DNA of 64,000 bases from Escherichia coli (GTDB lineage: Bacteria; Pseudomonadota; Gammaproteobacteria; Enterobacterales; Enterobacteriaceae), in the NCBI RefSeq assembly GCF_003991155.1, contig NZ_CP031293.1, one strand, 5' to 3'. The position numbers and the translations under genes were made by a program. The notes beneath the pieces are model-generated. The model had not been told where the DNA came from. It did not search any database and was given only the letters and a program-made list of their open reading frames with translations. Below, piece by piece: positions 1 to 64,000 of this stretch; positions within the stretch are counted from its first letter, which is position 1; the number at the start of each line of letters is the position of its first letter.

Positions 1-1065
1 CCCGCGTTGATTAGTGGTGGTTTGATCCTCGGTTTTCGCAATGTGATCGGCGATTTGCCCATGAGCAACGGTCAGACGCTGGCGCAAATGTACCCTTCCC
101 TGCAAACGATCTACGATTTTCTATGGTTGATCGGTGAAGCGATCTTCTTCTACCTGCCGGTCGGGATTTGCTGGTCAGCGGTGAAAAAAATGGGCGGCAC
201 GCCGATCCTTGGTATCGTGCTTGGCGTGACACTGGTTTCTCCACAGCTGATGAACGCTTATCTGCTCGGGCAGCAGCTGCCGGAAGTGTGGGACTTTGGC
301 ATGTTCAGCATCGCTAAAGTGGGCTATCAGGCGCAGGTGATCCCGGCACTGTTAGCCGGGTTGGCGCTGGGCGTTATTGAAACTCGCCTTAAACGCATCG
401 TACCGGATTACCTCTATCTGGTGGTGGTGCCCGTCTGTTCGCTGATCCTCGCGGTGTTCCTCGCCCATGCGCTGATTGGTCCGTTTGGTCGCATGATTGG
501 CGATGGCGTTGCCTTTGCGGTACGTCACCTGATGACCGGCAGCTTTGCTCCGATTGGCGCGGCATTGTTTGGCTTCCTGTACGCCCCGCTGGTGATCACC
601 GGGGTACACCAGACCACGCTTGCTATTGATTTGCAGATGATTCAAAGCATGGGTGGTACGCCAGTGTGGCCGCTGATTGCGCTGTCGAATATCGCTCAGG
701 GCTCCGCCGTGATAGGCATTATCATTTCCAGCCGCAAGCACAATGAACGCGAGATCTCCGTGCCTGCGGCGATCTCCGCCTGGCTTGGGGTCACTGAGCC
801 TGCAATGTACGGCATCAACCTGAAATATCGCTTCCCGATGCTGTGCGCGATGATTGGTTCTGGTCTGGCAGGATTGCTATGCGGCCTGAACGGCGTTATG
901 GCGAATGGCATCGGCGTAGGCGGCCTGCCGGGAATTCTCTCGATTCAACCGAGCTACTGGCAGGTGTTTGCGCTGGCAATGGCTATCGCCATCATCATCC
1001 CGATTGTACTCACCTCGTTTATCTATCAGCGGAAATACCGCCTGGGCACGCTGGACATTGTTTAA
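1..1065 (+). CDS. treB: PTS trehalose-specific EIIBC component, C-terminal 352 codons (5' end outside window)
   Basis: ORF 7..1065 translation is a polytopic membrane protein; sits immediately upstream of treC as in K-12 treBC operon; frame open to window edge. Confidence 0.9.
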   Translation, partial: PALISGGLILGFRNVIGDLPMSNGQTLAQMYPSLQTIYDFLWLIGEAIFFYLPVGICWSAVKKMGGTPILGIVLGVTLVSPQLMNAYLLGQQLPEVWDFGMFSIAKVGYQAQVIPALLAGLALGVIETRLKRIVPDYLYLVVVPVCSLILAVFLAHALIGPFGRMIGDGVAFAVRHLMTGSFAPIGAALFGFLYAPLVITGVHQTTLAIDLQMIQSMGGTPVWPLIALSNIAQGSAVIGIIISSRKHNEREISVPAAISAWLGVTEPAMYGINLKYRFPMLCAMIGSGLAGLLCGLNGVMANGIGVGGLPGILSIQPSYWQVFALAMAIAIIIPIVLTSFIYQRKYRLGTLDIV

Positions 1066-1073
1066 TTTTCTTC

Positions 1074-1091
1074 GGGGCGCAATTGCGCCCC
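1074..1091. other. Perfect 18-bp palindrome GGGGCGCAATTGCGCCCC in treB-treC intergenic spacer (potential stem-loop)
   Basis: Read directly from sequence between treB stop (1065) and treC ATG (1115). Confidence 0.5.
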
Positions 1092-1114
1092 CTCGCATTT
1101 GCAGGAATAACGTA

Positions 1115-2770
1115 ATGACTCATCTTCCCCACTGGTGGCAAAACGGCGTTATCTACCAGATTTATCCAAAGAGTTTTCAGGACACCACGGGTAGCGGCAC
1201 CGGCGATTTACGTGGCGTTATCCAGCGCCTGGACTATCTGCATAAACTGGGCGTTGATGCCATCTGGCTAACCCCCTTTTATGTCTCTCCCCAGGTCGAT
1301 AACGGTTACGACGTAGCAAATTATACGGCGATTGATCCCACCTATGGCACGCTGGACGATTTTGACGAACTGGTGACACAGGCAAAATCGCGCGGGATTC
1401 GTATCATTCTCGATATGGTGTTTAACCATACCTCTACCCAACATGCCTGGTTTCGCGAGGCGCTGAACAAAGAAAGCCCTTACCGCCAGTTTTATATCTG
1501 GCGCGATGGCGAACCAGAAACGCCACCGAACAACTGGCGTTCAAAATTTGGCGGTAGTGCGTGGCGCTGGCATGCGGAAAGCGAACAGTACTATTTGCAT
1601 CTCTTTGCACCAGAACAGGCGGATCTCAACTGGGAGAATCCAGCGGTACGCGCAGAGCTGAAAAAAGTCTGTGAGTTCTGGGCCAATCGTGGGGTCGACG
1701 GGTTGCGCCTGGATGTGGTGAATCTGATCTCCAAAGACCCGCGTTTCCCTGATGACCTGGATGGCGACGGGCGTCGCTTCTACACCGACGGGCCACGAGC
1801 ACACGAGTTTTTGCACGAGATGAACCGCGATGTGTTTACGCCACGCGGGTTAATGACCGTAGGTGAAATGTCCTCCACCAGCCTTGAGCATTGCCAGCGA
1901 TACGCGGCTCTGACAGGCAGTGAATTGTCGATGACCTTTAATTTTCATCACCTGAAGGTCGATTATCCCGGTGGTGAAAAATGGACGCTGGCTAAACCTG
2001 ACTTTGTGGCTTTGAAAACATTGTTCCGCCACTGGCAACAAGGAATGCACAACGTGGCATGGAATGCCTTGTTCTGGTGTAACCACGATCAGCCGCGCAT
2101 TGTTTCTCGCTTTGGTGATGAAGGTGAATACCGCGTGCCTGCGGCAAAAATGCTGGCGATGGTGCTGCATGGCATGCAGGGAACGCCGTATATCTACCAG
2201 GGCGAAGAGATTGGCATGACCAACCCGCATTTCACGCGCATTACTGACTATCGCGACGTGGAGAGCCTCAATATGTTTGCCGAGCTGCGCAACGATGGGC
2301 GTGATGCCGACGAATTATTGGCAATCCTCGCCAGTAAATCCCGTGACAACAGTCGCACCCCCATGCAATGGAGCAACGGCGATAATGCCGGGTTTACGGC
2401 TGGCGAACCGTGGATTGGCCTGGGCGATAACTATCAGGAAATCAACGTAGAAGCAGCGCTGGCCGATGAGTCCTCGGTGTTTTACACCTACCAAAAGTTA
2501 ATCGCACTGCGTAAGCAAGAAGCCGTCCTGACATGGGGCGATTACCAGGATCTGCTGCCAAACAGCCCTGTATTGTGGTGCTATCGCCGTGAGTGGAAGG
2601 GGCAAACCTTGCTGGTCATTGCCAACCTTAGCCGTGAGACCCAACCCTGGCAGCCAGGGAAAATGCGCGGCAACTGGCAGCTTGTGATGCATAACTACGA
2701 AGAAGCCTCACCACAACCCTGTGCCATGACTTTACGGCCTTTTGAGGCTGTCTGGTGGTTACAGAAGTAA
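1115..2770 (+). CDS. treC: Trehalose-6-phosphate hydrolase (551 aa)
   Basis: Translation from MTHLPHWWQNGVIYQIYPKSF matches remembered TreC N-terminus; GH13 alpha-amylase-family motifs; ATG at 1115 gives 551 aa. Confidence 0.95.
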   Translation: MTHLPHWWQNGVIYQIYPKSFQDTTGSGTGDLRGVIQRLDYLHKLGVDAIWLTPFYVSPQVDNGYDVANYTAIDPTYGTLDDFDELVTQAKSRGIRIILDMVFNHTSTQHAWFREALNKESPYRQFYIWRDGEPETPPNNWRSKFGGSAWRWHAESEQYYLHLFAPEQADLNWENPAVRAELKKVCEFWANRGVDGLRLDVVNLISKDPRFPDDLDGDGRRFYTDGPRAHEFLHEMNRDVFTPRGLMTVGEMSSTSLEHCQRYAALTGSELSMTFNFHHLKVDYPGGEKWTLAKPDFVALKTLFRHWQQGMHNVAWNALFWCNHDQPRIVSRFGDEGEYRVPAAKMLAMVLHGMQGTPYIYQGEEIGMTNPHFTRITDYRDVESLNMFAELRNDGRDADELLAILASKSRDNSRTPMQWSNGDNAGFTAGEPWIGLGDNYQEINVEAALADESSVFYTYQKLIALRKQEAVLTWGDYQDLLPNSPVLWCYRREWKGQTLLVIANLSRETQPWQPGKMRGNWQLVMHNYEEASPQPCAMTLRPFEAVWWLQK

Positions 2771-2781
2771 ATCTTCGCTAA

Positions 2782-2813
2782 GCCCCGGTAATGCCTGTCA
2801 TTCCGGGGTTTTG
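2782..2813 (+). terminator. Rho-independent terminator candidate after treC (CCCCGG...CCGGGG then TTTTG)
   Basis: GC stem with T-run directly after treC stop. Confidence 0.6.
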
Positions 2814-2914
2814 CCTGTCAGCATGTTGTTTTTGTTGATTTTATAATCAAAAAATTCATTAAAAAATTTACATATCGCTGTAGCGCCCGTCATCCGTACG
2901 CTCTGCTTTTTACT

Positions 2915-2928
2915 TTGAGCTACATCAA
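2915..2928. promoter_or_regulatory. FNR-type site TTGAG-N4-ATCAA upstream of nrdD
   Basis: One mismatch to FNR consensus TTGAT-N4-ATCAA; nrdDG is known to be FNR-activated. Confidence 0.5.
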
Positions 2929-2956
2929 AAAAAGTTCAAACATCCTTGATGCAAAG

Positions 2957-3002
2957 CACTATATATAGACTTTAAAATGCGTCCCAACCCAATATGTTGT
3001 AT
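2957..3002. promoter_or_regulatory. Tandem NrdR-box candidates (CACTATATATAG core and CAATATGTTGTAT), centres about 31 bp apart
   Basis: AT-rich palindromic boxes with about 3-helical-turn spacing typical of NrdR operators in nrd promoters. Confidence 0.5.
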
Positions 3003-3163
3003 TAATCGACTATAATTGCTACTACAGCTCCCCACGAAAAAGGTGCGGCGTTGTGGATAAGCGGATGGCGATTGCGGAAAGCACCGGAAAACGAAACGAA
3101 AAAACCGGAAAACGCCTTTCCCAATTTCTGTGGATAACCTGTTCTTAAAAATATGGAGCGATC

Positions 3164-5302
3164 ATGACACCGCATGTGATGAAACGAGACGGCTGCAAAG
3201 TGCCGTTTAAATCAGAGCGCATCAAAGAAGCGATTCTGCGTGCAGCTAAAGCAGCGGAAGTCGATGATGCCGATTATTGCGCCACTGTTGCTGCGGTTGT
3301 CAGCGAGCAGATGCAGGGCCGCAACCAGGTGGATATCAATGAGATCCAGACCGCAGTTGAAAACCAGCTGATGTCGGGGCCATACAAACAACTGGCTCGT
3401 GCCTACATCGAGTACCGTCACGATCGCGACATTGAACGTGAAAAACGCGGTCGCCTGAACCAGGAGATCCGTGGTCTGGTCGAGCAGACCAACTCCTCGT
3501 TACTCAACGAAAACGCCAACAAAGACAGCAAGGTGATTCCAACCCAGCGCGACCTGCTGGCCGGGATCGTGGCTAAACACTATGCACGCCAGCACCTGCT
3601 GCCGCGTGACGTGGTGCAGGCACATGAGCGTGGCGATATTCACTATCACGATCTCGATTACTCACCGTTCTTCCCGATGTTCAACTGCATGTTGATCGAC
3701 CTGAAAGGCATGCTGACCCAGGGCTTTAAAATGGGGAACGCCGAGATTGAACCGCCGAAGTCGATCTCTACGGCAACCGCGGTAACTGCGCAGATTATTG
3801 CTCAGGTCGCCAGCCATATTTATGGCGGCACCACCATTAACCGTATCGATGAAGTGCTGGCACCGTTTGTCACCGCCAGCTACAACAAACATCGCAAGAC
3901 CGCAGAAGAGTGGAACATCCCGGACGCCGAAGGCTACGCTAACTCTCGTACCATCAAAGAGTGCTACGATGCCTTCCAGTCGCTGGAGTACGAAGTAAAC
4001 ACCCTGCATACCGCCAACGGTCAAACGCCGTTTGTAACCTTTGGTTTTGGTCTGGGCACCAGCTGGGAATCGCGCCTGATTCAGGAATCGATCCTGCGTA
4101 ACCGTATCGCAGGCCTCGGTAAAAACCGTAAAACTGCGGTGTTCCCGAAACTGGTGTTTGCGATTCGCGATGGCCTGAACCATAAAAAAGGCGATCCGAA
4201 CTACGACATCAAACAGCTGGCGCTGGAGTGCGCAAGCAAGCGCATGTATCCGGATATCCTGAACTACGATCAGGTAGTGAAAGTCACCGGTTCGTTTAAA
4301 ACCCCGATGGGCTGCCGCAGCTTCCTCGGCGTGTGGGAAAATGAAAACGGCGAGCAGATCCACGATGGTCGTAACAACCTCGGCGTGATCAGCCTGAACC
4401 TGCCGCGTATTGCTCTGGAGGCAAAAGGCGATGAAGCCACCTTCTGGAAGCTGCTGGATGAACGTCTGGTGCTGGCACGTAAGGCGCTGATGACCCGTAT
4501 CGCTCGTCTCGAAGGCGTGAAAGCGCGCGTAGCCCCGATCCTCTATATGGAAGGTGCTTGTGGCGTGCGTCTGAATGCTGACGATGATGTTTCTGAAATC
4601 TTCAAAAACGGTCGTGCGTCTATTTCGCTGGGTTACATCGGCATCCACGAAACCATTAACGCGCTGTTTGGCGGCGAGCATGTGTATGACAACGAGCAGC
4701 TGCGCGCGAAAGGTATCGCCATTGTTGAACGTCTGCGTCAGGCGGTGGATCAGTGGAAAGAAGAAACGGGTTACGGTTTTAGCCTTTACAGCACGCCAAG
4801 TGAAAACCTGTGCGACCGCTTCTGCCGTCTCGATACCGCTGAGTTTGGCGTGGTGCCGGGCGTGACTGATAAAGGTTACTACACCAACAGTTTCCACCTC
4901 GATGTGGAGAAGAAGGTGAACCCGTACGACAAGATCGACTTTGAAGCGCCTTACCCGCCGCTGGCGAACGGTGGTTTCATTTGCTACGGCGAATATCCAA
5001 ACATTCAGCACAACCTGAAGGCGCTGGAAGATGTCTGGGATTACAGCTATCAGCATGTACCGTATTACGGCACCAATACGCCGATTGATGAGTGTTACGA
5101 GTGTGGTTTTACCGGTGAGTTTGAGTGCACCAGTAAAGGCTTCACCTGCCCGAAATGTGGTAACCATGACGCCTCCCGTGTGTCGGTGACTCGCCGCGTG
5201 TGCGGATATTTAGGTAGCCCGGATGCGCGTCCGTTTAACGCTGGTAAGCAGGAAGAAGTTAAGCGCCGCGTTAAACATTTGGGGAATGGGCAGATAGGTT
5301 AA
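3164..5302 (+). CDS. nrdD: Anaerobic ribonucleoside-triphosphate reductase (class III), 712 aa
   Basis: Translation MTPHVMKRDGCKVPFKSERIKEAI... matches NrdD; C-terminal glycyl-radical region and Cys-rich zinc site present. Confidence 0.97.
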   Translation: MTPHVMKRDGCKVPFKSERIKEAILRAAKAAEVDDADYCATVAAVVSEQMQGRNQVDINEIQTAVENQLMSGPYKQLARAYIEYRHDRDIEREKRGRLNQEIRGLVEQTNSSLLNENANKDSKVIPTQRDLLAGIVAKHYARQHLLPRDVVQAHERGDIHYHDLDYSPFFPMFNCMLIDLKGMLTQGFKMGNAEIEPPKSISTATAVTAQIIAQVASHIYGGTTINRIDEVLAPFVTASYNKHRKTAEEWNIPDAEGYANSRTIKECYDAFQSLEYEVNTLHTANGQTPFVTFGFGLGTSWESRLIQESILRNRIAGLGKNRKTAVFPKLVFAIRDGLNHKKGDPNYDIKQLALECASKRMYPDILNYDQVVKVTGSFKTPMGCRSFLGVWENENGEQIHDGRNNLGVISLNLPRIALEAKGDEATFWKLLDERLVLARKALMTRIARLEGVKARVAPILYMEGACGVRLNADDDVSEIFKNGRASISLGYIGIHETINALFGGEHVYDNEQLRAKGIAIVERLRQAVDQWKEETGYGFSLYSTPSENLCDRFCRLDTAEFGVVPGVTDKGYYTNSFHLDVEKKVNPYDKIDFEAPYPPLANGGFICYGEYPNIQHNLKALEDVWDYSYQHVPYYGTNTPIDECYECGFTGEFECTSKGFTCPKCGNHDASRVSVTRRVCGYLGSPDARPFNAGKQEEVKRRVKHLGNGQIG

Positions 5303-5321
5303 TCCTTCCCCCTCACCCTAA

Positions 5322-5343
5322 CCCTCTCCCTCAAGGGAGAGGG
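5322..5343. other. Perfect hairpin CCCTCTCCC-TCAA-GGGAGAGGG in nrdD-nrdG spacer
   Basis: Read directly; 9-bp stem, 4-nt loop, inside the 184-bp nrdD-nrdG intergenic region. Confidence 0.5.
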
Positions 5344-5486
5344 GACCGTTCCGTGCCCCTTCCTGATTCCCGACATAATGAATTGCCTCTGGCCAGTTTT
5401 TGTCGTCGCAAGGAGGCAAATGCGTAGCATCGGGGGACTTCGCCCGTACGCACCAGAGCATTCATGGCGTCAATTGAGAAGCGAAA

Positions 5487-5951
5487 ATGAACTTTCATCA
5501 GTACTATCCTGTCGACATCGTCAACGGCCCCGGCACTCGCTGCACCCTGTTTGTCTCCGGGTGTGTTCATGAATGCCCCGGTTGCTATAACAAAAGCACA
5601 TGGCGGGTAAATTCCGGTCAGCCATTTACCAAAGCAATGGAAGACCAGATCATTAACGATCTGAATGACACTCGTATCAAACGCCAGGGGATTTCCCTCT
5701 CCGGCGGCGATCCGCTGCATCCGCAAAACGTGCCGGATATTCTGAAACTGGTACAACGCATCCGCGCCGAGTGTCCGGGTAAAGACATCTGGGTGTGGAC
5801 AGGCTATAAACTCGACGAACTCAACGCTGCGCAAATGCAGGTTGTTGATTTGATTAACGTGCTGGTCGACGGCAAATTTATGCAGGATCTAAAAGACCCT
5901 TCCCTGATCTGGCGCGGCAGCAGCAATCAGGTGGTGCATCATTTACGTTAG
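5487..5951 (+). CDS. nrdG: Anaerobic ribonucleotide reductase activating protein (radical SAM), 154 aa
   Basis: Translation MNFHQYYPVDIVNGPGTRCTLFVSGCVHECPGCYN with Cys cluster; follows nrdD. Confidence 0.95.
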   Translation: MNFHQYYPVDIVNGPGTRCTLFVSGCVHECPGCYNKSTWRVNSGQPFTKAMEDQIINDLNDTRIKRQGISLSGGDPLHPQNVPDILKLVQRIRAECPGKDIWVWTGYKLDELNAAQMQVVDLINVLVDGKFMQDLKDPSLIWRGSSNQVVHHLR

Positions 5952-6242
5952 TCACTCATCCAGCCGTTTTGTCGCGTCTTCATAAACGGCTGAGTTTTCT
6001 CTCTTACCAATAGCTATCACCAACACGAGTAACTCTTTATCATTGACGGAATAGACCAGGCGATATCCCAGTGTGCGCAGCTTAATTTTGTAGCAGTCCG
6101 GTAAATCCCGCAGTTTAGCCGATGGATTGCGCGGCCTTTTCAGCACATCCTCAAGCTTTTTTTTAAATTGTTCCCGGACTGTCACGCCCAGTTTTTGCCA
6201 CTCTTTCAGCGCCCGCGGATCAAACGCCAGCTCATAGTTCAT
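5952..6242 (-). CDS. RelE/ParE-family type II toxin (mRNA interferase), about 96 aa
   Basis: Translation from MNYELAFDPRALKEWQKLG...LPDCYKIKLR..GYRLVY...GKRENSAVY closely parallels remembered K-12 RelE; start chosen by alignment to RelE (longer ORF start at 6320 rejected). Confidence 0.8.
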   Translation of the reverse strand: MNYELAFDPRALKEWQKLGVTVREQFKKKLEDVLKRPRNPSAKLRDLPDCYKIKLRTLGYRLVYSVNDKELLVLVIAIGKRENSAVYEDATKRLDE

Positions 6243-6474
6243 CCAGTCGGACCTTAATGGCCTCTTGTGGGTTGGCCAGTCGTTCCCTGACAGTGCGTAA
6301 CAAGGCTTCTTCACTATCACTGACAGTGAGCGTTTTTACCGGCATTCGTCCATTTTCCGCAACGTACTGAAACAGCAGCCGCACTGCTTCAGTAGGCGTA
6401 ATATTTAATTTTTCCAGCACCGCATAAGCCTCATTTTTCAGTTTGTCATCCAGGCGGACGTTAAGTGTGGCCAT
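6232..6474 (-). CDS. RelB/DinJ-family antitoxin (ribbon-helix-helix), 80 aa
   Basis: Translation MATLNVRLDDKLKNEAYAVLEKLNITPTEAVRLL...RLDEL parallels K-12 RelB; 3' end overlaps toxin start by 11 nt (typical coupling). Confidence 0.8.
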   Translation of the reverse strand: MATLNVRLDDKLKNEAYAVLEKLNITPTEAVRLLFQYVAENGRMPVKTLTVSDSEEALLRTVRERLANPQEAIKVRLDEL

Positions 6475-6497
6475 TATGCCTCCGGTAATTATGAAAA

Positions 6498-6533
6498 GTG
6501 TAATGCATTATAGCATTACATATGCATTACATT
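6498..6533. promoter_or_regulatory. Repeated palindromic motifs (TGTAATGCATTA / GCATTACA / TGCATTACATT) upstream of the antitoxin gene; candidate autoregulatory operator
   Basis: Read directly; TAATGCATTA is a perfect palindrome and TGCATTACA-like half-sites repeat three times. Confidence 0.5.
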
Positions 6534-6633
6534 CATTTCTGGAAAACGCCTCGCAAAAATGAGGACGACACGCAGGAATATGCCGTGGTGAAGATAGATA
6601 TTGCGGTGATTTTACGAAGGGAGAAGAAAGCGT

Positions 6634-6660
6634 TGGGCGGTAACGTTTCACCGCCCAATA
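6634..6660 (-). terminator. Stem-loop (GGGCGGT...ACCGCCC) downstream of cybC
   Basis: GC-rich inverted repeat just 3' of cybC stop on minus strand; weak U-tract. Confidence 0.4.
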
Positions 6661-6665
6661 AGGAA

Positions 6666-7055
<390 letters not shown>

Positions 7056-7107
7056 TCACTTCCTTTTTTATTATGAAGATTTGGCGCGGCAGGTCGCGCC
7101 AGTTTTT

Positions 7108-8460
7108 TTACTGCCCGGCGATTTTCATCTCCGACAACAGCACAGAACCACACTGTATATTACTGCGTGTTTCAATATCGTTACCGACGGTGACAATATT
7201 GCGCCACATATCTTTCAAATTACCTGCGATGGTGATTTCGCTCACCGGATACTGAATTTCGCCATTCTCTACCCAGAAGCCCGCCGCACCACGGGAATAA
7301 TCACCGGTAATGGCACTCACGCCCTGGCCCATCAGCTCCGTCACCACCAGCCCGGTGCCCATCTCTTTGAGCATTTGTTCGAAGCTTAGCCCTTGTCCGG
7401 CAATCCGCCAGTTGTGAATACCGCCCGCATGTCCGGTGCTTTTCAGCCCCAGTTTTCGCGCCGAATAGCTGGTCAGCAGCCACTGAGTCAGGATGCCATC
7501 TTTAATAATATCGCGACGCTCGGTGCGCACACCTTCGCTGTCGAATGGCGTCGACGCCAGCCCTTTCAGCAGATGCGGATGCTCTTCAATGGTCAGCCAG
7601 TCCGGCAGAATTTGTTTACCCAGCGAATCCAGCAGGAAGGTGGATTTACGGTAAACCGATCCACCCGCTATCGCCCCCACCAGATGGCCAAAAAGCCCGG
7701 TTGCCACTTCATTGGCAAAAATGACCGGCGCTTTCATGGTGGAGAGTTTACGCGGTGACAGACGCGATAAAGTGCGGCGAGCACAGTCGGCCCCGACCCA
7801 CTCTGGCGTTTGTAGATCGCTCATCGCACGACCAATGGTGTAGGCGTAATCACGCTCCATATCGCCATTTTCTTCGGCAATTACACAGCTGGAGAGCGAA
7901 TGACGCGTTGAGCAGTAACCCTGCAACATGCCGTGGCTGTTGCCAAAAACTTTGACACCGTAGTGGCTGTTAAAGCTGCCACCTTCTGTATTGGTGATGC
8001 GTTTATCCGCCTGCAATGCTGCCTGTTCAGCGCGGGCCGCCAGTTCAATGGCTTCATCCGGGGAAACTTCCGCAGGGTGGAACAAGTCGAGATCCGGTGC
8101 GTCAAAGGCCAGCAGCTCTTTGTCTGCCACGCCGGCACAGGGATCTGGCGAAGTGTAACGGGCAATATCCAGCGCCGCCTGTACGGTGCGGGCAATGGCC
8201 TGCGGGCTTAAATCGGTAGACGATGCGCTACCTTTACGGTTCTGGTGATAAACGGTGATCCCCAGCGCGCCATCGCTATTGAATTCAACATTCTCCACTT
8301 CACCATAACGCGTGCTTACGCTAATGCCGGTGGTCTTGCTGACGGCAACTTCTGCACCGTCCGATTTGCCTGAGGCCAACTCCAGCGCAGTCGAAACTGC
8401 TTCTTCCAGAATCTTGCGCTGCGCTTCAACTTGAGAGATTACTTTCATTGCAAGTGCCAT
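7108..8460 (-). CDS. pmbA: Metalloprotease PmbA/TldE (450 aa)
   Basis: Translation [22 protein letters not shown]... matches PmbA; position between cybC and yjgA. Confidence 0.95.
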
Positions 8461-8552
8461 AATGTAGAGAGTTTCTCTGAAGTCTAACAGAGAACCGTTT
8501 TTCAGTGCGCATCTTAACTGGTAACATTAGCCTCTTTTTTAAGGAGCCTGAG

Positions 8553-9104
8553 ATGACTAAGCAGCCCGAAGACTGGCTCGACGACGTTCCCGGTGATGAC
8601 ATCGAAGACGAAGACGATGAAATTATCTGGGTCAGTAAAAGTGAAATTAAACGTGATGCCGAGGAGCTAAAACGCCTTGGCGCGGAAATTGTTGATCTGG
8701 GGAAAAACGCGCTGGATAAGATCCCGTTAGATGCGGATCTGCGCGCGGCTATTGAGCTCGCCCAGCGTATTAAGATGGAAGGTCGCCGCCGCCAGTTGCA
8801 GCTCATCGGCAAGATGCTGCGCCAGCGCGACGTAGAGCCTATTCGTCAGGCGCTGGATAAGCTGAAAAACCGCCACAACCAGCAGGTGGTGCTGTTCCAT
8901 AAACTGGAAAACCTGCGCGATCGTCTGATCGACCAGGGTGATGATGCCATCGCTGAAGTATTGAATCTGTGGCCCGATGCCGATCGTCAGCAACTGCGAA
9001 CTCTGATCCGCAACGCGAAGAAAGAGAAAGAAGGGAATAAGCCGCCGAAATCCGCACGTCAGATTTTCCAGTATCTGCGCGAGTTAGCGGAAAACGAAGG
9101 GTAA
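8553..9104 (+). CDS. yjgA: Ribosome-associated DUF615 protein YjgA (183 aa)
   Basis: Translation from [16 protein letters not shown]...; AAGGAG RBS 6 nt upstream of ATG at 8553. Confidence 0.9.
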
Positions 9105-9131
9105 TTTTCGTTGTTGATGTGAGTATGGTTT

Positions 9132-9161
9132 GCCGGATACGGTGTAAACGCCTTATCCGGC
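9132..9161. repeat. REP element (GCCGGATACGGTGTAAACGCCTTATCCGGC)
   Basis: Matches canonical E. coli REP palindrome consensus. Confidence 0.8.
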
Positions 9162-9186
9162 AATGCTATATCAGGCTGAGGCCAAA

Positions 9187-10560
9187 TTACTGCGCAGCTT
9201 CCGCCTTCTTCGCCAGCCCATCCAGCAGTTTCTGATGGATCCCACCAAAACCGCCGTTGCTCATCACCAGAATATGGTCGCCAGGCTGAGCGGTTTTCAC
9301 CACCATATCTGCCAGCGTATCCACATCGCCACTCCAGTGTGCAGGCTGAACGCAGGCTTCTGCCACTTCTGCCACCTGCCACGGAATATGCGCCGGTTGC
9401 AGCAGGAAGACTTCATCGGCACGACCTAATGAAGGTGCCAGATCGTCTTTGCAGATCCCCATTTTCATGGTATTCGAGCGCGGTTCCAGCACAGCAATAA
9501 TGCGCGCCGTACCACCAACTTTGCCACGCAGCGCCGCCAGCGTTGCCAGAATCGCCGTCGGGTGATGGGCAAAATCGTCATATACCGTGACGCCATTTGC
9601 TTCACCACGCAATTCCAGACGGCGACGAGCGTTAATAAACGAACCCAGCGCGTTAGCGGCATCTGCCGGCGCTACACCAACATGGCGAGCCGCCGCAATC
9701 GCCATCAGGCCATTGTGCATATTATGTTCGCCTACCAGCGACCATTTCACTTCGCCCACTTTTTCGCCATCCAGCAAGACTTCCCATTCAGAAGCATCGG
9801 TGGTTAGCTTTTTCGCCTGCCAGTGACCCTGCTCGCCCACCAGCTCCTGCTCGCTCCAACAGCCCATCGCCATGGTCTGTTTCAGGTTGATGTCGTTTTC
9901 CGGCCAGATAATACGGCCCTGCCCCGGAACGATACGCACCAGATGGTGGAACTGTTTCTGGATCGCTTTCAGGTCGTCAAAGATATCGGCGTGATCGAAC
10001 TCAAGGTTGTTGAGGATCAGCGTACGCGGGCAGTAATGGACAAATTTAGAGCGTTTGTCGAAGAAGGCGCAGTCGTACTCATCCGCTTCGATAACAAAGA
10101 AGTCGCTTTCGCCCAGACGCGCCGAGACCTCAAAGTTCCCCGGCACACCGCCGATCACAAATCCTGGTTTGTAACCGCACTGTTCCAGAATCCAGGTCGC
10201 CATTCCCGCCGTGGTGGTTTTGCCGTGTGTACCGGCAACGGCCAGCACCCAGCGGTCGCGCAGCACAAAATCGTGCAGCCACTGCGGACCTGACATATAA
10301 GGGATGTTTTTTTCCAGTACCGCTTCCACACACGGATTTCCACGGGTCATGGCGTTGCCAATAATCACCAGATCCGGCTGCGGTTCGAGCTGGCTGGCAT
10401 CGTAACCCTGAATCAGTTCAATGCCTTGCTTCTCAAGTAAGGTGCTCATCGGCGGATACACATTGGCGTCCGAACCCGTTACTTCATGGCCTAACTGGCG
10501 CGCCAGCATCGCCAGACCGCCCATAAACGTGCCACAAATTCCTAAAATATGAATGCGCAT
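9187..10560 (-). CDS. mpl: UDP-N-acetylmuramate:L-alanyl-gamma-D-glutamyl-meso-DAP ligase (457 aa)
   Basis: Translation [31 protein letters not shown]...; Mur ligase motifs. Confidence 0.95.
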
Positions 10561-10735
10561 ACGTCACTATCCTTTTTTAATCTGCCGCTCATTTTACGCA
10601 TATGTCGGGCAAGTGAGAAACGCATTTCAGGATAATCCGCAATTTGCTGGCGCGATTCACCTGAGCGCAACATTGAGATTATTTGTTAAGATTGTTGCGG
10701 TCGCTTTACTCCATAAACATTGCAGGGAAAGTTTT

Positions 10736-11734
10736 ATGAAAACGTTAGGTGAATTTATTGTCGAAAAGCAGCACGAGTTTTCTCATGCTACCGGTGAGCT
10801 CACTGCTTTGCTGTCGGCAATAAAACTGGGCGCCAAGATTATCCATCGCGATATCAACAAAGCAGGACTGGTTGATATCCTGGGTGCCAGCGGTGCTGAG
10901 AACGTGCAGGGCGAGGTTCAGCAGAAACTCGACCTGTTCGCTAATGAGAAACTGAAAGCCGCACTGAAAGCACGCGATATCGTTGCGGGCATTGCCTCTG
11001 AAGAAGAAGATGAGATTGTCGTCTTTGAAGGCTGTGAACACGCAAAATACGTGGTGCTGATGGACCCCCTGGATGGCTCGTCCAACATCGATGTTAACGT
11101 CTCTGTCGGTACCATTTTCTCCATCTACCGCCGCGTTACGCCTGTTGGCACGCCGGTAACGGAAGAAGATTTCCTCCAGCCTGGTAACAAACAGGTTGCG
11201 GCAGGTTACGTGGTATACGGCTCCTCTACTATGCTGGTTTACACCACCGGATGCGGTGTTCACGCCTTTACTTATGATCCTTCGCTGGGTGTTTTCTGCC
11301 TGTGCCAGGAACGGATGCGCTTCCCGGAGAAAGGCAAAACCTACTCCATCAACGAAGGAAACTACATTAAGTTTCCGAACGGGGTGAAGAAGTACATTAA
11401 ATTCTGCCAGGAAGAAGATAAGTCTACCAACCGCCCGTATACCTCACGTTATATCGGTTCACTGGTCGCGGATTTCCACCGTAACCTGCTGAAAGGCGGT
11501 ATTTATCTCTACCCAAGCACCGCCAGCCACCCGGACGGCAAACTGCGTTTACTGTATGAGTGCAACCCGATGGCATTCCTGGCGGAACAAGCGGGCGGTA
11601 AAGCGAGCGATGGCAAAGAGCGTATTCTGGATATTATCCCTGAAACCCTGCACCAGCGCCGTTCGTTCTTTGTCGGCAACGACCATATGGTTGAAGATGT
11701 CGAACGCTTTATCCGTGAGTTCCCGGACGCGTAA
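10736..11734 (+). CDS. fbp: Fructose-1,6-bisphosphatase class I (332 aa)
   Basis: Translation from [15 protein letters not shown]...; ATG at 10736 gives 332 aa (ORF track begins at an upstream in-frame M). Confidence 0.95.
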
Positions 11735-11766
11735 GCTCCTGCGCCTCTCCACACGGAGAGGCGTTT

Positions 11767-12762
11767 TTATCGCTGCGCAATGTTGACTCTTGTCACAGGC
11801 GAACTCTGACGATTCTCCCATAGCACCGTTAATCCACGCTGTAAGGCAATAAAAATGAACAGCAAAATACCGATGGCGATTTTCGTCCACCAGGAACTCA
11901 GCGTGCCATCAAAGTTTATGTAAGTCTGAATCAGTCCCTGAATCGCCACGCCAAAAAGCGTCCCTAATACCGTTCCAACGCCACCACTCAAAAGCGTACC
12001 GCCAATTACCACTGAGGCGATAGCATCCAGTTCCACACCTACGCCCGCCAGTGCATATCCGGCCTGGGTATAAATCGAGAAGACAATCCCCGCCAGCGTT
12101 GCCAGTCCGGTGGAGAGCATATAAATGCGAATAGTGGTGCTGCGAGTGGAAATCCCCATCAGGTTTGCCGACGTTGCGTTGCCGCCAATGGCGTACACCT
12201 GATTACCAAAACGGGTACGATGCGCGAGGAATATGCCGATAACCACCACCGCCAGCATCAGCAGTCCCATCGCACTTAAGCGACCGCCGCCAGGGATTTT
12301 CCACGCAAGGCTTGAGAGCGTGTCATAAACAGGATGATTTATCGGGATCGACTCTTCTGAGATGAGATAGCTGACACCGCGCAAAAAGAACATCCCCGCA
12401 AGGGTAATGATAAACGCCGGGATCTTCAGCGCGTCGATCAGAAGCCCCATAAATGCGCCGAAGGCACAGCCCATCACCAACACCAGCGGAAACTCCAGCA
12501 GCGGCGAGAGGCCGAAATCGCCAATCACTTTTGCCAGAAACACGCCGGTAAAGGCGATCACCGAACCGACGGAGAGATCGATCCCACCGGAGAGGATCAC
12601 AAAGGTAATGCCAACGGCGATGATCCCAAGAAAGGCATTATCGGTCAGGATATTGCAGATCACTCTTGTGGAAGCAAAACCGGGAAACTGCGTCAGACAG
12701 TAGAGATAACCCAGCACAAAGACGCCGATAGTGATCATCAGCGGCAAGTTACGTTTTATCAC
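11767..12762 (-). CDS. yjfF: Galactofuranose ABC transporter permease (331 aa)
   Basis: Polytopic permease translation; ytfQRT-yjfF operon context. Confidence 0.9.
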   Translation of the reverse strand: MIKRNLPLMITIGVFVLGYLYCLTQFPGFASTRVICNILTDNAFLGIIAVGITFVILSGGIDLSVGSVIAFTGVFLAKVIGDFGLSPLLEFPLVLVMGCAFGAFMGLLIDALKIPAFIITLAGMFFLRGVSYLISEESIPINHPVYDTLSSLAWKIPGGGRLSAMGLLMLAVVVIGIFLAHRTRFGNQVYAIGGNATSANLMGISTRSTTIRIYMLSTGLATLAGIVFSIYTQAGYALAGVGVELDAIASVVIGGTLLSGGVGTVLGTLFGVAIQGLIQTYINFDGTLSSWWTKIAIGILLFIFIALQRGLTVLWENRQSSPVTRVNIAQR

Positions 12763-13774
12763 GGCTACGCACTCCTTTAATCAGACTGATAAAGCGTTGC
12801 GACTGAACAATCAGCACGCAAAGCACCACCACCGCTTTTACGACCTGGTTCATCTCCGGCGGAAAGCCAGAAAGCAAAATTCCGGTGTTCATTCCCTGAA
12901 TAATCAGCGCCCCCACCACCGAAAGCAGCAGGTTAAAGCGCCCGCCCATCAGCGATCCACCGCCAATAACCACTGCAAGAATGGCGTCCAGCTCCAGCCA
13001 TAATCCGGCGTTGTTGGCATCGGCACCGCGAATATCCGCCGCCACGATAATGCCCGCAATCGCCGCACACAGCCCGCTCAACACGTAGGTGAGCATGACG
13101 ATGATTCGCGTGTTAACTCCGGCATTTTTTGCCGCCCGAATGTTGATACCAACGGCTTCGATAAACATCCCCAGCGCCGTTTTGCGGGTCAACAGCCAGA
13201 AGAGGAGAAGCGTCAGTACCGCAATAATGACTGGTGTTGGCAGGAACAACAGCGATCCGCTGCCAAACCAGGAGAGATCCGGTGAGTTAAATGTGACGAT
13301 CTGTCCGGAGGTGATCAGTTGCGCCACGCCGCGCCCGGCGACCATCAGGATCAGGGTGGCGACAAACGGCTGAATTTTGAGGATCGCTACCAGTATGCCG
13401 TTCCACAATCCCGCCAGGATGCCAGTGCCCAGGGCGCTTAACAAAACAATCGGCAGGCTGAATCCCGCGACCGTCATCGCAGCCGTTGTGGCTCCGGCGA
13501 TAGCCATCACCGCCCCCACGGAGAGATCAATCCCACCAGTGGCGATCACCAGCGTCATACCAATCGCCAACAGCGCAACGGGGGCGGCGCGATTAAGAAT
13601 GTCGATAGGGCTACCGAACAAACGCCCATCCTGAAGCACAACCTGCCAGAAATGCGGGGCCACCAGACTGTCGACCAGCAGCACCAGCAATAGCGCTACC
13701 AGTTGCGGCATCCCCGTCGGCCAGCGAAAACGCCTTTTCGGCGGCGTAGTGTCCGGGAGAGATTGAGGCATCAC
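12749..13774 (-). CDS. ytfT: Galactofuranose ABC transporter permease (about 341 aa; GTG at 13774 or ATG at 13771)
   Basis: Translation ...MPQSLPDTTPPKRRFRWPTG...; AAGGAG RBS 6 nt upstream of GTG. Confidence 0.88.
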   Translation of the reverse strand: MMPQSLPDTTPPKRRFRWPTGMPQLVALLLVLLVDSLVAPHFWQVVLQDGRLFGSPIDILNRAAPVALLAIGMTLVIATGGIDLSVGAVMAIAGATTAAMTVAGFSLPIVLLSALGTGILAGLWNGILVAILKIQPFVATLILMVAGRGVAQLITSGQIVTFNSPDLSWFGSGSLLFLPTPVIIAVLTLLLFWLLTRKTALGMFIEAVGINIRAAKNAGVNTRIIVMLTYVLSGLCAAIAGIIVAADIRGADANNAGLWLELDAILAVVIGGGSLMGGRFNLLLSVVGALIIQGMNTGILLSGFPPEMNQVVKAVVVLCVLIVQSQRFISLIKGVRSRDKT

Positions 13775-13784
13775 ACTGTTCTCC

Positions 13785-15287
13785 TTACGCCGCAATGGCG
13801 TTCATGATCGCCGGAACGGAAAGCTCTGCCAGCGGGATCTCCGCCACCTGTTTGCGATCGCGCATGATAATCACCCGATCGGCATAGCCCACCAGTTCTT
13901 CCAGTTCGGAGGAGATCACCAGCAGCGCCAGTCCATCGGCGCACAGCGTTTCAATCAGGCGGATGATCTCGGCGTGGGCACCAACATCAATGCCGCGGGT
14001 TGGCTCATCGAGGATCAGAAATTGCGGTCGGGTCAGTAGCCAACGTGAAAGCAACACTTTTTGCTGATTGCCGCCGGAGAGAAATTCAATCGGTTGTTCA
14101 GTTGAAGGTGTGCGAATGCCAAGCTGGCGGATAAAGCGTTCGGCAATTTCTTGCTGTTCTTTGCGGGAAATCGGTCGTAGCCAGCCGCGCTGGGCCTGGA
14201 GAGCGAGGATGATATTTTCCCGCACCGAGGCGGCAGCGATGATGCCATCGGTTTTCCTGTCTTCCGGGCAGAAGCCGATACCCAGTACCGAAGCCTGATG
14301 TGGCGATCGCAGGGTTTGCGGTTTGCCTTTGATCAGCGCCGTGCCGCTGTCAGCAGGTTTGATACCGAAGATCACTTCGGCGGTTTCGGTACGTCCTGAT
14401 CCCAGCAACCCTGCCAGGCCGACGATCTCGCCGGGGCGCACTTCGAGATCAAACGGTGCGATCGTTCCTTTTTTGCCGTAATTTTTGAACGCTGCAACGG
14501 GTTTGTCGCTCAACAATGTTCGCCCGGCACGCTGTAGCGCGTGAGTGTCCAGCTCGCGCCCCAGCATCATTTTTACTAGTTCGATCTGCGGTAGCTCGCG
14601 GGTTTCCCGACAGCCTACGAAACTGCCGTTGCGTAAGACGGTGATCCGATCGCTGACCTGATAGACCTGATCGAGAAAGTGAGTAACGAAGATCAGGCTG
14701 ACGCCGCGATCGCGCAACTGCCGCATCAGGCCAAACAGTAACTCTACTTCCTGAGTGTCGAGACTGGCAGTGGGTTCATCGAGGATCAGCACTTTGGCAG
14801 AGAGATCGATAGCCCGGCAAATGGCGACGATTTGCTGCATCGCCACTGAAAAGCGGTTGAGCGGTTCGCGCACGTCGAGGGAGAAACCGTAAGATGCCAT
14901 CAGTTCGGTGGCGCGCTTTTCCATCTCTTTACGGCGTAGAAGGCCGAAACGTTTGGGTTCGCGACCTATGAATAGATTATCAGCGACCGACATATTGGGT
15001 AGCAGGTTGACTTCCTGATAGACGGTGCCGATGCCGAGTTGTTGTGCGTGGGCGGTATTTTTCGGTGAGATTGCCTGGCCTTCCAGCCAGATGGTGCCGC
15101 GATCGGCGTGGTATACACCGGTTAAGGCTTTGATTAGCGTTGATTTTCCCGCCCCGTTTTCACCGAGCAGCGCCATAATTTCGCCGCGGCGCAGGCTGAA
15201 ATCAACGTTGTCTAACGCTTTGACGCCGGGGAAAAATTTACTTAATCCTTCGGTGCGGAGGATTTCCTGGTGTTGGTTAGTATTCAT
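13785..15287 (-). CDS. ytfR: Galactofuranose ABC transporter ATP-binding protein, duplicated ABC domains (500 aa)
   Basis: Translation from MNTNQHQEILRTEGLSKFF with two Walker A/LSGG motifs; RBS GGGGGAA upstream of ATG at 15287. Confidence 0.92.
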   Translation of the reverse strand: MNTNQHQEILRTEGLSKFFPGVKALDNVDFSLRRGEIMALLGENGAGKSTLIKALTGVYHADRGTIWLEGQAISPKNTAHAQQLGIGTVYQEVNLLPNMSVADNLFIGREPKRFGLLRRKEMEKRATELMASYGFSLDVREPLNRFSVAMQQIVAICRAIDLSAKVLILDEPTASLDTQEVELLFGLMRQLRDRGVSLIFVTHFLDQVYQVSDRITVLRNGSFVGCRETRELPQIELVKMMLGRELDTHALQRAGRTLLSDKPVAAFKNYGKKGTIAPFDLEVRPGEIVGLAGLLGSGRTETAEVIFGIKPADSGTALIKGKPQTLRSPHQASVLGIGFCPEDRKTDGIIAAASVRENIILALQAQRGWLRPISRKEQQEIAERFIRQLGIRTPSTEQPIEFLSGGNQQKVLLSRWLLTRPQFLILDEPTRGIDVGAHAEIIRLIETLCADGLALLVISSELEELVGYADRVIIMRDRKQVAEIPLAELSVPAIMNAIAA

Positions 15288-15329
15288 AGTTTCCCCCGGT
15301 GTAAAGCGTGCGTCAGATAAGACACAACT

Positions 15330-15419
15330 GCGTCGCATCAGGCATCTCGCACAACCGCCGGATGCGGCGTGAATGCCTTATCCGGCGGCCCACAAGTCGG
15401 CATCAGGCATTGATGCCCC
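15330..15419. repeat. REP/BIME-type extragenic palindromes (includes GCCGGATGCGGCGTGAATGCCTTATCCGGC)
   Basis: REP consensus visible between ytfR and ytfQ. Confidence 0.8.
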
Positions 15420-16376
15420 TCAATACCCCATATTTTTCTTCTTCTCTAACTCTTCTTTTGCGGTATCAGGCAGATAAAGGGTGGATTTGGTCAGGGTCAG
15501 CTTTTCAGGCATGGTGCCGTCTTTTTTGTATTTCTCCAGCGCATCAAAAGCGGGGCCTGCCATGTTCGGCGTCAGTTCAACGCTGGCGTTCGCTTCGCCA
15601 TCAATCATCGCTTTGTAGATGTCCGGCACGCCGTCGATAGAGCCTGTCAGGATATCTTTGCCCGGTTTCAGGCCCGCTTCTTTAATTGCCTGAATTGCAC
15701 CAATCACCATGTCATCGTTATGGGCGTAAACCATGCAGATGTTTTTGCCGTTGTTTTCCGCTTTGATAAAGCTCTCCATCACTTCTTTGCCTTTGCTGCG
15801 GGTGAAGTCACCTGACTGCGAGCGGATAATTTTGATATTTGGCGCATTCTTAATGGCTTCGGCAAAGCCTTTCTTACGGTCAATGGCGACGCTGGCCCCA
15901 ACGGTGCCCTGCAGCTCCACCACGTTGCATGGTTTGCCATTCACTTCTTTTACCAGCCAGTCACCAATCAACTTGCCTTCGAGGATGTTGTCGGCGGTGA
16001 CAGTGGTCATATAGAGAGATTTGTCTTTCACATCGATGGAACGATCGAGCAAGAAGACCGGGATTTCGGCATCTTTCGCCTCTTTTAATACCGGCTCCCA
16101 ACCGGTCGCTACCACTGGAGCGATAAAGATCGCATCCACCCCTTGCGCGACGAAGGAACGTACCGCTTTAATCTGGTTTTCCTGCTTTTGCTGACCATCG
16201 GCAATTTTCAACGTAATTCCGCGCTTTTCGGCTTCACTTTTCGCCACATTGGTTTCTGCGGCGCGCCAGCCGGATTCCGATCCGACCTGCGAAAATCCAA
16301 CGGTTAATGGAGCAGCCAACGCCATAGACGACATGGCTGCCGAGACTGCAGAGACTACAAGTAAGCGTTTCCACAT
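15420..16376 (-). CDS. ytfQ: Periplasmic galactofuranose-binding protein (318 aa)
   Basis: Translation MWKRLLVVSAVSAAMSSMALAAPLTVGFSQ... with signal peptide. Confidence 0.93.
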   Translation of the reverse strand: MWKRLLVVSAVSAAMSSMALAAPLTVGFSQVGSESGWRAAETNVAKSEAEKRGITLKIADGQQKQENQIKAVRSFVAQGVDAIFIAPVVATGWEPVLKEAKDAEIPVFLLDRSIDVKDKSLYMTTVTADNILEGKLIGDWLVKEVNGKPCNVVELQGTVGASVAIDRKKGFAEAIKNAPNIKIIRSQSGDFTRSKGKEVMESFIKAENNGKNICMVYAHNDDMVIGAIQAIKEAGLKPGKDILTGSIDGVPDIYKAMIDGEANASVELTPNMAGPAFDALEKYKKDGTMPEKLTLTKSTLYLPDTAKEELEKKKNMGY

Positions 16377-16685
16377 AGGGTTGTCCTCGTCGGGGTAATT
16401 ATTATTGGTGAAAAGATGTTCGCGAAAAAACTATAGACAATTCGTTATGTAACGGATTGCGTTACATCACACTTCAAAAAAGTAAATAAAACGTTAATCA
16501 CAAGTTTGTAATCGCTTTCATCTCACTATGAAAAATGCGGCTACGGTTATGGATTTTCCTGCTCTTTAAACCACCTTAAAACTGGCTAAAAAGGAAAATG
16601 AAGAAGAAAACAAGCGAAGACATTCGGCGCGAGTTGGCTATAATACTCGGCACTTGTTTGCCACATATTTTTAAAGGAAACAGAC

Positions 16686-17216
16686 ATGAGCTTACTCAAC
16701 GTCCCTGCGGGTAAAGATCTGCCGGAAGACATCTACGTTGTTATTGAGATCCCGGCTAACGCAGATCCGATCAAATACGAAATCGACAAAGAGAGCGGCG
16801 CACTGTTCGTTGACCGCTTCATGTCCACCGCGATGTTCTATCCGTGCAACTACGGTTACATCAACCACACCCTGTCTCTGGACGGCGACCCGGTTGACGT
16901 ACTGGTCCCGACTCCGTACCCGCTGCAGCCGGGTTCTGTGATCCGCTGCCGTCCGGTTGGCGTACTGAAAATGACCGACGAAGCCGGTGAAGATGCGAAA
17001 CTGATTGCTGTTCCGCACACCAAGCTGAGCAAAGAATACGATCACATTAAAGACGTTAACGATCTGCCAGAGCTGCTGAAAGCGCAAATCGCTCACTTCT
17101 TCGAGCACTACAAAGACCTCGAAAAAGGCAAGTGGGTGAAAGTTGAAGGCTGGGAAAACGCAGAAGCCGCTAAAGCTGAAATCGTTGCCTCCTTCGAGCG
17201 CGCAAAGAATAAATAA
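16686..17216 (+). CDS. ppa: Inorganic pyrophosphatase (176 aa)
   Basis: Translation [38 protein letters not shown]... matches Ppa. Confidence 0.97.
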
Positions 17217-17294
17217 GTTCTTCTAGCGTAATAACCCTGAACGCCGGGCTTCGGTTAGTAGGGGTTTTTTATGCCCGCGATAAATAAACACACC

Positions 17295-17645
17295 TTATTC
17301 CACCACCGCCTGCAAACGTAATAACGCCTCTTCCACCACCTCACCCGCAGCCAGACCAATACGCTTTGCCAGTCGGGCGCGTAAATCCATCATCCGCACC
17401 TGATTCACCAGCACCACGCCGTGCACATCGCCTTCTTCGCAATGTAAAGGAACGCTAAATCCGGCATAACGGGCAAAATTTCCGCCCTGCGTAATGGGGG
17501 CCACCAGCGTCATTCCCAGTTGATTAAAGGCTTGAACGGAGAGCACAAGCGCAGGTCGACCAGCACCTTGCTGTTCATGGCCGCTTGCTGGATCAAAGCC
17601 AACCAGCACAATGTCTCCCCGTTCAAATTCACTTTTCTTTACCAT
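17295..17645 (-). CDS. chpB: MazF-family toxin endoribonuclease ChpB (116 aa)
   Basis: Translation MVKKSEFERGDIVLVGFDPASGHEQQGAGRPALVLS... Confidence 0.93.
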   Translation of the reverse strand: MVKKSEFERGDIVLVGFDPASGHEQQGAGRPALVLSVQAFNQLGMTLVAPITQGGNFARYAGFSVPLHCEEGDVHGVVLVNQVRMMDLRARLAKRIGLAAGEVVEEALLRLQAVVE

Positions 17646-17890
17646 ATTTCGTCACCCGCAGGGGTGGATTTACCCCAGACATCCTGCTCGCTAAGTTCCG
17701 TGGCGTTCATGTCACACTGTGCCAGCAGTTCATCAAGCGAGTAGCGCCTGGAGATGGGTGTCAGAATCAGTTGATTGTTGCTCACTTGCGCCTCCACGCT
17801 CTGCCCCGGCCGTAAGTTAAGTTCTTTCATCACAACATTAGGAATGACCATACCTGAACTGTTCCCCCATCTTTTTATGGTAATACGCAT
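17639..17890 (-). CDS. chpS: Antitoxin ChpS (83 aa, AbrB/MazE fold)
   Basis: Translation MRITIKRWGNSSGMVIPNVVMKELNL...; overlaps chpB start. Confidence 0.9.
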   Translation of the reverse strand: MRITIKRWGNSSGMVIPNVVMKELNLRPGQSVEAQVSNNQLILTPISRRYSLDELLAQCDMNATELSEQDVWGKSTPAGDEIW

Positions 17891-18101
17891 CTGCACCTCC
17901 TTAAGTTATACAAAGTATAACTCACGGTGCTACAGGAAACGTTTTACCCCTGCGCATTTGTGAACGCCAGCAGAGTTTTTTATGCGTTAACAGATATGGA
18001 AAGCGGCTCGGAGAGAAAAGCAAAAGGTGAGGGAATTACAAAACAGAATGCGAGTCGTCTCGCAAAAAACAACGCCACCCGAAGGTGGCGTATGCGTATG
18101 G

Positions 18102-18443
18102 TTACTTATCCCTGTCTAACCAGTCGCCGCTTTCAATTAGCTTTAATCCATCGACGGGTCGTTGATAAACGTACATCCATGCACTCCCGTACGGCGTCTG
18201 AATCAACTGGCGCGCGTATTCACCGCCCCTGGTGCGCAAGGCATCAAGTTCGGCCAGCGTGGCGTTGTCAATACGATAAACTTCACCGTGTACTGTTCCG
18301 TTCCCCGGAACTGCGCCTGGATAGTGGCCCAGGCTATACAACTGGTAGTTATCGATACTGAAATCGCCCAGTAACTGGGCATTGGTCATCCAGTGACTGT
18401 TGCCTTGTTTGTGGCGTAAACTGCCGTAGACAAATATTCGCAT
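18102..18443 (-). CDS. ytfP: Gamma-glutamylcyclotransferase-family protein (113 aa)
   Basis: Translation MRIFVYGSLRHKQGNSHWM... (AIG2-like YGSL motif). Confidence 0.9.
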   Translation of the reverse strand: MRIFVYGSLRHKQGNSHWMTNAQLLGDFSIDNYQLYSLGHYPGAVPGNGTVHGEVYRIDNATLAELDALRTRGGEYARQLIQTPYGSAWMYVYQRPVDGLKLIESGDWLDRDK

Positions 18444-18445
18444 TG

Positions 18446-23997
<5,552 letters not shown>

Positions 23998-24160
23998 TTA
24001 AACGGCTTAACAAAAATCCAGTAATATGGATTAAAAAGCAGACTAAACCCCAAATATTTCTTATGTTTTACTTTAGACCTATTCACAGCGGTTATTGTGT
24101 GCAAATACGCCTCTTGTTACAACCTTAACCCCAATGACCGATTTTCGGGAGAGCGACACC

Positions 24161-24799
24161 ATGAGTTTATTTGATAAAAAGCATCTGGTTTCCCCCGCCG
24201 ATGCCCTGCCTGGACGTAACACCCCGATGCCCGTAGCCACGCTGCATGCGGTCAACGGTCACTCAATGACCAATGTACCTGACGGAATGGAGATTGCCAT
24301 TTTTGCGATGGGTTGTTTCTGGGGGGTGGAGCGTCTGTTCTGGCAGTTACCCGGCGTTTACAGCACCGCCGCAGGCTATACCGGCGGCTATACGCCAAAT
24401 CCGACTTATCGGGAAGTGTGCTCCGGCGATACTGGCCATGCCGAAGCGGTGCGCATTGTTTACGATCCATCCGTCATCAGCTATGAGCAGTTGCTACAAG
24501 TATTTTGGGAGAATCACGATCCCGCCCAGGGAATGCGTCAGGGCAATGACCACGGTACGCAGTATCGTTCAGCGATTTATCCTCTGACCCCAGAACAGGA
24601 TGCCGCCGCTCGCGCCAGTCTGGAACGTTTTCAGGCGGCGATGCTTGCCGCCGATGACGATCGTCGCATCACCACGGAAATCGCTAACGCCACACCGTTT
24701 TATTATGCCGAAGATGACCACCAGCAATATCTGCATAAAAACCCGTATGGTTACTGTGGAATTGGCGGAATTGGCGTCTGTCTGCCGCCGGAAGCATAG
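24161..24799 (+). CDS. msrA: Peptide methionine sulfoxide reductase A (212 aa)
   Basis: Translation from [22 protein letters not shown]...GCFWG motif; ATG at 24161. Confidence 0.95.
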
Positions 24800-24846
24800 C
24801 GTTACGGGTACAAATGTAGATTGTTGATAAAGTGCTATTTGTCTAT

Positions 24847-24942
24847 GCCGGATGCGGCGTAAACGCCTTGCCAGGCCTACAAAATCGTCCAAAATCAATA
24901 AATTGTGGGGACTGCGTAGGCCTGTTCGGCATAGCGCATCAG
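24847..24942. repeat. REP elements downstream of msrA
   Basis: GCCGGATGCGGCGTAAACGCCTTGCCAGGCCTAC and a second inverted copy. Confidence 0.75.
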
Positions 24943-25121
24943 CCAGTTTTTCATTTTTCAGCTGTCTGAATTTTAACCCTCTGGCGGCTTTACAGTACCT
25001 TACGCTATACTAGCCACTGAAAATGCCGGTTCACTTTCTTCGAATCGGCTTTCAATGTGTATTTCACACAAATTAATCAACTTCCCCTTCCGAGGATCTG
25101 GCCTAAAAGGTCGGATAAGAT

Positions 25122-26465
25122 ATGTTAAACAGTATTTTAGTCATACTCTGTTTGATCGCTGTAAGTGCGTTCTTCTCGATGTCCGAGATCTCGCTTGCCG
25201 CCTCACGCAAAATCAAACTTAAACTGCTGGCTGATGAAGGCAATATAAATGCCCAACGCGTTCTGAATATGCAGGAAAATCCCGGCATGTTCTTTACCGT
25301 GGTCCAAATCGGTCTGAACGCAGTGGCGATTCTCGGCGGTATCGTCGGTGATGCGGCATTTTCTCCAGCTTTTCACAGCCTGTTCTCCCGCTATATGTCG
25401 GCAGAACTCTCTGAGCAACTGAGCTTTATTCTCTCTTTCTCGTTAGTGACTGGCATGTTTATCCTGTTTGCGGATTTAACCCCGAAACGCATCGGTATGA
25501 TTGCGCCAGAAGCTGTGGCTTTGCGTATCATCAACCCGATGCGCTTCTGCCTGTACGTTTGCACCCCGCTGGTGTGGTTCTTCAACGGACTGGCGAACAT
25601 AATCTTCCGTATTTTCAAACTGCCAATGGTACGTAAAGATGACATCACTTCTGATGACATCTACGCGGTAGTGGAAGCCGGTGCGCTGGCAGGCGTGTTA
25701 CGTAAACAGGAACACGAGCTGATTGAAAACGTCTTTGAGCTGGAATCCCGTACCGTTCCGTCTTCAATGACACCGCGTGAAAACGTGATTTGGTTTGATC
25801 TCCACGAAGATGAGCAAAGTCTGAAGAATAAGGTGGCGGAACATCCGCACTCTAAGTTTCTCGTCTGTAATGAAGATATTGACCACATCATCGGATATGT
25901 CGATTCTAAAGACCTGCTGAACCGCGTGCTGGCTAACCAAAGCCTGGCACTGAACAGCGGCGTACAAATTCGCAACACGCTGATTGTGCCGGATACGTTA
26001 ACCCTTTCAGAAGCGTTGGAAAGTTTTAAAACCGCAGGTGAAGACTTCGCGGTGATCATGAACGAGTACGCGCTGGTAGTGGGGATCATCACCCTCAACG
26101 ACGTGATGACCACGCTGATGGGCGATCTGGTCGGTCAGGGGCTGGAAGAGCAGATTGTCGCCCGTGATGAGAACTCATGGCTGATTGACGGCGGCACCCC
26201 GATTGACGACGTCATGCGCGTGCTGGATATTGACGAGTTCCCGCAGTCGGGCAACTACGAAACCATCGGCGGCTTTATGATGTTTATGCTGCGTAAGATC
26301 CCGAAACGCACCGATTCGGTGAAATTCGCCGGCTACAAATTTGAAGTTGTGGATATCGATAACTACCGCATCGACCAGCTGCTGGTGACCCGAATCGACA
26401 GCAAGGCCACCGCCCTTTCGCCAAAACTGCCTGACGCTAAAGATAAAGAAGAAAGCGTCGCGTAA
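25122..26465 (+). CDS. ytfL: CNNM/HlyC-CorC family membrane protein with CBS domains (447 aa)
   Basis: Translation MLNSILVILCLIAVSAFFSMSEISLAASRKIKL... Confidence 0.9.
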   Translation: MLNSILVILCLIAVSAFFSMSEISLAASRKIKLKLLADEGNINAQRVLNMQENPGMFFTVVQIGLNAVAILGGIVGDAAFSPAFHSLFSRYMSAELSEQLSFILSFSLVTGMFILFADLTPKRIGMIAPEAVALRIINPMRFCLYVCTPLVWFFNGLANIIFRIFKLPMVRKDDITSDDIYAVVEAGALAGVLRKQEHELIENVFELESRTVPSSMTPRENVIWFDLHEDEQSLKNKVAEHPHSKFLVCNEDIDHIIGYVDSKDLLNRVLANQSLALNSGVQIRNTLIVPDTLTLSEALESFKTAGEDFAVIMNEYALVVGIITLNDVMTTLMGDLVGQGLEEQIVARDENSWLIDGGTPIDDVMRVLDIDEFPQSGNYETIGGFMMFMLRKIPKRTDSVKFAGYKFEVVDIDNYRIDQLLVTRIDSKATALSPKLPDAKDKEESVA

Positions 26466-26482
26466 CCCCAGAAACATCAACG

Positions 26483-26510
26483 GCTCCCGAATCAGGAGCC
26501 GTCTTATTAC
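26483..26510 (+). terminator. Stem-loop GGCTCC-CGAATCA-GGAGCC followed by T-rich tail after ytfL
   Basis: Read directly after ytfL stop. Confidence 0.55.
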
Positions 26511-26525
26511 TGCATAGCACTTTGG

Positions 26526-26732
26526 TTAAGCCATCTCTGTTTGCAGACGCATAACCTGACGGTTAACTTCGGACATCACTGACAAATGCAGCTTATCCTT
26601 CACTTTTGGGATAAGAATCTTACCCTTATCAAATTCAAAAGCGCCAACGTCCTTGATGTATAACCGTCCACGGAACAGGATCTTTACGTACTTCGCCACC
26701 TGAAGTGGGTTGTACCGTTGGAAAATTTTCAT
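26526..26732 (-). CDS. ytfK: Small DUF1107 protein YtfK (68 aa)
   Basis: Translation [28 protein letters not shown]...; ATG at 26732. Confidence 0.85.
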
Positions 26733-27056
26733 TGTTATCTCCTGCTGAGTATTACGCCTGTGCGGTGCCACAATCGGCCCAACGATTATGAGGCGCAAAT
26801 TTTAATGCCTAGTGACTATAGACTATCCGGGCAATGTTTCCACCGCGTATAACTTTTTTTACCTAAAGGTTACAATTATTCAGAATTATCTTTTTACCGA
26901 AGCGCGGTCTTCAGTATAAGCATTCATTTTTCATATGATTTGTGCGCTTGACCGCAAACTGGCATCACACTTGCGGGAAATTCGATAAATAGCACATATG
27001 ATTAAAACTCAGACCCAAGTGGTCGGATCACCTGCATATCATAAGAAGGAAACACC

Positions 27057-27614
27057 ATGACCCTACGCAAGATTCTGGCACTCACCTGCCTGCTGTTGCC
27101 GATGATGGCTTCCGCACATCAGTTCGAAACCGGTCAGCGAGTGCCGCCGATTGGCATCACCGATCGTGGCGAGTTGGTGCTTGATAAAGATCAGTTTAGC
27201 TACAAAACCTGGAACAGCGCGCAGTTAGTGGGAAAAGTGCGAGTACTGCAACATATTGCTGGTCGCACCTCTGCAAAAGAGAAAAACGCGACGCTGATTG
27301 AAGCGATTAAATCAGCGAAGTTACCGCACGATCGTTACCAGACCACCACCATTGTTAACACCGACGACGCAATTCCGGGTTCCGGCATGTTTGTGCGCAG
27401 CAGTCTGGAGAGTAATAAAAAGCTTTATCCCTGGTCGCAGTTTATTGTTGATAGCAATGGCGTCGCACGCGGTGCCTGGCAGCTGGATGAAAAAAGTTCC
27501 GCTGTAGTGGTGCTGGATAAAGACGGTCGCGTGCAATGGGCCAAAGACGGGGCGCTTACTCAGGAAGAGGTGCAGCAAGTGATGGACCTGCTGCATAAAT
27601 TAATTAATAAATAG
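27057..27614 (+). CDS. ytfJ: Periplasmic protein YtfJ (184 aa)
   Basis: Translation [31 protein letters not shown]... with signal peptide. Confidence 0.88.
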
Positions 27615-28344
27615 ACACTCTGAACCCCGGATTCAGGAACGACTCGCGCGGAGTGTAATCCAGCGGTTTACCCTGCCAGTCGTGAACGTGCGCTCCGGCA
27701 GCCGCAGCCACAGCATGACCAGCGGCGGTATCCCAAATATTCGTTGGCCCGAAACGCGGGTACAGCTGCGCCTGTCCTTCCGCCACCAGGCAGAATTTCA
27801 GCGAAGAGCCGATGGACGTGGTCTGATGTTCGCCAAGCTGTTGCAGATACTCTTTCAGCTCCGCATCTGCATGGGAACGGCTGATCACCACCAGCGGCGG
27901 GCGCGCATCACGGACCTGAATCTGCTTGCGCACGCCGCACTCTTCTTTCCACGCTTTGCCTTCTGCCGCGCTGTACATTACGTTCATTACCGGCGCATAC
28001 ACCACACCTAAAATCGGTTTGCCGTGGTCGATGAGCGCAATGTTAACGGTAAATTCGCCATTACGTTTAATAAACTCTTTAGTACCATCCAGCGGGTCTA
28101 CCAGCCAGTAACGCTGCCAGTGCTGACGGACTTCCCAACCGGGAGGATCTTCTTCAGAAAGGACCGGAATATCCGGTGTCAGCGTACGTAAACCGTCCAT
28201 GATAACGGTGTGTGCGGCAATATCCGCTGCCGTTACCGGAGAATTGTCCGCTTTGCTGACGACGTCCATCGGTTTCGTCCCGTCGTAGACCTGCATAATG
28301 GCATCGCCTGCATTCCGTGCAAGCTGGCATACTTGATCTAACAT
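27604..28344 (-). CDS. cysQ: 3'(2'),5'-bisphosphate nucleotidase (246 aa)
   Basis: Translation [22 protein letters not shown]...; inositol monophosphatase-family motifs. Confidence 0.95.
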
Positions 28345-28533
28345 TTCTCCACCTCGTCTCTGTGAGCGGTGTTAACTTATTGTTTTACTTATACCCTATC
28401 GTTAATGAATGCGCCAACTGTGATAGTGTCATCATTTTCAAAGCGTAAAATTGTGGCATTCTTCACTGTTCTATAAGTAAGACGTTTATTCTCCCTTTTC
28501 TTTCGTATTCCCGATGATAAAAGGATGTCCCTG

Positions 28534-30477
28534 ATGATTAAGTTTAGCGCAACGCTCCTGGCCACGCTGATTGCCGCCAGTGTGAATGCAGCGACGGTCG
28601 ATCTGCGTATCATGGAAACCACTGATCTGCATAGCAACATGATGGATTTCGATTATTACAAAGACACCGCCACGGAAAAATTCGGACTGGTACGTACGGC
28701 AAGCCTGATTAACGATGCCCGCAATGAAGTGAAAAACAGCGTACTGGTCGATAACGGCGATTTGATTCAGGGGAGTCCGCTGGCAGATTACATGTCGGCG
28801 AAAGGATTAAAAGCAGGTGATATTCACCCAGTGTATAAGGCATTAAATACGCTGGACTATACCGTCGGCACGCTTGGCAACCATGAGTTTAACTACGGTC
28901 TGGATTACCTGAAAAATGCGCTGGCGGGAGCGAAATTCCCTTATGTAAATGCCAACGTCATTGACGCCAGAACCAAACAGCCAATGTTTACGCCGTATTT
29001 AATTAAAGACACCGAAGTGGTCGATAAAGACGGAAAAAAACAGACGCTGAAGATTGGCTATATTGGCGTCGTACCGCCGCAAATCATGGGCTGGGATAAA
29101 GCTAATTTATCCGGGAAAGTGACGGTGAATGATATTACCGAAACCGTGCGCAAATACGTGCCTGAAATGCGCGAGAAAGGTGCCGATGTCGTTGTCGTTC
29201 TGGCGCATTCCGGGCTGTCTGCCGATCCGTATAAAGTGATGGCGGAAAACTCAGTTTATTACCTCAGTGAAATTCCGGGCGTTAACGCCATTATGTTTGG
29301 CCATGCTCACGCCGTTTTCCCAGGTAAAGATTTTGCTGATATCGAAGGAGCTGATATCGCGAAAGGCACGCTGAATGGTGTTCCGGCGGTAATGCCAGGC
29401 ATGTGGGGCGATCATCTTGGTGTGGTCGACTTACAACTCAGTAATGACAGCGGTAAATGGCAGGTAACACAGGCGAAAGCGGAAGCACGACCGATTTACG
29501 ACATCGCTAATAAAAAATCCCTCGCGGCGGAAGACAGCAAGCTGGTAGAAACACTCAAAGCCGATCACGATGCCACACGCCAGTTCGTCAGCAAGCCAAT
29601 CGGTAAATCTGCCGACAATATGTATAGCTATCTGGCACTGGTGCAGGACGATCCGACCGTGCAGGTGGTGAACAACGCGCAAAAAGCGTATGTCGAGCAT
29701 TACATTCAGGGCGATCCGGATCTGGCAAAACTGCCAGTGCTTTCAGCTGCCGCACCGTTTAAAGTTGGTGGTCGCAAAAATGACCCGGCAAGCTATGTGG
29801 AGGTGGAAAAAGGCCAGTTGACCTTCCGTAATGCCGCCGATCTTTATCTCTATCCCAATACGCTGATTGTGGTGAAAGCCAGCGGTAAAGAGGTGAAAGA
29901 GTGGCTGGAATGCTCTGCCGGACAGTTTAACCAGATTGATCCTAACAGCACGAAACCACAGTCACTCATCAACTGGGATGGTTTCCGCACCTATAACTTT
30001 GATGTTATTGATGGTGTGAATTATCAGATTGATGTTACCCAGCCTGCCCGTTATGACGGCGAGTGCCAGATGGTTAATGCCAATGCGGAAAGGATTAAGA
30101 ACCTGACCTTTAATGGCAAGCCGATTGATCCGAACGCCATGTTCCTCGTTGCCACCAATAACTATCGCGCTTACGGTGGCAAATTTGCCGGTACGGGCGA
30201 CAGCCATATCGCTTTTGCTTCACCGGATGAGAACCGCTCGGTGCTGGCAGCGTGGATTGCTGAAGAGTCGAAACGTGCGGGGGAAATTCACCCGGCGGCA
30301 GATAACAACTGGCGTTTAGCACCGATAGCTGGCGATAAGAAACTGGATATCCGTTTCGAAACCTCTCCGTCAGATAAAGCCGCAGCGTTTATTAAAGAGA
30401 AAGGGCAATATCCGATGAATAAAGTCGCGACCGATGATATCGGGTTTGCAATTTATCAGGTGGATTTGAGTAAGTAA
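28534..30477 (+). CDS. cpdB: Periplasmic 2',3'-cyclic-nucleotide 2'-phosphodiesterase / 3'-nucleotidase (647 aa)
   Basis: Translation [35 protein letters not shown]...; AAAGGA RBS before ATG at 28534. Confidence 0.93.
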
Positions 30478-30479
30478 TA

Positions 30480-30604
30480 CACTTCTTTTTCGGCCTATAA
30501 ATCATCAACCGCATCCGGCACTTTTGTCGGATGCGATGCTGACGCATCTTATCCGCCCTACAAGCCATGAACCGTAGTCCGGATAAGCGCAGCGCATCCG
30601 GCAG
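30480..30604. repeat. BIME-like cluster of REP palindromes between cpdB and ytfH
   Basis: Multiple GCATCCGGCA / TGCCGGATGCG-type REP copies in alternating orientation. Confidence 0.8.
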
Positions 30605-30985
30605 TTATGCCGCACGTTCATCCCGCACCGCTAACACCTTGGGCAAATTCAACTCAATCCAGTCCGCCAGTGCAGCAACCTTTTCGCTCACCTGCTCGCC
30701 CAGCGGCGTGAGGCTATATTCCACATGCGGCGGCACCACCGGATACGCGATACGGTTAAGAAAACCATCCTGTTCTAATGCCTGTAACGACTGCGCAAGC
30801 ATCTTTTCACTCACCCCGCCCATTTTGCGCCGCAGGTCGCTAAAGCGATGAGTACCTTCGCGTAGCGCCACCAGAATCAACACCCCCCAACGGCTGGTGA
30901 CGTGTTTCAACACCTCGCGCGACGGGCACTGTTCCGCAAAGAGATTTCCCTCTTTCAGTTGTTGCGACAGGCTAACCTGACTCAT
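30605..30985 (-). CDS. ytfH: HxlR-family transcriptional regulator (126 aa)
   Basis: Translation from MSQVSLSQQLKEGNLFAEQCPSREVLKHVTSRWGVLIL...; ATG at 30985. Confidence 0.88.
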   Translation of the reverse strand: MSQVSLSQQLKEGNLFAEQCPSREVLKHVTSRWGVLILVALREGTHRFSDLRRKMGGVSEKMLAQSLQALEQDGFLNRIAYPVVPPHVEYSLTPLGEQVSEKVAALADWIELNLPKVLAVRDERAA

Positions 30986-31073
30986 TTCATACTTACCTTT
31001 TTGTGCGTACTTACTAAAAGTAAGTTTAAGTGTTAGCGTATTTAAACACAAGACAAAACGATGGAGACTTCCC

Positions 31074-31934
31074 ATGATCGCTATTACTGGTGCCACTGGC
31101 CAACTTGGTCACTATGTTATTGAATCCTTGATGAAAACGGTTCCTGCCAGCCAAATAGTGGCTATCGTTCGTAATCCGGCAAAAGCCCAGGCCCTGGCAG
31201 CACAAGGCATTACCGTGCGTCAGGCTGACTACAGCTATGAAGCCGCACTGACATCTGCACTTCAGGGAGTGGAAAAACTACTGCTGATCTCTTCCAGCGA
31301 AGTGGGTCAACGTGCCCCGCAGCATCGTAATGTTATTAATGCCGCAAAGGCGGCTGGCGTGAAATTTATCGCTTATACCAGCCTGCTACATGCAGATACC
31401 TCCCCGCTCGGCCTCGCCGATGAGCACATCGAGACGGAGAAAATGCTGGCTGATTCTGGCATCGTTTACACCCTGCTGCGCAACGGCTGGTACAGCGAAA
31501 ACTACCTCGCCAGCGCCCCGGCAGCACTGGAACACGGCGTATTTATCGGTGCGGCGGGCGATGGCAAAATCGCCTCAGCAACGCGGGCAGATTATGCGGC
31601 AGCTGCGGCACGCGTGATTAGCGAAGCCGGTCACGAAGGCAAGGTTTACGAACTGGCGGGCGATAGTGCCTGGACGTTGACACAGTTAGCGGCAGAGCTG
31701 ACCAAACAGAGCGGAAAATCCGTTACCTATCAAAATCTGAGCGAAGCCGATTTCGCCGCGGCACTGAAAAGCGTCGGACTGCCCGACGGACTGGCGGATA
31801 TGCTGGCGAATTCTGACGTTGGCGCATCGAAAGGCGGTCTGTTTGATAACAGCAAAACGCTTAGCAAACTGATTGGCCGCCCAACGACAACGTTAGCCGA
31901 AAGCGTAAGCCATCTTTTTAATGTTAATAACTAG
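31074..31934 (+). CDS. qorB: NAD(P)H:quinone oxidoreductase (286 aa)
   Basis: Translation MIAITGATGQLGHYVIESL... (NmrA-like Rossmann motif); K-12 ytfG. Confidence 0.92.
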   Translation: MIAITGATGQLGHYVIESLMKTVPASQIVAIVRNPAKAQALAAQGITVRQADYSYEAALTSALQGVEKLLLISSSEVGQRAPQHRNVINAAKAAGVKFIAYTSLLHADTSPLGLADEHIETEKMLADSGIVYTLLRNGWYSENYLASAPAALEHGVFIGAAGDGKIASATRADYAAAAARVISEAGHEGKVYELAGDSAWTLTQLAAELTKQSGKSVTYQNLSEADFAAALKSVGLPDGLADMLANSDVGASKGGLFDNSKTLSKLIGRPTTTLAESVSHLFNVNN

Positions 31935-32041
31935 TTAATTAAAGTGGCATCCTCCCGCATCCTCTCTGATAATGACGGGATGCCGGGAGCAATCATGTCT
32001 GCTTCCTGAACTTTCTTCTGACAGATCAATGGATGCCAGTA

Positions 32042-33007
32042 ATGATTAGCGGCGTGTTGTACGCCCTGTTAGCAGGGTTGATGTGGGGGCTTATTTTTGT
32101 CGGGCCGTTGATCGTACCGGAATACCCGGCGATGTTGCAGTCGATGGGGCGTTATCTGGCGTTAGGGTTAATTGCGCTGCCCATTGCCTGGCTGGGACGC
32201 GTGCGTCTGCGTCAGTTGGCGCGTCGCGACTGGCTTACCGCCTTGATGCTCACCATGATGGGCAACCTTATCTATTACTTCTGCCTTGCAAGTGCCATTC
32301 AACGTACTGGCGCGCCTGTTTCCACGATGATTATCGGCACCCTGCCGGTGGTGATTCCCGTTTTTGCCAATCTGCTTTATAGCCAGCGCGACGGCAAACT
32401 CGCATGGGGAAAACTCGCCCCGGCACTGGTTTGTATTGGCATCGGCCTGGCGTGTGTGAATATTGCTGAGTTAAACCACGGACTCCCCGATTTTGACTTG
32501 GCACGTTATACCTCTGGCATCGTGCTGGCGTTAGTTTCCGTGGTCTGCTGGGCATGGTATGCCCTGCGCAACGCCCGCTGGCTGCGGGAAAATCCCGACA
32601 AACATCCGATGATGTGGGCGACGGCGCAGGCGCTGGTCACGCTGCCGGTTTCTCTCATCGGCTATCTCGTCGCCTGTTACTGGCTGAATATGCAAACGCC
32701 GGACTTCTCCTTACCCTTTGGCCCCCGTCCGCTGGTGTTTATTAGTCTGATGGTTGCGATAGCCGTGCTTTGCTCATGGGTTGGCGCACTCTGCTGGAAC
32801 GTCGCCAGCCAGCGATTACCGACAGTGATTCTCGGGCCGCTGATTGTTTTCGAAACGCTGGCAGGTTTGCTGTACACCTTTTTACTCCGCCAGCAAATGC
32901 CGCCGCTAATGACGCTGAGCGGTATCGCGCTGTTAGTGATTGGCGTGGTCATCGCGGTCAGAGCAAAACCAGAAAAACCTTTAACTGAATCTGTCTCAGA
33001 AAGTTGA
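32042..33007 (+). CDS. ytfF: DMT-superfamily inner membrane transporter (about 321 aa; alternative ATG at 32033)
   Basis: Polytopic translation MISGVLYALLAGLMWGLIFVGPLIV... Confidence 0.85.
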   Translation: MISGVLYALLAGLMWGLIFVGPLIVPEYPAMLQSMGRYLALGLIALPIAWLGRVRLRQLARRDWLTALMLTMMGNLIYYFCLASAIQRTGAPVSTMIIGTLPVVIPVFANLLYSQRDGKLAWGKLAPALVCIGIGLACVNIAELNHGLPDFDLARYTSGIVLALVSVVCWAWYALRNARWLRENPDKHPMMWATAQALVTLPVSLIGYLVACYWLNMQTPDFSLPFGPRPLVFISLMVAIAVLCSWVGALCWNVASQRLPTVILGPLIVFETLAGLLYTFLLRQQMPPLMTLSGIALLVIGVVIAVRAKPEKPLTESVSES

Positions 33008-33065
33008 CACGCTGGCAGTGAGTTAAATAAGCCTCTGCTACGTAAGGGTTATAGCTTTTGCCTTA

Positions 33066-33088
33066 AAGATGCATTTAAAATGCATCTT
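33066..33088. promoter_or_regulatory. NsrR operator AAGATGCATTTAAAATGCATCTT upstream of ytfE
   Basis: Near-perfect 23-bp inverted repeat matching the NsrR consensus; ytfE is a classical NsrR target. Confidence 0.8.
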
Positions 33089-33114
33089 ATCTTATTAAGA
33101 ATGAGGTATCAGCT

Positions 33115-33777
33115 ATGGCTTATCGCGACCAACCTTTAGGTGAACTGGCGCTCTCTATTCCTCGCGCTTCGGCTCTGTTTCGTAAATATGATATGGATTA
33201 CTGCTGTGGCGGTAAGCAGACGCTGGCGCGCGCGGCGGCACGTAAAGAACTGGATGTTGAGGTCATTGAAGCCGAACTGGCAAAGCTTGCTGAACAACCG
33301 ATTGAGAAAGACTGGCGTAGCGCCCCGCTGGCGGAAATCATCGACCACATTATTGTGCGCTATCACGATCGCCATCGCGAGCAGCTGCCGGAGCTGATTC
33401 TGCAAGCGACTAAAGTCGAGCGCGTTCACGCCGACAAACCGAGCGTGCCAAAAGGGCTGACAAAATACCTGACTATGCTGCATGAAGAGCTTTCCAGCCA
33501 CATGATGAAAGAAGAGCAGATCCTCTTCCCGATGATCAAACAAGGCATGGGCAGCCAGGCAATGGGGCCAATCAGCGTAATGGAAAGCGAGCACGATGAA
33601 GCGGGTGAACTGCTGGAAGTAATCAAACACACTACCAATAACGTCACACCGCCGCCGGAAGCCTGCACCACCTGGAAAGCGATGTATAACGGCATTAATG
33701 AACTGATTGATGACCTGATGGAGCACATCAGCCTGGAAAATAATGTGCTGTTCCCGCGCGCACTGGCGGGTGAGTGA
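33115..33777 (+). CDS. ytfE: Iron-sulfur cluster repair di-iron protein RIC (220 aa)
   Basis: Translation [37 protein letters not shown]... Confidence 0.95.
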
Positions 33778-33821
33778 TCTAAAAGCTGGATGGCATTGCG
33801 CCATCCAGCATGATAATGCGG

Positions 33822-35234
33822 TTATTTCCGCAGTTCAGCAGCCCGCTTCTTACCAATAAACAACCAGCCCAACCCCAGCGCGATAAACCACAGCGGGGTA
33901 ACCAGCAGCGCCTGGCGAGTGTCATCTTCCAGTGTCAGCAACACGACCACGAACACAAAGAACGCCATACATACCCAGCACATCAGCTTGCCGAGCGGCA
34001 TCTTATAGATCGACTTCTCATGCAGATGAGGACGCTGTTTGCGGTACACCAGGTACGAGCAAAGGATAATCGTCCAGACGAACATAAACAGAATCGCGGA
34101 AACGGTCGTGATCATCGTGAACGCGCCAATCACGCTGGGATTCACATACAGCATCACCACGCCGCCGAGCAGACAGATGCAGGAGAAGGTCAGCCCTTTC
34201 GCGGGTACTGCGCGCTTAGAGAGTTTAGCGAACGCTTTCGGTGCCACACCTTCCTGGGCCAGACCAAACAGCATACGGCTGGTAGAGAAGACACCGCTGT
34301 TAGCGGAAGAAGCGGCAGAGGTCAGCACCACAAAGTTAATCACGCTGGCGGCAGCAGGCAGACCCACCAACACGAACAGTTCAACAAACGGGCTTTTCTC
34401 CGGGACTACCGAACTCCACGGCGTCACGGACATAATCACAATCAGCGCGAAGACGTAGAACATAATGATACGGATCGGAATGGAGTTAATCGCGCGTGGC
34501 AGTGATTTCTCTGGATCTTTGGTTTCCGCAGCGGTGGTACCTACCAGCTCAATCCCTACGAAAGCGAAAACCGCTATCTGGAATCCGGCAAAGAAGCCAC
34601 TTAAACCTTTCGGGAACCAGCCGCCATCATTCCACAAATGCGCGAATGACGCTTCCACACCGGTCGGTGACTGAAAGTGCATCGCCACCATGACCAGGCC
34701 GACGACTATCAGCGACACAATGGCGACGATTTTGATCATCGCAAACCAGAACTCCATCTCACCGAACATTTTCACGGTGGCGAGGTTAAGCGTCAGCAGC
34801 AGCACTATCACCGCCAGCGAGGCGACCCAGTCGGAGAGATCGGGGAACCAGAACTGAGCATAAGCCGTGATCGCCACCACGTCTGCCATACCGGTTACAA
34901 CCCAGCAGAACCAGTAAGTCCAGCCGGTGAAATATCCTGCCCACGGCCCGAGTAAATCGGAAGCGAAGTCACTAAAAGATTTGTATTCCAGATTCGAAAG
35001 CAGCAATTCCCCCATTGCCCGCATCACGAAAAAGAGCATAAAACCGATGATCATATAAACGAAAATGATCGACGGCCCGGCAAGGCTAATCGTTTTGCCG
35101 GACCCCATAAACAACCCTGTACCAATGGCACCGCCAATGGCAATAAGCTGAATATGTCGGTTTGTGAGATTGCGCCGTAGCGACTGTTCAGCCGGAGCCT
35201 GATCATCGGCAACGACTTTTACCTGATCTACCAT
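33822..35234 (-). CDS. cycA: D-serine/D-alanine/glycine:H+ symporter (470 aa)
   Basis: Translation MVDQVKVVADDQAPAEQSLRRNLTNRHIQLIAIGGAIGTGLFMG... APC-family permease. Confidence 0.95.
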   Translation of the reverse strand: MVDQVKVVADDQAPAEQSLRRNLTNRHIQLIAIGGAIGTGLFMGSGKTISLAGPSIIFVYMIIGFMLFFVMRAMGELLLSNLEYKSFSDFASDLLGPWAGYFTGWTYWFCWVVTGMADVVAITAYAQFWFPDLSDWVASLAVIVLLLTLNLATVKMFGEMEFWFAMIKIVAIVSLIVVGLVMVAMHFQSPTGVEASFAHLWNDGGWFPKGLSGFFAGFQIAVFAFVGIELVGTTAAETKDPEKSLPRAINSIPIRIIMFYVFALIVIMSVTPWSSVVPEKSPFVELFVLVGLPAAASVINFVVLTSAASSANSGVFSTSRMLFGLAQEGVAPKAFAKLSKRAVPAKGLTFSCICLLGGVVMLYVNPSVIGAFTMITTVSAILFMFVWTIILCSYLVYRKQRPHLHEKSIYKMPLGKLMCWVCMAFFVFVVVLLTLEDDTRQALLVTPLWFIALGLGWLFIGKKRAAELRK

Positions 35235-35542
35235 GTTTTTTTCTTCCTGTACCTGTCTGTGTTGTTCAGGCTCTACGGCCTTTAGTCAGTCTATGATACG
35301 ACGAATCTGTATCGGGACTCATCGATATTAGGTAACAATACGCGGGATGAATACTAAGATTTAGATCTAATGTTAATTTTATGTTTAAAGTAAGTGTCAT
35401 ATCACGGTGATAACGCGAAACAGCTCACAAAAATACACGCTTACAGGGTCTTTGCAACATAAAATAGCGCCGTTTGGCAAACTGAAGGAGTTATTGCTGA
35501 ATGCCTGCTCCCCTCTGGTTCGAAGGGAACAGAATGCGCTGC

Positions 35543-36163
35543 TTAGAGGATTTCCAGCAGTTCGACTTCAAACACCAGGGTGCTGAACGGAGGGATGGAC
35601 GCGCCAGCGCCGCGCTCGCCATATGCCAGTTCCTGCGGGATAGTCAGTTCCCATTTAGAACCTACCGGCATCAGAGTCAGTGCTTCAATCCAGCCAGGGA
35701 TCACACCATTAACCGGGAATTCAGCTGGCTCGCCGCGAGCAACGGAGCTGTCAAACACGGTGCCGTCGATCAGTTTTCCGGTGTAATGAACACGAACGCG
35801 GTCGGTACGTGCCGGAATTGCGCCTTCGCCCTGGTTGATCACGCGGAATTGCAGGCCAGATTCGGTGCTATTTACACCTTCTTTTTTGGCGTTTTCTTCC
35901 AGGTATTTCACACCTTCAGCAGCCATCGCCTGGAAACGCTGACGACGAACGGCATCGGCGCGTTCGTGGATTTCACGCAGCGCGCGGTGCACCACATCAA
36001 CCGGAACAGCCGGATGTTTGCCTTCCAGCGCATCGGCAATGCCTGCAACCAGTGCTTCTGGCAGCAGCCCTTCCAGGCCAGATTCACTCAGTTGTTGCCC
36101 TACCTGCAAACCAATGCCGTAGCTTGCTTGCGCTTCGATGGTGTCAAAAGTTGGGGTGGTCAT
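35543..36163 (-). CDS. fklB: FKBP-type peptidyl-prolyl cis-trans isomerase (206 aa)
   Basis: Translation from [25 protein letters not shown]...; ATG at 36163 with AAAGGA RBS. Confidence 0.93.
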
Positions 36164-36380
36164 CGTATTTCCTTTCTTAGGGTATAAAGTAGCGGGCAGC
36201 ATATCAGCCACACTTCTTTGGGTAAAACTTTGTCGCGGGAATGATGACAAATCCCGGGGAAAAAGAAACAATAGCAATATCCCGTATGAATATAATAAAG
36301 GCGGGTTTACCACGGACATCATAGCGTTAGCTTATTCATAGGCTATGATTGAGGAACAAGACGCGGAGCAGGAGGAAACC

Positions 36381-37019
36381 ATGCCCGGGCGCTTTGAACT
36401 AAAACCAACCCTGGAGAAAGTCTGGCACGCGCCGGACAATTTTCGCTTCATGGACCCGCTGCCGCCGATGCATCGTCGGGGGATCATTATTGCCGCCATT
36501 GTATTGGTAGTCGGATTTCTGCTTCCATCTGATGATACGCCCAACGCGCCAGTGGTGACGCGTGAAGCGCAGTTAGATATTCAGTCGCAATCACAACCAC
36601 CGACAGAAGAACAGCTGCGGGCGCAATTAGTCACGCCACAAAATGATCCTGATCAGGTGGCTCCGGTCGCTCCAGAACCAATACAGGAAGGCCAGCCAGA
36701 AGAGCAGCCGCAAACCACCCATACGCAACCATTCCAGCCAGATAGCGGAATTGATAATCAATGGCGCTCCTATCGTGTCGAACCCGGTAAAACGATGGCG
36801 CAGCTGTTCCGCGACCACGGACTGCCCGCTACCGATGTCTATGCCATGGCGCAGGTAGAAGGCGCGGGTAAGCCGCTGAGTAATTTGCAAAACGGGCAGA
36901 TGGTGAAAATCCGCCAGAACGCCAGCGGCGTGGTGACGGGCTTAACCATTGATACGGGGAATAATCAACAGGTCCTGTTTACCCGCCAGCCGGATGGCAG
37001 TTTTATTCGTGCGCGGTAG
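36381..37019 (+). CDS. ytfB: OapA/LysM-domain cell-division protein YtfB (212 aa)
   Basis: Translation from [29 protein letters not shown]...; GGAGG RBS before ATG at 36381. Confidence 0.9.
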
Positions 37020-37650
37020 ATGAAGGGTCAACCAAAAGCCAGCTAAGGATTGTCTCTTTGATGACCTTACGTCTGGCTTCCAGTGCCTGGGGTGAAACCA
37101 TACTGATGTGATAAACCAGGCCAAGCGTATGCTGGTTGATCAAATAATATCCCCCAAGCGCAGCAATATTAATATTCACCTGCAATGGGTCGATATCTGG
37201 CTTAAAAATATTGTGTTTCTTCCCTTCATCCAATAAGGATTCCATTAACTGCAAGTGCGCATGGTTAATTTCTAAAAGACGCTGTGACTTTGCATAATGC
37301 ACACCCTTACTTTGATTTTCACTATGCACAATTTTTAAAAACCAGGGATTAGAAATATAATAATCCCATGTAAAATCGATTATTTTCTCAATGGCTTTCT
37401 GTGGCGGAAGATCTGAGAAATCAAGGGCCTTTTCTTTTTGTCGAATATCGTTCCAGGTATATTCCAGTACTTCGATAAATAAATTTTCTTTATTACCAAA
37501 GTGGTGATAAACCGTCTGTTTACTGCACCCTGCTGCCTTGACAATATTATCGACTCTGGCCCCTTCGTAACCATATTCGGCAAATTCATTAACCGCGCAT
37601 AACAGCAGCTTTTCTTTCAGGCTCTGTACGTTGCTGGTATCAAGATACAT
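37003..37650 (-). CDS. TetR-family transcriptional regulator (215 aa), divergent from accessory operon
   Basis: N-terminal HTH signature ...[34 protein letters not shown]...; 3' end overlaps ytfB 3' end by 17 bp; AT-rich codon usage by eye. Confidence 0.85.
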
Positions 37651-37684
37651 AACGCTTCCCCACGACCTCTTCGTGGTGACTATC

Positions 37685-37746
37685 ATAACCTGATTTGATT
37701 TCAGCTTCAGAAAAAAGGGCAAAAACTTGTACTTTCATCAGGTTAT
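37685..37746. promoter_or_regulatory. Inverted repeat ATAACCTGAT ... ATCAGGTTAT in divergent TetR/operon intergenic region
   Basis: Read directly; 10-bp arms about 42 bp apart. Confidence 0.4.
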
Positions 37747-37773
37747 CAAATGTCCTGTGATCGCCATCGCATA

Positions 37774-37793
37774 TCAACCAACTAGATGGTTGA
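37774..37793. promoter_or_regulatory. Perfect palindrome TCAACCA-ACTAGA-TGGTTGA; candidate TetR operator about 70 bp upstream of first operon gene
   Basis: Read directly; 7-bp arms, 6-bp spacer, located in promoter region. Confidence 0.5.
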
Positions 37794-37862
37794 TCTTTTT
37801 ATCATCCAGTCGCAAGCTAATCATCACCAAGGAAACAAAATTCAAAAAAAGAGAGCTATTGT

Positions 37863-38654
37863 ATGAAATCCACTCGTCCTGTTGCCGTGATTACCGGAGC
37901 CGCTCGTGGTATTGGAAAGGGCTGTGCGCTGGAGCTTGCGCGTGGCGGATTTAATCTGCTGATTAATGATCGTCCGGATGCGGATAGCGTAGAAAAATTA
38001 CATGCCACACAACAAGAATGTCTGGCGGAAGGCGTGGAAGTGATTTGCTTCCCTGCTGATGTGGGCGATCTCTCCCTTCATGAAGAGATGCTCGACGCGG
38101 CGCAAAACCAGTGGGGACGTCTGGACTGTCTACTCAACAACGCAGGCATTTCAGTGAAAAAACGCGGTGACCTCCTCGACCTCGAACCAGACAGCTTCGA
38201 TCAAAACATTGCCATTAACACCCGCGCGCCGTTCTTCCTTGCTCAGGCATTCAGTAAGCGCTTACTGGCACAGCCGAAACCGGAAGCAGAACTGCCGCAC
38301 CGCTCGATTATTTTTGTCAGTTCCATCAACGCCATCATGCTGGCGATGAATCGCGGCGAATATACCATTGCCAAAACTGCCGTCTCCGCCGCAGCTCGTC
38401 TGTTTGCCGCTCGCCTTTGCAATGAACAAATTGGCGTTTATGAAGTGCGCCCTGGTCTCATCAAAACTGATATGACTATTCCGGCAACGGCTTATTACGA
38501 CGAACTGATTGCCAAAGGTCTGGTGCCGTGGGGACGTTGGGGTTATCCGGCTGATATTGCTTCCACTGTCCGCGCGATGGCGGAAGGTAAACTGATTTAC
38601 ACCTGCGGTCAGGCGGTTGCCATCGACGGCGGCTTAAGTATGCCGCGCTTCTGA
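37863..38654 (+). CDS. Short-chain dehydrogenase/reductase (SDR), 263 aa
   Basis: TGAARGIG Rossmann motif, NNAG, catalytic YxxxK (YTIAK) in translation. Confidence 0.85.
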   Translation: MKSTRPVAVITGAARGIGKGCALELARGGFNLLINDRPDADSVEKLHATQQECLAEGVEVICFPADVGDLSLHEEMLDAAQNQWGRLDCLLNNAGISVKKRGDLLDLEPDSFDQNIAINTRAPFFLAQAFSKRLLAQPKPEAELPHRSIIFVSSINAIMLAMNRGEYTIAKTAVSAAARLFAARLCNEQIGVYEVRPGLIKTDMTIPATAYYDELIAKGLVPWGRWGYPADIASTVRAMAEGKLIYTCGQAVAIDGGLSMPRF

Positions 38655-38663
38655 GGCTGAATC

Positions 38664-39506
38664 ATGAGAGATCTGTTACAACGCCCGGATTTATTCAGTA
38701 TCAATACCGCAACACTGGGCTATAAAACGCCGCTACCCGCCATTATTGATGCCTGCGCCGCACGCGGTATTGGCGCAATTGCCCCCTGGCGCAGGGAGTT
38801 GCAGGGTGAAGATCTCCAGCAAATCGCCCGCCAGCTTGCTGCCAGTAACATAAACGTTTCCGGTTTGTGCCGTAGCACCTACTACACCGCACCGACGCTG
38901 GCGGAGCGCAAACTGGCGATTGACGATAACCGCCGGGCGCTGGACGACGCCGCTGTACTGAACGCTGCCTGTTATATGCAGGTGGTTGGCGGTCTGCCAA
39001 TGGGAACAAAAGATCTGTACGAAGCGCGGGAACAGGTGAAACAAGGGATTCGCCAGTTGCTGCCACATTCGAAAGATGTCGGTGTGCCAATTGCACTGGA
39101 GCCACTGCACCCGATGACTGCTGCCGATCGTTCTTGTCTGTGCACGTTACGTCAGGCGCTGGACTGGTGTGATGAACTCGATCCCGATGGCGAATTTGGC
39201 CTCGGCGTGGCGGTAGATGTCTACCATGTCTGGTGGGATCCGGATCTCGCCAGTCAGATCCTGCGTGCCGGAAAACGCATCCTCGCGTTTCATGTTTCCG
39301 ACTGGTTAGTGCCGACCACCGATCTGGTCAATGACCGTGGAATGCCGGGAGATGGTGTCATCAATATTCCGTCAATTCGTCGGCTGGTTGAAAACGCCGG
39401 ATTTAATGGCGCTATTGAACTGGAAATATTCTCACCGTATTGGTGGCAGCAAGATATTGACAGCACACTGGATATTAGCGTCGATCGCATCGCGCATTAT
39501 TGCTAA
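38664..39506 (+). CDS. Xylose-isomerase-like TIM-barrel protein (sugar-phosphate isomerase/epimerase or dehydratase family), 280 aa
   Basis: Family-level resemblance of the translation to IolE/hydroxypyruvate-isomerase-type TIM barrels; 10-nt gap from SDR with GAGG RBS. Confidence 0.65.
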   Translation: MRDLLQRPDLFSINTATLGYKTPLPAIIDACAARGIGAIAPWRRELQGEDLQQIARQLAASNINVSGLCRSTYYTAPTLAERKLAIDDNRRALDDAAVLNAACYMQVVGGLPMGTKDLYEAREQVKQGIRQLLPHSKDVGVPIALEPLHPMTAADRSCLCTLRQALDWCDELDPDGEFGLGVAVDVYHVWWDPDLASQILRAGKRILAFHVSDWLVPTTDLVNDRGMPGDGVINIPSIRRLVENAGFNGAIELEIFSPYWWQQDIDSTLDISVDRIAHYC

Positions 39507-39515
39507 GGAATAATC

Positions 39516-40292
39516 ATGAGTGACCAACCCGTTCTGTTCAGCAGAGCGGCGGCTTCTTGCCGCCTGACATTGAACCGTGAAGATAAATGTCATGCTATTA
39601 ATGAAGAAATGATCGAATCTCTCGACCATTATTTAAATGAAATTGAAAATGACACGGCATTACGCTTAGTCGAATTAACGGCAACCGGCGATAAATTCTT
39701 TTGTGCGGGCGGCGATATTAAATCGTGGTCGGCCTATTCGCCATTAGATATGGGCAGAAAATGGATTAAACGCGGTAACGAGGTTTTTAATCGCCTGCGC
39801 AATTTACCCCAATTAACGGTTGCAAATCTCAACGGTCATACCATTGGCGGTGGGATTGAACTCGCCTTGTGCTGCGATATTCGTATTGCCCGCCCCGGCG
39901 CGAAATTCTCTAACCCGGAAGTGATGCTCGGCATGGTGCCTGGCTGGATGGGCATTGAACGCGTGCTTAATCAGGTTGGCCCGGTGGTCGGTCGCCAGAT
40001 GCTGATGCTGGGTAAACGCCTGACGGCGCAGGAAGCTCAGGCGGCGAATTTAATTGATGAAGTGGTAGAAAAAGAACAGGTGGAAAGCTGGATGGCGAAT
40101 CAGTTAGCGCAGCTGGAAAAATGCGGTCCGGTGGCGCTCGCACATATCAAGCAACTGATTCTGGCACTGGAAAATAAACATGCTGATTACCCGCACCAGT
40201 TACTGGCTGGATTAATGTCCGCCACTCAGGATTGCCAGCAGGCGACGCGCGCCTTTGCCGAAAAAAGTAGCGTGAGCTTCCAAAATCAATAA
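39516..40292 (+). CDS. Crotonase-fold enzyme (enoyl-CoA hydratase/isomerase family), 258 aa
   Basis: FCAGGDIK and GHTIGGGIELALCCDIRIA oxyanion-hole motifs in translation. Confidence 0.85.
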   Translation: MSDQPVLFSRAAASCRLTLNREDKCHAINEEMIESLDHYLNEIENDTALRLVELTATGDKFFCAGGDIKSWSAYSPLDMGRKWIKRGNEVFNRLRNLPQLTVANLNGHTIGGGIELALCCDIRIARPGAKFSNPEVMLGMVPGWMGIERVLNQVGPVVGRQMLMLGKRLTAQEAQAANLIDEVVEKEQVESWMANQLAQLEKCGPVALAHIKQLILALENKHADYPHQLLAGLMSATQDCQQATRAFAEKSSVSFQNQ

Positions 40293-40301
40293 GGAAATTG
40301 T

Positions 40302-41843
40302 ATGCGTAAGATAACAACCACCGAGACACTGGCGGCGCAAATTCAGGACGGCGCAACCATTGCCATTAGCGGTAATGGCGGCGGAATGGTGGAAGCGGAC
40401 CATATTCTGGCTGCTATTGAAGCGCGTTTCCTGCAAACCGGACACCCGCGCGATCTGACATTAATCCACTCGCTGGGCATTGGCGATCGCGACTGCAAAG
40501 GCACTAACCGCTTCGCTCATGCAGATATGCTCAAACGCATCATTGCCGGGCACTTTACCTGGTCGCCCAAAATGCAGGCGCTGGTAAAAAATAACACGAT
40601 TGAAGCCTACTGCTTTCCTGGTGGCGTGATTCAGGCACTGCTACGGGAGATCGGCGCCGGACGTCCGGGGCTTTTTACCCACGTTGGGCTGGGATCGTTT
40701 GTTGATCCACGCAATGGCGGCGGTAAGTCGAATGAATGCACGACCGACGACCTGGTAGAACTGATTGAAATCGATGGTGAAACCAAACTTCGTTATCGCC
40801 CTTTCAAAGTGGATTACGCGATTTTGCGTGGCACTTATGCCGATCCACGAGGCAACGTCAGCCTCGAAGAAGAGGCGATTGATATGGATAGCTATTCGAT
40901 GGCGCTGGCAGCACACAACAGCGGCGGCAAAGTGTTCGTACAGGTACGCGATGTGCTGGAAGCTGGCGCGATTGAACCACGCCGGGTCAAATTACCGGGC
41001 ATTCTGGTTGATGGCATCGTTGAACACCGCGAACAACCGCAAACCTATCTTGGCGGTTACGACCTGACCATTAGCGGTCAACATCGCCGTCTGAGTTCTA
41101 ACGACGCTATTGAACTGGTTAGTCATCCAGTACGCCGCCTGATTGCCCGTCGGGCAGCACGCGAACTGGTGGCTGGCGCTTCAACCAACTTTGGCTTTGG
41201 TATTCCTGGCGGTATTCCAGGCGTAGCGCTGCGCGAAGGCGTTCCTTACCAAAGTTTATGGCTGAGCGTCGAGCAAGGTGTACATAACGGCATGATGCTG
41301 GATGATGCGTTCTTCGGCTGCGCCCGCAACGCCGACGCCATTATTCCATCACTCGATCAATTTGAGTTCTACAGTGGCGGAGGGATCGATATCACCTTCC
41401 TCGGCATGGGAGAGATGGATCAGTACGGTAACGTCAACGTCTCCCATCTCAATGGCAATCTGATTGGCCCCGGCGGATTTCTCGAAATTGCGCAAAACGC
41501 CCGTAAAGTGGTGTTCTGCGGCACGTTCGACGCCAAAGGTAGCAAGATCGATGTAACGCCAGATGGCTTGCATATCGCCCAGTCAGGTCAAATCCCTAAA
41601 CTGGTTACCCAGGTGGAAAAAATCACTTTTAGCGCCGCCTACGCACAGCAAAGCGGTCAGGAAGTGTTGTATATCACTGAACGTGCAGTATTCCAGTTAA
41701 CGGCAGAAGGCGTTGAATTAATTGAAATCGCACCGGGTGTGGAGATTGAGCGCGACATTCTGCCGTATATGGCTTTCCGTCCAATTATCAAGCACCCACG
41801 CCTGATGGAAAGTAGCCTGTTTACGCCGATGGAGGATGCATGA
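40302..41843 (+). CDS. Fused alpha/beta family I CoA-transferase (acyl-CoA:acetate/3-ketoacid CoA-transferase, YdiF-like), 513 aa
   Basis: Translation parallels remembered E. coli YdiF along its length (e.g. ITERAVF.L...G..LIEIAPGV..E.DIL near C-terminus). Confidence 0.8.
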   Translation: MRKITTTETLAAQIQDGATIAISGNGGGMVEADHILAAIEARFLQTGHPRDLTLIHSLGIGDRDCKGTNRFAHADMLKRIIAGHFTWSPKMQALVKNNTIEAYCFPGGVIQALLREIGAGRPGLFTHVGLGSFVDPRNGGGKSNECTTDDLVELIEIDGETKLRYRPFKVDYAILRGTYADPRGNVSLEEEAIDMDSYSMALAAHNSGGKVFVQVRDVLEAGAIEPRRVKLPGILVDGIVEHREQPQTYLGGYDLTISGQHRRLSSNDAIELVSHPVRRLIARRAARELVAGASTNFGFGIPGGIPGVALREGVPYQSLWLSVEQGVHNGMMLDDAFFGCARNADAIIPSLDQFEFYSGGGIDITFLGMGEMDQYGNVNVSHLNGNLIGPGGFLEIAQNARKVVFCGTFDAKGSKIDVTPDGLHIAQSGQIPKLVTQVEKITFSAAYAQQSGQEVLYITERAVFQLTAEGVELIEIAPGVEIERDILPYMAFRPIIKHPRLMESSLFTPMEDA

Positions 41844-43921
41844 GCCAGCTTGATGACACCCTCCTTGATGCGCTGACACACGTCACTTTCCCAAAGGGTT
41901 TTGTGTCAGCAGAGCCAGCGTCAATTGTCACGGTTGAAGATGTCGATTACCCGATCTGGCAAGTTGATGCGCTAGTCGTTGGTAGCGGCGCAGCAGGATT
42001 ACGTGCGGCAGTTGAACTTAAACGCCGCCAGCAAAATGTGCTGATCGCCACCGCCGGGTTATATATGGGGACATCGGCATGTTCTGGCTCTGATAAACAG
42101 ACGCTGTTTACCGCCGCTACCGCGGGCAACGGCGATAACTTCGCCAAACTGGCGGAAGCACTGGCGAGCGGTGGGGCGATGGATCATGACACCGCTTATG
42201 TCGAAGCGGTAGGTTCTCTGCACACTCTTGGCGGGTTGCAATATCTTGGTCTGGAATTACCGGAAGATCGCTATGGCGCGATTCTTCGTTATCAAACCGA
42301 CCATGACGAAGCCGGGCGTGCAACCTCGTGTGGGCCGCGTACCTCAAGGTTAATGGTGAAAGTGCTGTTGGAAGAAGTACAGCGCCTCGCCATTCCAGTG
42401 TTGACCAGTGCAACAGTGATTAAACTGCTGCATCAGCGTGACGAAAACGGCGAAGACCGTGTGGCGGGGGCAATCCTCGCGACCGGTCATCGCGCCCTTA
42501 ACCCATGGGGGCTGGCAATTGTGACTGCGCCCAATGTGGTACTGGCAACAGGAGGGCCTGGCGAGCTTTATCGCGACAGTGTGTACCCACACAAATGTTT
42601 TGGCTCGCTGGGGCTGGCGCTGGAGGAAGGCCTGACACTAACTAATCTGACCGAAAGCCAGTTTGGTATAGGCACGCCGCGCAGCACGTTTCCGTGGAAT
42701 TTGTCCGGCACCTATGTGCAGGTGATCCCATATATCTATTCCGTGGATGCTGAGGGTAACGAGTATAACTTCCTCGCGGATTACTATCGCACCACCCAGG
42801 AGCTGGCTTCAAACATCTTCCGTAAAGGCTATCAGTGGCCGTTCCACGCCACGCGGGTAATGGATTTTGGCTCCAGCTTGTTAGATATGGCGGTGGCGCA
42901 AGAGCAGCAATCAGGGCGTCAGGTATTTATGGATTTCAATCGTAATCCTGTAGCGGTGCCTGGTGATTTGCCCTTCTCATTAGATCGACTGGACGACGAC
43001 GTTCGCGCGTATCTGGAAAATAACGACGCTCTGGCACCATCGCCCATCGAACGACTGCAACGAATGAATCCGCTGTCTATCTCGCTGTATAAGATGCACG
43101 GTTACGATCTCACCACGCAGCCATTGCAGTTTGCCATGAATAATCAGCACATGAATGGCGGCATTGAAGTCGATATCTGGGGACAAACATCTCTGCCCGG
43201 TTGTTTTGCAGTGGGGGAAGTTGCTGGCACACACGGCGTCACCCGACCTGGCGGCGCGGCGTTGAATGCCGGGCAGGTTTTTGCTGTTCGTCTGGCGCGC
43301 TTTATTGGTTGCACGCAAAAGCGGAATATTGATGGAGATATTGCACAGCTGGCAGCTCCGGCACTGGCTTCTATAAGAGAGATCATTACTCAGGCGCACG
43401 ATAACGGGACCGGGATGCCGTTGTCGATTGTGAGAGAAAAAATTCAGGCACGAATGTCTGACTATGCGGGATTTATTTGCCATGCCGATAAAGTTCGACG
43501 TGCCACTCGTGATGCCCTGCTATTGAGTGAATTTGTCCAACAGCATGGATTGGCAATCAAACATGTGGGCGAAGTTGCCGAGCTGTTTATGTGGCGGCAT
43601 ATGGCACTGACTTCTGCCGCCGTATTAACGCAATTGACGCATTATATTGACGCAGGTGGTGGTAGCCGGGGAGCACGTATTATTCTCGACAGTGATGGAA
43701 ATTCTATTCCGCAAACACGAAATGGTTTTTGTGATGCCTGGCGCTTTCGTTCAGAGCGTACTGAGGATAAAAAAGATAAACTACTTATTCATTATTGCAA
43801 CGGTATCTTTCACGTCAGAGAAACACCTGTTCGTGAGTTTCCTATTATCCGAGGTATTTGGTTTGAAAAAAACTGGCCTGGTTTTCTTAATGGGACAATT
43901 TACCAGCCACAGGATGAATGA
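41840..43921 (+). CDS. FAD-dependent oxidoreductase of the fumarate reductase/succinate dehydrogenase/L-aspartate oxidase flavoprotein family with long C-terminal extension, 693 aa
   Basis: N-terminal DALVVGSGAAGLRAAVE dinucleotide fold, TGGPGELY, and C-terminal GGIEVD...GCFAVGEVAGT-HG..R.GG.AL motif; ATGA overlap with upstream gene and GGAGG RBS. Confidence 0.75.
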   Translation: MSQLDDTLLDALTHVTFPKGFVSAEPASIVTVEDVDYPIWQVDALVVGSGAAGLRAAVELKRRQQNVLIATAGLYMGTSACSGSDKQTLFTAATAGNGDNFAKLAEALASGGAMDHDTAYVEAVGSLHTLGGLQYLGLELPEDRYGAILRYQTDHDEAGRATSCGPRTSRLMVKVLLEEVQRLAIPVLTSATVIKLLHQRDENGEDRVAGAILATGHRALNPWGLAIVTAPNVVLATGGPGELYRDSVYPHKCFGSLGLALEEGLTLTNLTESQFGIGTPRSTFPWNLSGTYVQVIPYIYSVDAEGNEYNFLADYYRTTQELASNIFRKGYQWPFHATRVMDFGSSLLDMAVAQEQQSGRQVFMDFNRNPVAVPGDLPFSLDRLDDDVRAYLENNDALAPSPIERLQRMNPLSISLYKMHGYDLTTQPLQFAMNNQHMNGGIEVDIWGQTSLPGCFAVGEVAGTHGVTRPGGAALNAGQVFAVRLARFIGCTQKRNIDGDIAQLAAPALASIREIITQAHDNGTGMPLSIVREKIQARMSDYAGFICHADKVRRATRDALLLSEFVQQHGLAIKHVGEVAELFMWRHMALTSAAVLTQLTHYIDAGGGSRGARIILDSDGNSIPQTRNGFCDAWRFRSERTEDKKDKLLIHYCNGIFHVRETPVREFPIIRGIWFEKNWPGFLNGTIYQPQDE

Positions 43922-43941
43922 TATTGCAAAGGTTAATCACT

Positions 43942-44418
43942 ATGCGAAATATAATTAGATCTATTAATGCTCTACTTGCAGCATTGAACATTACCATTTT
44001 GGCGATCATCGTGGCATGTGTGACGTGGCAGGTGGCTGCACGATTTATATTTACTAGTCCCAGTATTTTTACAGATGAACTCAGCCGTTTGCTCTTTATT
44101 TGTCTTGGACTTTTTGGTGGGGCATACACCGCAGGGCAAAACCGGCATCTGGCGATTGACCTGATACCTATGATGCTGAAAGGAAAAGCCCGACGTCATT
44201 TATTTTTGTGTATTCAGATTATCGTTATTATCTTCGCTACCATCATTATGGTATATGGTGGTGGGCTATTAACGATGGATACATTCGATTCAGGTCAGAC
44301 CTCGCCCGCTTTAGGCTGGCAAATGGGATATATCTATATGAGCATCCCGATGAGTGGTGTACTTATTATTATATACACCATAGATATGGTTTTAACCGAA
44401 CTTAAACAACCACTCTAA
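43942..44418 (+). CDS. TRAP transporter small permease (DctQ family); alternative start 43918 overlapping upstream stop
   Basis: Short hydrophobic 4-TM-type translation MRNIIRSINALLAALNITILAIIVACVTWQ...; gene order Q-M-P. Confidence 0.8.
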   Translation: MRNIIRSINALLAALNITILAIIVACVTWQVAARFIFTSPSIFTDELSRLLFICLGLFGGAYTAGQNRHLAIDLIPMMLKGKARRHLFLCIQIIVIIFATIIMVYGGGLLTMDTFDSGQTSPALGWQMGYIYMSIPMSGVLIIIYTIDMVLTELKQPL

Positions 44419-44460
44419 AGATAACAAACAACAACCAACCATAGTAGGAATGGAGAAATT

Positions 44461-45762
44461 ATGGATTACTGGTTACCGATTATTGTGTTATTTGGTGCCT
44501 TCTTTTTTATGTTGGCATTAGGTGTACCTATTGTTTATGCCATTGGTTTATCGACACTGGCATCAATTTCCACACAACTCGATTTCAACTCAGCATTGAG
44601 TGTGGTTTCCCAAAAGTTAGCCTCCGGGTTAGATAGTTTTACGTTGTTGGCAATCCCATTTTTTATCTTGTCTGGCAACATTATGAATCATGGAGGAATA
44701 GCGCGACGATTAATCAACTTTGCCCGTATTCTCGGCGGTCGTCTGCCAGGCTCACTTGCCCACTGTAATATTCTCGCCAATATGCTGTTCGGGGCAATTT
44801 CTGGTTCAGCCGTGGCTTCGGCGGCTGCGATGGGCGGCGTCATGCATCCGCAACAGGTTAAAGAGGGCTACGACCCGGCATTCAGTACTGCGGTTAACGT
44901 TGCCTCTGCCCCGACGGGTTTGCTTATTCCACCAAGTAATACGTTAATCGTCTATTCACTGGTCAGTGGTGGTACTTCTATTGCCGCACTGTTTCTGGCG
45001 GGTTATGTTCCGGGAATTTTGCTGGGTCTGGCACTGATGGTAATAGCCGGTATTATCGCGGTACGTCGCGGTTATCCAAAGCCAGAACGCCCGACTTTAC
45101 GCCAGGCTGGCGTTGCGATATGGATGGCTATCCCCAGTATTTTCCTGATTATTTTAATTATGGGGGGTGTATTAAGTGGTATTTTTACCCCGACAGAGGC
45201 CTCCGCAATTGCAGTAATTTATACCCTTTTCCTTGCACTGGTTCTTTATCGTGAAATCTCAGTTAAAGATTTACCTAAAATATTTCTGGAATCCGTTATT
45301 ACCACTGCAATTGTCTTGTTATTAATTGGTTCTTCGATGGGAATGTCATGGGCGATGTCAAACGCTGACGTTCCCTTCCTGATTCTCGATTTGCTTAACA
45401 CTATTTCTGACAACCCAATAATAATCCTGCTTATTATCAATATTATCCTGTTGATTATCGGCACTTTTATGGATATGACACCGGCGGTACTGATTTTTAC
45501 GCCGATATTTTTACCGGTTGTCACCGAACTGGGCATGGACCCGATTCACTTTGGTATTGTCATGGTACTGAACATGTGTATCGGTATTTGTACTCCGCCT
45601 GTAGGCAGTGTGTTATTTGTCGGTTGTAGTGTATCTAAATTACCGATTAATAAAATTATCAAACCTATGCTGCCATTTTATGCCGTGATGGTATTGGTGC
45701 TGGCAATGGTGACCTATATTCCGCAAATCAGTATGGCATTGCCAAGAGCACTGGGTTACTGA
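44461..45762 (+). CDS. TRAP transporter large permease (DctM family), 433 aa
   Basis: Polytopic translation MDYWLPIIVLFGAFFFMLALGVPIVYAIGL... typical of DctM. Confidence 0.85.
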   Translation: MDYWLPIIVLFGAFFFMLALGVPIVYAIGLSTLASISTQLDFNSALSVVSQKLASGLDSFTLLAIPFFILSGNIMNHGGIARRLINFARILGGRLPGSLAHCNILANMLFGAISGSAVASAAAMGGVMHPQQVKEGYDPAFSTAVNVASAPTGLLIPPSNTLIVYSLVSGGTSIAALFLAGYVPGILLGLALMVIAGIIAVRRGYPKPERPTLRQAGVAIWMAIPSIFLIILIMGGVLSGIFTPTEASAIAVIYTLFLALVLYREISVKDLPKIFLESVITTAIVLLLIGSSMGMSWAMSNADVPFLILDLLNTISDNPIIILLIINIILLIIGTFMDMTPAVLIFTPIFLPVVTELGMDPIHFGIVMVLNMCIGICTPPVGSVLFVGCSVSKLPINKIIKPMLPFYAVMVLVLAMVTYIPQISMALPRALGY

Positions 45763-45814
45763 TGCGCATTCACTGGCGGCACCTGCCGCCATATTTATTA
45801 GAAAAGGAACATCT

Positions 45815-46786
45815 ATGAAAATAAAAGTATCCGCTGGCATTATCGGTGCTGTTCTTATGTTATCCGCAAGCCAGTCCTGGGCAGTGACATTAAAACTGAG
45901 TCATAATCAGGATAAGTCTCATCCTGTTCATAAAGCGATGGAGTTCTTTGCGAAAAAGAGCAAAGAGTACTCTAACGGTGATATTACTATTCGTATTTAT
46001 CCAAATGGAACATTGGGTACTCAACGAGAAACAATGGAGCTGATTCGTTCTGGCGCTATTCCACTGGTAAAAACCAACGCGGCAGAAATGGAAGCATTTG
46101 AAAATTCCTATAAATTATTTAGCCTGCCTTATTTGTTCCGCGATCGTGATCATTATTATCAGGTCATGCAGGGCGATATCGGGAGAAAAATCCTCGACTC
46201 AACGAAAAGCAAAGGTTATTTCGGGCTGACTTTTTATGATGGAGGCGCCCGCAGTTTCTACGGCAATAAACCAGTACTGAAACCAGACGATCTCAAAGGC
46301 ATGAAAGTCCGTGTCCAGCCAAGTCCTGGCGCAGTTGAAATGATCAAAGTCATGGGCGGTAACCCGACGCCACTGGATTACGGCGAGTTGTATACAGCCT
46401 TACAGCAGGGTGTGGTCGATATGGCAGAAAACAGCGTGATGGCGCTGACCACCATGCGTCACGGTGAAGTGGCAAAATCCTTCAGCCTTGACGAACACAC
46501 TATGGTTCCCGATGTGGTTCTGATGAGCAATGCTGCGTTTGATAAACTTAGCCCGGAAAATCAGGCAGTTATATTAAAAGCAGCTAAAGAATCAATGAGC
46601 TACATGAAAGACTTGTGGAGCGAGGAAGAGAAACAAGAATTTGCAAAACTGGATAAAATGGGCGTGAAAGTCTACCAGGTAGATAAAGCTCCGTTTATCG
46701 AGAAAGTACAGCCAATGTACGCAAACTTCGCTAAGGACAACCCAGCCCTTGCCCCAATGCTGGCTGATATTCAGGCAGCTAAGTAA
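45815..46786 (+). CDS. TRAP transporter periplasmic substrate-binding protein (DctP family), 323 aa
   Basis: Signal peptide MKIKVSAGIIGAVLMLSASQSWA then DctP-like SBP translation; AAAGGA RBS. Confidence 0.85.
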   Translation: MKIKVSAGIIGAVLMLSASQSWAVTLKLSHNQDKSHPVHKAMEFFAKKSKEYSNGDITIRIYPNGTLGTQRETMELIRSGAIPLVKTNAAEMEAFENSYKLFSLPYLFRDRDHYYQVMQGDIGRKILDSTKSKGYFGLTFYDGGARSFYGNKPVLKPDDLKGMKVRVQPSPGAVEMIKVMGGNPTPLDYGELYTALQQGVVDMAENSVMALTTMRHGEVAKSFSLDEHTMVPDVVLMSNAAFDKLSPENQAVILKAAKESMSYMKDLWSEEEKQEFAKLDKMGVKVYQVDKAPFIEKVQPMYANFAKDNPALAPMLADIQAAK

Positions 46787-46849
46787 TTATCTTCGTAGGG
46801 CTGCTTATTGTGGCCCTTATCGATATCTGCAAGTGCTCGCTACAAAAGC

Positions 46850-46877
46850 AAAACGCCGACCAATGGTCGGCGTTTTT
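46850..46877. terminator. Bidirectional rho-independent terminator (ACGCCGACC-AATG-GTCGGCGT flanked by A-run and T-run) between dctP-like gene and rplI
   Basis: Perfect 9-bp stem with flanking A/T tracts on both sides. Confidence 0.8.
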
Positions 46878-46897
46878 ACGTCTCGTTGAATAACGAA

Positions 46898-47359
<462 letters not shown>

Positions 47360-47388
47360 TCAAAGTCGTATTAATGGACCGTGACCGA

Positions 47389-47935
<547 letters not shown>

Positions 47936-47941
47936 CAGAAA

Positions 47942-48355
<414 letters not shown>

Positions 48356-48663
48356 TTATTCAGCCTCCTGTCTGGGTCAGCCGAATCCCGGGGAGGCAAG
48401 GAACGTGTTAAAGGTCGGCTGAAAAATGACGCGTTATAGTACTGACATACCCCGCTAAACTCAAGGGCAGAGCCGAAATAAATCTCCCCTTTCGCAAATA
48501 ACCTCTAAACCGCTGATTTGGAGTTCATCACACTTCATCATGGTGTTTTTTTGAACAACTGCATCAGAAATGGTCACCATCAACTTCTTTATCATTGATT
48601 AAAATTAAATCAGAAGATCATCACAGAGGAGAGCACACAAAGTCAGCCGTCGAGGAGGTATCT

Positions 48664-48939
48664 ATGTTCAGTCGTGTTTTAGCCCTTCTGGCTGTGCTTT
48701 TGCTAAGTGCAAATACATGGGCAGCCATTGAAATTAATAACCACCAGGCCAGAAATATGGACGATGTGCAAAGCTTAGGCGTGATTTATATCAACCATAA
48801 CTTCGCCACTGAAAGTGAAGCACGTCAGGCATTAAATGAAGAGACAGATGCGCAGGGCGCAACGTACTACCACGTGATTCTGATGCGGGAACCGGGAAGT
48901 AACGGCAATATGCACGCCAGCGCGGATATTTATCGCTAG
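48664..48939 (+). CDS. yjfY: DUF1471 (YdgH/BhsA/McbA-like) small periplasmic protein (91 aa)
   Basis: Translation from MFSRVLALLAVLLLSANTWAAIEINN...; GAGGAGG RBS before ATG at 48664. Confidence 0.85.
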   Translation: MFSRVLALLAVLLLSANTWAAIEINNHQARNMDDVQSLGVIYINHNFATESEARQALNEETDAQGATYYHVILMREPGSNGNMHASADIYR

Positions 48940-48978
48940 CACCAGGTATAACCAACGAAACATTGCCATAGTTTGCTT

Positions 48979-49004
48979 TGCCCCCTTCGCAGGGGGCTTT
49001 TTTT
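48979..49004. terminator. Rho-independent terminator (GCCCCC-TTCGCA-GGGGGC-TTTTTTT)
   Basis: Read directly after yjfY; A-run on far side suggests it may also serve convergent ulaF. Confidence 0.8.
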
Positions 49005-49067
49005 GAAAAACGGCTGCGGAATTAGACCAGTTATCTCCCGAAGAAGGAAATTTCCGCAGCGCGTGTT

Positions 49068-49754
49068 TTACTTCTGCCCGTAATAAGCGTTGGGACCATG
49101 CTTACGCATGAAGTGTTTATTCATAAGATAGCTGTCGATGTGATTCAGTTGCGGGTTTATACTGCGCGCAATCCACGCCATTTTCGCCACTTCTTCCATC
49201 ACCACCGCGTTATGCACCGCATCGTGGGCATCTTTCCCCCAGGCAAACGGCCCGTGCTGATACACCACAATTCCCGGCGTATGCAGCGGTTCAGCGCCAC
49301 CCAGCGTTTCGATAATCACTTTGCCGGTGTTCAGTTCATACTCGCCCTGCACCTCTTCTTCGCTTAACCCACGCGTACACGGGATGTCGCCAAAGAAGTA
49401 GTCGGCGTGCGTGGTGCCTAACGCCGGGATCGCCAGCCCCGCCTGCGCCCATGCGGTGGCATGAGTGGAGTGGGTATGGACAATGCCGCCAAGCGACGGG
49501 TAACGACGGTAGAGTTCGAGATGCGTCGCAGTATCGGAAGACGGGCGATACGCCCCTTCCACCACCTTGCCGCTCATATCAACCACCACCATATCGTCTG
49601 CTTTCATGGTTTCGTAGGCGACGCCGCTGGGCTTGATCACCACCAGCCCGCGTTCGCGGTCAATGGCGCTGACGTTGCCCCAGGTAAAGGTCACCAGCCC
49701 GTAGCGCGGCAGATCCATGTTGGCTTCAAACACCTGCTGTTTTAGCTTTTGCAT
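49068..49754 (-). CDS. ulaF: L-ribulose-5-phosphate 4-epimerase (228 aa)
   Basis: Translation from [29 protein letters not shown]...; class II aldolase fold. Confidence 0.93.
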
Positions 49755-50608
49755 TATGCCGCCTCCACCATGCCTGCTTTGGCCATGCGCGCTTTCACCC
49801 AATCACGCGCTTTCGCCACTTCTGCCGCCGGGTCTTCCGCCGTTTCGCTCCACATCTCAATCAGGTACGGCCCGCAATAGCCACTCTGCTTGAGCGTTTC
49901 AAAGCAACGTTCGAAATCCACTACGCCTTCGCCAAACGGCACATTTTTGAAGACGCCTGGTTTGGTGTCTTTCACATGCACCGCGACGATATGCCCAATT
50001 CCGGCCTGCAATTCCATCTGCACGTCGTTGTCCCACGCCGACAGGTTGCCGATATCCGGGTAGAGCTGGAACCACGGGTTGTTGAGATAGTGCGCGTAGC
50101 CCAGCGCCTTGCTGATGGAGTTCATCAACGGATAATCCATGATCTCCATCGCCAGCGTCACCTGCGCACGGCTTGCCATCTCAACGCTCTCTTTCAGGCC
50201 GTCACGGAAACGACGACGCGTTTCGTTATTGGCTTCCTGATAATAAACGTCATAGCCCGCCAGCTGGATCACGCGAATACCAACGTCCTGGGCGAACTGG
50301 ATAGCTTTATGCATAATCTCCAGCCCCTGCGCCCGTACCGCGTCATCTTCGCTGCCCAGCGGGAAACGACGATGAGCAGAAAGGCACATGGAGGGCACGC
50401 GCACGCCGGTTTCAACAATCGCATTCACCAGCGCCAGACGCTGCTCGCGGCTCCAGTCGAGGCGCGACAGGCGATCGTCCGTTTCATCTACCGACATCTC
50501 GACAAAATCGAAGCCTAACGTTTTTGCCAGTTGCAGCCGTTCCAGCCAGCACTCCCCGGCGGGGAGCGCTTTTTCATAGATGCCAAGCGGGATTTGTTTG
50601 GACAACAT
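49754..50608 (-). CDS. ulaE: L-ribulose-5-phosphate 3-epimerase (284 aa)
   Basis: Translation [42 protein letters not shown]... Confidence 0.93.
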
Positions 50609-50617
50609 ATCCGCTCC

Positions 50618-51268
50618 TTAACCCCACAGTTCGGCGATGGAACGTTTGAACTGACGTGCGGCTTCCACCGGAGAAGCGGCATCACGGATACTACGGCCCG
50701 CGATAAAGACGTGAATCGGAATGCCTTTGAACAGCGGCAGATCTTCCAGCGCCAGGCCACCAGTGACGGTCACTTTGAAGCCCATATCGGAAAGACGTTT
50801 GATCGCGGTAATGTCCGCTTCGCCCCACGCTACGCCTGCGGCCTGTGCGTCACGGCTGCGGTGATAAACCACCTGCTGAATGCCTGCGTCGCGCCACTGC
50901 TGCGCCTGTTCCCAGGTCCAGTAACCGGTCAGTTCGATCTGCACGTCGCCGTTAAACTCTTTTGCCACGTCCAGCGCACCTTTGGCGGTGTTGATATCCG
51001 CACAGCAAATCACGGTCACCCAGTCAGCGTTGGCTTCGAAGCACATACGAGAAAGGATTTTGCCCGCATCGGCAATTTTGGCGTCTGCCAGTACGATTTT
51101 GTGCGGGTAAAGCGCTTTCAGGTCACGAACCGCACGCACGCCTTCGCCCACGCACAGAATGGTGCCCACTTCAATAATGTCGACTTCTTCGGCAATCAGG
51201 CGAGTGGTTTCGTAGGCGCTATCCATAGTCTGGTTGTCCAGCGCGACTTGCAACATCGGTAATGACAT
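50618..51268 (-). CDS. ulaD: 3-keto-L-gulonate-6-phosphate decarboxylase (216 aa)
   Basis: Translation from [36 protein letters not shown]...; ATG at 51268. Confidence 0.93.
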
Positions 51269-51281
51269 CTTCAATTCCTTC

Positions 51282-51746
51282 TTAAGCTGCCGCGTTGGTG
51301 CGGTCAATGAGATCCAGTACTTCCTGCTCGGTACGGCAGGCACGTAAACGGTCGAAATTCTCTTCATCTTCAAACAGGTTGACGATCTGCATGATGCCCA
51401 CTTCCTGGTGGGTGTTGGCATCAACCGCCGCCATAGTGATGAGGATATCCACCGGGTCGTTATCTTCGTGGTTGAACTCCAGCGGCTTTTTCAGCGTCAC
51501 CAGCGCAAAACCGGTTTTCTTAACACCCTCTTCCGGGCGACCGTGCGGCATTGCCAGGCCTGGTGCGAGCACAAAGTACGGACCGTGCTGTTCAACCGCA
51601 TCCAGAATCGCCTGGTAGTAACGCGGCTCGACAACATCCGCCGCCACCAGCAGGTCAACGCCGATTTTCACTGCGTCCTGCCATGTCTCAGCTTCAGCCT
51701 GCAGACGGATAGATTTATTCTCCGCCAGCGAATCACGTAATTTCAT
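51282..51746 (-). CDS. ulaC: Ascorbate-specific PTS EIIA (154 aa)
   Basis: Translation [29 protein letters not shown]... Confidence 0.93.
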
Positions 51747-51755
51747 AGCGCGCCC

Positions 51756-52061
51756 TTACTTCACGTCCTGCGGGAAATGCGCTTTGATCACTTCCAGCAG
51801 TTTCGGGCCAAAGTCAGCAGGAGAGAGCATGTTGCGCACGCCAACCACATATTTGTTGCCGGTCACGGTGATTTCGCCCGCAATGTGCGTAGAAGCGATG
51901 ATGATATCCGCGCCGCTCAACTCGCTTTTGTATTCGCCAACCGCGCAGCTGTTTACCGTGTGGTCAATGTTCGACTGGGTTAAAAACTGGTCCACTTTCA
52001 TCTTCATGATCATGGAACTGCCTTGTCCGTTGCCACACACAGCCAGAATACGTACGGTCAT
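51756..52061 (-). CDS. ulaB: Ascorbate-specific PTS EIIB (101 aa)
   Basis: Translation [27 protein letters not shown]... Confidence 0.93.
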
Positions 52062-52076
52062 AATCAAAACTCCTTA

Positions 52077-53828
<1,752 letters not shown>

Positions 53829-54893
53829 ATGAGTAAAGTGAAAAGTATCACCCGAGAATCCTGGATCCTGAGCACTTTCCCGGAGTGGGGTAGCTGGCTG
53901 AATGAAGAAATTGAACAAGAGCAGGTCGCCCCTGGCACATTTGCGATGTGGTGGCTAGGCTGCACCGGGATCTGGCTAAAATCAGAAGGTGGCACCAACG
54001 TTTGCGTTGATTTCTGGTGCGGCACTGGCAAACAAAGTCACGGTAACCCGTTAATGAAACAGGGTCACCAGATGCAGCGCATGGCTGGCGTGAAAAAACT
54101 GCAGCCAAACCTGCGCACCACCCCGTTTGTTCTTGATCCGTTTGCGATTCGCCAGATCGACGCGGTACTGGCGACTCACGATCACAACGATCATATCGAC
54201 GTTAACGTCGCTGCTGCCGTGATGCAGAACTGTGCTGATGACGTACCGTTCATTGGACCGAAAACCTGCGTTGATTTGTGGATTGGCTGGGGTGTGCCGA
54301 AAGAACGTTGCATCGTGGTCAAACCAGGCGATGTCGTTAAAGTGAAAGACATTGAAATTCATGCGCTTGACGCTTTCGACCGTACTGCACTGATCACCCT
54401 ACCTGCCGATCAAAAAGCGGCTGGCGTACTGCCAGATGGCATGGACGATCGCGCAGTAAACTACCTGTTCAAAACCCCTGGCGGTTCCCTGTATCACAGT
54501 GGCGATTCCCACTACTCTAACTATTATGCGAAGCACGGTAACGAACATCAGATCGATGTGGCGTTAGGATCGTACGGTGAGAACCCACGCGGTATTACCG
54601 ACAAAATGACCAGCGCCGATATGCTGCGTATGGGTGAAGCCCTGAATGCGAAAGTGGTTATCCCGTTCCACCACGACATCTGGTCAAACTTCCAGGCCGA
54701 TCCGCAAGAAATCCGCGTGCTGTGGGAGATGAAAAAAGATCGTCTGAAGTATGGCTTCAAGCCGTTTATCTGGCAGGTGGGCGGCAAATTTACCTGGCCG
54801 CTGGATAAAGACAACTTCGAGTACCACTATCCGCGTGGTTTCGATGATTGCTTCACTATTGAACCGGATCTGCCGTTCAAGTCGTTCCTGTAA
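53829..54893 (+). CDS. ulaG: L-ascorbate-6-phosphate lactonase (metallo-beta-lactamase fold), 354 aa
   Basis: Translation [30 protein letters not shown]... with HxHxDH motif (ATHDHNDH). Confidence 0.93.
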
Positions 54894-54906
54894 TCTGTCG
54901 TTTATA

Positions 54907-54938
54907 CCGGATAGCGTGGAGTAGTTCGCGCTATCCGG
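54907..54938. repeat. REP-like palindrome (CCGGATAGCG...CGCTATCCGG) after ulaG
   Basis: Read directly. Confidence 0.6.
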
Positions 54939-55000
54939 CGTAGTATTTCCTGGCTATTTCAAATATCATCTAAAAAAATCAAATTTTATCGGAATAGCTC

Positions 55001-55756
55001 ATGACTGAAGCACAAAGACATCAAATCCTCCTGGAAATGCTCGCACAATTGGGCTTTGTGACCGTTGAGAAAGTCGTTGAGCGTCTGGGAATTTCGCCTG
55101 CCACTGCACGACGCGATATCAATAAACTTGACGAAAGCGGCAAACTGAAAAAAGTGCGCAATGGCGCAGAAGCTATTACCCAGCAGCGCCCACGCTGGAC
55201 GCCGATGAATCTGCATCAGGCGCAGAATCACGATGAAAAAGTACGTATTGCTAAAGCGGCCTCGCAGCTGGTTAATCCGGGCGAAAGCGTAGTCATCAAC
55301 TGCGGCTCCACCGCGTTTCTGCTTGGGCGGGAAATGTGTGGCAAGCCAGTGCAAATCATCACTAATTATCTACCGCTGGCAAATTACCTGATCGATCAGG
55401 AGCATGACAGCGTGATCATTATGGGCGGACAGTACAACAAAAGTCAGTCCATCACTTTAAGCCCGCAGGGCAGCGAAAACAGTCTCTATGCCGGGCACTG
55501 GATGTTTACCAGCGGCAAAGGGCTGACAGCAGAAGGGTTGTATAAAACCGATATGTTGACGGCAATGGCAGAGCAGAAGATGCTGAGCGTGGTAGGGAAA
55601 CTGGTGGTACTGGTTGATAGCAGTAAGATTGGCGAACGCGCGGGAATGCTTTTTAGCCGTGCCGATCAAATCGATATGCTGATCACCGGCAAAAATGCTA
55701 ACCCGGAAATCCTGCAACAGCTGGAAGCGCAAGGGGTCAGCATTCTGCGTGTTTAA
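55001..55756 (+). CDS. ulaR: DeoR-family repressor of the ula regulon (251 aa)
   Basis: Translation [43 protein letters not shown]... Confidence 0.95.
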
Positions 55757-56502
55757 AGATGCTGGCGGAAAAATGTCACGGCAGCATCTAATGCCTCAGG
55801 CGTAATGCGGTGACGCACGCCAGGCTGCCATGAACAGGTTAGCAGTTTATCCCGTCCCGTCTCGCTTAAGGCCTGCTGCAAACGTAGTGATTCGTCGGCA
55901 GGCACGACGTCGTCGTCAAGGCCATGCCACAGCAGTAGAGGTCTGTCAGCAAGTTGTTCCTGGTGGTTTGTCGCTTCCCACTCTGCCAGCGGCGCGACAA
56001 TGTTATTGAATTCATTCTGCTGTGCTGCCGTTTCAGGTATCAGCGGTGGAAACAGTGAACGGGCGAGCGATGTAAAATAGCCCGATCCCATCATGCTGGC
56101 GGTACATTTCACCGTGGGGTGGCGAGCGGTAATTCCCAGTGCCGTCATCGCGCCCATCGACGCGCCACCGACTGCCAGACGGTCATCACGCAGCCAGTTT
56201 TCTTCGGCTATTGCCGCACGTAAGGTAGTGAATTCCTGCATACTTTGTAGCAAGATTTGCCAGAATTGATTTAACCGCCGCGCTGCGTCGCCACTAAAAC
56301 GGCTACCGTGATCGGGCGCATCCGGCATGATCACCCGCAAACCAGCCTGCGCCAGCGCAACGGCAAAATAGCTATACACCAGACTGGACGAAGTAAAGCC
56401 GTGATAAAAAATCACACACGGTAACGGGGTATCTTTTTGCCCGACAGGATAAGCATGAAGAACGGGAGTATCTGCCAGCTCGCGTGATTCTATTTCAATC
56501 AT
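55753..56502 (-). CDS. yjfP: Alpha/beta-hydrolase esterase (249 aa)
   Basis: Translation [36 protein letters not shown]...GASMG nucleophile elbow. Confidence 0.9.
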
Positions 56503-56683
56503 CTGTCTCTCCTTTTTGTCTGGTATGACATGAAGAAATCCTTAGCACAAGTTTCTGCTGGCGGTATTAGTTCATAATGTTGAGATGTGGGTTACGCTTT
56601 CGTCACGTTTTCATTCGAAAATCGCGTACCAGGTAACAATTCGGGAACATTCCCCCAAAGTTAAATTAATAAGGCACTACACT

Positions 56684-57013
56684 ATGGTTAGCAGGAAACG
56701 TAATAGCGTTATTTACCGGTTTGCCAGTTTATTATTGGTGTTGATGTTAAGTGCCTGTAGCGCACTGCAAGGTACGCCACAGCCAGCACCGCCAGTAACC
56801 GACCATCCGCAAGAGATTCGCCGCGACCAGACGCAAGGGTTACAGCGAATAGGTAGCGTAAGCACGATGGTTCGGGGTTCTCCGGATGACGCATTAGCAG
56901 AAATCAGAGCGAAAGCTGTCGCTGCAAAAGCTGATTATTACGTTGTCGTCATGGTGGACGAAACCATCGTGACAGGACAGTGGTATTCACAAGCCATTTT
57001 GTACCGTAAATAA
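56684..57013 (+). CDS. bsmA: Biofilm/stress lipoprotein BsmA (109 aa)
   Basis: Translation from MVSRKRNSVIYRFASLLLVLMLSACSALQG... (lipobox LSAC). Confidence 0.85.
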   Translation: MVSRKRNSVIYRFASLLLVLMLSACSALQGTPQPAPPVTDHPQEIRRDQTQGLQRIGSVSTMVRGSPDDALAEIRAKAVAAKADYYVVVMVDETIVTGQWYSQAILYRK

Positions 57014-57161
57014 ATCAGACAACTTACATAGTCAGCTTTACATTGCTTTGCGTCCCTATGCGTTTACCTGTGCACAATAAATTACCGGCTGGAAGCTCGG
57101 GCGTTTATTACCGCGATGGAATGCCCTGCAACATGTGGGGAAACGAAAAATGGAGCTGACG

Positions 57162-57437
57162 ATGAAACAATTACTTGCCTCACCCTCGCTGCAATTAGTG
57201 ACTTATCCTGCGAGCGCCACGGCACAGTCTGCAGAATTCGCCAGTGCTGACTGCGTGACGGGCCTGAATGAAATAGGTCAGATCTCAGTTAGCAATATTT
57301 CAGGGGATCCGCAGGACGTGGAACGTATCGTGGCGTTAAAGGCCGATGAACAAGGTGCGTCATGGTACCGCATTATTACCATGTACGAAGACCAGCAGCC
57401 TGATAACTGGCGCGTACAGGCGATACTGTATGCGTGA
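57162..57437 (+). CDS. yjfN: DUF1471 small periplasmic protein YjfN (91 aa)
   Basis: Translation from MKQLLASPSLQLVTYPASATAQSAEF...; GGAG RBS. Confidence 0.85.
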   Translation: MKQLLASPSLQLVTYPASATAQSAEFASADCVTGLNEIGQISVSNISGDPQDVERIVALKADEQGASWYRIITMYEDQQPDNWRVQAILYA

Positions 57438-57462
57438 GTATCATCTACTGCAAATGAACAAT

Positions 57463-57495
57463 GCCGGATGCGGCGCGAGCGCCTTGTCCGGCCTA
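57463..57495. repeat. REP element (GCCGGATGCGGCGCGAGCGCCTTGTCCGGCCTAC)
   Basis: Matches REP consensus. Confidence 0.8.
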
Positions 57496-57553
57496 CAATT
57501 TTAAAATATTTCATTTAGTTAATCGAAACCAGCGTCGCATCAGTCGTATACGC

Positions 57554-59179
57554 TTACAAACACACTCCTCCCGTCGCCCGCAGCAATAAATCATTCTGGA
57601 TCTGCTCTGACAACCGTACGCCGCCGCGCGTATCTAACATCACCTGACACCACGCCTGCGCCATTGGCGGAGAGGCATATTTCAACATTTGCGCACCACA
57701 GCCCAGCAGGAATAGCTGATGAGTAATCTCTCGCCCCAGTTCTTCAGCAGGCTTACGCAGCTGCTGCTGTAAACGACGAACCGCGCGATCAAAATAGCGA
57801 TCCTGTCCTTTCACTTCCACAAATGCTTCCGACAATAAGTCGTATACGCCCGCTTGCTTATTGAGCACGCGCAGCACATCCAGGCACATAATGTTGCCGG
57901 AACCTTCCCAGATACTATTTACCGGCATCTCCCGGTAAAGCCGCGGCAGCTCGCTCTCCTCGCAATAACCAATGCCGCCCAGCACCTCCATCGCTTCGGC
58001 CATAAACGGCATACCTCGTTTGCAGATCACAAATTTCGCCGCAGGCGTAAATAAACGCGCCCACAGGGCTTCTTTGGCATCAGCACGCCGGTCCCACGCT
58101 CGCGCAAGACGAAACAGCAACGCCGTTTGACCTTCAAGCTGAAGCGCCATGCGACTTAAGACATGACGCATAAGGGGCTGTTGGATCAATGGATTACCAA
58201 AAACATGGCGTTGATGTGCATGATAAATCGCCAGCGAAAATGCACGGCGCATCATGGCATGGCTACCCAGGGCGCAATCAAAACGCGTCATCCCTCCCAT
58301 TTTCAGGATCAGACGAGTTCCTTCCCCTTCCTGCCCTAACAACCAGCCAATGGCATCCTGAAACTCCACTTCGCAACTGGCGTTAGAGCGATTACCCAGC
58401 TTATCTTTCAGCCGCTCGAGGCGAATCGCGTTGCGTTGCCCGTCAGGCAAAAAGCGCGGCACAAAAAAGCAGGACAAACCGCCCGTAGTCTGCGCCAGCA
58501 CCAGATGCGCATCGCTTTGCGGCACCGAGAAAAACCATTTATGCCCCACCAGCCGATAAGAGCCATCTTCCAGGCGCTCTGCGCGGGTGGTGTTGCTCAT
58601 GACATCGGAACCGCCCTGCTTTTCCGTCATTCCCATGCCAATCAACAAACCGCGTTTTTGCCCACCTGGCAATAAGTGAGAATCGTAGCGATCGCTCAAC
58701 AGCGGCGTGGTCCAGTCCTGAAACGGCGCGGGTAACATCTGTAACAGCAATGGCGTGGCGGCAAAGGTCATGGTTATCGGACATAACGACCCAGCCTCAA
58801 CCTGCGCATGTAACATAAAACGCGCCGCGCGCGCCACAAATGCGCCGGAGCGAGCGTCTTCTTCCCAGGCAAGATTGTGCACCCGATTGGTACATAGCGC
58901 CTGCATCAGCAGGTGCCAGGCGGGGTGAAAACGCACATCGTCCAGACGGCGTCCTTGCGCATCGTAGCGCAATAATTCAGGCGGATTCACATTCGCCAGC
59001 CGCCCCAGTTCAAGGGATTCAGCCGTCCCTAACTGCTGACCAATACTGGCTAGAAAATCGCTATCCCAGCCAGCACCTTCACGCGTTACCGCTTCGCAGA
59101 GCGCGCCATCAGACAGGTATAAATTGCTGTTATTTAATGGTATAGGTTGATTAAAAACGGTGTGAGTTTGCCAGTGCAC
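57554..59179 (-). CDS. aidB: Acyl-CoA dehydrogenase-family alkylation response protein AidB (about 541 aa, apparent GTG start)
   Basis: Translation ...HWQTHTVFNQPIPLNNSNLYLSDGALCEAVTREGAGWDSDFL... matches AidB; in-frame GTG at 59179. Confidence 0.92.
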   Translation of the reverse strand: MHWQTHTVFNQPIPLNNSNLYLSDGALCEAVTREGAGWDSDFLASIGQQLGTAESLELGRLANVNPPELLRYDAQGRRLDDVRFHPAWHLLMQALCTNRVHNLAWEEDARSGAFVARAARFMLHAQVEAGSLCPITMTFAATPLLLQMLPAPFQDWTTPLLSDRYDSHLLPGGQKRGLLIGMGMTEKQGGSDVMSNTTRAERLEDGSYRLVGHKWFFSVPQSDAHLVLAQTTGGLSCFFVPRFLPDGQRNAIRLERLKDKLGNRSNASCEVEFQDAIGWLLGQEGEGTRLILKMGGMTRFDCALGSHAMMRRAFSLAIYHAHQRHVFGNPLIQQPLMRHVLSRMALQLEGQTALLFRLARAWDRRADAKEALWARLFTPAAKFVICKRGMPFMAEAMEVLGGIGYCEESELPRLYREMPVNSIWEGSGNIMCLDVLRVLNKQAGVYDLLSEAFVEVKGQDRYFDRAVRRLQQQLRKPAEELGREITHQLFLLGCGAQMLKYASPPMAQAWCQVMLDTRGGVRLSEQIQNDLLLRATGGVCL

Positions 59180-59262
59180 TGTGTCTCCCTCCATCAATGG
59201 CAGTCACCATTAGTATGGTCACTGCCATGGATTCATGACAGAAAGAGATTGCTAAAACATTC

Positions 59263-60426
59263 TTATCCAGCAATGTAATGCGGAACGAAACGTGAGGTGT
59301 CTTTGGTGATCAGCGTGTTATCTTCACGGATCCCCATTCCGCACGCTTCATCATCGACAATCCAGCTACCGATGAGTGTGTAGCTATCGCCAAATCGCGG
59401 CAGAGGTTGAAACGCCTGGTAGATCATCGGTTCATCGGCGTAATCACCATCAGCGTGGTCAACGACGTTATTCTGACCGTCGAAAATGGTGACGTTGCCG
59501 CCTTCGCGCGAGTAGATCGGTTTACGCACATAGCTTTCGCCAGCGGCAATCTGCGATTTTTCACCCTCAAACCAGGATGCAAGAAGGTTAGGATGACCAG
59601 GGAAGAAGCGCCAAAGCAGCGGCATTAGCCCTTTATTACTCAAGATACTTTTCCATAACGGCTCCACCCATTGCTCGCGACGCTTGCGCAGCAGCGGACC
59701 GTTATCGTCACGCATCATCCACTCCAGCGGATACAGCTTAAATGCACGCTGGATGACATTATCATCAAGATCGGTCAGTACGCCGCCGACGCCCAAACCG
59801 AGATCTTCAATGTAGATAAACCGCGACTCCTGCCCTGCCTGCTGGGCGCAGTCCTGCAAGTACAGCACGGTACTCCTGTCTTCATCGGTGTCCTGACAGC
59901 AGCAAAAATAAAACGGTTCCCGACTGTAAAGCTCACTAAAGCGCGAAATCAGGCGTTCCTGAATGGCATTGTACTGATCGGCATCACGCGGAACAATGCC
60001 GCTGCGCCGGGCATCTTCCAGCCACAGCCACTGGAAATAAGCCGACTCGTACAATGAAGTTGGCGTATCGGCGTTGTACTCCAGCAGCTTCACCGGCGCA
60101 TTACCACACCAGGCAAAATCCATCCGGCCATACAACGAAGGATCGCGTGCGCGCCAGCTTTCGGCGATCACATCCCAGTACAACGGCGGGATCGCCAGTT
60201 GCGTCAGGATCTCTTCATCTTTAACCGCGCGATCCACCACCTCAAGGCACATCTGATGCAGTTCCGCAGTCGGTTTTTCGATCTGCTCTTCAATCTGGCG
60301 CAGAGTAAAACGGTAAGCCCGACTCTCGTCCCAATAGATTTCATTGTCGATGATATGAAAGTCAAATCCGTTATCGGCGGCAATCCGGTCCAGATCCCGC
60401 CGCACAGGAACATTGTGTCTCAGCAT
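59263..60426 (-). CDS. yjfC: Glutathionylspermidine synthase-like ATP-grasp protein YjfC (about 387 aa)
   Basis: Translation from MLRHNVPVRRDLDRIAADNGFDFHIIDNEIYWDE... Confidence 0.88.
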   Translation of the reverse strand: MLRHNVPVRRDLDRIAADNGFDFHIIDNEIYWDESRAYRFTLRQIEEQIEKPTAELHQMCLEVVDRAVKDEEILTQLAIPPLYWDVIAESWRARDPSLYGRMDFAWCGNAPVKLLEYNADTPTSLYESAYFQWLWLEDARRSGIVPRDADQYNAIQERLISRFSELYSREPFYFCCCQDTDEDRSTVLYLQDCAQQAGQESRFIYIEDLGLGVGGVLTDLDDNVIQRAFKLYPLEWMMRDDNGPLLRKRREQWVEPLWKSILSNKGLMPLLWRFFPGHPNLLASWFEGEKSQIAAGESYVRKPIYSREGGNVTIFDGQNNVVDHADGDYADEPMIYQAFQPLPRFGDSYTLIGSWIVDDEACGMGIREDNTLITKDTSRFVPHYIAG

Positions 60427-60428
60427 GA

Positions 60429-61067
60429 TTAGCCTCCCCAATGCCCACGGGCGCTGGAAGAACGACCATAGCCGCCGCGAGAAACGGTTGACGCTTTTTT
60501 GGTGGTAAAGCCGCCCGAAGAGTAAGACTCTTTTTTGCCAGAACCGGAGCGCCAGGAGTAATCACCGGAAGTGTTGCGCCAGACGGGGCGGGAAGCAAAT
60601 GAGGATCCGCCGCTGTTATAGACGAACGGCTCATCGCGATCTTTACGAATAACCCGGCTTAACAAAAATCCAGAAACGACCGGGATCCAACTCTGTTCAA
60701 CATTGTCGTAGTAACAATTTTCATACTTAGACTGACAATTCTGCTGAGTCATATTCTTCGGAACATCGGCATAAAACGCCGCTTTGGCGTTGTTCCAGCC
60801 ATGAGCACAGATATCTGAATTATTACCGTCATCAATACAATCCTGCACAGTCGAGTAAAACGTTCCGTCGCCGTCGTTATCGACATCGCCACTATCGCCA
60901 CAACCTTTCAATACGAAAAAAGCGGCACCGCCCATTAGCGCCAACGTTAAGTATTTTTGTGCGTAGCGATTGCGACGCGGTTCAAAAGGATTATTCGGTC
61001 TGCCAATGCGACTGATCGCTCCGTGACCAATTTTACTGTTATTTCTTGATTTGCGTTTTCTGGCCAT
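60429..61067 (-). CDS. yjfM: DUF1190 lipoprotein-like protein YjfM (212 aa)
   Basis: Translation MARKRKSRNNSKIGHGAISRIGRPNNPFEP... Gly/Ser-rich C-terminus. Confidence 0.85.
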   Translation of the reverse strand: MARKRKSRNNSKIGHGAISRIGRPNNPFEPRRNRYAQKYLTLALMGGAAFFVLKGCGDSGDVDNDGDGTFYSTVQDCIDDGNNSDICAHGWNNAKAAFYADVPKNMTQQNCQSKYENCYYDNVEQSWIPVVSGFLLSRVIRKDRDEPFVYNSGGSSFASRPVWRNTSGDYSWRSGSGKKESYSSGGFTTKKASTVSRGGYGRSSSARGHWGG

Positions 61068-61076
61068 GATCGTCCA

Positions 61077-61475
61077 TTACCATGTCATACAAGCTGCGTT
61101 AAAAATACCACCAGCCAGTGCGGCGGTTCCCATAAACATTCCTGCTGCGGTATTGTGATTAATAATTTTTTCGCTTAATGCGGGCATATAAAGTCTGACG
61201 CCAGCAAAAACGAGTAACTGAATCACCAGTGCAATCCCGCCCCAGGCGAAATAATCCGGAATACTCACCGCATTGATTGCCGCACTGGATAAGGGGATCA
61301 CGTAACCCAACAATGTACCGCTGAATGCCAGTGACGCCGCGGTATTATTGTTTTTGATTAATTGCCATTCGTTGTGCGGTGTAATTTTGGAGTAGATAAA
61401 CAGAAAAATAATCACCATAGCCACGCCAATAAAAAAATAGGCGCTAAAGGCAAGAAGTGAATCCAGTATATGCAT
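61077..61475 (-). CDS. yjfL: DUF350 inner-membrane protein YjfL (132 aa)
   Basis: Translation from MHILDSLLAFSAYFFIGVAMVIIFLFIYSKI...; ATG at 61475. Confidence 0.85.
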   Translation of the reverse strand: MHILDSLLAFSAYFFIGVAMVIIFLFIYSKITPHNEWQLIKNNNTAASLAFSGTLLGYVIPLSSAAINAVSIPDYFAWGGIALVIQLLVFAGVRLYMPALSEKIINHNTAAGMFMGTAALAGGIFNAACMTW

Positions 61476-61492
61476 CGTAAACGTCCTTGTAA

Positions 61493-62152
61493 TTAACCAA
61501 TAATATGAAGTGATGTCAGCGGGATATCGACACCCAGCGCGCGCGAAAATAACCACTCTGGCTCGCCGAGATCGTTAAAAGATTCCTCACCATTTAGCAG
61601 CAAATATTCGTAAGTATCTTCGGTTACTTGCCGTTGGTAGCCCATGGTAAAATTATGCACTTCCCATTTGGCATGGTTTTGATTTTCTACTTTTTCCAGC
61701 ATGTAGACGGGTTCGATATTTCCCGGTTCTTCGCTGTTAAAAAATCGCTGCCAGCGTTTTTCCTGCCAGTTTAAGGTCATTGCCCCCATCGCTTTGGCAT
61801 TGATCGTCTCGCGCCAGTGACTCTCTTTACTGATACCGTAGCTCTCTTCATAGACAAAGAGCTTGATATCATCAATGTCATCAATATTTTCGCCGCCGGT
61901 GGTATTGATTTGCAGAAACTCATCGCCTGAAGTGTAGTAGCGGAAAATCTGGCTACCGCCGCCCAGATCGATGCGGCTGACGGCGGCTACCGTAAATTCC
62001 TCACCCGGCAGCGCAATCAGCAATTCATCTTCCAGCAAACGAAACGCTAACGTGTCGAGCGTAAAGCCACTATTGAGATGAAGTCCCAGCGGACCACGAG
62101 CGATAGCAGGCTTATTATCCTTGCCAAACAGACGCTGGAAAAAACCAGACAT
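61493..62152 (-). CDS. yjfK: DUF2491 protein YjfK (219 aa)
   Basis: Translation MSGFFQRLFGKDNKPAIARGPLGLHLNSGF... Confidence 0.85.
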   Translation of the reverse strand: MSGFFQRLFGKDNKPAIARGPLGLHLNSGFTLDTLAFRLLEDELLIALPGEEFTVAAVSRIDLGGGSQIFRYYTSGDEFLQINTTGGENIDDIDDIKLFVYEESYGISKESHWRETINAKAMGAMTLNWQEKRWQRFFNSEEPGNIEPVYMLEKVENQNHAKWEVHNFTMGYQRQVTEDTYEYLLLNGEESFNDLGEPEWLFSRALGVDIPLTSLHIIG

Positions 62153-62201
62153 ATTTTATCCTTATAATAGTTGCCAGCCTTGCAGTGAGGCTGGCAAAAA
62201 A

Positions 62202-62900
62202 TTACTCGCCCTGTTGGCGTTGCAGTCTTGCTAATACATCCTGGGCGCTACTTTTATTGCTACCGCCAATTCCGGCTTCCGCCAGCTTTTCATCGAGATC
62301 GCGACCGTCTGCGACTTTTTCCAACTGTGCGGCAGCATCCAGGCGAGCCTGACGTTCGGCCTGACGCGTTTGCAGGCGTTTTAAGGATTCTGCCGCTGTC
62401 GAAACGCTGGAAGATGCGCCAACGGTAGAGGTCGTTACAGCCTGTTGTGCACGCTGCATGGCTTCAGTGGCTTTAACGACTTCCATTTGCTGCTCAAACT
62501 GAGCGATACGCTGCGCTGTCGCTGTAACTGCTTTTTCCACGCCATCACGAGAGACTTCCAGATTCGACAACACTTGCTCTTCAGCGGTAATGAGATTCTC
62601 AAGGCGCGCGATTTCTTCAGCAACTTCGTTAATCAACGACGGATTCACGTTCTTGCTTAACGCTTCCAGCGCACGAGCTTCCAGACTGGCTTTGCGCTCA
62701 CGTAAATCTTTCAGCTTATCGTGACTTAATTTCACTCGCGCCAGCAGATCAACGCGAGATTTTCCGGCTTTATCGAGTTCAGCTTTAGCGTCACGAATAT
62801 GCTGTTCCAGCATGCGCACGCCCTGGGTTTCTTCAATGGACTCTTCCGCCTGGGAGATAAACGATTTCCCCAGCGTAAATAAACTTTTTAAAATCCCCAT
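62202..62900 (-). CDS. yjfJ: PspA/IM30-family coiled-coil protein YjfJ (232 aa)
   Basis: Translation MGILKSLFTLGKSFISQAEESIEETQGVRMLEQHIRDAKAEL... heptad-rich. Confidence 0.88.
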   Translation of the reverse strand: MGILKSLFTLGKSFISQAEESIEETQGVRMLEQHIRDAKAELDKAGKSRVDLLARVKLSHDKLKDLRERKASLEARALEALSKNVNPSLINEVAEEIARLENLITAEEQVLSNLEVSRDGVEKAVTATAQRIAQFEQQMEVVKATEAMQRAQQAVTTSTVGASSSVSTAAESLKRLQTRQAERQARLDAAAQLEKVADGRDLDEKLAEAGIGGSNKSSAQDVLARLQRQQGE

Positions 62901-62918
62901 AAATACCCGTCCTTGTAA

Positions 62919-63320
62919 TTAGTGTGAATATTCTTCTGTAATTTCAGCCAGATCCAATGCGTTATCTACCAGCGAGGTTATCTCAAGCAGAATATCTTCA
63001 AGAGAAGATTTAAGCGATAACGCACCGAAAACAATGTAATACTCTTCCTGTTGCACGCTGGAGATCCCTACCGATGACAACGGCATCATCTTCTGATTTC
63101 TTAATAAGAAGGTATTAAATTCATCTGGATTGCTGATACTACTTACCGGACAAATAAAGGTTTCGATAATCATTTGGCGGGAAGTAAATAGAATATTGAT
63201 TTGCAAATCGCCATAATCATTCATTTTAATAATTAATGCGTTCTCGCTATTTGTTACATCAATATTTTGTTCAGGTACAGTTTGCAGCGCCGTCGCCAGC
63301 GCCAACGGATTCCATGTCAT
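62919..63320 (-). CDS. yjfI: DUF2170 protein YjfI (133 aa)
   Basis: Translation MTWNPLALATALQTVPEQNIDVTNSENALIIKMNDYGDLQ... Confidence 0.85.
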   Translation of the reverse strand: MTWNPLALATALQTVPEQNIDVTNSENALIIKMNDYGDLQINILFTSRQMIIETFICPVSSISNPDEFNTFLLRNQKMMPLSSVGISSVQQEEYYIVFGALSLKSSLEDILLEITSLVDNALDLAEITEEYSH

Positions 63321-63399
63321 ATATTATTCCATATAAATTAAGTTTAAATATTAATAAAATGAATATTTGCAGTACGTAATTATCTTACCAGCTATAGAC

Positions 63400-63432
63400 A
63401 AAAAAAAACCATCCAAATCTGGATGGCTTTTC
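63400..63432 (-). terminator. Rho-independent terminator downstream of rlmB (stem CCATCCA-AATC-TGGATGG with U-run on minus strand)
   Basis: Read directly; A9 run on plus strand equals U-run for minus-strand transcript. Confidence 0.75.
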
Positions 63433-63446
63433 ATAATTCCGAGAAA

Positions 63447-64000
63447 TTAGCTACGCTGGCGTACCGCTTCAAATAAGCAAATGCCTGTCGCCACAGAAAC
63501 GTTCAGCGAAGAAACACTTCCTGCCATGGGGATGCTGATCAACTCATCGCAATGTTCACGGGTCAGGCGACGCATGCCTTCACCTTCTGCGCCCATCACC
63601 AGTGCCAGCCGTCCGGTCATTTTGCTCTGATAGAGTGTATGATCCGCCTCGCCTGCCGTACCGACGATCCAGATATTCTCTTCCTGCAACATACGCATGG
63701 TGCGCGCCAGATTAGTCACCCGAATCAGCGGAACGCTTTCTGCCGCACCACAGGCCACTTTTTTCGCCGTGGCGTTGAGCTGTGCGGAGCGATCTTTCGG
63801 CACAATCACCGCATGAACACCAGCGGCGTCCGCGCTACGCAGGCACGCGCCGAGGTTGTGCGGATCGGTTACGCCGTCGAGGATCAGCAGGAACGGTTGA
63901 TCGAGCGAAGCGATCAGATCCGGCAGATCGTTTTCCTGATACTGCCGTCCTGGCTTCACACGAGCGATAATGCCCTGATGCACGGCACCGTCGCTTTTCT
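63447..64000 (-). CDS. rlmB: 23S rRNA (guanosine2251-2'-O)-methyltransferase, C-terminal part (5' end outside window)
   Basis: Translation ...[50 protein letters not shown]... SpoU/TrmH motifs; frame open to window edge. Confidence 0.92.

Follow-up and report, generated by a model that had tools for sequence, protein, structure and literature searches.

The spacer between treB and treC of Escherichia coli encodes a stable RNA hairpin that is conserved across Enterobacteriaceae, and an abundant in vivo RNA 3' end has been mapped in K-12 only 5 nt past its stem. The 18-bp perfect palindrome GGGGCGCAATTGCGCCCC found in the DNA of this spacer is the image of that hairpin, a 7-bp G/C stem-loop in the polycistronic treBC mRNA. 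Since the in vivo signal at the element is an RNA 3' end, it points to a role in the formation or the stability of an mRNA 3' end. The explanation that we favour, with a probability of roughly 0.55, is that of a 3'-protective stem-loop by which the treB message acquires a stable 3' end, similar to the stem-loops between malE and malF. The element is of an ordinary, known kind that tunes operons, with no new mechanism involved. Individually it is undescribed: a literature search for treB or treBC together with stem-loop, ProQ or Hfq returned nothing about the spacer.

The palindrome and the hairpin it encodes

The window, a stretch of 64,000 nucleotides (64 kb) of an E. coli chromosome, starts inside treB and continues with treC and nrdD. 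The identities of treB and treC were confirmed by matching the region to complete E. coli genomes: 5,423 of 5,426 contained it, with both genes annotated there, and the flanking region was single-copy (median of 1 place per genome). The first-pass annotation had reported a perfect 18-bp palindrome between the two genes, 24 nt upstream of the treC start, and both statements hold. The palindrome itself lies at 1074-1091, the range 1066-1114 given for it being the whole 49-nt spacer, and its last base is found 24 nt before the A of the treC ATG. The coordinates of the features are collected in Table 1. Matches of treBC to supposed plasmids also appeared (NZ_CP134663.1, NZ_OL790696.1, NZ_CP141089.1 and NZ_AP026896.1, from E. 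coli and, as 'pKAM479_3', from Aeromonas caviae); they arise because chromosomes of 4.8-4.9 Mb, as these records evidently are, were filed as plasmids.

Table 1. Features at and around the treB-treC junction (window coordinates; the arrow marks the predicted cut).
Feature	Position	Strand	Basis and remarks
treB, 3' part (PTS trehalose EIIBC)	1-1065	+	ORF and translation; TAA stop codon at 1063-1065; annotated as treB in matching E. coli genomes
Pyrimidine-only tract UUUUCUUC	1066-1073	+	Sequence; separates the hairpin from the treB stop codon
Hairpin 5' arm, GGGGCGC	1074-1080	+	Majority fraction 0.98 over 73 distinct spacers
Loop, AAUU	1081-1084	+	Makes the E. coli DNA perfectly palindromic; variable across species
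Hairpin 3' arm, GCGCCCC	1085-1091	+	Lost in 13 E. coli genomes through a natural deletion of 16 bp
CGCATTTGC	1094-1102	+	Repeats CGCAATTGC (1078-1086) nearly exactly in direct orientation; the two bracket the natural 16-bp deletion
GC↓AUU, match to the RNase E core RN↓WUU	1095-1099	+	Predicted cut coincides with the mapped 3' end
Equivalent of the K-12 RNA 3' end	1096	+	MG1655 Term-seq 4464728 (-); 5 nt past the stem; placed by alignment and printed flanking sequence
treC Shine-Dalgarno, AGGAA	1103-1107	+	Sequence; CAGGAA 95% conserved
treC (trehalose-6-phosphate hydrolase)	1115-2770	+	ORF and annotation; ATG at 1115
Intrinsic terminator after treC (CCCCGG...CCGGGG, then UUUUG)	2783-2813	+	Canonical; internal comparison; K-12 end 4463010

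The hairpin consists of seven base pairs, all of them G/C, closed by a 4-nt loop, with a predicted energy of -15 to -16 kcal/mol. In its local context, the stem accounts for 93% of the predicted ensemble, and the z-score against shuffled sequences is -3.35. It starts 8 nt past the treB stop codon, and 11 nt separate its end from the AGGA of the treC Shine-Dalgarno sequence. K-12 MG1655, the comparison proposed in the first-pass annotation, carries the identical palindrome in a spacer that differs by a single base (T1100 of the window is C in K-12).

No other perfect palindrome of at least 18 bp is present in the 64-kb window. A first-order Markov simulation predicts 0.37 perfect palindromes of 18 bp per 64 kb, and the length alone is therefore not significant. 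When hairpins with 7 perfect pairs, at least 6 of them G/C, and a loop of 3-8 nt were counted, the window contained 8 distinct ones versus 2.8 expected, and the treB-treC hairpin was the most stable of the eight. Most of the others have a T-run 3' of the stem or an A-run 5' of it, which marks them as terminators; the treB-treC hairpin, with neither a T-run after it nor an A-run before it, is the only one that is clearly unlike a terminator. Two further perfect 7-bp G/C-rich hairpins of the window, at 26481-26501 and 45774-45791, are without a clean T-run, their tails being TCTTATTACTGC and TATTTATTAGAA. Given its conservation in 80 Enterobacteriaceae species and the RNA 3' end mapped in K-12, the treB-treC element is more than a product of chance.

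Several identities of the element were considered and rejected. An Rfam search of the spacer element gave only chance-level matches below the threshold, which speaks against a known RNA family. Elsewhere in the window, gathering-level Rfam matches were obtained for the ES239 sRNA (28411-28533, minus strand), the RpsF leader (48335-48419, minus strand) and the STnc450 sRNA (25003-25060, plus strand). REP or another repeat family was discarded on the grounds of copy number: a repeat search of the 64-kb window allowing up to 2 mismatches found one copy of the element. A terminator acting on the minus strand was dismissed as well, the tail on that side, GAAGAAAAUUAAA, having no U-run.

Conservation of the stem and its natural losses

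To follow the element across species, one genome per species with TreC was scanned, which yielded 80 Enterobacteriaceae loci; their spacers were extracted and the 73 distinct ones aligned. A search with the TreC protein gave clusters of E. albertii and Salmonella only. Nearly all of the Enterobacteriaceae spacers contain GGGGCGC-N4-GCGCCCC with an energy of about -15 kcal/mol, and Buttiauxella gaviniae is the single species among the 80 whose spacer is devoid of the hairpin. Column conservation over the 73 spacers was 0.98 for both 7-nt arms, higher than for CAGGAA of the Shine-Dalgarno sequence (0.95) and for the last treB codons (0.84), followed by the tail (0.72) and the loop (0.68). The commonest loop, AGTT, found in 26 of the distinct spacers, is asymmetric; CGTT occurs in 8, and AATT, the loop which makes the E. 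coli DNA palindromic, in 4.

Standard pairs occupy 98.4% of the stem cells of the alignment, and pairing is preserved in the few variants with compensatory or wobble changes. Two Citrobacter spacers show double changes from C-G to U-A. Different stems were observed in Buttiauxella (GGGGCCA/TGGCCCC and GGGGCCG/CGGCCCC) and in 'Enterobacter pulveris' (GGGCGCGG/CCGCGCCC), and changes on one side of the stem produce G.U three times and C.A once when read on the plus strand. Covariation is sparse, with double changes at one pair only. Since the arms are kept at about 98% while the loop varies and AATT is present in 4 of 73 spacers, it is the RNA stem rather than the DNA palindrome that is conserved. 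As judged from the aligned spacers, the plus-strand RNA stem is maintained largely as sequence, and the dyad symmetry of the DNA is not. The RNA stem-loop suggested in the first-pass annotation is thus well supported by both the predicted fold and the alignment.

The tract that separates the stem from the treB stop codon is conserved in composition rather than in sequence: over 78 loci (among L006-L084) it measures 5-15 nt and is 92% pyrimidine, the sequence itself being poorly conserved. Pairing with the Shine-Dalgarno sequence of treC does not account for this pyrimidine content.

In Buttiauxella gaviniae, the short hairpin is replaced by an imperfect palindrome of about 125 nt within a spacer of 164 nt (L085, 1837-2000), folding with -62 kcal/mol and a z-score of -3.95. 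The palindrome contains GTGACTGGGGTGAGCG and presumably resembles an ERIC element. More distant junctions were taken from the chromosomes misfiled as plasmids and from megaplasmids of the plasmid collection. Two of these junctions have unrelated hairpins at the same place: Aeromonas caviae an 8-bp GC hairpin 13 nt past the treB stop codon (L086, 2126-2145), and Clostridium butyricum a 13-bp AU hairpin followed by UUUU, 6 nt past the stop codon of treP (L087, 2061-2089). No hairpin was found in the 13-32-nt spacers of the Erwiniaceae megaplasmid copies, Bacillus thuringiensis and Cetobacterium, and the element is therefore dispensable.

The same follows from E. coli itself. A natural deletion of 16 bp (window 1083-1098) between the near-repeats CGCAATTGC and CGCATTTGC was identified in 13 of 5,422 E. 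coli records. It takes away the 3' arm of the hairpin together with the site of the mapped 3' end and leaves a spacer of 33 nt (NZ_CM194971.1; L003, 327-359). The strains had human, swan, pig and chicken hosts. In all 13 genomes treB and treC are still annotated as intact, and thus the element can be dispensed with, though its loss is rare (0.24%). These strains are natural mutants of the hairpin and may serve as a ready control. In one other E. coli strain (NZ_AP022298.1; L005, 720-3016), both treB and treC are annotated as pseudogenes joined by an internal deletion, which takes out the 3' half of treB, the spacer and the start of treC.

The RNA 3' end past the stem and its explanation

Mapping of 3' ends had been proposed as a check of the element, and published data for MG1655 do implicate it. 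Term-seq of cells grown in LB to an OD of 0.4 places a 3' end, classified as 'primary' for treB, at 4464728 on the minus strand, with a mean of 425,606 reads (Adams et al. 2021, PMC7815308, Supplementary file 1). The printed flank of this end, ...GGGGCGCAATTGCGCCCCCTCG[C]ATTCGCAGGA, locates it at position 1096 of the window. The operon-terminal end behind treC (4463010, also 'primary') has 64,109 reads in the same data (PMC7815308), a 6.6-fold difference in favour of the treB end; Term-seq counts are not stoichiometric, however, and an abundant end could be a short, inert remnant of decay. Five more treB ends, labelled 'internal', are listed for LB at OD 0.4 between 4465154 and 4466176 (-) with 24,000-49,000 reads (PMC7815308). 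They fall upstream of the window and within its positions 1-670, and indicate that the operon is strongly expressed and actively degraded under these conditions. The end at 4464728 is given for LB at OD 0.4 only and is absent from the sheets for LB at OD 2.0 and M63-glucose, and the table of Rho-dependent termination regions of the same study has no row for treB or treC (PMC7815308).

The mapped end coincides with a match to the core motif of RNase E, RN↓WUU (Chao et al. 2017, PMC5222698). It lies between C1096 and A1097 of G1095-C1096↓A1097-U1098-U1099, which is the sole RN↓WUU match in the tail, and the stretch 1095-1099 is unpaired in the predicted local fold. The motif occurs 4-6 nt past the stem in most spacers of Escherichia, Citrobacter, Enterobacter, Leclercia and Lelliottia and is absent from this place in Klebsiella, Raoultella, Kluyvera and Salmonella diarizonae. 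The supplementary data of Chao et al. that were consulted list neither treB nor treC, nor even nrdD, and so their silence is uninformative. Overexpression of RNase E has been found to lower treBC mRNA along with others. PNPase and RNase II act poorly on a stem that has a tail of 5 nt.

From these observations, the following course of events may be proposed. The treBC transcript would first be cut just past the hairpin. RNase E, acting at GC↓AUU (1096/1097), is the most likely agent; alternatively, the end might result from trimming back from a more distal one. The stem, left with a tail of only 5 nt, would then block 3'-to-5' exonucleases, the RNA ending with treB would accumulate, and the treC segment would meet a different fate. 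In this way the element would uncouple the mRNA levels of treB and treC inside one operon, following the logic of the malE-malF intercistronic stem-loops. We infer the nuclease steps, as well as the effect on the TreB:TreC ratio. A genome-wide study of differential decay analysed treC-treB among 390 operons (S2) and left it out of the 47 whose genes differed 2-fold or more in both decay and abundance (S3) (Dar and Sorek 2018, PMC5927463); a strong stabilisation of treB is consequently not documented.

The alternative that survives best is a leaky intrinsic terminator, or attenuator, operating in E. coli too: a fraction of transcription rounds would stop and give treB-only RNA, and read-through would supply treC. 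A GC-rich 7-bp stem with a 3' end 5 nt downstream, exceeding the operon-terminal end 6.6-fold, fits this description. Moreover, a genuine U-tract comes after the same stem in Klebsiella michiganensis (CCUUUUUUG), Trabulsiella (CUUUUUUAG) and Kosakonia (UUCUUUUUUG), and the C. butyricum hairpin has its UUUU directly after treP. U-tracts after the stem were seen in several genera (for example, L011, L061 and L068), where the T-tail scores of the d'Aubenton-Carafa type reach 3.8. The tail of E. coli, CUCGCAUUU (CUCGCAUUUG), is in contrast not a U-tract, defined as at least 5 U in the 8 nt immediately 3' of the stem. With 3 U in 9 nt (CCUCGCAUU), a G/C-rich RNA:DNA hybrid is expected, and the T-tail score is 0.66-0.71, compared with about 3 by hand calculation for TTTTGCC, the tail of the treC terminator. 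A consensus terminator scan made no call at the treB-treC hairpin. Dar and Sorek retained treBC after they had removed operons with the signature of an internal terminator (PMC5927463), and the treB-treC site was not found in the supplementary data consulted of TERMITe, a re-analysis of Term-seq for intrinsic terminators. Finally, if the ratio of reads were taken as the efficiency of termination (about 87%), treC would be starved. Termination as the explanation of the E. coli element is hence, in our opinion, unlikely. In the genera with U-rich tails (Klebsiella, Kosakonia, Trabulsiella), the hairpin is probably a leaky intrinsic terminator as well, and it is plausible that such a role in those genera is accompanied by a minor one in E. 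coli.

It is also conceivable, though improbable, that the palindrome acts at the level of DNA, as a binding site for a protein or as a cruciform, or that it is a conserved by-product, such as a stable RNA left over from decay that regulates nothing. In favour of this, covariation is slight in arms that are conserved as sequence, 13 genomes from several hosts carry the deletion allele, and treBC was not called differentially decaying by Dar and Sorek. However, the symmetry centre is not conserved, AATT being present in 4 of 73 spacers, and the deletion allele is rare (0.24%). That other organisms have unrelated stable RNA structures in its place at this junction argues for a role at the RNA level. 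The protein-binding palindrome envisaged in the first-pass annotation fares no better when compared with a known site: the operator of TreR, a regulator of the LacI type, at the treB promoter is CGGGAACGTTCCCG, with a central CG, and is unlike GGGGCGCAATTGCGCCCC, whose own centre changes from species to species and is most often the asymmetric AGTT. A TreR/LacI-type operator was accordingly rejected.

A translational brake on treB, comparable to that exerted by REP elements, was considered as well. REPs located less than 16 nt from a stop codon down-regulate translation (Liang et al. 2015, according to the summary in PMC12306157); a ribosome stalled by the palindrome before termination would lead to cleavage of the mRNA, to tmRNA tagging and to less TreB. 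The distance fits the rule as it is given in that summary: the stem begins 8 nt past the stop codon in E. coli, the 78 loci measured all fall between 5 and 15 nt, and the hairpins of Aeromonas and C. butyricum start at 13 and 6 nt, respectively. Such closeness may, nevertheless, be no more than a consequence of a compact spacer. The palindrome does not belong to the REPs, being single-copy in the window and unrelated in sequence, the stem is just 7 bp long, and the Term-seq table, in which a single entry starts with 44647, contains no 3' end at or just before the treB stop codon (PMC7815308), although such ends are unstable. Taken together, we find this brake very improbable.

The least credible of the four is a modulator of treC translation, in which the hairpin, or a helix between the pyrimidine tract and AGGAA, would gate the access of ribosomes to treC or couple it to the translation of treB. 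The minimum free energy fold does pair UUUCU (1067-1071) with AGGAA (1103-1107) around the hairpin, and pyrimidines make up 92% of the tract over 78 loci. For the ensemble, however, freeing the Shine-Dalgarno sequence in 76 spacers is predicted to cost 1.84 kcal/mol with native tracts and 1.88 kcal/mol with random ones (p = 0.48), and a ribosome on the treB stop codon hardly alters this (1.70 kcal/mol). The stem also stops 11 nt short of the Shine-Dalgarno sequence, at the 5' edge of the estimated 30S footprint on the treC start region. Both the occlusion of the treC ribosome-binding site and coupling through the tract were rejected on the basis of the opening cost, and the effect on treC translation that had been suggested for the stem-loop is not supported by these predictions.

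The 3'-protective stem-loop therefore remains our preferred reading, and its possible importance lies in the proteins encoded on either side of it. TreB makes trehalose-6-phosphate, the inducer of TreR, and TreC destroys it, and so the TreB:TreC ratio sets both the flux and the induction. If a conserved hairpin provides treB with a stable 3' end of its own, this ratio could be fixed by simple post-transcriptional means. A more elaborate version, which is speculative and which we would not expect to hold, treats the stop codon, the pyrimidine tract, the invariant GC hairpin and the RNase E site as one regulated junction, where a terminating ribosome or an RNA-binding protein on the tract would decide whether the hairpin forms and the message is cut or ended at this place, thereby tuning TreB:TreC. 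If true, such a junction would adjust the steady-state level of trehalose-6-phosphate, which is, besides being the TreR inducer, a potentially toxic sugar phosphate.

Relation to known intercistronic elements

The treB-treC element combines properties of several known systems. Compared with REP/BIME elements, it occurs once in 64 kb (with 2 mismatches allowed), is 18 nt rather than about 35 nt long, and its sequence is presumably unrelated to the REP consensus. It shares with them the position of a palindromic extragenic element close to a stop codon, 8 nt past it, and the proposed ability to block exonucleases, in so far as the summary of the REP work consulted here describes it. With intrinsic terminators and attenuators it has in common a G/C-rich stem, a 4-nt loop and a 3' end a few nucleotides past the stem, and orthologous hairpins of Klebsiella, Kosakonia and Trabulsiella possess U-tracts; it differs from them in E. 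coli by a tail that is not U-rich (T-tail score of 0.7 versus about 3 for the treC terminator) and was passed over by the terminator scan. The place where the RNA ends resembles RNase E sites (PMC5222698), the mapped end lying exactly at G-C↓A-U-U in a single-stranded stretch that adjoins a structure, and may be regarded as a candidate site on the basis of its motif. The spacers of Salmonella diarizonae, Klebsiella and Kluyvera do not have the motif at this position.

The closest relatives are the malE-malF stem-loops and the hairpins that Dar and Sorek (2018) recognised at the 3' ends of stabilised upstream segments of operons, which are stable and have neither U-tracts nor Rho dependence (PMC5927463). 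There are differences: malE-malF has a pair of REPs, whereas treB-treC has a single, short and unique hairpin; 17 of the 26 hairpins of the Dar-Sorek set lie inside the downstream ORF, and this one lies in the spacer; and treBC itself failed the 2-fold thresholds for decay and abundance in that study. The features in common are a stable intercistronic hairpin without a U-tract and with no Rho-dependent region called, an in vivo 3' end just past the stem, conservation in related enterobacteria, and an upstream gene that encodes a transport component. The treB-treC junction leaves the current understanding unchallenged and would add a well-conserved and easily testable case to the operons shaped by protective stem-loops.

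Follow-up and report, generated by a model that had tools for sequence, protein, structure and literature searches.

Several described systems bear on the DnaA boxes of the nrdD leader, the closest being the double DnaA boxes of purH, polA, nrdA, mioC and nrdD itself reported by Stringer et al. (2024), each of which pairs a perfect TTATCCACA with a weaker box 2 bp off. Their description of nrdD covers the proximal pair only and does not include the distal box, the conserved spacing or the hairpin treated below. The nrdAB operon is alike in that it, too, encodes a ribonucleotide reductase, has high-affinity DnaA boxes and answers to NrdR as well, and DnaA-ATP represses it (PMC11317965, PMC8203912); its boxes, placed at or upstream of the promoter, affect RNA polymerase binding, whereas neither nrdD box has such a position, both being found in the leader near the ribosome-binding site. 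RNA polymerase is halted or attenuated by DnaA sitting downstream of a promoter at two further sites, datA box 2 and the asnC terminator that precedes mioC; such hairpin-adjacent transcription blocks have been reported by Schaefer and Messer (1988 and 1989) and in a 2024 paper from the Kasho group. These blocks adjoin a terminator or attenuator hairpin and are a precedent for the block that is proposed here for nrdD; in mioC, however, the box is oriented the opposite way relative to transcription, the sense strand reading TTNTCCACA. In the his operon "riboswitch" proposed by Yao et al. (2023), DnaA-box-like sequences flank leader stem-loops and attenuation is DnaA-dependent. The his boxes carry two mismatches each, whereas those of nrdD have none and are occupied on DNA, and the 16 regions found by ChIP-seq (PMC11317965) include no his site; RNA binding by DnaA, as put forward for the his operon, is unproven. 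Finally, oriC (R1, R4) resembles the nrdD leader in that perfect boxes anchor weaker sites with an 11-bp period, the 77 bp at nrdD equalling 7 x 11, but the nrdD leader has no DUE, no identified IHF site and no replication function, and its phasing signal is weak.

DnaA binding at nrdD is correct but already known. DnaA sites upstream of the gene were predicted by Messer and Weigel (1997) and by Torrents et al. (2007), as these works are cited in PMC11317965, and DnaA ChIP-seq in MG1655 (Stringer et al. 2024) gave a peak upstream of nrdD of 62-fold over control, compared with 14-fold at nrdA, 25-fold at mioC and 5-fold at dnaA, with just 13 of the 32 consensus boxes being bound genome-wide (PMC11317965). 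The double box listed in Table 1 of that study, tTTAAGAACAggTTATCCACAg, is the reverse complement of positions 3128-3149 of the window, the 64,000-nucleotide stretch of E. coli DNA analysed here, and corresponds to a perfect box, 2 bp and the weak box TGTTCTTAA at 3129-3148. Its authors grade nrdD as "likely regulated" by DnaA; their mutational work concerned the purH site (PMC11317965) and their supplement holds nothing on nrdD. Cells for the ChIP experiment were grown in aerobic LB, where an FNR-dependent promoter is nearly silent. The initial annotation of the window had suggested replication-coupled control of nrdDG by analogy with nrdAB, and had named a lack of DnaA occupancy in ChIP data as what would tell against it. 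Occupancy is present, which bears out that part of the suggestion; the idea itself is not new, and the analogy is a loose one because nrdAB has its boxes at the promoter or upstream of it and nrdD has them in the transcribed leader. What is new here is the comparative conservation of both boxes, of their spacing and of the spacer hairpin.

Architecture of the nrdDG control region

The site under study is the treC–nrdD intergenic region of E. coli, the control region of the nrdDG operon. It is 100% identical to E. coli chromosomes, in which RefSeq annotates treC and nrdD, and from position 2941 to the nrdD start there is no difference from MG1655. It is established that FNR activates the nrdDG promoter, which has two FNR sites and is overlapped by an NrdR operator of two boxes; activation by FNR through two sites is documented as cited in PMC2892513. 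The upstream FNR site, which the initial annotation had picked out as FNR-like, agrees with the literature and is conserved across Enterobacteriaceae in the form TTGNN-N4-(A/G)TCAA. The promoter-proximal site, absent from the list in that annotation, is conserved as TTGATGCAAATCAC in Citrobacter and Salmonella. Both sites are thus conserved versions of TTGAT-N4-ATCAA, 32 bp apart (Table 1), and the second shares a few bases with NrdR box 1, an FNR site/NrdR box overlap having been described for Salmonella nrdDG (PMC2892513). The NrdR-box candidates earlier placed at 2957-3002 proved to be two 16-bp boxes that overlap the promoter; they lie inside a 57-bp probe (window 2952-3008) to which E. 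coli NrdR loaded with ATP and dATP binds in vitro with a KD of ~160 nM, and the linker between them agrees with the description given with that measurement (PMC12176259).

No match on the + strand was returned by a simple sigma-70 promoter scan, an activator-dependent promoter being expected to escape such a scan, and we therefore infer the transcription start from promoter geometry. Boston and Atlung are said to have placed, in 2003, the FNR sites at -33.5 and about -64.5 of the nrdD promoter. A start near 2987 would put the centre of the promoter-proximal site, 2953.5, at about -33.5, for which reason we adopt this position; it goes with a probable -10 hexamer at 2975-2980 (an alternative candidate lies at 3012-3017) and would give nrdDG a transcribed leader of ~175 nt.

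Table 1. Features of the nrdDG control region and operon, in window coordinates
Feature	Position	Strand	Basis
Upstream FNR site (FNR-2 type), TTGAG-CTAC-ATCAA	2915-2928	.	9/10 match to TTGAT-N4-ATCAA
Promoter-proximal FNR site (FNR-1 type), TTGAT-GCAA-AGCAC	2947-2960	.	8/10 match
NrdR box 1, GCACTATATATAGACT	2956-2971	.	within NrdR-bound 57-bp probe; conserved
Probable -10 hexamer TAAAAT of FNR-dependent nrdD promoter	2975-2980	+	inferred from geometry
NrdR box 2, ACCCAATATGTTGTAT	2987-3002	.	same 57-bp probe; 15-bp linker from box 1
Distal perfect DnaA box, TTATCCACA on - strand, TGTGGATAA in mRNA sense	3052-3060	-	exact 9-mer
Spacer hairpin (predicted)	3070-3126	+	MFE folds, CM-fitted alignment, anchored alignment-free test
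Predicted lower stem GATTG/CAATT	3070-3074 / 3122-3126	+	MFE folds
Predicted middle stem GGAAAG/CTTTCC	3076-3081 / 3116-3121	+	MFE folds
Predicted apical stem CCGG/CCGG	3084-3087 / 3105-3108	+	MFE folds
Direct repeat copy 1, 11-mer ACCGGAAAACG	3083-3093	+	0.02 expected
Direct repeat copy 2, 11-mer ACCGGAAAACG	3104-3114	+	21 bp from copy 1
Proximal perfect DnaA box, strong half of published double box	3129-3137	-	exact 9-mer
Weak partner box TGTTCTTAA (TTAAGAACA on - strand)	3140-3148	-	6/9 matches, 2-bp spacer
Shine-Dalgarno GGAG of nrdD	3155-3158	+	sequence; alignment columns invariant or nearly so
nrdD, anaerobic ribonucleoside-triphosphate reductase	3164-5302	+	ORF and RefSeq annotation
nrdG, activating enzyme, second gene of the operon	5487-5951	+	ORF and annotation

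The two same-orientation complements of the DnaA-box consensus to which the initial annotation drew attention are present and exact, so that both are high-affinity boxes of the R1/R4 type. TGTGGATAA occurs at just these two places in the window on either strand, where 0.38 copies are expected by chance; at least two copies anywhere were seen in 4 of 100 shuffles, and simple arithmetic on these figures puts the chance of two copies at most 77 bp apart in one leader at roughly 5e-4. The proximal box and its partner make up the double box TTAAGAACA-gg-TTATCCACA, scoring 6 + 9 of 18 and being the sole double box of at least 15/18 in the window (0.1 expected); within the partner, CC-TGTT is conserved to at least 90% in the alignment of Enterobacteriaceae leaders. 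No partner was found 2-3 bp from the distal box, where the adjoining 9-mers match the consensus at 1-4 of 9 positions, and the cross-species mean at offset +11 is 2.84/9 matches; in Enterobacteriaceae the distal box is a single, not a double, box. Whichever candidate -10 is right, it and the NrdR operator are upstream of both boxes. The distal box is ~65 bp and the proximal one ~140 bp downstream of the inferred start, and the boxes stop 6 bp short of the Shine-Dalgarno sequence.

The published bound region is centred at MG1655 position 4462739 (PMC11317965), which maps to window position 3085, between the two boxes and 29 bp from the distal one, a place that speaks for a part of both boxes, at a peak resolution too coarse to separate the two. 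At purH and polA, the two strongest simple sites, the ChIP centre lies 1-12 bp from the double box, and weaker peaks sit 27-200 bp from theirs; the argument from the peak centre is calibrated on two loci. By the double-box rule of Stringer et al., the distal single box should be bound poorly by itself.

Conservation of the boxes and their spacer

Both boxes are kept in 52 of 56 Enterobacteriaceae species representatives, each being invariant in 51 of the 52 species that carry the module, and their start-to-start spacing is 77 bp in 30 species and 78 bp in 18. The sequence of the spacer diverges between the conserved boxes: when 51 Enterobacteriaceae leaders are aligned, no column stays invariant except those of the two boxes, of the Shine-Dalgarno sequence and of the start codon. 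Two perfect boxes are likewise present in Yersiniaceae, Pectobacteriaceae, Hafniaceae and Edwardsiella, here with the distal one inverted and 55-57 bp away. This Yersinia-type distal box has a partner (TTATCCACA-N3-TCATCCACA), and the resulting distal double box directly adjoins NrdR box 2. In every Enterobacterales family sampled the proximal box is found 29-86 bp before the start codon, and its sense orientation does not differ among the 71 loci that have it. The inversion of the distal box between families fits a DNA-binding protein rather than an RNA motif. At the level of sequence, this comparison shows that the distal box belongs to the same module as the proximal double box.

A hairpin was predicted in the spacer from MFE folds (Table 1). 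In a CM-fitted alignment of 45 species, 84% of cells are paired, against 43-55% when the structure is slid, with compensatory changes in 12 of the 13 hairpin pairs, and an alignment-free anchored test gave 4.10 of 6 pairs versus 3.62 for permuted species (0/2000 permutations). When all 51 leaders were aligned plainly with MAFFT, RNAalifold returned no structure, the hairpin being visible in an alignment subset, in the CM-fitted alignment and in the anchored alignment-free test only. The fold of the E. coli leader is not significantly more stable than shuffles (z = -0.68), and spacer fold stability has a mean z of -0.91 across species. Since only some of the tests show the hairpin, and part of them lean on model fitting, we regard as moderate the evidence that it is kept in the spacer of both the Enterobacteriaceae and the other-family arrangements. 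In Brenneria and Pectobacterium the predicted hairpin resembles a terminator and is followed by a T5 run that abuts the proximal box. No intrinsic terminator (G+C-rich hairpin followed by a U run) was found on the + strand of the E. coli leader, and the Rfam 15 covariance models gave no match at E <= 1 on either strand between 2600 and 3400.

The direct repeat CCGGAAAACG noted in the initial annotation is real, with coordinates that were one base off: it is the 11-mer of Table 1, extending to a 17-mer with 88% identity and a period of 21 bp. Its standing as an independent regulatory element could not be upheld, the repeat being confined to E. coli and E. albertii and all other genera having in its place an equally long but unrelated sequence. 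As judged from this distribution, ACCGGAAAACG is a lineage-specific spacer filler and no separate operator; chance or a lineage-specific duplication is the best reading of its origin, and its two CCGG cores pair as the apical stem of the predicted hairpin. Two further candidates were considered and rejected. A leader peptide of 27 aa (ATG 3065 to TAA 3148), within which the 21-bp period of the repeat encodes TGKR twice, is found only in E. coli and E. albertii and with several non-synonymous differences, most genera having no ORF at this position. A CsrA-type GGA-rich leader was discarded on the grounds that GGA motifs show no conservation beyond the boxes and the hairpin arm, and a literature search brought up nothing that links CsrA or attenuation to the nrdD leader. 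Counted from the distal box, same-orientation similarity to the box peaks at about +22, +33 and +44/45 (mean 3.3-3.9 of 9) and is absent at +55 and +66; about three conserved motifs, which make up the hairpin arm as well, account for this signal, and it suggests, without establishing, that weak boxes phased at 11 bp lie between the perfect ones.

Proposed action of leader-bound DnaA on nrdDG expression

With its boxes downstream of the transcription start, DnaA would most likely act at nrdD as an elongation block or attenuator. The nrdDG leader carries a genuine DnaA-binding module, and we lean, with some reserve, towards a reading in which DnaA bound there lowers expression by obstructing the elongating RNA polymerase. 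Within the module, the double box at 3129-3148, a perfect box with a weak partner, is the one occupied by DnaA in vivo, and the distal perfect box, 77 bp upstream, is held at a fixed distance across the hairpin-forming spacer. DnaA bound to the leader would most likely stand in the way of the elongating polymerase, as a roadblock or through attenuation, and so bring nrdDG expression down, with the spacer hairpin probably aiding pausing or release. Supply from anaerobic dNTP synthesis would in this way be tied to the level or the ATP form of the initiator, an input running parallel to those of NrdR, the dATP/ATP sensor, and FNR, the oxygen sensor. Schaefer and Messer are said to have reported in 1989 that roadblocking by DnaA depends on box orientation; given that the mioC and nrdD boxes are oppositely oriented, that of nrdD may be the less effective one.

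Published proteomes show changes in the products of the operon when DnaA is perturbed, and these bear on the direction of the effect. NrdD protein is raised when DARS2 is deleted and in strains whose DnaA-ATP fraction is reduced (PMC12371093), and NrdD and NrdG are up 3.6- to 8-fold at very low DnaAcos levels and also up on DnaAcos induction (bioRxiv 10.64898/2026.05.06.723188), all of these being changes confounded by replication stress and by NrdR. A more far-reaching proposal, which we hold to be possible at best and rather doubtful, is that box, fixed-length hairpin and box together act as a transcription attenuator that is gated by DnaA and conserved throughout Enterobacterales. DnaA, perhaps the ATP form as it spreads from its distal anchor towards the double box, would stall RNA polymerase at the hairpin, and the anaerobic reductase would be throttled at high initiator activity and released when that activity falls. 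In a more radical version still, DnaA would recognise the leader RNA, or a box:box RNA duplex in Yersinia-type leaders.

Alternative explanations have to be weighed against an elongation block. That the two 9-mers and the repeat are functionless chance occurrences has next to no probability: window shuffles do now and then contain two copies of TGTGGATAA somewhere, but here both copies stand in one leader, 77 bp apart, as the only blocks besides the Shine-Dalgarno sequence and start codon that are invariant in 51 species. This conservation and the DnaA occupancy measured by ChIP-seq refute a chance origin of the DnaA boxes. An unlikely alternative of more substance is that the boxes serve mainly as a chromosomal titration or reservoir site for DnaA, one of the many sets of high-affinity boxes by which free DnaA is buffered, with little or no effect on nrdDG expression. 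The ChIP signal at nrdD, larger than that at the regulatory targets nrdA, mioC and dnaA, would suit such a site, and chromosomal titration of DnaA is experimentally supported (PMC12371093). A titration site, however, needs no set place 29-86 bp before a start codon, no set box distance and no spacer hairpin, yet the module stays at the nrdD leader in every Enterobacterales family sampled; moreover, NrdD levels shift when the DnaA-ATP fraction shifts, and just 4 DnaA-regulon genes, nrdD not among them, lie in the box-rich origin-proximal region (PMC12371093).

Somewhat less probable again, and improbable to a like degree, are two accounts that move the action of the module to RNA or to initiation. 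The leader RNA could be the functional unit, with UGUGGAUAA and the hairpin serving as rDnaA boxes or as the site of another RNA-binding factor; control by such a factor would be over stability or translation. Covariation in the spacer hairpin and the uniform sense orientation of the proximal box (71/71 loci) speak for this, as do the Yersinia-type inverted boxes, which would pair as an 8-bp RNA stem, and the proposal of Yao et al. (2023) that rDnaA boxes on either side of attenuator stem-loops are a target of DnaA (PMC10989985). On the other side stands the inversion of the distal box between families, which leaves the DNA site conserved and the RNA sequence not; in addition, the boxes match the DNA consensus at 9/9 positions, ChIP reports DNA occupancy, the leader has no Rfam family and no literature link to CsrA or attenuation, and Yao et al. 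saw DnaA-RNA association in vivo only, not in vitro (PMC10989985). Alternatively, leader-bound DnaA could act on initiation, for instance through a loop to the promoter with cooperation or competition involving NrdR, FNR or H-NS, and might then activate when occupancy is low and repress when it is high, in the manner of nrdAB, where DnaA does both according to its level and nucleotide form (review PMC8203912). The Yersinia-type distal double box adjoining NrdR box 2 suggests an ancestral site at the promoter, and the 77-78 and 55-57 bp spacings share, by arithmetic, a fractional helical phase of ~0.3-0.4 turn, which fits a geometric constraint at the DNA level. The E. coli boxes, on the other hand, are downstream of the inferred start (~65 bp for the distal and ~140 bp for the proximal one), and no site for a bending protein was identified between them.

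DnaA at nrdD means that in E. coli not only the aerobic but also the anaerobic ribonucleotide reductase is wired to the replication initiator, a point already in the literature. Four observations define the nrdD case: the boxes lie in the leader, a partnerless distal box is no less strictly conserved than the bound double box, the distance between the boxes is fixed while the spacer sequence varies, and the spacer holds a predicted hairpin, terminator-like in some families. If a conditional roadblock is indeed at work here, the nrdD leader would show in a clean, natural form how the initiator can control elongation, and it would offer a useful test of the rule that DnaA binds double boxes only.

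The nrdD leader and its sites

Window positions 2700–3300 are 100% identical to E. coli chromosomes, annotated there as treC end, intergenic region and nrdD start, and do not differ from K-12 MG1655 between 2941 and the nrdD ATG. Of 5425 complete E. coli genomes, 4903 carry stretch 3040–3166 with at least 99% identity, while three of the 5425, as well as locus L004 (labeled E. coli strain SCPM-O-B-8794), carry a leader with 60–80% identity over this stretch. L004 and the few E. coli-labeled genomes with such a divergent leader, which are probably cryptic Escherichia lineages, have no ACCGGAAAACG repeat and keep both DnaA boxes, 78 bp apart. Three of the 5427 places matching 2700–3300 among E. 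coli genomes are plasmid-class records, which is unexpected for the chromosomal treC–nrdD region.

Coordinates of the features at the treC–nrdDG locus (window positions)
Feature	Position	Strand	Remark
treC stop codon	2770
Hairpin GCTAAGCCCCGG...CCGGGGTTTTGC	2777–2814		directly after treC; probably the treBC terminator; unflagged by a simple terminator scan
Palindrome TTGAT-TTTATA-ATCAA	2834–2850		just past the treC terminator; N6 spacing, hence not FNR-like; variable within E. coli (TTGATTTTTCAACCAGCAAA in MG1655)
FNR-like site TTGAG-N4-ATCAA	2915–2928
FNR-like site TTGAT-GCAA-AGCAC	2947–2960		overlaps NrdR box 1
NrdR box 1	2956–2971
NrdR box 2	2987–3002		15-bp linker to box 1
TATAAT	3012–3017		no recognizable −35 hexamer
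Distal DnaA box TGTGGATAA	3052–3060	−
Hairpin arm GGAAAG	3076–3081
11-mer repeat ACCGGAAAACG, copy 1	3083–3093
11-mer repeat ACCGGAAAACG, copy 2	3104–3114
Hairpin arm CTTTCC	3116–3121
Proximal DnaA box TGTGGATAA	3129–3137	−
Double DnaA box	3129–3148		proximal box plus weak partner at 3140–3148
GATC (Dam site)	3160–3163		just 5' of the nrdD ATG
nrdD	3164–5302
nrdG	5487–5951
RelE-family toxin and RelB/DinJ antitoxin	about 5952–6242 onward (L001 6253–6601)	−	annotated immediately 3' of nrdG in a 100%-identical RefSeq record
ORF in window ORF list	5952–6320	−

The two perfect DnaA boxes that the initial annotation placed upstream of nrdDG are the only copies of TGTGGATAA in the 64-kb window, both strands counted (0.38 expected). 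Together with its weak partner, the proximal one forms a double DnaA box (two box-like 9-mers in the same orientation, 2 or 3 bp apart), the sole site in the window scoring at least 15 of 18 as such (0.1 expected). Window 3128–3149 is the reverse complement of tTTAAGAACAggTTATCCACAg, the nrdD double box published by Stringer, Fitzgerald and Wade (Microbiology 2024, PMC11317965), whose DnaA ChIP-seq in MG1655 yielded 16 bound regions, one of them, at 62 times the control coverage, upstream of nrdD. These authors regard DnaA regulation of nrdD and nrdG as likely, cite Messer & Weigel 1997 and Torrents et al. 2007 for predicted but undemonstrated DnaA sites upstream of nrdD, and have been followed by later papers counting nrdD in the DnaA regulon (PMC12371093; bioRxiv 10.64898/2026.05.06.723188). 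The ChIP data that the annotation proposed to consult are thus positive; its hypothesis is correct as to binding and its interpretation essentially right, although the DnaA–nrdD link, predicted in 1997 and 2007, shown with ChIP-seq in 2024 and cited since, is already known.

On the promoter side, the FNR-like site and NrdR boxes proposed from the sequence were both recovered, along with a second FNR-like site that had escaped annotation, and the same overlap of FNR site and NrdR box has been described for the Salmonella nrdDG promoter (PMC2892513). The 57-bp probe on which NrdR binds the nrdDG promoter in vitro, with a KD of about 160 nM in the presence of ATP and dATP (PMC12176259), matches window 2952–3008 exactly. 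The perfect TATAAT lying 3' of NrdR box 2 and 5' of the distal DnaA box is conserved in part, other genera having TACAAT or TATTAT, and may act as a secondary promoter.

Conservation of the two boxes

The nrdD start region was compared across 80 species-representative Enterobacterales genomes, examining 450 bp upstream of each start codon. Both boxes occur in the E. coli orientation in 52 of 56 Enterobacteriaceae (two of these 52 each with a one-base change in one box), including Escherichia, Salmonella, Citrobacter, Enterobacter, Kluyvera, Kosakonia, Buttiauxella, Cedecea, Shimwellia and Siccibacter, separated start to start by 77 bp (30 species), 78 bp (18 species) or 75, 76 or 79 bp (four species). 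The intervening sequence of roughly 68 bp is strongly divergent, and an alignment of 51 sequences has no invariant columns other than those of the two boxes, a CC 3' of the proximal box, the Shine-Dalgarno and the start codon; the TGTT end of the weak partner is at least 90% conserved. The GATC lies inside a near-invariant GTGATCATG context in Enterobacteriaceae and could be mere start-codon context. In the other four of the 56 the module is lost or degraded: Pseudescherichia vulneris (L050) and Escherichia sp. ESNIH1 (L048) have the distal box deleted along with the whole spacer, leaving one degenerate proximal box (CGTGGATAA or GTGCAGAAC) directly past the promoter region, and the two loci can usefully serve as naturally occurring module "mutants".

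Yersinia, Serratia, Pectobacterium, Dickeya, Brenneria, Hafnia and Edwardsiella also have two perfect boxes, with the distal one inverted (TTATCCACA, in most cases with TCATCCACA 3 bp further on, giving a double box), placed immediately 3' of NrdR box 2 and 55–57 bp from the proximal TGTGGATAA. Since the 9 bp are kept while the strand flips, we infer that the distal box is a DNA site rather than an RNA signal; being inverted repeats, the boxes of this Yersinia-type layout could also pair as an 8-bp leader-RNA stem around an inner hairpin. Strong purifying selection acts on the box–hairpin–box layout.

The distal E. coli box has no partner 9-mer at 2–3 bp, and most single consensus boxes go unbound (13 of the genome's 32 are bound; PMC11317965), yet it is conserved as well as the proximal box. 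The published bound-region center, 4462739, read as version 3 coordinates because only then does the listed box fall within 200 bp, maps to window 3085, at a distance of 29 bp from the distal box and 53.5 bp from the proximal double box; the midpoint of the two perfect boxes lies about 9.5 bp away. At purH and polA, the two strongest simple peaks, the center is 12 and 1 bp, respectively, from the double box, and weaker peaks lie 27–200 bp off, so that with two calibrators the peak center at most hints at occupancy of both boxes.

The spacer and its hairpin

What is conserved in the spacer is its length and a hairpin, not the direct repeat seen in E. coli. The repeat reported in the initial annotation is real, with coordinates one base off for the 10-mer as given; it is an 11-mer (0.02 expected) extending to a 17-mer with a 21-bp period. 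It is restricted to E. coli and E. albertii, therefore no conserved operator, and is lineage-specific filler. A possible 27-codon ORF reading the repeat in frame, likewise restricted to these two species, was rejected.

In the minimum-energy fold of almost all species a purine-rich arm, GGGAAG, about +24 from the distal box pairs with a pyrimidine-rich one, CTTCCC, 8–13 nt upstream of the proximal box; in E. coli the repeat's two CCGG cores pair as the apical stem. Spacer folds have a mean z-score of −0.91 against dinucleotide shuffles. RNAalifold found no structure in a plain alignment of all 51 leaders and a weak one in 14 close relatives. With a covariance model built from the latter, 45 species aligned with 84% of cells paired versus 43–55% with partners slid, and compensatory changes at 12 of 13 pairs (observed values reached by 0 of 500 shuffles), this alignment being fitted to the structure itself. 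An alignment-free, box-anchored test gave 4.10 of 6 pairs versus 3.62 with cross-species arms (0 of 2000 permutations). In Yersinia-type spacers the hairpin is shorter and G+C-rich (paired cells, 79% versus 29–50% slid; compensatory changes at 3 of 7 pairs); in Brenneria and Pectobacterium a T5 stretch leads from it into the proximal box, and it was flagged there as terminator-like. The E. coli leader showed no terminator-like site on the sense strand, no Rfam family match and, taken whole, no more stability than shuffles. Box-like 9-mers show a weak 11-bp periodicity, at roughly +22, +33 and +44/45 relative to the distal box, that is inseparable from the hairpin arm and only suggestive.

Possible modes of DnaA action

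DnaA occupies the nrdD leader in vivo (PMC11317965). Because both candidate −10 hexamers lie 5' of the two boxes and 6 bp separate the double box from the Shine-Dalgarno, DnaA most plausibly hinders elongating RNA polymerase here, and the spacer hairpin may aid pausing or release. DnaA hinders elongating polymerase at the asnC–mioC junction and apparently at datA box 2, although the mioC boxes are oriented oppositely to those of nrdD relative to transcription. DnaA roadblocks are reportedly orientation-dependent (a finding of Schaefer & Messer in 1989). Proteomics fit a repressive effect on nrdDG, confounded by replication stress and NrdR: NrdD is up in DARS2 deletion and low-DnaA-ATP strains (PMC12371093), at very low DnaA levels NrdD and NrdG are up 3.6- to 8-fold, and NrdD is also up on DnaAcos induction (both bioRxiv 10.64898/2026.05.06.723188).

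Chance occurrence is excluded for the boxes. Were they a DnaA titration site only, the strong ChIP signal would be accounted for, but the fixed geometry and attachment to nrdD would be left unexplained. An element acting on the RNA level, the "rDnaA box" proposed by Yao et al. 2023 (PMC10989985) among them, loses support because the distal box flips strand between families and because that paper found DnaA not to bind RNA in vitro. An effect on initiation, via looping or interplay with NrdR, is plausible for the Yersinia-type layout, where in Yersinia, Serratia, Pectobacterium, Hafnia and Edwardsiella (loci L057–L082) the inverted distal double box abuts NrdR box 2 (..CTATATATAGTAG directly followed by TTATCCACA). 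We found no discussion in the literature of the second perfect box, the fixed spacing or the conserved hairpin, terminator-like in some families; in these three lies the residual interest of the locus, and together they make a model of DnaA-gated attenuation testable.

Follow-up and report, generated by a model that had tools for sequence, protein, structure and literature searches.

The closest described counterpart of the locus reported here is the chromosomal RelBE pair of Salmonella enterica serovar Typhimurium, in which STM4449 encodes the antitoxin and STM4450 the toxin. Silva-Herzog et al. reported that induction of Salmonella relE (STM4450) arrests or delays growth and that co-expression of relB relieves this effect; relE induction also raises ciprofloxacin tolerance, and the gene is induced about five-fold in macrophages (PMC4669091). 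The tags STM4449-STM4452 of strain LT2 fit the gene order relB, relE, nrdG, nrdD, with nrdD as STM4452; one listing of STM4449/4450 comes from a retracted paper (PMC3868539), which we took for its locus tags only. The second described system is the RelBE pair of Escherichia coli K-12 (b1564/b1563), a paralogue that resides at another locus, in the cryptic prophage Qin, with hokD (relF) as its neighbor. Here, we describe a relBE pair that abuts nrdG in a 64-kb window, the whole stretch of 64,000 nucleotides of E. coli DNA that was analysed.

The window pair has the antitoxin-first bicistronic order, with relB upstream of relE on the same strand and both frames full length; all features are collected in Table 1. 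The preliminary description had put the antitoxin at about 80 and the toxin at about 96 amino acids, and the open reading frames found at that place have exactly these lengths. An overlap of 11 nt (ATGAACTATGA) joins the two genes. While the program-made list of open reading frames carries the toxin frame out to a GTG at 6320, the homologues favor the ATG at 6242, a start that agrees with every one of them. At its other end, relE converges on nrdG, and the two stop codons touch with a spacer of zero, as had been noted before. The pair is already named in RefSeq, in a genome that is identical over the locus, as WP_001105432.1 (RelE family toxin) and WP_000212715.1 (RelB/DinJ antitoxin). The earlier suggestion that this is a second relBE-type module was not confirmed: a tblastn search of the 64-kb window gave no other RelE or RelB relative, and the one further toxin-antitoxin pair there, chpS/chpB, is of the MazEF type. 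An Rfam search of positions 5300-7200, with E values up to 1, matched no RNA family. The PADLOC defence models returned a marginal RelE-domain match alone (E = 0.005), with no sign of a known defence system.

Table 1. Features of the relBE locus and its flanks, in positions of the 64-kb window
Feature	Position	Strand	Remarks
nrdG	5487-5951	+	TAG stop at 5949-5951
relE-like toxin gene, 96 aa	5952..6242	-	Predicted ribosome-dependent mRNA endonuclease; stop at 5952-5954 (TCA on +)
relB-like antitoxin gene, 80 aa	6232..6474	-	N-terminal ribbon-helix-helix and C-terminal RelE-binding helix
Shine-Dalgarno GGAGG	6479..6483	-	4 nt before the relB ATG
Predicted extended -10, TGCTATAAT	6507..6515	-	Perfect TATAAT at 6512..6507 with TGn extension; read by eye
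Putative operator, three TGTAATGC units	6499..6531	-	Repeat calls I1, I3, D1 and D2
TCATCCAG, one of two 8-bp direct repeats	5956..5963		Partner at 6239-6246; from alignment with O145 RM9872, E400634 and MSB1_4I
Hairpin with T-rich tail inside relE codons 78-94	5961..6005	+	nrdG-sense; arms 5961-5969 and 5984-5992; tail 5993-6005
A8 homopolymer run in relE, codons F26-K29	6157..6164	-	Recurrent frameshift site in relatives
Hairpin TTGGGCGGTGAAACGTTACCGCCCAA then CGCTTTCTTC	6633..6658	-	Terminator-like site; MFE -18.0 kcal/mol, z = -4.4
Segment present here, replaced in K-12 and most E. coli	5948..6660		From alignment with four empty-site genomes and the MG1655 annotation

Comparison with the K-12 reference proteins (from NC_000913) placed both gene products in the RelBE family. 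The toxin is 64% identical to K-12 RelE in an ungapped alignment over 94 of its 96 residues, and for the antitoxin and K-12 RelB, identity is 48% along the full length. Among solved structures, the toxin matched ribosome-bound RelE (4V7K/4V7J) and 4FXE best, with E values of about 1e-33 to 1e-34, and the antitoxin matched chain A of 4FXE, the RelB2E2 complex, over its full length (E = 1.2e-20). The antitoxin scored 130 bits with the NCBIfam RelB equivalog NF008412 (cut-off 96) and 73.8 bits with TIGR02384 (cut-off 45.7); the toxin passed TIGR02385 (RelE_StbE) barely, at 28.0 bits over a cut-off of 27.9. In Pfam, the antitoxin matched PF04221 (RelB; E = 6.5e-16) and the toxin PF05016 (E = 3e-14), a model that is titled ParE toxin, yet spans the entire RelE/ParE superfamily.

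The gyrase-targeting ParDE family was considered in turn. The pair resembles ParE/ParD in that PF05016 (ParE_toxin) is the best Pfam model for the toxin and in that the antitoxin is a ribbon-helix-helix protein; it differs in the 64% identity of its toxin to the ribosome-dependent RelE, the catalytic residues of which are kept. We rejected this assignment: the closest solved relatives are all RelE, and the RelB_ParD model, with its cut-off at 60 bits, gave 30.2.

The catalytic residues of RelE are reportedly Lys52, Lys54, Arg61, Arg81 and Tyr87, an assignment said to go back to Neubauer et al. in 2009. All five are identical between the window toxin and K-12 RelE in the ungapped alignment, and they are also kept in 10 syntenic orthologues. 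The stretch GKRENSAVY, in which the preliminary description had seen conservation of the RelE catalytic region, spans toxin residues 79-87 and lies without a gap opposite GKRERSEVY of K-12, with R81 and Y87 retained. Tyr87 is described as a catalytic residue of RelE in a report that also names L58, V62 and R65 of RelB as RelE contacts (PMC3507626); aligned with K-12 RelB, the window antitoxin retains all three. Judged by these alignments together with the profile and structure matches, the window pair is a member of the RelBE type II toxin-antitoxin family, as its earlier description as a RelB/RelE-type pair had it.

Upstream of relB, three copies of TGTAATGC lie within 33 bp, at 6499-6506 (+), 6513-6520 (-) and 6524-6531 (-); the 64-kb window holds five copies in total, where ~2.5 are expected, and three of the five are in this putative operator. 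The two inner units are inverted relative to each other and enclose the -10 hexamer; the two that share an orientation are spaced by 11 bp, one helical turn. On the coding strand, the order upstream of relB reads GAA TGTAATGC ATA TGTAATGC TATAAT GCATTACA C...GGAGG CATA ATG. The -35 ahead of relB is weak, and because of this poor -35 a sigma-70 consensus scan upstream of relB called no promoter. We aligned this region across 12 nrdG-linked loci drawn from Escherichia, Salmonella, Klebsiella, Citrobacter, Enterobacter and Kosakonia. The three TGTAATGC units and the position of the -10 are invariant or nearly so, and the flanking DNA diverges; the -10 itself reads TATAAT, TATATT or TAAACT in the orthologues, and the ribosome-binding region GGAGGCATAATG is invariant in 11 of the 12 loci. 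The units share a TGTAAT core with the K-12 operator relO (TTGTAATGACATTTGTAATTACAA). This is good comparative evidence for a putative protein-binding operator that overlaps the predicted promoter, and it gives substance to the operator-like repeat array that had been pointed out upstream of the pair.

By analogy with the K-12 paradigm, relB and relE would be co-transcribed from the extended -10 promoter, and RelB dimers, aided by RelE, would repress the operon by binding to the three TGTAATGC sites on either side of the -10. The C-terminal helix of RelB would wrap around RelE and displace the helix that bears Tyr87. Upon degradation of the labile RelB, free RelE would act in the ribosomal A site, with mRNA being cleaved and translation halted. 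It is from this analogy that we infer toxin-antitoxin activity, autoregulation and antitoxin lability for the window strain. Stabilisation of the region and persistence, the roles put forward in the preliminary description, would be possible consequences.

The distribution of the pair within the species is patchy. The nrdG-cybC interval was found in 5425 of 5426 complete E. coli genomes; the pair-bearing segment is present in 454 of the 5426 and relE in 393, and about 61 further genomes carry relB without relE, such that the intact pair is retained in ~7% of E. coli. In K-12 MG1655, 44 bp separate the cybC' pseudogene from nrdG with no gene inside, and a 44-bp spacer without the pair is found in O157 and B2 strains as well; the preliminary description had expected no gene between nrdG and cybC in K-12 and had taken the locus to be probably strain-variable, and it was right on both counts. 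In the empty state, positions ~5948-6660 are replaced by ~42 bp that contain a different hairpin, CCCTGTT...AACAGGG (-22.5 kcal/mol); in the long allele, the segment itself provides the nrdG stop codon. The hairpin at the cybC side of the segment, which lies within the part absent from K-12, is likely the cybC terminator.

Beyond the species, a scan of one genome per species returned 491 RelE relatives, and we inspected the loci of the best 80. Among these best 80 of 491, all loci that encode nrdG show relB-relE convergent on nrdG-nrdD, with the stops 0-10 nt apart; they belong to Citrobacter amalonaticus, four Enterobacter, three Kosakonia, one metagenome-assembled genome (MAG), E. albertii and a divergent E. 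coli. Look-ups of RelB homologues added Klebsiella huaxiensis and Salmonella enterica, the latter with over 2000 blocks of the collection; at least 6 genera share the convergent relBE/nrdG junction. The order seen in the window, pmbA-cybC-relB-relE-nrdG, recurs in E. albertii and E. marmotae, with relE frameshifted. In neighbor-joining (NJ) trees of 82 RelE and 58 RelB sequences, all 12 nrdG-linked sequences form one clade without outsiders, and this is true of both proteins. The window proteins are 80-91% (RelB), 87-93% (NrdG) and 60-72% (RelE) identical to their syntenic orthologues; identity to non-syntenic relatives is about 45-58% for RelB and 63-66% for RelE.

The word "inserted", used of the pair when it was first noticed, could be taken to mean recent horizontal transfer, with the lineage of this strain receiving a mobile relBE cassette at the nrdG-cybC site. 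Toxin-antitoxin modules are often mobile, only 393-454 of the 5426 E. coli genomes carry the pair, the spacer of K-12, O157 and B2 strains is clean, and E. coli RelE is scarcely closer to its syntenic orthologues than to non-syntenic RelE. RelB, however, is far closer to its syntenic orthologues than to other RelB proteins, both proteins are monophyletic for the nrdG-linked loci, and the site is occupied in sister species and other genera, with the nrdG junction shared by at least six genera and the cybC context kept in E. albertii and E. marmotae. Nor do the boundaries of the segment look like those of a genomic islet or mobile element: we examined them for an IS element, an integrase, a tRNA and a target-site duplication, and found none. 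In plasmid and phage collections, searched by distant blastn, there was no true plasmid or phage copy of the nrdG-linked lineage; full-length matches in these sets are mislabelled chromosomes, or chromosomal fragments with a PRD neighbor, and the genuine plasmid relBE genes are distant paralogues with 60-80% identity over part of the query. A mobile insertion was rejected on these grounds, and we give very little credence to a recent arrival, a reading that synteny has largely refuted.

The synteny comparison of nrdG-cybC, run in other strains and genera, thus came out against insertion and in favor of loss in most E. coli. Read most simply, these data make the pair an old resident at the 3' end of nrdDG in the Enterobacteriaceae, probably lost or decayed in most Escherichia. 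The pair appears to be ancestral because the junction is shared, the sequences form a clade of their own, the operator is near-invariant and no true plasmid or phage copy was found; the case for ancestry rests on synteny and the NJ trees. In K-12 and the remaining E. coli, it would seem that either the pair was deleted, leaving the short hairpin spacer, or the toxin was inactivated. Homologous recombination within E. coli may have spread either of the two relE alleles described below.

How the module has decayed can be read from the surviving copies. The A8 run in relE is intact in the window and frameshifted in E. coli SCPM-O-B-9504, E. albertii and E. marmotae, and the first two of these copies have lost most of relB as well. 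In the orphan-relB genomes, relE is deleted between the two TCATCCAG repeats, which leaves a 79-aa RelB that again adjoins nrdG; this deletion is found in ~61 genomes, with O145 Shiga-toxin-producing (STEC) strains among them. An IS100 element sits inside relE in an O158:H23 strain, and strain E69 has a C-terminal relE frameshift with loss of Tyr87. As these alignments have it, there are several toxin-inactivating events at the locus that are independent of each other. The antitoxin outlives the toxin, as is expected of a decaying module. The repeated inactivation of relE in Escherichia implies weak or intermittent selection on the toxin within the genus.

Where relE is intact, its variation points the other way. 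Of the 10 nucleotide differences between the main two E. coli alleles, 8 are synonymous, and two amino acids are changed: the window allele encodes L58 and S65, and the commoner E. coli allele Q58 and Q65, with position 65 being Q in all orthologues compared. Across genera, pN against pS is 0.10 against 0.61 for relB and 0.18 against 0.73 for relE; we give these values without dN/dS ratios because synonymous sites are saturated between genera in all genes (pS 0.5-0.8), and the Kosakonia nrdD values, which are misaligned, were excluded. By this substitution pattern, relE is constrained where it is intact.

These observations bear on whether the window copy is a decaying relic, in which the reading frames survive by chance and function or selection has ceased, in this strain, for the toxin or for the entire module. 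The multiple independent inactivations of relE in Escherichia, the ~61 orphan-relB genomes, the loss of the whole locus from most E. coli and the two unusual substitutions of the window allele, L58 and S65, would all be in keeping with such a fate. Yet the window has full-length reading frames, all of the catalytic residues and an intact gene overlap and ribosome-binding site; most of the differences between the two main alleles are synonymous, pN is far under pS between genera, and the operator is perfectly conserved. We regard it as unlikely that the window pair is a relic.

Reading relE on the opposite strand uncovered a second conserved element. The antisense of relE codons 83-94 is a hairpin, CAGCCGTTT-N14-AAACGGCTG (5961-5992), with an MFE of -13.2 kcal/mol and z = -2.0, and directly 3' of it lies AGTTTTCTCTCTT, which reads antisense to the GKRE(N/K) codons. 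All 12 nrdG-linked loci have both the hairpin and the T-run. Across these 12 taxa, 79.5% of cells are paired, compared with 24-57% after sliding of the partner columns; four hairpin pairs have changed on both sides, among them a U-A to C-G change in Kosakonia, in which a Val-to-Ala replacement is matched by a synonymous change of a Lys codon. The hairpin energy has a median of -15.6 kcal/mol in nrdG-linked relE and of -5.3 kcal/mol in 69 other relE homologues (Mann-Whitney p = 9e-8, for 12 linked loci that are mutually related, so that the hairpin statistics are not independent). The tail is less T-rich in the 69 non-linked homologues as well, and by this comparison the hairpin with its T-run is specific to nrdG-linked relE genes. 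Since the stops of nrdG and relE are 0-10 nt apart, there is no room for a terminator in between. That the hairpin embedded in relE serves as the intrinsic nrdDG terminator is plausible, and we put it forward as a tentative and rather doubtful assignment. The embedded hairpin itself is a modestly new side observation; our search of the literature found no work that links relBE with nrdG, nrdDG or cybC, or that treats the E. coli copy.

One could go further and suppose that the locus is kept mainly for a role in cis, as the nrdDG terminator or through coupling of relBE with nrdDG, with toxin-antitoxin activity secondary or hitch-hiking. The conserved nrdG-sense hairpin and T-run within relE, with their compensatory changes and their restriction to nrdG-linked genes, would agree with this, as would the lack of space for another terminator between the stops in all genera and the strong hairpin that the empty allele has of its own. 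Against it stand the relatedness of the 12 linked loci, which makes the statistics non-independent, and the orphan-relB genomes, in which the hairpin is gone with no obvious replacement; moreover, a terminator leaves the purifying selection on relB and on the rest of relE unexplained. Retention mainly in cis is, in our estimate, quite improbable.

Were the terminator assignment true, it would nonetheless have consequences for the locus. The shared face-to-face end would have locked relBE to nrdG across the Enterobacteriaceae, strong anaerobic transcription of nrdDG could modulate relBE via collision or antisense read-through, and K-12-type E. coli would have needed a replacement hairpin in order to lose relBE. 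It would give a concrete reason why a toxin-antitoxin pair has stayed beside a housekeeping operon for so long and would help to explain the hairpin of the empty allele.

Taken together, the gene structure, homology, catalytic residues, conserved operator sequence, distribution and synteny observed here describe what is, with high probability, an intact chromosomal RelBE-family type II operon that is orthologous to STM4449/STM4450, an old resident at the nrdDG end that most E. coli have lost. On its own, one more chromosomal RelBE module is of little weight. The reading of the locus is corrected to a loss in K-12, not a gain in the window strain, and the locus offers a natural decay series at a single site: intact pair, orphan antitoxin, frameshifted toxin, IS-disrupted toxin and clean deletion. 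Such a series is good material for the study of how chromosomal toxin-antitoxin modules die.

Set beside the two described systems, the window pair shares with K-12 RelBE the family and the architecture, with protein lengths that are equal give or take one residue, conserved catalytic and RelB contact residues, and TGTAAT hexads that overlap the promoter, a predicted one in the window. It differs from K-12 in its putative operator, which has three 8-nt units with the -10 between the inverted pair, and in its setting, which is outside a prophage, without a hok gene and next to nrdG. With only 48% identity between the two RelB proteins, cross-neutralisation is not to be assumed.

The correspondence with Salmonella RelBE (STM4449/STM4450) is much closer. 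That pair has the same position and orientation, convergent on nrdG-nrdD, with a stop-to-stop distance of 3 nt as against 0 nt in the window; its RelB is 84% and its RelE 68% identical to the window proteins, RelE being the more diverged of the two, and the RelE and RelB trees each place the two pairs in the same clade. It also has the same three TGTAATGC units and the same ribosome-binding site, whereas the -10 is TAAACT in Salmonella and TATAAT in the window. On the left side, Escherichia has cybC and Salmonella a PRD/Mga/EIIA regulator, and E. coli RelE has two extra C-terminal residues (DE) that Salmonella RelE lacks. By position and phylogeny, the window pair is the E. coli orthologue of Salmonella STM4449/STM4450; the system is one already known and annotated, an ordinary chromosomal RelBE module whose Salmonella orthologue has been studied.

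The RelE toxin gene adjoining nrdG has been inactivated in Escherichia by more than one route. Approximately 61 complete E. coli genomes retain an orphan relB, as in the O145 strain RM9872, E400634, and MSB1_4I. Their toxin gene was removed by a deletion whose end-points are 8-bp direct repeats of TCATCCAG; the product of this deletion is a 79-aa RelB antitoxin, the stop codon of which again adjoins nrdG. A run of eight adenines within relE is frameshifted in E. albertii, in E. marmotae, and in one E. coli genome (SCPM-O-B-9504), and the run appears to be a site at which the toxin is repeatedly inactivated. In E. coli O158:H23 CFIAFB20140388, relE is cut short by an IS100 (istA/istB) insertion that leaves relB intact.

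Across genera, RelB is 80–91% identical to its counterpart in the window, versus 60–72% for the cognate RelE (loci L012–L015, L092, and L094). That the antitoxin is much more conserved than its toxin reverses the usual pattern for toxin-antitoxin pairs.

The 3′ part of relE also harbors a hairpin followed by a T-run that reads in the nrdG sense; the element is conserved and specific to nrdG-linked relE genes. It is a candidate nrdDG terminator, which would be embedded in the convergent toxin gene.

Features of the relB-relE locus and its surroundings (window coordinates)
Feature	Position	Strand	Remarks
nrdD-nrdG spacer	5303-5486		184 nt
8-bp direct repeats TCATCCAG	5956-5963 and 6239-6246		end-points of relE deletion
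Hairpin + T-run	5961-6005	+ (nrdG-sense)	within relE codons 78-94, directly after nrdG stop
A8 homopolymer run	6157-6164		in relE, codons FKKK
cybC (cytochrome b562)	6666-7052	-	intact, 128 aa
chpS/chpB	17295-17896	-	MazEF-type toxin-antitoxin pair; matches NCBIfam equivalogs at 193 and 227 bits

The sole further toxin-antitoxin pair found in the window, chpS/chpB, is not of the relBE type. Upstream of nrdG, the nrdD-nrdG spacer varies in length from strain to strain, and in the window it begins with a repeat-like inverted element, CCCTCTCCCTCAAGGGAGAGGG. Relative to K-12, in which the spacer measures 157 nt, that of the window is longer, and cybC, which the K-12 MG1655 annotation lists as a pseudogene, is here intact.

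Follow-up and report, generated by a model that had tools for sequence, protein, structure and literature searches.

The overlapping ytfJ-cysQ junction of Escherichia coli and a conserved hairpin embedded in the end of ytfJ

The ytfJ-cysQ junction in the window

The stretch of DNA analysed here, hereafter the window, comprises 64,000 nt of Escherichia coli contig NZ_CP031293.1 (assembly GCF_003991155.1) and carries the genes ytfJ and cysQ in tail-to-tail orientation. The features considered at their junction are the following.

27057-27614, plus strand: ytfJ coding sequence, 185 aa, stop codon TAG at 27612-27614 (open reading frame list, Pfam, and RefSeq annotation of the identical locus)
27604-28344, minus strand: cysQ coding sequence, 246 aa, stop codon TAA at 27606-27604 (open reading frame list, Pfam and RefSeq annotation)
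27604-27614, no strand assigned: tail-to-tail overlap of the two coding sequences, 11 nt, TTAATAAATAG (sequence and open reading frame list)
27595-27613, no strand assigned: run of 19 nt consisting of A and T only, covering the spacer and the overlap (sequence comparison)
27571-27595, minus strand: hairpin with a 10-bp stem and a 5-nt loop, within ytfJ codons V166-H174 (folding)
27620-27636, minus strand: terminator-like hairpin in the 3' coding end of cysQ, CTGAATCCGGGGTTCAG (consensus scan)

The product of ytfJ is a periplasmic protein of the YtfJ_HI0045 family (Pfam PF09695 at 1.5e-77), and that of cysQ is a 3'(2'),5'-bisphosphate nucleotidase (Pfam PF00459, Inositol_P, at 8.6e-52). The shared sequence encodes the last residues of both proteins, N K and stop for YtfJ, and I Y and stop for CysQ. 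An initial annotation of this DNA had placed the ytfJ stop at 27614 and the cysQ stop at 27604, with an 11-nt convergent overlap and no gene between the two. The coordinates and the open reading frame list show this geometry to be exact, and the list contains no open reading frame between ytfJ (plus strand) and cysQ (minus strand) in the window.

The same 11-nt overlap is annotated by RefSeq/PGAP in all four independently sampled E. coli genomes that lack ytfI, and the junction sequence of these genomes is identical to that of the window. Because the junction is identical in other strains and the overlap is conserved across Enterobacteriaceae (see below), the overlap is neither a product of chance nor a strain-private feature. 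In addition, the surrounding 25 kb (window 15001-40000) are 100% identical to several E. coli chromosomes, such as those of 2016C-3878, CREC-544 and MRY15-117. The A/T-only run of E. coli results from four clustered GC to AT changes relative to other Escherichia (AAGTTGCTC to AAATTAATT), one of which replaces Leu by Ile in YtfJ. In other Escherichia, ytfJ ends with CAT AAG TTG CTC AAT AAA TAG, and the older AAG TTG CTC codons are retained by K-12.

The ytfI polymorphism and the ancestry of the overlap

The initial annotation had also expected an extra small gene, ytfI, at this position in K-12. Such a gene exists, since in K-12 MG1655 ytfI (b4215) separates cysQ from ytfJ, but with 939 nt and 312 aa it is hardly small. 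MG1655 does not show the overlapping arrangement, and the expected difference between the window and K-12 is thus upheld by the comparison. The extra DNA of K-12 at the junction measures 1,225 bp by BLAST alignment (~1.2 kb), and the G+C content of the ytfI segment is 29-38%, as against 50-60% in the flanks. Among 5426 complete E. coli genomes, the uninterrupted junction, defined by a contiguous match to a 321-nt query, is present in 3794, and the ytfI segment is present in 1623 (~30%), all of which are genomes other than those 3794; together the two classes account for essentially all of the 5426. The two haplotypes have common edges (left, ...CTGCTGCA; right, AAATAGACAC...), between which the strains without ytfI carry TAAATTAATTAAT, 13 bases of A and T only, and K-12 carries ~1.24 kb, so that the difference is not a clean indel. 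At the ends of the K-12 islet, which share only AAATA, neither terminal inverted repeats nor a convincing target-site duplication were found.

A previous study described ytfI as a K-12-specific, H-NS-bound insertion that is absent from strains SE11 and SE15 (Higashi et al. 2016, PLoS Genet, PMC4720273, S10 Fig). The locus and the polymorphism are the same as those considered here, and the window matches the ytfI-absent strains; however, in that paper the case serves as an example of H-NS spreading, and the overlap, its ancestry across genera, the frequency of the two states in the population and the transcript ends are not addressed there. The presence or absence of ytfI is an already published and common polymorphism, and the window has the default form. 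The difference between strains is therefore of little weight, with ytfI occurring in such a share of E. coli, and it is K-12 that is the atypical reference at the cysQ-ytfJ locus.

For the polarity of the difference, the ytfJ loci of 80 other species were fetched, from a search that detected at least 268 loci, and both stop codons were located in each. An overlap of 11, 7 or 4 nt exists in ~74 of the 80 Enterobacteriaceae species sampled. The 11-nt form occurs in other Escherichia, Citrobacter, Salmonella arizonae, Klebsiella, Raoultella and Kosakonia, the 7-nt form in Enterobacter, Lelliottia, Pluralibacter and Leclercia, and the 4-nt form in Yokenella, Trabulsiella and some Kluyvera. The stretch from the His codon to the ytfJ stop measures 21 nt in the window, a length shared with E. 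whittamii, Citrobacter, Salmonella and Klebsiella; in each case the two genes overlap by 11 nt. Since the junction of the window has exactly the outgroup length, the direct overlap is ancestral, the empty site is no deletion scar, and ytfI is a derived insertion. The "strain difference" of the initial annotation is real in that the window differs from K-12; however, its polarity has to be reversed, because K-12 represents the derived minority and the overlap the ancestral majority.

In six of the 80 loci, something lies between ytfJ and cysQ (positions are those of the fetched loci).

Divergent Escherichia (L011): insert of 1,230 bp with ytfI, the protein being 69% identical to that of K-12 (ytfI at 3661-4575, minus strand, in L011 and at 5708-6646, plus strand, in the K-12 locus L001)
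E. albertii NBRC 107761 (L013), 3792-4949: insert of 1.5 kb with 33% G+C, carrying a pentapeptide-repeat gene (385 aa)
C. youngae ATCC 29220 (L050), 3507-5679: insert of 2.13 kb, encoding a TIGR04222 membrane protein and a radical-SAM/SPASM enzyme
Kluyvera genomosp. 1 (L064) and K. cryocrescens (L067), ~3553-4431: insert of 0.9 kb, carrying a peptidase S11 (D-Ala-D-Ala carboxypeptidase-like) gene on the minus strand
K. intermedia (L073): insert of 71 nt, spacer only, with a CAGCAG/CUGCUG hairpin resembling that of ytfJ

The reverse polarity, in which K-12 is ancestral and ytfI was deleted from a K-12-like ancestor to leave the overlap of the window, would fit the replacement of 1.24 kb by 13 A/T-only bases rather than a clean indel, as well as an islet old enough for YtfI to have diverged to 69% identity between two Escherichia lineages, but it is extremely unlikely, as the direct overlap of ~74 of the 80 other species effectively refutes it, and the outgroup length of the window junction (21 nt from His codon to stop), the absence of any remaining ytfI scar, and the low-GC, H-NS-bound character of the islet, which is typical of acquired DNA (PMC4720273 for H-NS), all stand against it.

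The cargos inserted at the cysQ-ytfJ junction are mutually unrelated, and an integrase or transposase was found in none of them. The simplest reading is that the junction is the only place nearby where an insertion breaks nothing, rather than a targeted site. In C. youngae, the insert lies between two direct repeats of 42 nt, which are 95% identical and include the ytfJ hairpin; the cysQ-proximal repeat keeps a perfect stem, and the ytfJ copy bears a lesion.

Several further observations concern the cargos themselves. The pentapeptide-repeat protein of E. albertii is weakly similar to the type III effectors PipB/PipB2 and to the N-terminus of a HECT-type effector, suggesting that it is possibly the product of an effector gene. 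In C. youngae, the tail of the TIGR04222 protein is rich in Cys and Gly and is specified by five tandem repeats of 15 nt; this protein and the radical-SAM/SPASM enzyme resemble a peptide-maturation pair. YtfI has no match among the Pfam and NCBIfam families, and a PADLOC match to Cas6b (E = 8e-4), which extends over 41 residues only, was treated as chance. In the divergent Escherichia whose YtfI is 69% identical to that of K-12, CysQ and YtfJ are 98.8% and 95.6% identical, respectively, to the proteins of the window. The orphan YtfI is either very fast evolving or old, and its divergence is compatible with the H-NS 'diversification' idea of PMC4720273. Meanwhile, E. coli ETEC1738 (L003, NZ_CP122768.1, 3001-4294) has an IS1 in place of most of the ytfI islet, of which the first 164 nt are left, and ytfJ, truncated by that IS1, is annotated as a pseudogene without its C-terminus.

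A hairpin within the last codons of ytfJ

The initial annotation had concluded that the overlap leaves no room for a terminator. There is indeed no intergenic space; however, the terminal part of ytfJ contains a conserved stem-loop, which in the cysQ sense begins 8 nt beyond the cysQ stop. On that strand it reads UGCAGCAGGU-CCAUC-ACUUGCUGCA and contains one G.U pair. A 73-nt cysQ-sense segment with the hairpin folds at -19.6 kcal/mol (z = -3.0), and 0 of 200 shuffled sequences are as good. Over 82 loci, the minimum free energy of the hairpin ranges from -17 to -20 kcal/mol, as against ~-8 kcal/mol for synonymous recodings, with a mean z of -2.46 and p<=0.05 at 87% of the loci. The hairpin of E. 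coli is weaker than those of other genera, at -13 to -15 kcal/mol, under either arrangement of the junction.

The constraint acts at the nucleotide level. Among 25 genus representatives, the stem codons GTG CAG CAG and CTG CTG are almost fixed at their synonymous sites (mean relative entropy 0.12), and the loop codon V169 and the Leu codons downstream show free synonymous variation. Among 13,860 matched Val/Gln/Gln/Leu/Leu codon sets from elsewhere in ytfJ, not one equals the conservation of the stem codons. In several Escherichia a CAG:CTG pair has been replaced by CAA:TTG, a compensatory change that represents only one such event, and the covariation is thin, most stem pairs being invariant and uninformative either way. 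The palindrome of 27571-27595 occurs only once in the 64-kb window, and an origin as a dispersed repeat was rejected. The asymmetry of wobble pairs was considered as an indicator of the strand and found uninformative, since coding constraints alone lead 5 of the 7 synonymous transitions that are possible to a G.U in the cysQ sense (5:2).

The hairpin has the G+C-rich stem-loop of an intrinsic terminator (10 bp, with the segment energy and z given above). However, no U-tract follows the stem: the cysQ-sense tail, CCUCUUCCUGAG / CCUCUUCC, has 4 U in its first 8 nt, and the count in these 8 nt is mostly 3-4 across the 82 loci. A consensus terminator scan did not call the hairpin at 27571-27595. 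Because of the missing U-tract, the ytfJ-embedded hairpin is probably no classical intrinsic terminator. Bidirectional intrinsic terminators are reportedly found between convergent genes (Ju et al. 2019, Nat Microbiol). The junction is like these in having a single palindromic hairpin between convergent stop codons that can fold on both strands; in contrast to them, it has no flanking A- or U-tracts, with 4 U in 8 nt on the cysQ-sense strand, and its hairpin lies upstream of the stop codon in the ytfJ sense, so that it would make no sensible terminator for ytfJ.

Two other elements were noted in the coding sequences. The terminator-like hairpin at 27620-27636 was rejected as a selected element, since it is no stronger than synonymous recodings in the window (z = -0.29, p = 0.35) and reaches p<0.05 in none of ~74 species; it was judged a likely by-product of encoding LNPGFR. 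A second invariant synonymous patch of ytfJ lies at 27195-27206, where F41 (TTT), S42 (AGC) and K44 (AAA) are unchanged in 25 of 25 genus representatives, and is unrelated to the 3' hairpin.

The state of the hairpin is associated with the neighbour of ytfJ. The ytfJ copy bears lesions of the inner pairs at 5 of the 6 loci with ytfJ and cysQ separated and at 7 of the 75 with an overlap (Fisher p = 1.7e-4, the loci being counted without phylogenetic correction, and ~4-5 independent insertion events lying behind the separated set). Outside Escherichia, the corresponding numbers are 4 of 4 and 5 of 70, and the three Kluyvera species with an insertion have three different lesions. Meanwhile, a strong hairpin lies 5-15 nt beyond the stop of cysQ in all of the separated arrangements, its sequence differing by lineage: K-12 has that of the islet, E. 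albertii has its own, C. youngae has retained a duplicate of the ytfJ hairpin, and new ones are found in Kluyvera. Six more distant ytfJ homologues (46-55% identity), taken from representatives of 50% clusters, were also compared. Among these, only the ytfJ that overlaps cysQ possesses the embedded hairpin (L090, z = -1.9). In another (L091) it is weak, and the 52-nt gap carries a hairpin of its own. It is absent from the four distant loci with a downstream neighbour other than cysQ, in which the peptide motif also differs, and two of these four have classic intergenic terminators. Because the lesions track separation, cysQ always keeps a hairpin and the distant ytfJ loci follow the same pattern, the hairpin is tied to cysQ and not to ytfJ.

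It is unlikely, on the same evidence, that the hairpin instead serves ytfJ, through mRNA stability, translational pausing or termination, or that it is a side effect of codon preference in the peptide VQQ..LLH. Gln and Leu are most often encoded by CAG and CTG, respectively, random recodings already fold at about -8 kcal/mol, and in half of the sequences the outermost pair is a G.U on the ytfJ-sense strand, all of which would be expected under such a reading. However, none of the 13,860 matched codon sets equals the conservation of the stem, and codon choice is free at further Leu, Val and Gln positions that are invariant in YtfJ. In the ytfJ sense, the hairpin ends 18 nt upstream of the ytfJ stop (the H174 codon ends at 27596 and the stop starts at 27612), and a role in ending the ytfJ mRNA is argued against because a transcript that ended or was trimmed there would have no stop codon. 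Moreover, the hairpin is absent from ytfJ where cysQ is not next to it, and decays once cysQ has been displaced.

Ends of the cysQ and ytfJ transcripts

Transcript ends have been mapped in K-12, in which the islet intervenes. The primary cysQ 3' end is at 4437540/4437542, at the base of the islet hairpin and not at the ytfJ-embedded one (Adams et al. 2021, PMC7815308, Supplementary files 1 and 2). The same data set places one Rho termination region at 4437751 (+), ~210 nt beyond the cysQ 3' end, and another at 4438394 (-), 314 nt beyond the stop of ytfJ (PMC7815308). These maps, with the cysQ 3' end and the Rho regions lying within ytfI, are not transferable to most E. coli or to Salmonella.

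Rho-dependent transcripts of E. coli have been found to end at stable stem-loops without U-tracts, which shield them from PNPase and RNase II (Dar & Sorek 2018, NAR, PMC6061677). Downstream of the cysQ stop there is likewise a stable stem-loop without a U-rich 3' sequence, soon after the stop codon. The untranslated RNA that follows may also be C-rich and G-poor in a rut-like manner; the C/G ratio of the cysQ-sense RNA past the stop, a measure of composition only, is 1.94 in the first 100 nt (hairpin included) and 1.40 in the next 100 nt. In K-12, the analogous cysQ hairpin coincides with the mapped 3' end, and the Rho region follows ~210 nt downstream (PMC7815308), as in that class. The junction differs from the class in that the stem-loop lies within the coding sequence of the convergent neighbour, under a dual constraint, and is known here from sequence. 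We infer from this likeness that the hairpin acts on the cysQ strand, as the protective 3'-end stem-loop of a Rho-terminated cysQ mRNA, by way of Rho and exonucleases.

Combining these elements, we consider the following explanation of the locus likely as a whole. The compact junction is ancestral, and K-12-type strains have gained a 1.2-kb low-GC, H-NS-bound islet with the orphan ytfI, which entered within the few nucleotides that lie from the ytfJ end to the stop of cysQ. Elsewhere, since there is no intergenic DNA, each transcript must end inside the other gene. Past its stop codon, the cysQ RNA would run through 8 nt of A/U and then the stem-loop encoded opposite the last codons of ytfJ (27595-27571), and RNA polymerase would continue into untranslated, C-rich RNA antisense to ytfJ, within which Rho would end transcription. 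The 3'-5' exonucleases might then trim the RNA back to the embedded stem-loop, which would protect the cysQ mRNA from there on. The ytfJ transcripts would have no comparable selected structure downstream and would probably be terminated by Rho inside antisense cysQ.

The palindrome at 27571-27595 might instead act as DNA rather than as an RNA hairpin, for example by serving a dimeric protein as its operator or by being a target of recombination or integration. The conservation of the arms around a free spacer of 5-7 nt is the pattern of a palindromic binding site, five independent insertions have occurred within ~20 nt of it, and the insertion of C. youngae is flanked by the 42-nt direct repeats that contain it. 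However, the compensatory CAA:TTG change alters the sequence and preserves the pairing, the hairpins of unrelated sequence that follow cysQ in the separated lineages fit a structural rather than a sequence-specific need, and the mapped cysQ 3' end of K-12 lies at the base of such a hairpin. Clustering of insertions is expected under selection as well, since an insertion elsewhere would break a gene, and the cargos are without integrase or transposase. We regard a DNA-level role as unlikely.

A stronger formulation, which we hold with about even confidence, is that the end of ytfJ is in dual use, encoding the C-terminal helix of YtfJ on one strand and, on the other, a stem-loop that would define and protect the end of the Rho-terminated cysQ mRNA. 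The near-invariant synonymous sites across Enterobacteriaceae would then reflect this second function, and insertions at the junction would be tolerated only when a substitute hairpin is brought or retained next to cysQ. The embedded cysQ 3' hairpin is probably new, although a modest detail of a type already known. The locus provides a clean natural case in which the 3'-end structure of one gene is embedded in the coding sequence of its convergent neighbour, with a measurable synonymous constraint and several insertion lineages as natural "relaxation" controls, and it is suited to asking how Rho-terminated mRNAs gain protective stem-loops where there is no intergenic DNA.

Some neighbouring elements were also recorded. 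An Rfam match to s2m inside cysQ scored 20.6 bits against a gathering score of 50 bits and was treated as chance. On the minus strand, window 28411-28533 gives a full-length Rfam match to the ES239 sRNA (RF02756), with 157 bits against a gathering score of 62 bits; the match lies in the divergent intergenic region between cysQ and cpdB, on the cysQ strand, just upstream of the cysQ start codon. Finally, the consensus scan detected a strong bidirectional terminator-like hairpin at 26479-26503, between paeA (ytfL) and ytfK, the K-12 counterpart of which is a Term-seq 3' end of high coverage at 4439860 (+) (PMC7815308, Supplementary file 1).

Follow-up and report, generated by a model that had tools for sequence, protein, structure and literature searches.

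The window is a 64,000-nt stretch of Escherichia coli DNA. Positions 30478-30604 of it are exactly the 127-nt spacer, from stop codon to stop codon, between two convergent genes. cpdB, which encodes 2',3'-cyclic-nucleotide 2'-phosphodiesterase, is located on the plus strand (28534..30477) and ends in the stop codon TAA at 30475-30477. ytfH, which encodes an HxlR-type winged-helix regulator, is located on the minus strand (30605..30985), with its stop codon at 30605-30607. The gene positions come from the RefSeq annotation of E. coli strain 2016C-3878 mapped over to the window and, for cpdB, also from the list of open reading frames. The 601 bases around the spacer are 100% identical to this strain. 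In the mapped annotation, qorB (31074-31934, plus strand) follows ytfH, and cysQ (minus strand) is the neighbor on the cpdB side. MG1655 has the same gene order at 4.434 Mb, inverted relative to the window. No REP features are annotated around cpdB/ytfH in the RefSeq MG1655 record. Further from the spacer, this strain lacks ytfI, the gene that separates cysQ from ytfJ in MG1655 (window 27057-28344). The genes ytfJ (ending at 27614) and cysQ (ending at 27604) are convergent, and their 3' ends overlap by 11 nt.

REPs were searched with a covariance model, R1, built from 19 aligned REPs from outside the cpdB/ytfH locus, with the standard REP hairpin as the structure. Some seeds came from other parts of the window, the rest from 97 kb of MG1655 sequence in which the rayT-flanking BIMEs are included. 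The entire 64-kb window was searched with filters off. Eight REP sites were found at E<1e-3, six of which are seeds of the model. The spacer contains two REPs in opposite orientation, REP-A and REP-B. REP-A (GTCGGATGCGATGCTGACGCATCTTATCCGCCCTAC; 30526..30561, plus strand) is an intact REP of the 36-nt class, scoring 34.2 bits (E 7e-6), with the foot CTAC at 30558-30561. REP-B (30574..30604, minus strand; GTAGTCCGGATAAGCGCAGCGCATCCGGC on the plus strand) belongs to the 29-nt class. R1 found it at 30574-30602 with 27.6 bits (E 2.5e-4). Its foot GTAG is at 30574-30577, and its head abuts the ytfH stop codon. The two are arranged tail to tail across a 12-nt linker read from the sequence (AAGCCATGAACC; 30562..30573), which is conserved in Escherichia. 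With the same model and filters off, no other REP was found in the spacer at E<=10.

A scan with the half-site pattern GCCKGATGCG ... CTTATCMGGCCTAC found both elements as well. REP-A has mismatches at two of the 24 anchored positions and an internal gap of 12 nt; REP-B has a single mismatch in 24 and an internal gap of 5 nt. Non-complementary bases inside the stem are required of a REP (PMC3333891). The spacer elements show the features of E. coli REPs: they match the consensus, carry the GTAG/CTAC foot, contain a mismatch or bulge in the stem, and are extragenic and dispersed. The 601-nt query matches a median of two places per E. coli genome, with a maximum of six, and one such match elsewhere in an E. 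coli genome covers REP-A alone, as a 37-nt copy at 97% identity. Aligning 31 hits of the model gave 28 distinct rows, in which 92.7% of the cells are paired, compared to 29-43% with the partner slid, and 21 cells in the same 28 rows are changed on both sides, compared to 8.1 in shuffles; these values lean towards structure because the alignment was fitted to the R1 model. The identity of the spacer as REP DNA and its anatomy are almost certain.

An earlier reading of this DNA from its letters (the sequence-only reading) had named cpdB and ytfH, and the mapped annotation agrees with it on both names and on the convergent junction. It had described a BIME-like, multi-copy array of several REPs in alternating orientation, to be checked by a REP consensus scan. 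The REP/BIME identity was recovered by a model built without this locus and by the half-site scan. The number of repeats was overstated: there are two REPs, and nothing more than one intact pair with remnants. REP-A and REP-B do oppose each other, and the full +,-,+,- alternation is obtained only if fragments are counted. In the scan, REP-A and REP-B had the E-values given above, and the remnants to the left had no score.

These remnants are two REP fragments, the only ones in the left 48 nt of the spacer. The 14-nt CTTTTTCGGCCTAT (30485..30498, plus strand) is the 3' half-site of a plus-strand REP whose 5' half is missing. Its foot is CTAT here and CTAC in other Escherichia. We preferred this CTAC-tailed half-site reading because the equivalent fragment in E. 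albertii, CTTTTCCGGCCTAC, matches the consensus at 13 of 14 positions, and because the fragment aligns with the 3' half (TCTTATCCGGCCTAC) of an intact Citrobacter REP located directly after the cpdB stop codon. A complete, degenerate short REP on the minus strand was considered for the left remnant and rejected, as its GTAG side is absent. The other fragment is the 12-nt head of a minus-strand REP (30509..30520; reverse complement TGCCGGATGCGG). It matches the REP head at 12 of 12 positions and aligns with the end of the second, inverted REP in Citrobacter. It is separated from REP-A by the head-to-head spacer CTTTT (30521..30525), the length of which varies by 1 nt among strains.

The head fragment and the head of REP-B are related by a direct repeat, D1 (30510-30529 with 30593-30612), at a spacing of 83 nt. 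In the three-unit array of E. coli SCPM-O-B-8794, the 84-nt period called by Tandem Repeats Finder begins with the head fragment, which makes up the first 0.1 copy. Neither the half-site nor the head fragment folds (z +0.5 and +0.2). The spacer is one intact inverted REP pair and the debris of an older pair, which we read as a previous copy of the same unit of roughly 84 nt. This arrangement suggests that Escherichia formerly had two units, the first of which may have decayed through two deletions.

Five single REPs had been listed elsewhere in the window by the sequence-only reading. Four of them, at 9132, 15357, 24847 and 57463, are REPs. They match a y-type consensus at 91-100% over 24-34 nt (blastn-short, E 2e-8 to 3e-10), and a separate scan with a y-type consensus gave two matches compared to 0.00 expected. 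Their R1 scores are circular because all four seeded the model. "Single" does not describe three of the four: inverted partners are found at 15308-15343, 24916-24944 and, as a partial copy, 57529-57543. The REP between mpl and yjgA (9128-9165) is near-symmetric and scores on both strands (38.5 and 21.8 bits); it has no CTAC foot and ends in GGCAATG. The ytfQ-ytfR spacer contains a head-to-head pair, a 36-nt-class REP on the minus strand (15308-15343) and a 34-nt-class REP on the plus strand (15357-15390). This pair is located within the galactofuranose ABC transporter operon; the position after a binding-protein gene is a classic one for REPs.

Between msrA and paeA is a BIME-1-like pair (24847-24944), formed by a 34-nt-class REP, a 35-nt linker and an inverted 29-nt-class REP (24916-24944). 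Its linker (24881-24915) contains an exact IHF core, AATCAATAAATTG, at 24893-24905, the only one found within a REP element of the window. The element is orthologous to one in MG1655 (L001 11394-11491). Between the convergent aidB and yjfN, a REP at 57463-57496 is followed by an AT-rich linker of ~32 nt and the partial inverted REP. The fifth listed site, 54907, fails R1 (9.4 bits, E 5.1) and is not among the model's seeds. It is a perfect palindrome of ~10 bp, CCGGATAGCG...CGCTATCCGG (54902-54939), just downstream of ulaG and upstream of ulaR. Only the CCGGAT/ATCCGG stem is common to it and REPs, and we rejected it as a REP; it is a different palindrome.

For some four decades, REPs and BIMEs have been known from E. 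coli. BIME-1 elements combine y and z1 REPs across a long L linker, often with an IHF site; BIME-2 elements combine y and z2 REPs with short S linkers and occur in tandem; all remaining combinations of REPs and linkers count as atypical BIMEs, whose copy numbers likewise vary (PMC3333891, describing Bachellier et al. 1994). The partner of y next to rayT is called z1 in PMC3479197 and z2 in PMC3333891. Because the two disagree, our classing relies on length: 34 nt for y, 36 nt for z2 and 29 nt for z1. The class names were derived from these two papers and the rayT-flanking sequences, not from the original consensus figures. The 34-nt class was taken as y because it is common to the rayT-flanking BIMEs and the BIME-1-like element at 24847-24944. 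Because the lower stem, CCGGAT/ATCCGG, is y-like in REP-A and REP-B alike, they are assigned to z2 and z1 by length class only.

Located tail to tail over 12 nt, REP-A (plus) and REP-B (minus) form a BIME. Like BIME-1 (RIP/RIB) elements, it has one member, REP-B, of the short 29-nt class. Unlike them, it lacks the L linker of ~35 nt and the IHF core: the linker is 12 nt long, there is no y-type REP, and the best IHF-core match is at background. The resemblance to BIME-2 is closer in several respects, including the inverse REP pair, the GTAG/CTAC feet, the short linker, the extragenic position at the 3' end of a gene, and the tandem copy number and linker sequence that vary among strains. However, canonical BIME-2 (y+z2) contains a 34-nt y-type REP. 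Here REP-A has the z2 length and its partner is of the 29-nt class. Moreover, the window contains a single intact unit, and REP-B is decaying in some lineages. The combination of the 36-nt and 29-nt classes with a short linker is therefore that of an atypical BIME, neither BIME-1 nor BIME-2, with one to three units across Escherichia genomes. The cpdB/ytfH element is of an ordinary, already known kind, a typical small atypical BIME.

The pair was also compared to REPINs, which, according to Bertels and Rainey, are reportedly inverted REP doublets mobilised by RAYT. The cpdB/ytfH pair is an inverted doublet that forms a longer hairpin, of a family tied to RayT in E. coli. The sequence prerequisites of a RayT (TnpA-REP) substrate are seen on both strands: the 5' GTAG, the stem mismatch and an iREP or linker CT cleavage site. 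Unlike a mobile doublet, the pair gave no sign of mobility at cpdB/ytfH and is conserved in position from Citrobacter to Escherichia. In addition, rayT is absent from about one third of E. coli genomes. It was detected by megablast in 3574 of 5426 complete genomes; the REP pair at cpdB/ytfH is found in practically every one of the genomes.

Comparison across E. coli indicated a stable locus. The 601-nt query is covered to at least 80% in 5405 of the 5425 matching complete genomes, and seven strains share a common architecture with a mean column identity of 94%. REP-B contains a deletion of 5 nt in S88 and of 11 nt in O157:H7 and GN02461. Its R1 score is 23.7 bits in S88 and 11.3 bits in O157:H7, and GN02461 has no hit. 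The fold is lost in the O157 remnant. In 29 genomes evenly sampled down the ranking, the locus measures 590-602 nt for the 601-nt query, with no expansion. Unit counts were taken from the record spans among the matches listed. The 84-nt unit is single in nearly all E. coli and is found in two or three copies in a few Escherichia genomes. Escherichia sp. E1V33 has a 212-nt spacer with 1.9 units of 84 nt, E. coli SCPM-O-B-8794 a 295-nt spacer with 3.1 units, and two complete genomes labelled "E. coli", whose flanks resemble E. albertii, have two units each. The comparison of copy number across strains that the sequence-only reading had proposed thus reveals variation, with one, two or three units, and the variation is rare. 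NZ_CP144930.1 ('E. coli' SCPM-O-B-9504) has E. albertii-like flanks and two BIME units; its ytfH is annotated as a pseudogene with the N-terminus missing.

Beyond E. coli, a scan for the CpdB C-terminus with one genome per species gave 80 Enterobacteriaceae loci. In 73 of them ytfH is convergent to cpdB, with spacers of -4 to 802 nt. The spacer is 128-129 nt in E. albertii, E. whittamii and E69, and in many Enterobacteriaceae it is 0-50 nt without a REP. Several Citrobacter species have a single REP directly after the cpdB stop codon (44-49 bits). In Citrobacter gillenii, C. youngae ATCC 29220 and C. sp. R56, a tail-to-tail pair at the junction aligns over its full length with REP-A and REP-B. 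These alignments suggest either that the pair is older than Escherichia or that the site was repeatedly refilled. The locus appears to have been duplicated with a period of 84 nt and then to have decayed by deletion.

The junction contains other insertions in other genera. Large, species-specific BIME arrays are found at L034 2401-3110, L067 2401-2764 and L058 2401-2566. The array in Superficieibacter electus measures 710 nt with a period of ~135 nt, and that in an uncultured Klebsiella sp. measures 364 nt with about four units of ~90 nt. In Huaxiibacter chinensis a two-gene module is inserted (L065 2441-2978), in which a 79-aa ParD-like antitoxin (PF11903, E 1e-19) overlaps a 108-aa ORF, presumably the toxin.

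Folding was analyzed on both strands. The whole spacer folds with -48.4 kcal/mol on the plus strand and -55.5 kcal/mol on the minus strand (z -4.0 and -3.8). REP-A alone forms a hairpin of -14.7/-15.2 kcal/mol (z -3.6/-3.4) with an internal loop. The hairpin of REP-B alone, which contains a 2-nt bulge, is modest (-10.7/-11.8 kcal/mol, z -1.8) and is equalled or exceeded in stability by 10-11 of 200 shuffles. When the full-length spacer is folded, the hairpin of each REP has to compete with pairing between the two REPs. Pairing of REP-B in the ytfH mRNA starts at base 30601, 4 nt past the stop codon. The cpdB-side stems start at least 33 nt past the cpdB stop codon. Between 30300 and 30800, no terminator-like site was found on either strand (0, compared to 0.4 expected in shuffles), nor any promoter-like site.

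REPs serve as stabilisers of mRNA 3' ends against exonucleases. Because neither convergent gene has an intrinsic terminator, the cpdB and ytfH transcripts would both run into the REP palindromes. There, a REP hairpin could fold in the RNA of either strand and hold up 3'->5' exonucleases. We infer that such barriers may define and stabilise both mRNAs at their 3' ends and limit convergent read-through. REPs less than 16 nt from a stop codon are reported to stall ribosomes and lower translation (Liang, Rudd and Deutscher 2015, as cited in PMC12306157). At 4 nt past the ytfH stop codon, the REP-B stem is within 15 nt and may also damp YtfH synthesis. The nrdAB REP is an example of the class of mRNA stabilisers and stop-proximal attenuators. 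The ytfH side resembles this class, with a hairpin directly after the stop codon and no intrinsic terminator in the 3' UTR; the cpdB side differs from stop-proximal attenuators, with stems that fall outside the 15-nt rule.

At the DNA level, the unit would be a selfish or neutral repeat. Its copy number may shift when the REP heads, direct repeats 83-84 nt apart, recombine unequally or slip, or through the action of RayT, and the unit would decay by small deletions. Taken whole, the reading that we favor, a small, partly decayed BIME with a generic 3'-hairpin role, is likely to be correct. For the generic role in the cpdB and ytfH mRNAs on its own, which rests on analogy to other REPs, we put the chance at even or slightly better. 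Any function of the spacer would be dispensable in the family, because many Enterobacteriaceae spacers of 0-50 nt have no REP. The only paper found to name both cpdB and ytfH concerns promoters and is irrelevant to this element, and the locus did not turn up in the RepRanger supplements.

The element may instead be purely selfish or neutral DNA, leftovers of BIMEs driven by RayT or by recombination at a permissive convergent junction, with no role in expression. This is a real possibility, well short of an even chance. The decay of REP-B in several lineages and the many genera without a REP here make it a serious rival. It also accounts for the debris of the older unit, for copy numbers of one to three, for junctions of -4 to 802 nt in other genera that contain unrelated BIME arrays or the ParD-like toxin-antitoxin pair, and for the patchy detection of rayT. 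However, 5405 of the 5425 E. coli genomes have kept REP-A and the overall architecture, as have Escherichia species more widely. Some Citrobacter still carry a homologous pair, and neither gene has another terminator. The two readings are compatible and do not exclude each other. A different role in expression, as a bidirectional intrinsic (Rho-independent) terminator common to both genes, is suggested by the stable GC-rich hairpins on both strands at a convergent junction. It is very unlikely, as neither strand has a hairpin followed by a U-tract and the count of terminator-like sites is zero. The spacer has a negligible chance of encoding a REP-derived small RNA of the naRNA4 (REP325) type. 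It is REP-derived with a head-to-head hairpin, and Rfam RF02564 matches 30492-30558 on both strands; however, the scores of 27.6 and 25.7 bits are far below the gathering score of 59.5, and the spacer is therefore not an RF02564 member. The abstract of PMC4550694 presents REP325 as six clustered repeats, compared to one pair at cpdB/ytfH, and no promoter-like site was found between 30300 and 30800.

The array had also been said to bind IHF and gyrase, which would make it a nucleoid-organising site. The general literature offers some ground for this view: BIME-1 linkers carry IHF sites (PMC3333891), and Topo-Seq located gyrase cleavage mainly in a subset of BIME-2, mostly at y-type REPs (PMC6379681). 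Protein binding by this spacer is a matter of prediction, and the features seen argue against it. The spacer contains no match to the IHF core WATCAANNNNTTR, and its best candidate has three mismatches; the best match in 127-nt windows of this sequence most commonly has two. IHF binding belongs to the L linker of BIME-1, such as the ~35-nt linker at 24881-24915, and the linker here is 12 nt. Gyrase favors y-type REPs, and by length class the spacer has no 34-nt y-type REP, so that binding is not predicted. In the searched part of the PMC6379681 supplements cpdB/ytfH is not mentioned. Recruitment of IHF or gyrase to this pair is quite improbable. As for insertion hotspots, IS1397 and IS621 target REPs (PMC1525189), and the property is a general one of these repeats. 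It does not extend to frequent insertion here. A contiguous match at the locus is missing from no more than 20 of the 5425 E. coli genomes, a count in which insertions of up to ~800 nt would be joined and missed, and cpdB/ytfH is therefore not a frequent IS site.

The generic label of a REP array that binds IHF and gyrase thus applies to other BIME classes, and the analysis corrects it for this element. By analogy to known attenuators, REP-B could act as a stop-proximal attenuator of YtfH through ribosome stalling and trans-translation, with the deletions in S88, O157:H7 and GN02461 as lineage-specific de-repressing alleles and the junction serving as a conserved landing pad for the separate BIME arrays of different Enterobacteriaceae. 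We regard this proposal as unlikely; if it is true, YtfH output would differ between strains with an intact and strains with a deleted stop-proximal REP. Of modest use beyond annotation, the cpdB/ytfH locus is a clean example of BIME turnover at an orthologous junction, traceable from Citrobacter to Escherichia.

Follow-up and report, generated by a model that had tools for sequence, protein, structure and literature searches.

A 23-bp perfect inverted repeat upstream of ytfE in Escherichia coli matches the known NsrR operator

We analyzed a window of 64,000 nucleotides from the Escherichia coli contig NZ_CP031293.1 (assembly GCF_003991155.1); unless another locus is named, all positions below are positions in that window. 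The region considered here is the gap between ytfF and ytfE, which contains a 23-bp palindrome at 33066 to 33088. The upstream gene, ytfF (32033 to 33007, plus strand), is annotated as a DMT transporter, and its stop codon lies 59 nt before the palindrome. The downstream gene, at 33115 to 33777 on the plus strand, encodes the 220-aa di-iron RIC protein YtfE: it scores 417 bits against NCBIfam model NF008221, for which the cut-off is 254, and it is annotated as ytfE in 5,413 E. coli genomes. Downstream of ytfE lies cycA, in convergent orientation. A Shine-Dalgarno sequence, GAGG, is present at 33103 to 33106 (plus strand), 8 nt before the ATG of ytfE, and GAGGT is conserved in the stacked alignment. 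The palindrome is centered at 33077, 38 bp upstream of the ATG; it spans -49 to -27 relative to that codon, and 26 nt separate its end from the ATG. When the 401 bp around the palindrome were used as a query, 5,413 of the 5,426 complete E. coli genomes matched over at least 80% of the query length. One of them, strain 2016C-3878, is 100% identical over the 401 bp and carries the annotations ytfF and ytfE on the two sides of the gap.

A search of the 64-kb window for nsrR did not find the gene. In strain 2016C-3878, nsrR is annotated 33.7 kb from the palindrome, at a position approximately 2.7 kb past the end of our window. It falls outside because an additional island of approximately 10 kb, located between ytfB and rplI, shifts the map relative to K-12. 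Mapped by way of the 2016C-3878 annotation, this island extends from about 37003 to about 46786 and does not belong to the K-12 gene order; it carries genes for a TetR regulator, a 3-ketoacyl-ACP reductase, a sugar-phosphate isomerase, an enoyl-CoA hydratase, a CoA transferase, an FAD oxidoreductase, and a TRAP transporter. Within ytfE itself, the Term-seq table in the supplement to Adams 2021 lists an RNA 3' end antisense to the gene, at K-12 position 4431615 on the plus strand, which corresponds to approximately 33483 on the minus strand of the window. This 3' end presumably results from read-through from cycA.

Read directly from the sequence, the 23-mer at 33066 to 33088 is AAGATGCATTTAAAATGCATCTT. 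It is an inverted repeat of the form 11-1-11, AAGATGCATTT-A-AAATGCATCTT, and as a feature it belongs to neither strand. The left half-site, AAGATGCATTT, occupies 33066 to 33076 on the plus strand; the right half-site, at 33078 to 33088, reads AAGATGCATTT on the minus strand and is 100% complementary to the left arm. A single unpaired A at 33077 separates the two, and it alone accounts for the one mismatch between the 23-mer and its match on the reverse strand. Both half-sites fit the published NsrR half-site consensus AAxATGCATTT, with its 1-bp spacing, at 10 of the 10 specified positions. An earlier note on this DNA had called the site a near-perfect 11-1-11 inverted repeat; the 11-1-11 arrangement stands, while "near-perfect" understates the symmetry of this allele and applies instead to the K-12 allele, AAAATACATCTT.

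Symmetry of this kind is rarely produced by base composition. Dinucleotide shuffles of the window contained on average 0.175 perfect inverted repeats whose arms were 11 nt or longer and whose spacer was at most 5 nt, as compared to two in the actual window, and no match to the 23-mer with three or fewer mismatches was found in 100 shuffles of the window. The second of the two repeats, and the only other perfect palindrome in the window with arms of at least 11 nt, is AAAACGCCGACCAATGGTCGGCGTTTT at 46850 to 46876. It lies in the gap between the TRAP-transporter gene and rplI, is a G+C-rich bidirectional terminator, and has no connection to NsrR.

To measure the match to NsrR, we scored the window with a symmetrized log-odds matrix. 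The matrix was built from 25 of the 27 NsrR sites of 11-1-11 form reported for E. coli CFT073 (Mehta 2015, PMC5320621); the ytfE site and one duplicate were left out of the training set. The palindrome scored 31.06 bits out of a possible 31.22 bits (99.5% of the maximum), which is higher than the score of every training site, the best of which reached 26.5. In 100 simulated windows the per-window maximum was 14.0 +/- 2.35, with 21.6 as the largest value, and none of the 6.4 million null positions scored at or above the palindrome. The runner-up positions in the window were 63345 to 63367 (12.4 bits) and 35356 to 35378 (12.2 bits); we dismissed both as further NsrR sites, as they score below the per-window null maximum. 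Under the same matrix the K-12 allele scores 30.30 bits, as compared to 31.06 for the allele in the window.

The published record on this site is extensive. An NsrR site upstream of ytfE was predicted by comparative genomics (Rodionov 2005, PMC1274295). In the alignment of six enterobacteria presented there, whose sequences were selected by gene, E. coli, Klebsiella, Salmonella, and two Erwinia carry an intact site, and that of Yersinia is still recognizable. For CFT073, Table 4 of Mehta 2015 opens with the identical 23-mer, which is placed upstream of ytfE and is positive by ChIP-seq. Its PatSer ln P of -25.13 is the best of that genome, and the score of the left half-site, 10.92, is the highest of those that Table 2 of the same paper gives for ytfE. 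Expression of ytfE in CFT073 was induced 69.6-fold under NO-generating conditions. Across reviews and primary papers, ytfE, hmp, and hcp are the three NsrR targets consistently induced by NO, and NsrR occupancy in vivo, together with NsrR-dependent repression of ytfE that NO relieves, has been published for the K-12 allele as well. The site is thus already known: it is the NsrR operator of ytfE, and its location, regulator, and role have been described since 2005-2006.

The earlier note had proposed an NsrR operator upstream of ytfE, had suggested matching it against an NsrR weight matrix, and had linked it to control by nitrosative stress. The near-maximal score from a matrix trained without the ytfE site, together with the identical, ChIP-seq-positive 23-mer of CFT073, confirms the operator, and the NsrR peak and approximately 70-fold NO induction at that identical site agree with the proposed control. 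The note's description of YtfE as an Fe-S repair protein needs more care. It follows standard annotation, but the role of the protein is now debated: Crack 2022 argues that YtfE is a nitrite reductase that generates NO, with feedback on NsrR.

Comparison with characterized NsrR sites shows which properties are shared and which are particular to this one. The CFT073 ytfE site is identical in its 23-mer, its downstream gene ytfE, and its neighbor ytfF, and differs only in the strain. In K-12, the site has the same locus and position and is identical at 22 of 23 bases, the exception being operator position 17, which is A in K-12 and G here. The operators of hmp, tehB, and the nsrR-linked globin genes (Rodionov 2005) share the core AGATGyATTTnAAATrCATCT with it. 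Their distance to the start codon, from a few bp up to a few tens, is less fixed than at ytfE, and their central base varies, whereas it is always A before ytfE. More distant is the operator of hmpA1 in Streptomyces coelicolor, which is also 23 bp long and is likewise bound by one dimer of [4Fe-4S]-NsrR in a cluster-dependent manner (Rohac 2022, PMC9338935). Its sequence differs, however (AACACGAATATCATCTACCAATT), and several of the residues with which S. coelicolor NsrR contacts DNA are not conserved in the E. coli protein. According to one article (PMC10783083), no structure of an enterobacterial NsrR-DNA complex is known.

Also reportedly concerned with the K-12 ytfE promoter are the studies of Bodenmiller and Spiro from 2006 and of Partridge and colleagues from 2009, both of which are said to describe its NsrR site.

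To examine the operator in other species, we searched GTDB representative genomes, each from a different species, for the 21-nt core AGATGCATTTNAAATRCATCT and obtained at least 120 loci. Neighboring genes were identified by tblastn with YtfE, by clustering of the nearest ORFs, and by NCBIfam. Because the loci were chosen by their core sequence, conservation of the core is true by construction; the independent observations are the spacing, the flanks, and the identity of the downstream gene. Among the matches listed, 106 of 120 cores lie directly upstream of known or predicted genes of the NsrR regulon. The largest group comprises 59 of the listed loci, in which the core lies directly upstream of ytfE. 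At a further 18 of the listed loci the downstream gene is hmp, and at 10 of these glyA is divergent, which is the E. coli arrangement; at 12 (Proteus, Morganella, Photorhabdus) the gene is tehB. At 17 of the listed loci, in Legionella, Methylobacter, and relatives, the core lies between a divergent pair of genes. One member of this pair is a regulator of the Rrf2 family, whose best family match is NsrR at 139.8 bits, under the cut-off of 182; the other is a small protein without an NCBIfam match that we judged by eye to be globin-like.

The ytfE loci listed come from more than 20 genera, and the YtfE identity among them falls as low as 59%. At the listed loci where the tblastn alignment began at residue 1, the distance from the operator center to the ytfE start codon is 36 to 39 bp (mode 38), with Limnobaculum, at 56 bp, as the sole exception. 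The flanks, in contrast, have diverged to near-zero information in a profile of 58 regions upstream of ytfE. In other species, the 59 listed ytfE loci divide into 26 with the perfect core and 33 with the A form, a mixture that fits the degenerate consensus ATrCAT. The central base, read on the ytfE sense strand, is A in all 59. Elsewhere it varies: at hmp it is A in 12 cases, T in 4, G in 1, and C in 1; at the globin-like loci it is T in 5, C in 5, A in 4, and G in 3; and it varies at tehB too.

Some conservation extends past the ends of the 23-mer. Before ytfE, the bordering bases CATCTTATAT (33089 to 33092 in the window) are also conserved, and the palindromes of Legionella, Methylobacter, and Photorhabdus are often longer, reaching TATAAGATG...CATCTTATA (core matches L015, L020, L022, L026, L031). 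These conserved bases beyond the operator may be contacts for the wings of NsrR, or they may be -10-like TATAAG hexamers at the operator edges. At the tehB loci of Proteus, Morganella, and Photorhabdus, the core lies only 5 to 18 bp before the first candidate start codon (L016, L022, L023, L043, L068, L100, and others); this implies either that the leader is very short or that transcription begins within the operator.

Within E. coli, the operator exists in two common alleles that differ at 33082 (plus strand), position 17 of the operator. G at this position gives the perfect palindrome, and A is found in K-12 and most E. coli. Using exact matches of 30-mers that span the operator among approximately 5,415 complete E. 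coli genomes, we found the G allele in 924 genomes (approximately 17%) and the A allele in 4130 (approximately 76%), while approximately 360 genomes matched neither 30-mer. Carriers of G include the strain of the window, CFT073, and AR_0017. K-12 MG1655 has A, which makes its right arm AAATACATCTT, and A is also present in O157:H7, in the sister species E. albertii and E. whittamii, and in the two species representatives labeled as E. coli.

Apart from rare alleles, the other differences within the species fall outside the operator. One such rare allele, in strain EC12, carries AAATGTACCTT in place of AAATGCATCTT as its right arm, a difference of two substitutions (L129, 1801 to 1830). Just downstream, the sequence contains a tandem ATCTT-ATCTT at 33084 to 33093, the first copy of which forms the end of the operator. 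AR_0017 has only one ATCTT copy (L003, 3036 to 3046), so that its operator is intact and the distance from operator to ATG is 5 bp shorter. In strain 09A19CPO004B, an ISEcp1-blaCTX-M-15 unit is inserted at 33095/33096, in the gap between the operator and the ytfE ribosome binding site (L008, 1 to 2520). The native promoter and operator are thereby disconnected from ytfE.

The placement of the operator bears on how it would act. With the operator at -49 to -27 from the ATG and GAGG at 33103 to 33106, transcription probably starts within or very near the operator. A full-text literature search found no transcription start for ytfE, and the TSS tables of Kim 2012 have no entry for the gene. A scan for consensus promoters called no sigma-70 promoter in the ytfF-ytfE gap; a weak ytfE promoter would fit one that needs an activator. 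A candidate NarL/NarP site of 7-2-7 form, TGCTACG-TA-AGGGTTA, lies at 33036 to 33051 (plus strand), as predicted in Fig. S2 of Rodionov 2005. Of the sequence 5' of the operator, our profile of 58 regions upstream of ytfE shows conservation only at AAGGGTTATA, 33044 to 33053 (consensus AAAGGGkTATAg), which matches in position the right half of the predicted NarP site.

Several hexamers could serve as the -10 element, including TATCTT (33088 to 33093), AAAGAT (33065 to 33070), and TATAGC (33050 to 33055), and sequence alone does not discriminate among them. The most likely candidate is TAAAAT at 33076 to 33081 (plus strand), in the operator center, which would put the start near 33088. We favor it because the central A is invariant before ytfE and because the conserved upstream block would then lie at about -44.5. 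NsrR does not specify this base, and the finding of A there in 59 of 59 ytfE operators of other species hints at a further requirement, for which a -10 hexamer TAAAAT is one candidate. In addition, the abstract of the 2006 study by Bodenmiller and Spiro reportedly states that the inverted repeat of ytfE overlaps the -10 element. We infer the exact -10 element and transcription start, and likewise the action of the repressor in the strain of the window. Repression by exclusion of polymerase is nevertheless robust to uncertainty in the start, since a start anywhere from 33062 to 33101 would put the operator within the footprint of RNA polymerase.

Taken with the published biochemistry, these observations make us almost certain that the palindrome is the operator for NsrR control of ytfE, at which a [4Fe-4S]-NsrR dimer on the core promoter would block RNA polymerase until NO relieved the block. 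NsrR is a homodimer of the Rrf2 family with a [4Fe-4S] cluster, and its holo form binds a 23-bp operator. In the Streptomyces structure, helix 3 and the wing of each subunit lie on one half of the operator, with the wings reaching its ends (Rohac 2022). When the cluster is nitrosylated, the protein no longer binds and the genes of the regulon are derepressed. At ytfE, a [4Fe-4S]-NsrR homodimer would accordingly occupy the 23-bp site, each 11-bp half-site receiving one winged-helix domain, and, seated on the core promoter, would keep RNA polymerase away. NO would nitrosylate the cluster, NsrR would lose its hold on the DNA, and ytfE would be derepressed.

A palindrome behind a gene end may also act as RNA, either as a weak intrinsic terminator or attenuator of ytfF read-through or as a stem in the 5' UTR of ytfE. 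The site lies 59 nt past the ytfF stop codon, with no other terminator in the ytfF-ytfE gap; a consensus scan lists it as terminator-like, with 10 pairs, a loop of 3, and the tail ATCTTATT; and the RNA hairpin folds at -10.7 kcal/mol (z = -3.2). The details of the hairpin nonetheless do not resemble a terminator. Only 3 of the 10 pairs in its stem are G-C, and the tail, AUCUUAUUAAGA, has no uninterrupted run of U; the true terminator at 46850 to 46876 is, by contrast, G+C-rich. What is conserved is the exact sequence rather than the pairing, with no compensatory changes, and the one common variant, G/A at 33082, breaks the symmetry. The same sequence stands before hmp, tehB, and nsrR-like genes, often between divergent genes rather than behind a gene end, and if transcription starts near 33088 the palindrome would not be transcribed from the ytfE promoter at all. 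A role as RNA is for these reasons very unlikely. Chance can be set aside even more firmly. Short palindromes are common, and intergenic DNA is rich in A+T, but the shuffles and the null distribution of the matrix described above are far from producing this site, and a functionless repeat would not keep its sequence and its spacing from a start codon across more than 20 genera while its flanks diverged. We consider that reading refuted, with a negligible residual probability.

The remaining question is whether the main binder could be another regulator, such as FNR, Fur, IscR, or a different protein of the Rrf2 family. At hmp, the NsrR site overlaps an FNR site. The operator architecture is common to Rrf2 proteins (Rohac 2022), and a review of RIC proteins reports that ytfE is derepressed in fnr and fur mutants. 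The same review, however, finds no recognizable FNR or Fur sites in the ytfE promoter and describes the fnr and fur effects as thought to be indirect. The best FNR-like reading we could make by eye, TTAAA-ATGC-ATCTT, agrees with the consensus at only 6 of 10 positions. The 23-mer corresponds to the NsrR matrix consensus and to that of none of these other regulators, and the NsrR ChIP-seq peak in CFT073 lies on exactly this sequence. There is, in our judgment, hardly any chance that a regulator other than NsrR is the main binder, and we retain NsrR as the protein that acts here.

The operator of ytfE is a textbook case, to which the allele survey and the spacing across species add minor detail. 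It also serves as a calibration point. The earlier note had offered the site as an internal check on motif reading in the window, and so it proved: a tool-free reading of the raw sequence gave a real operator with the correct coordinates and the correct regulator. With a score near the maximum of the NsrR matrix, the operator is a good positive control for motif scans.

It is a tentative and rather unlikely proposal that the G/A difference at 33082 is a functional cis-regulatory variant that tunes repression between lineages. If it were true, G could tighten repression by NsrR, which would lower basal YtfE and with it the amount of endogenous NO made from nitrite in some lineages, and rare alleles such as that of EC12 or the ISEcp1 insertion would be natural derepressed variants.
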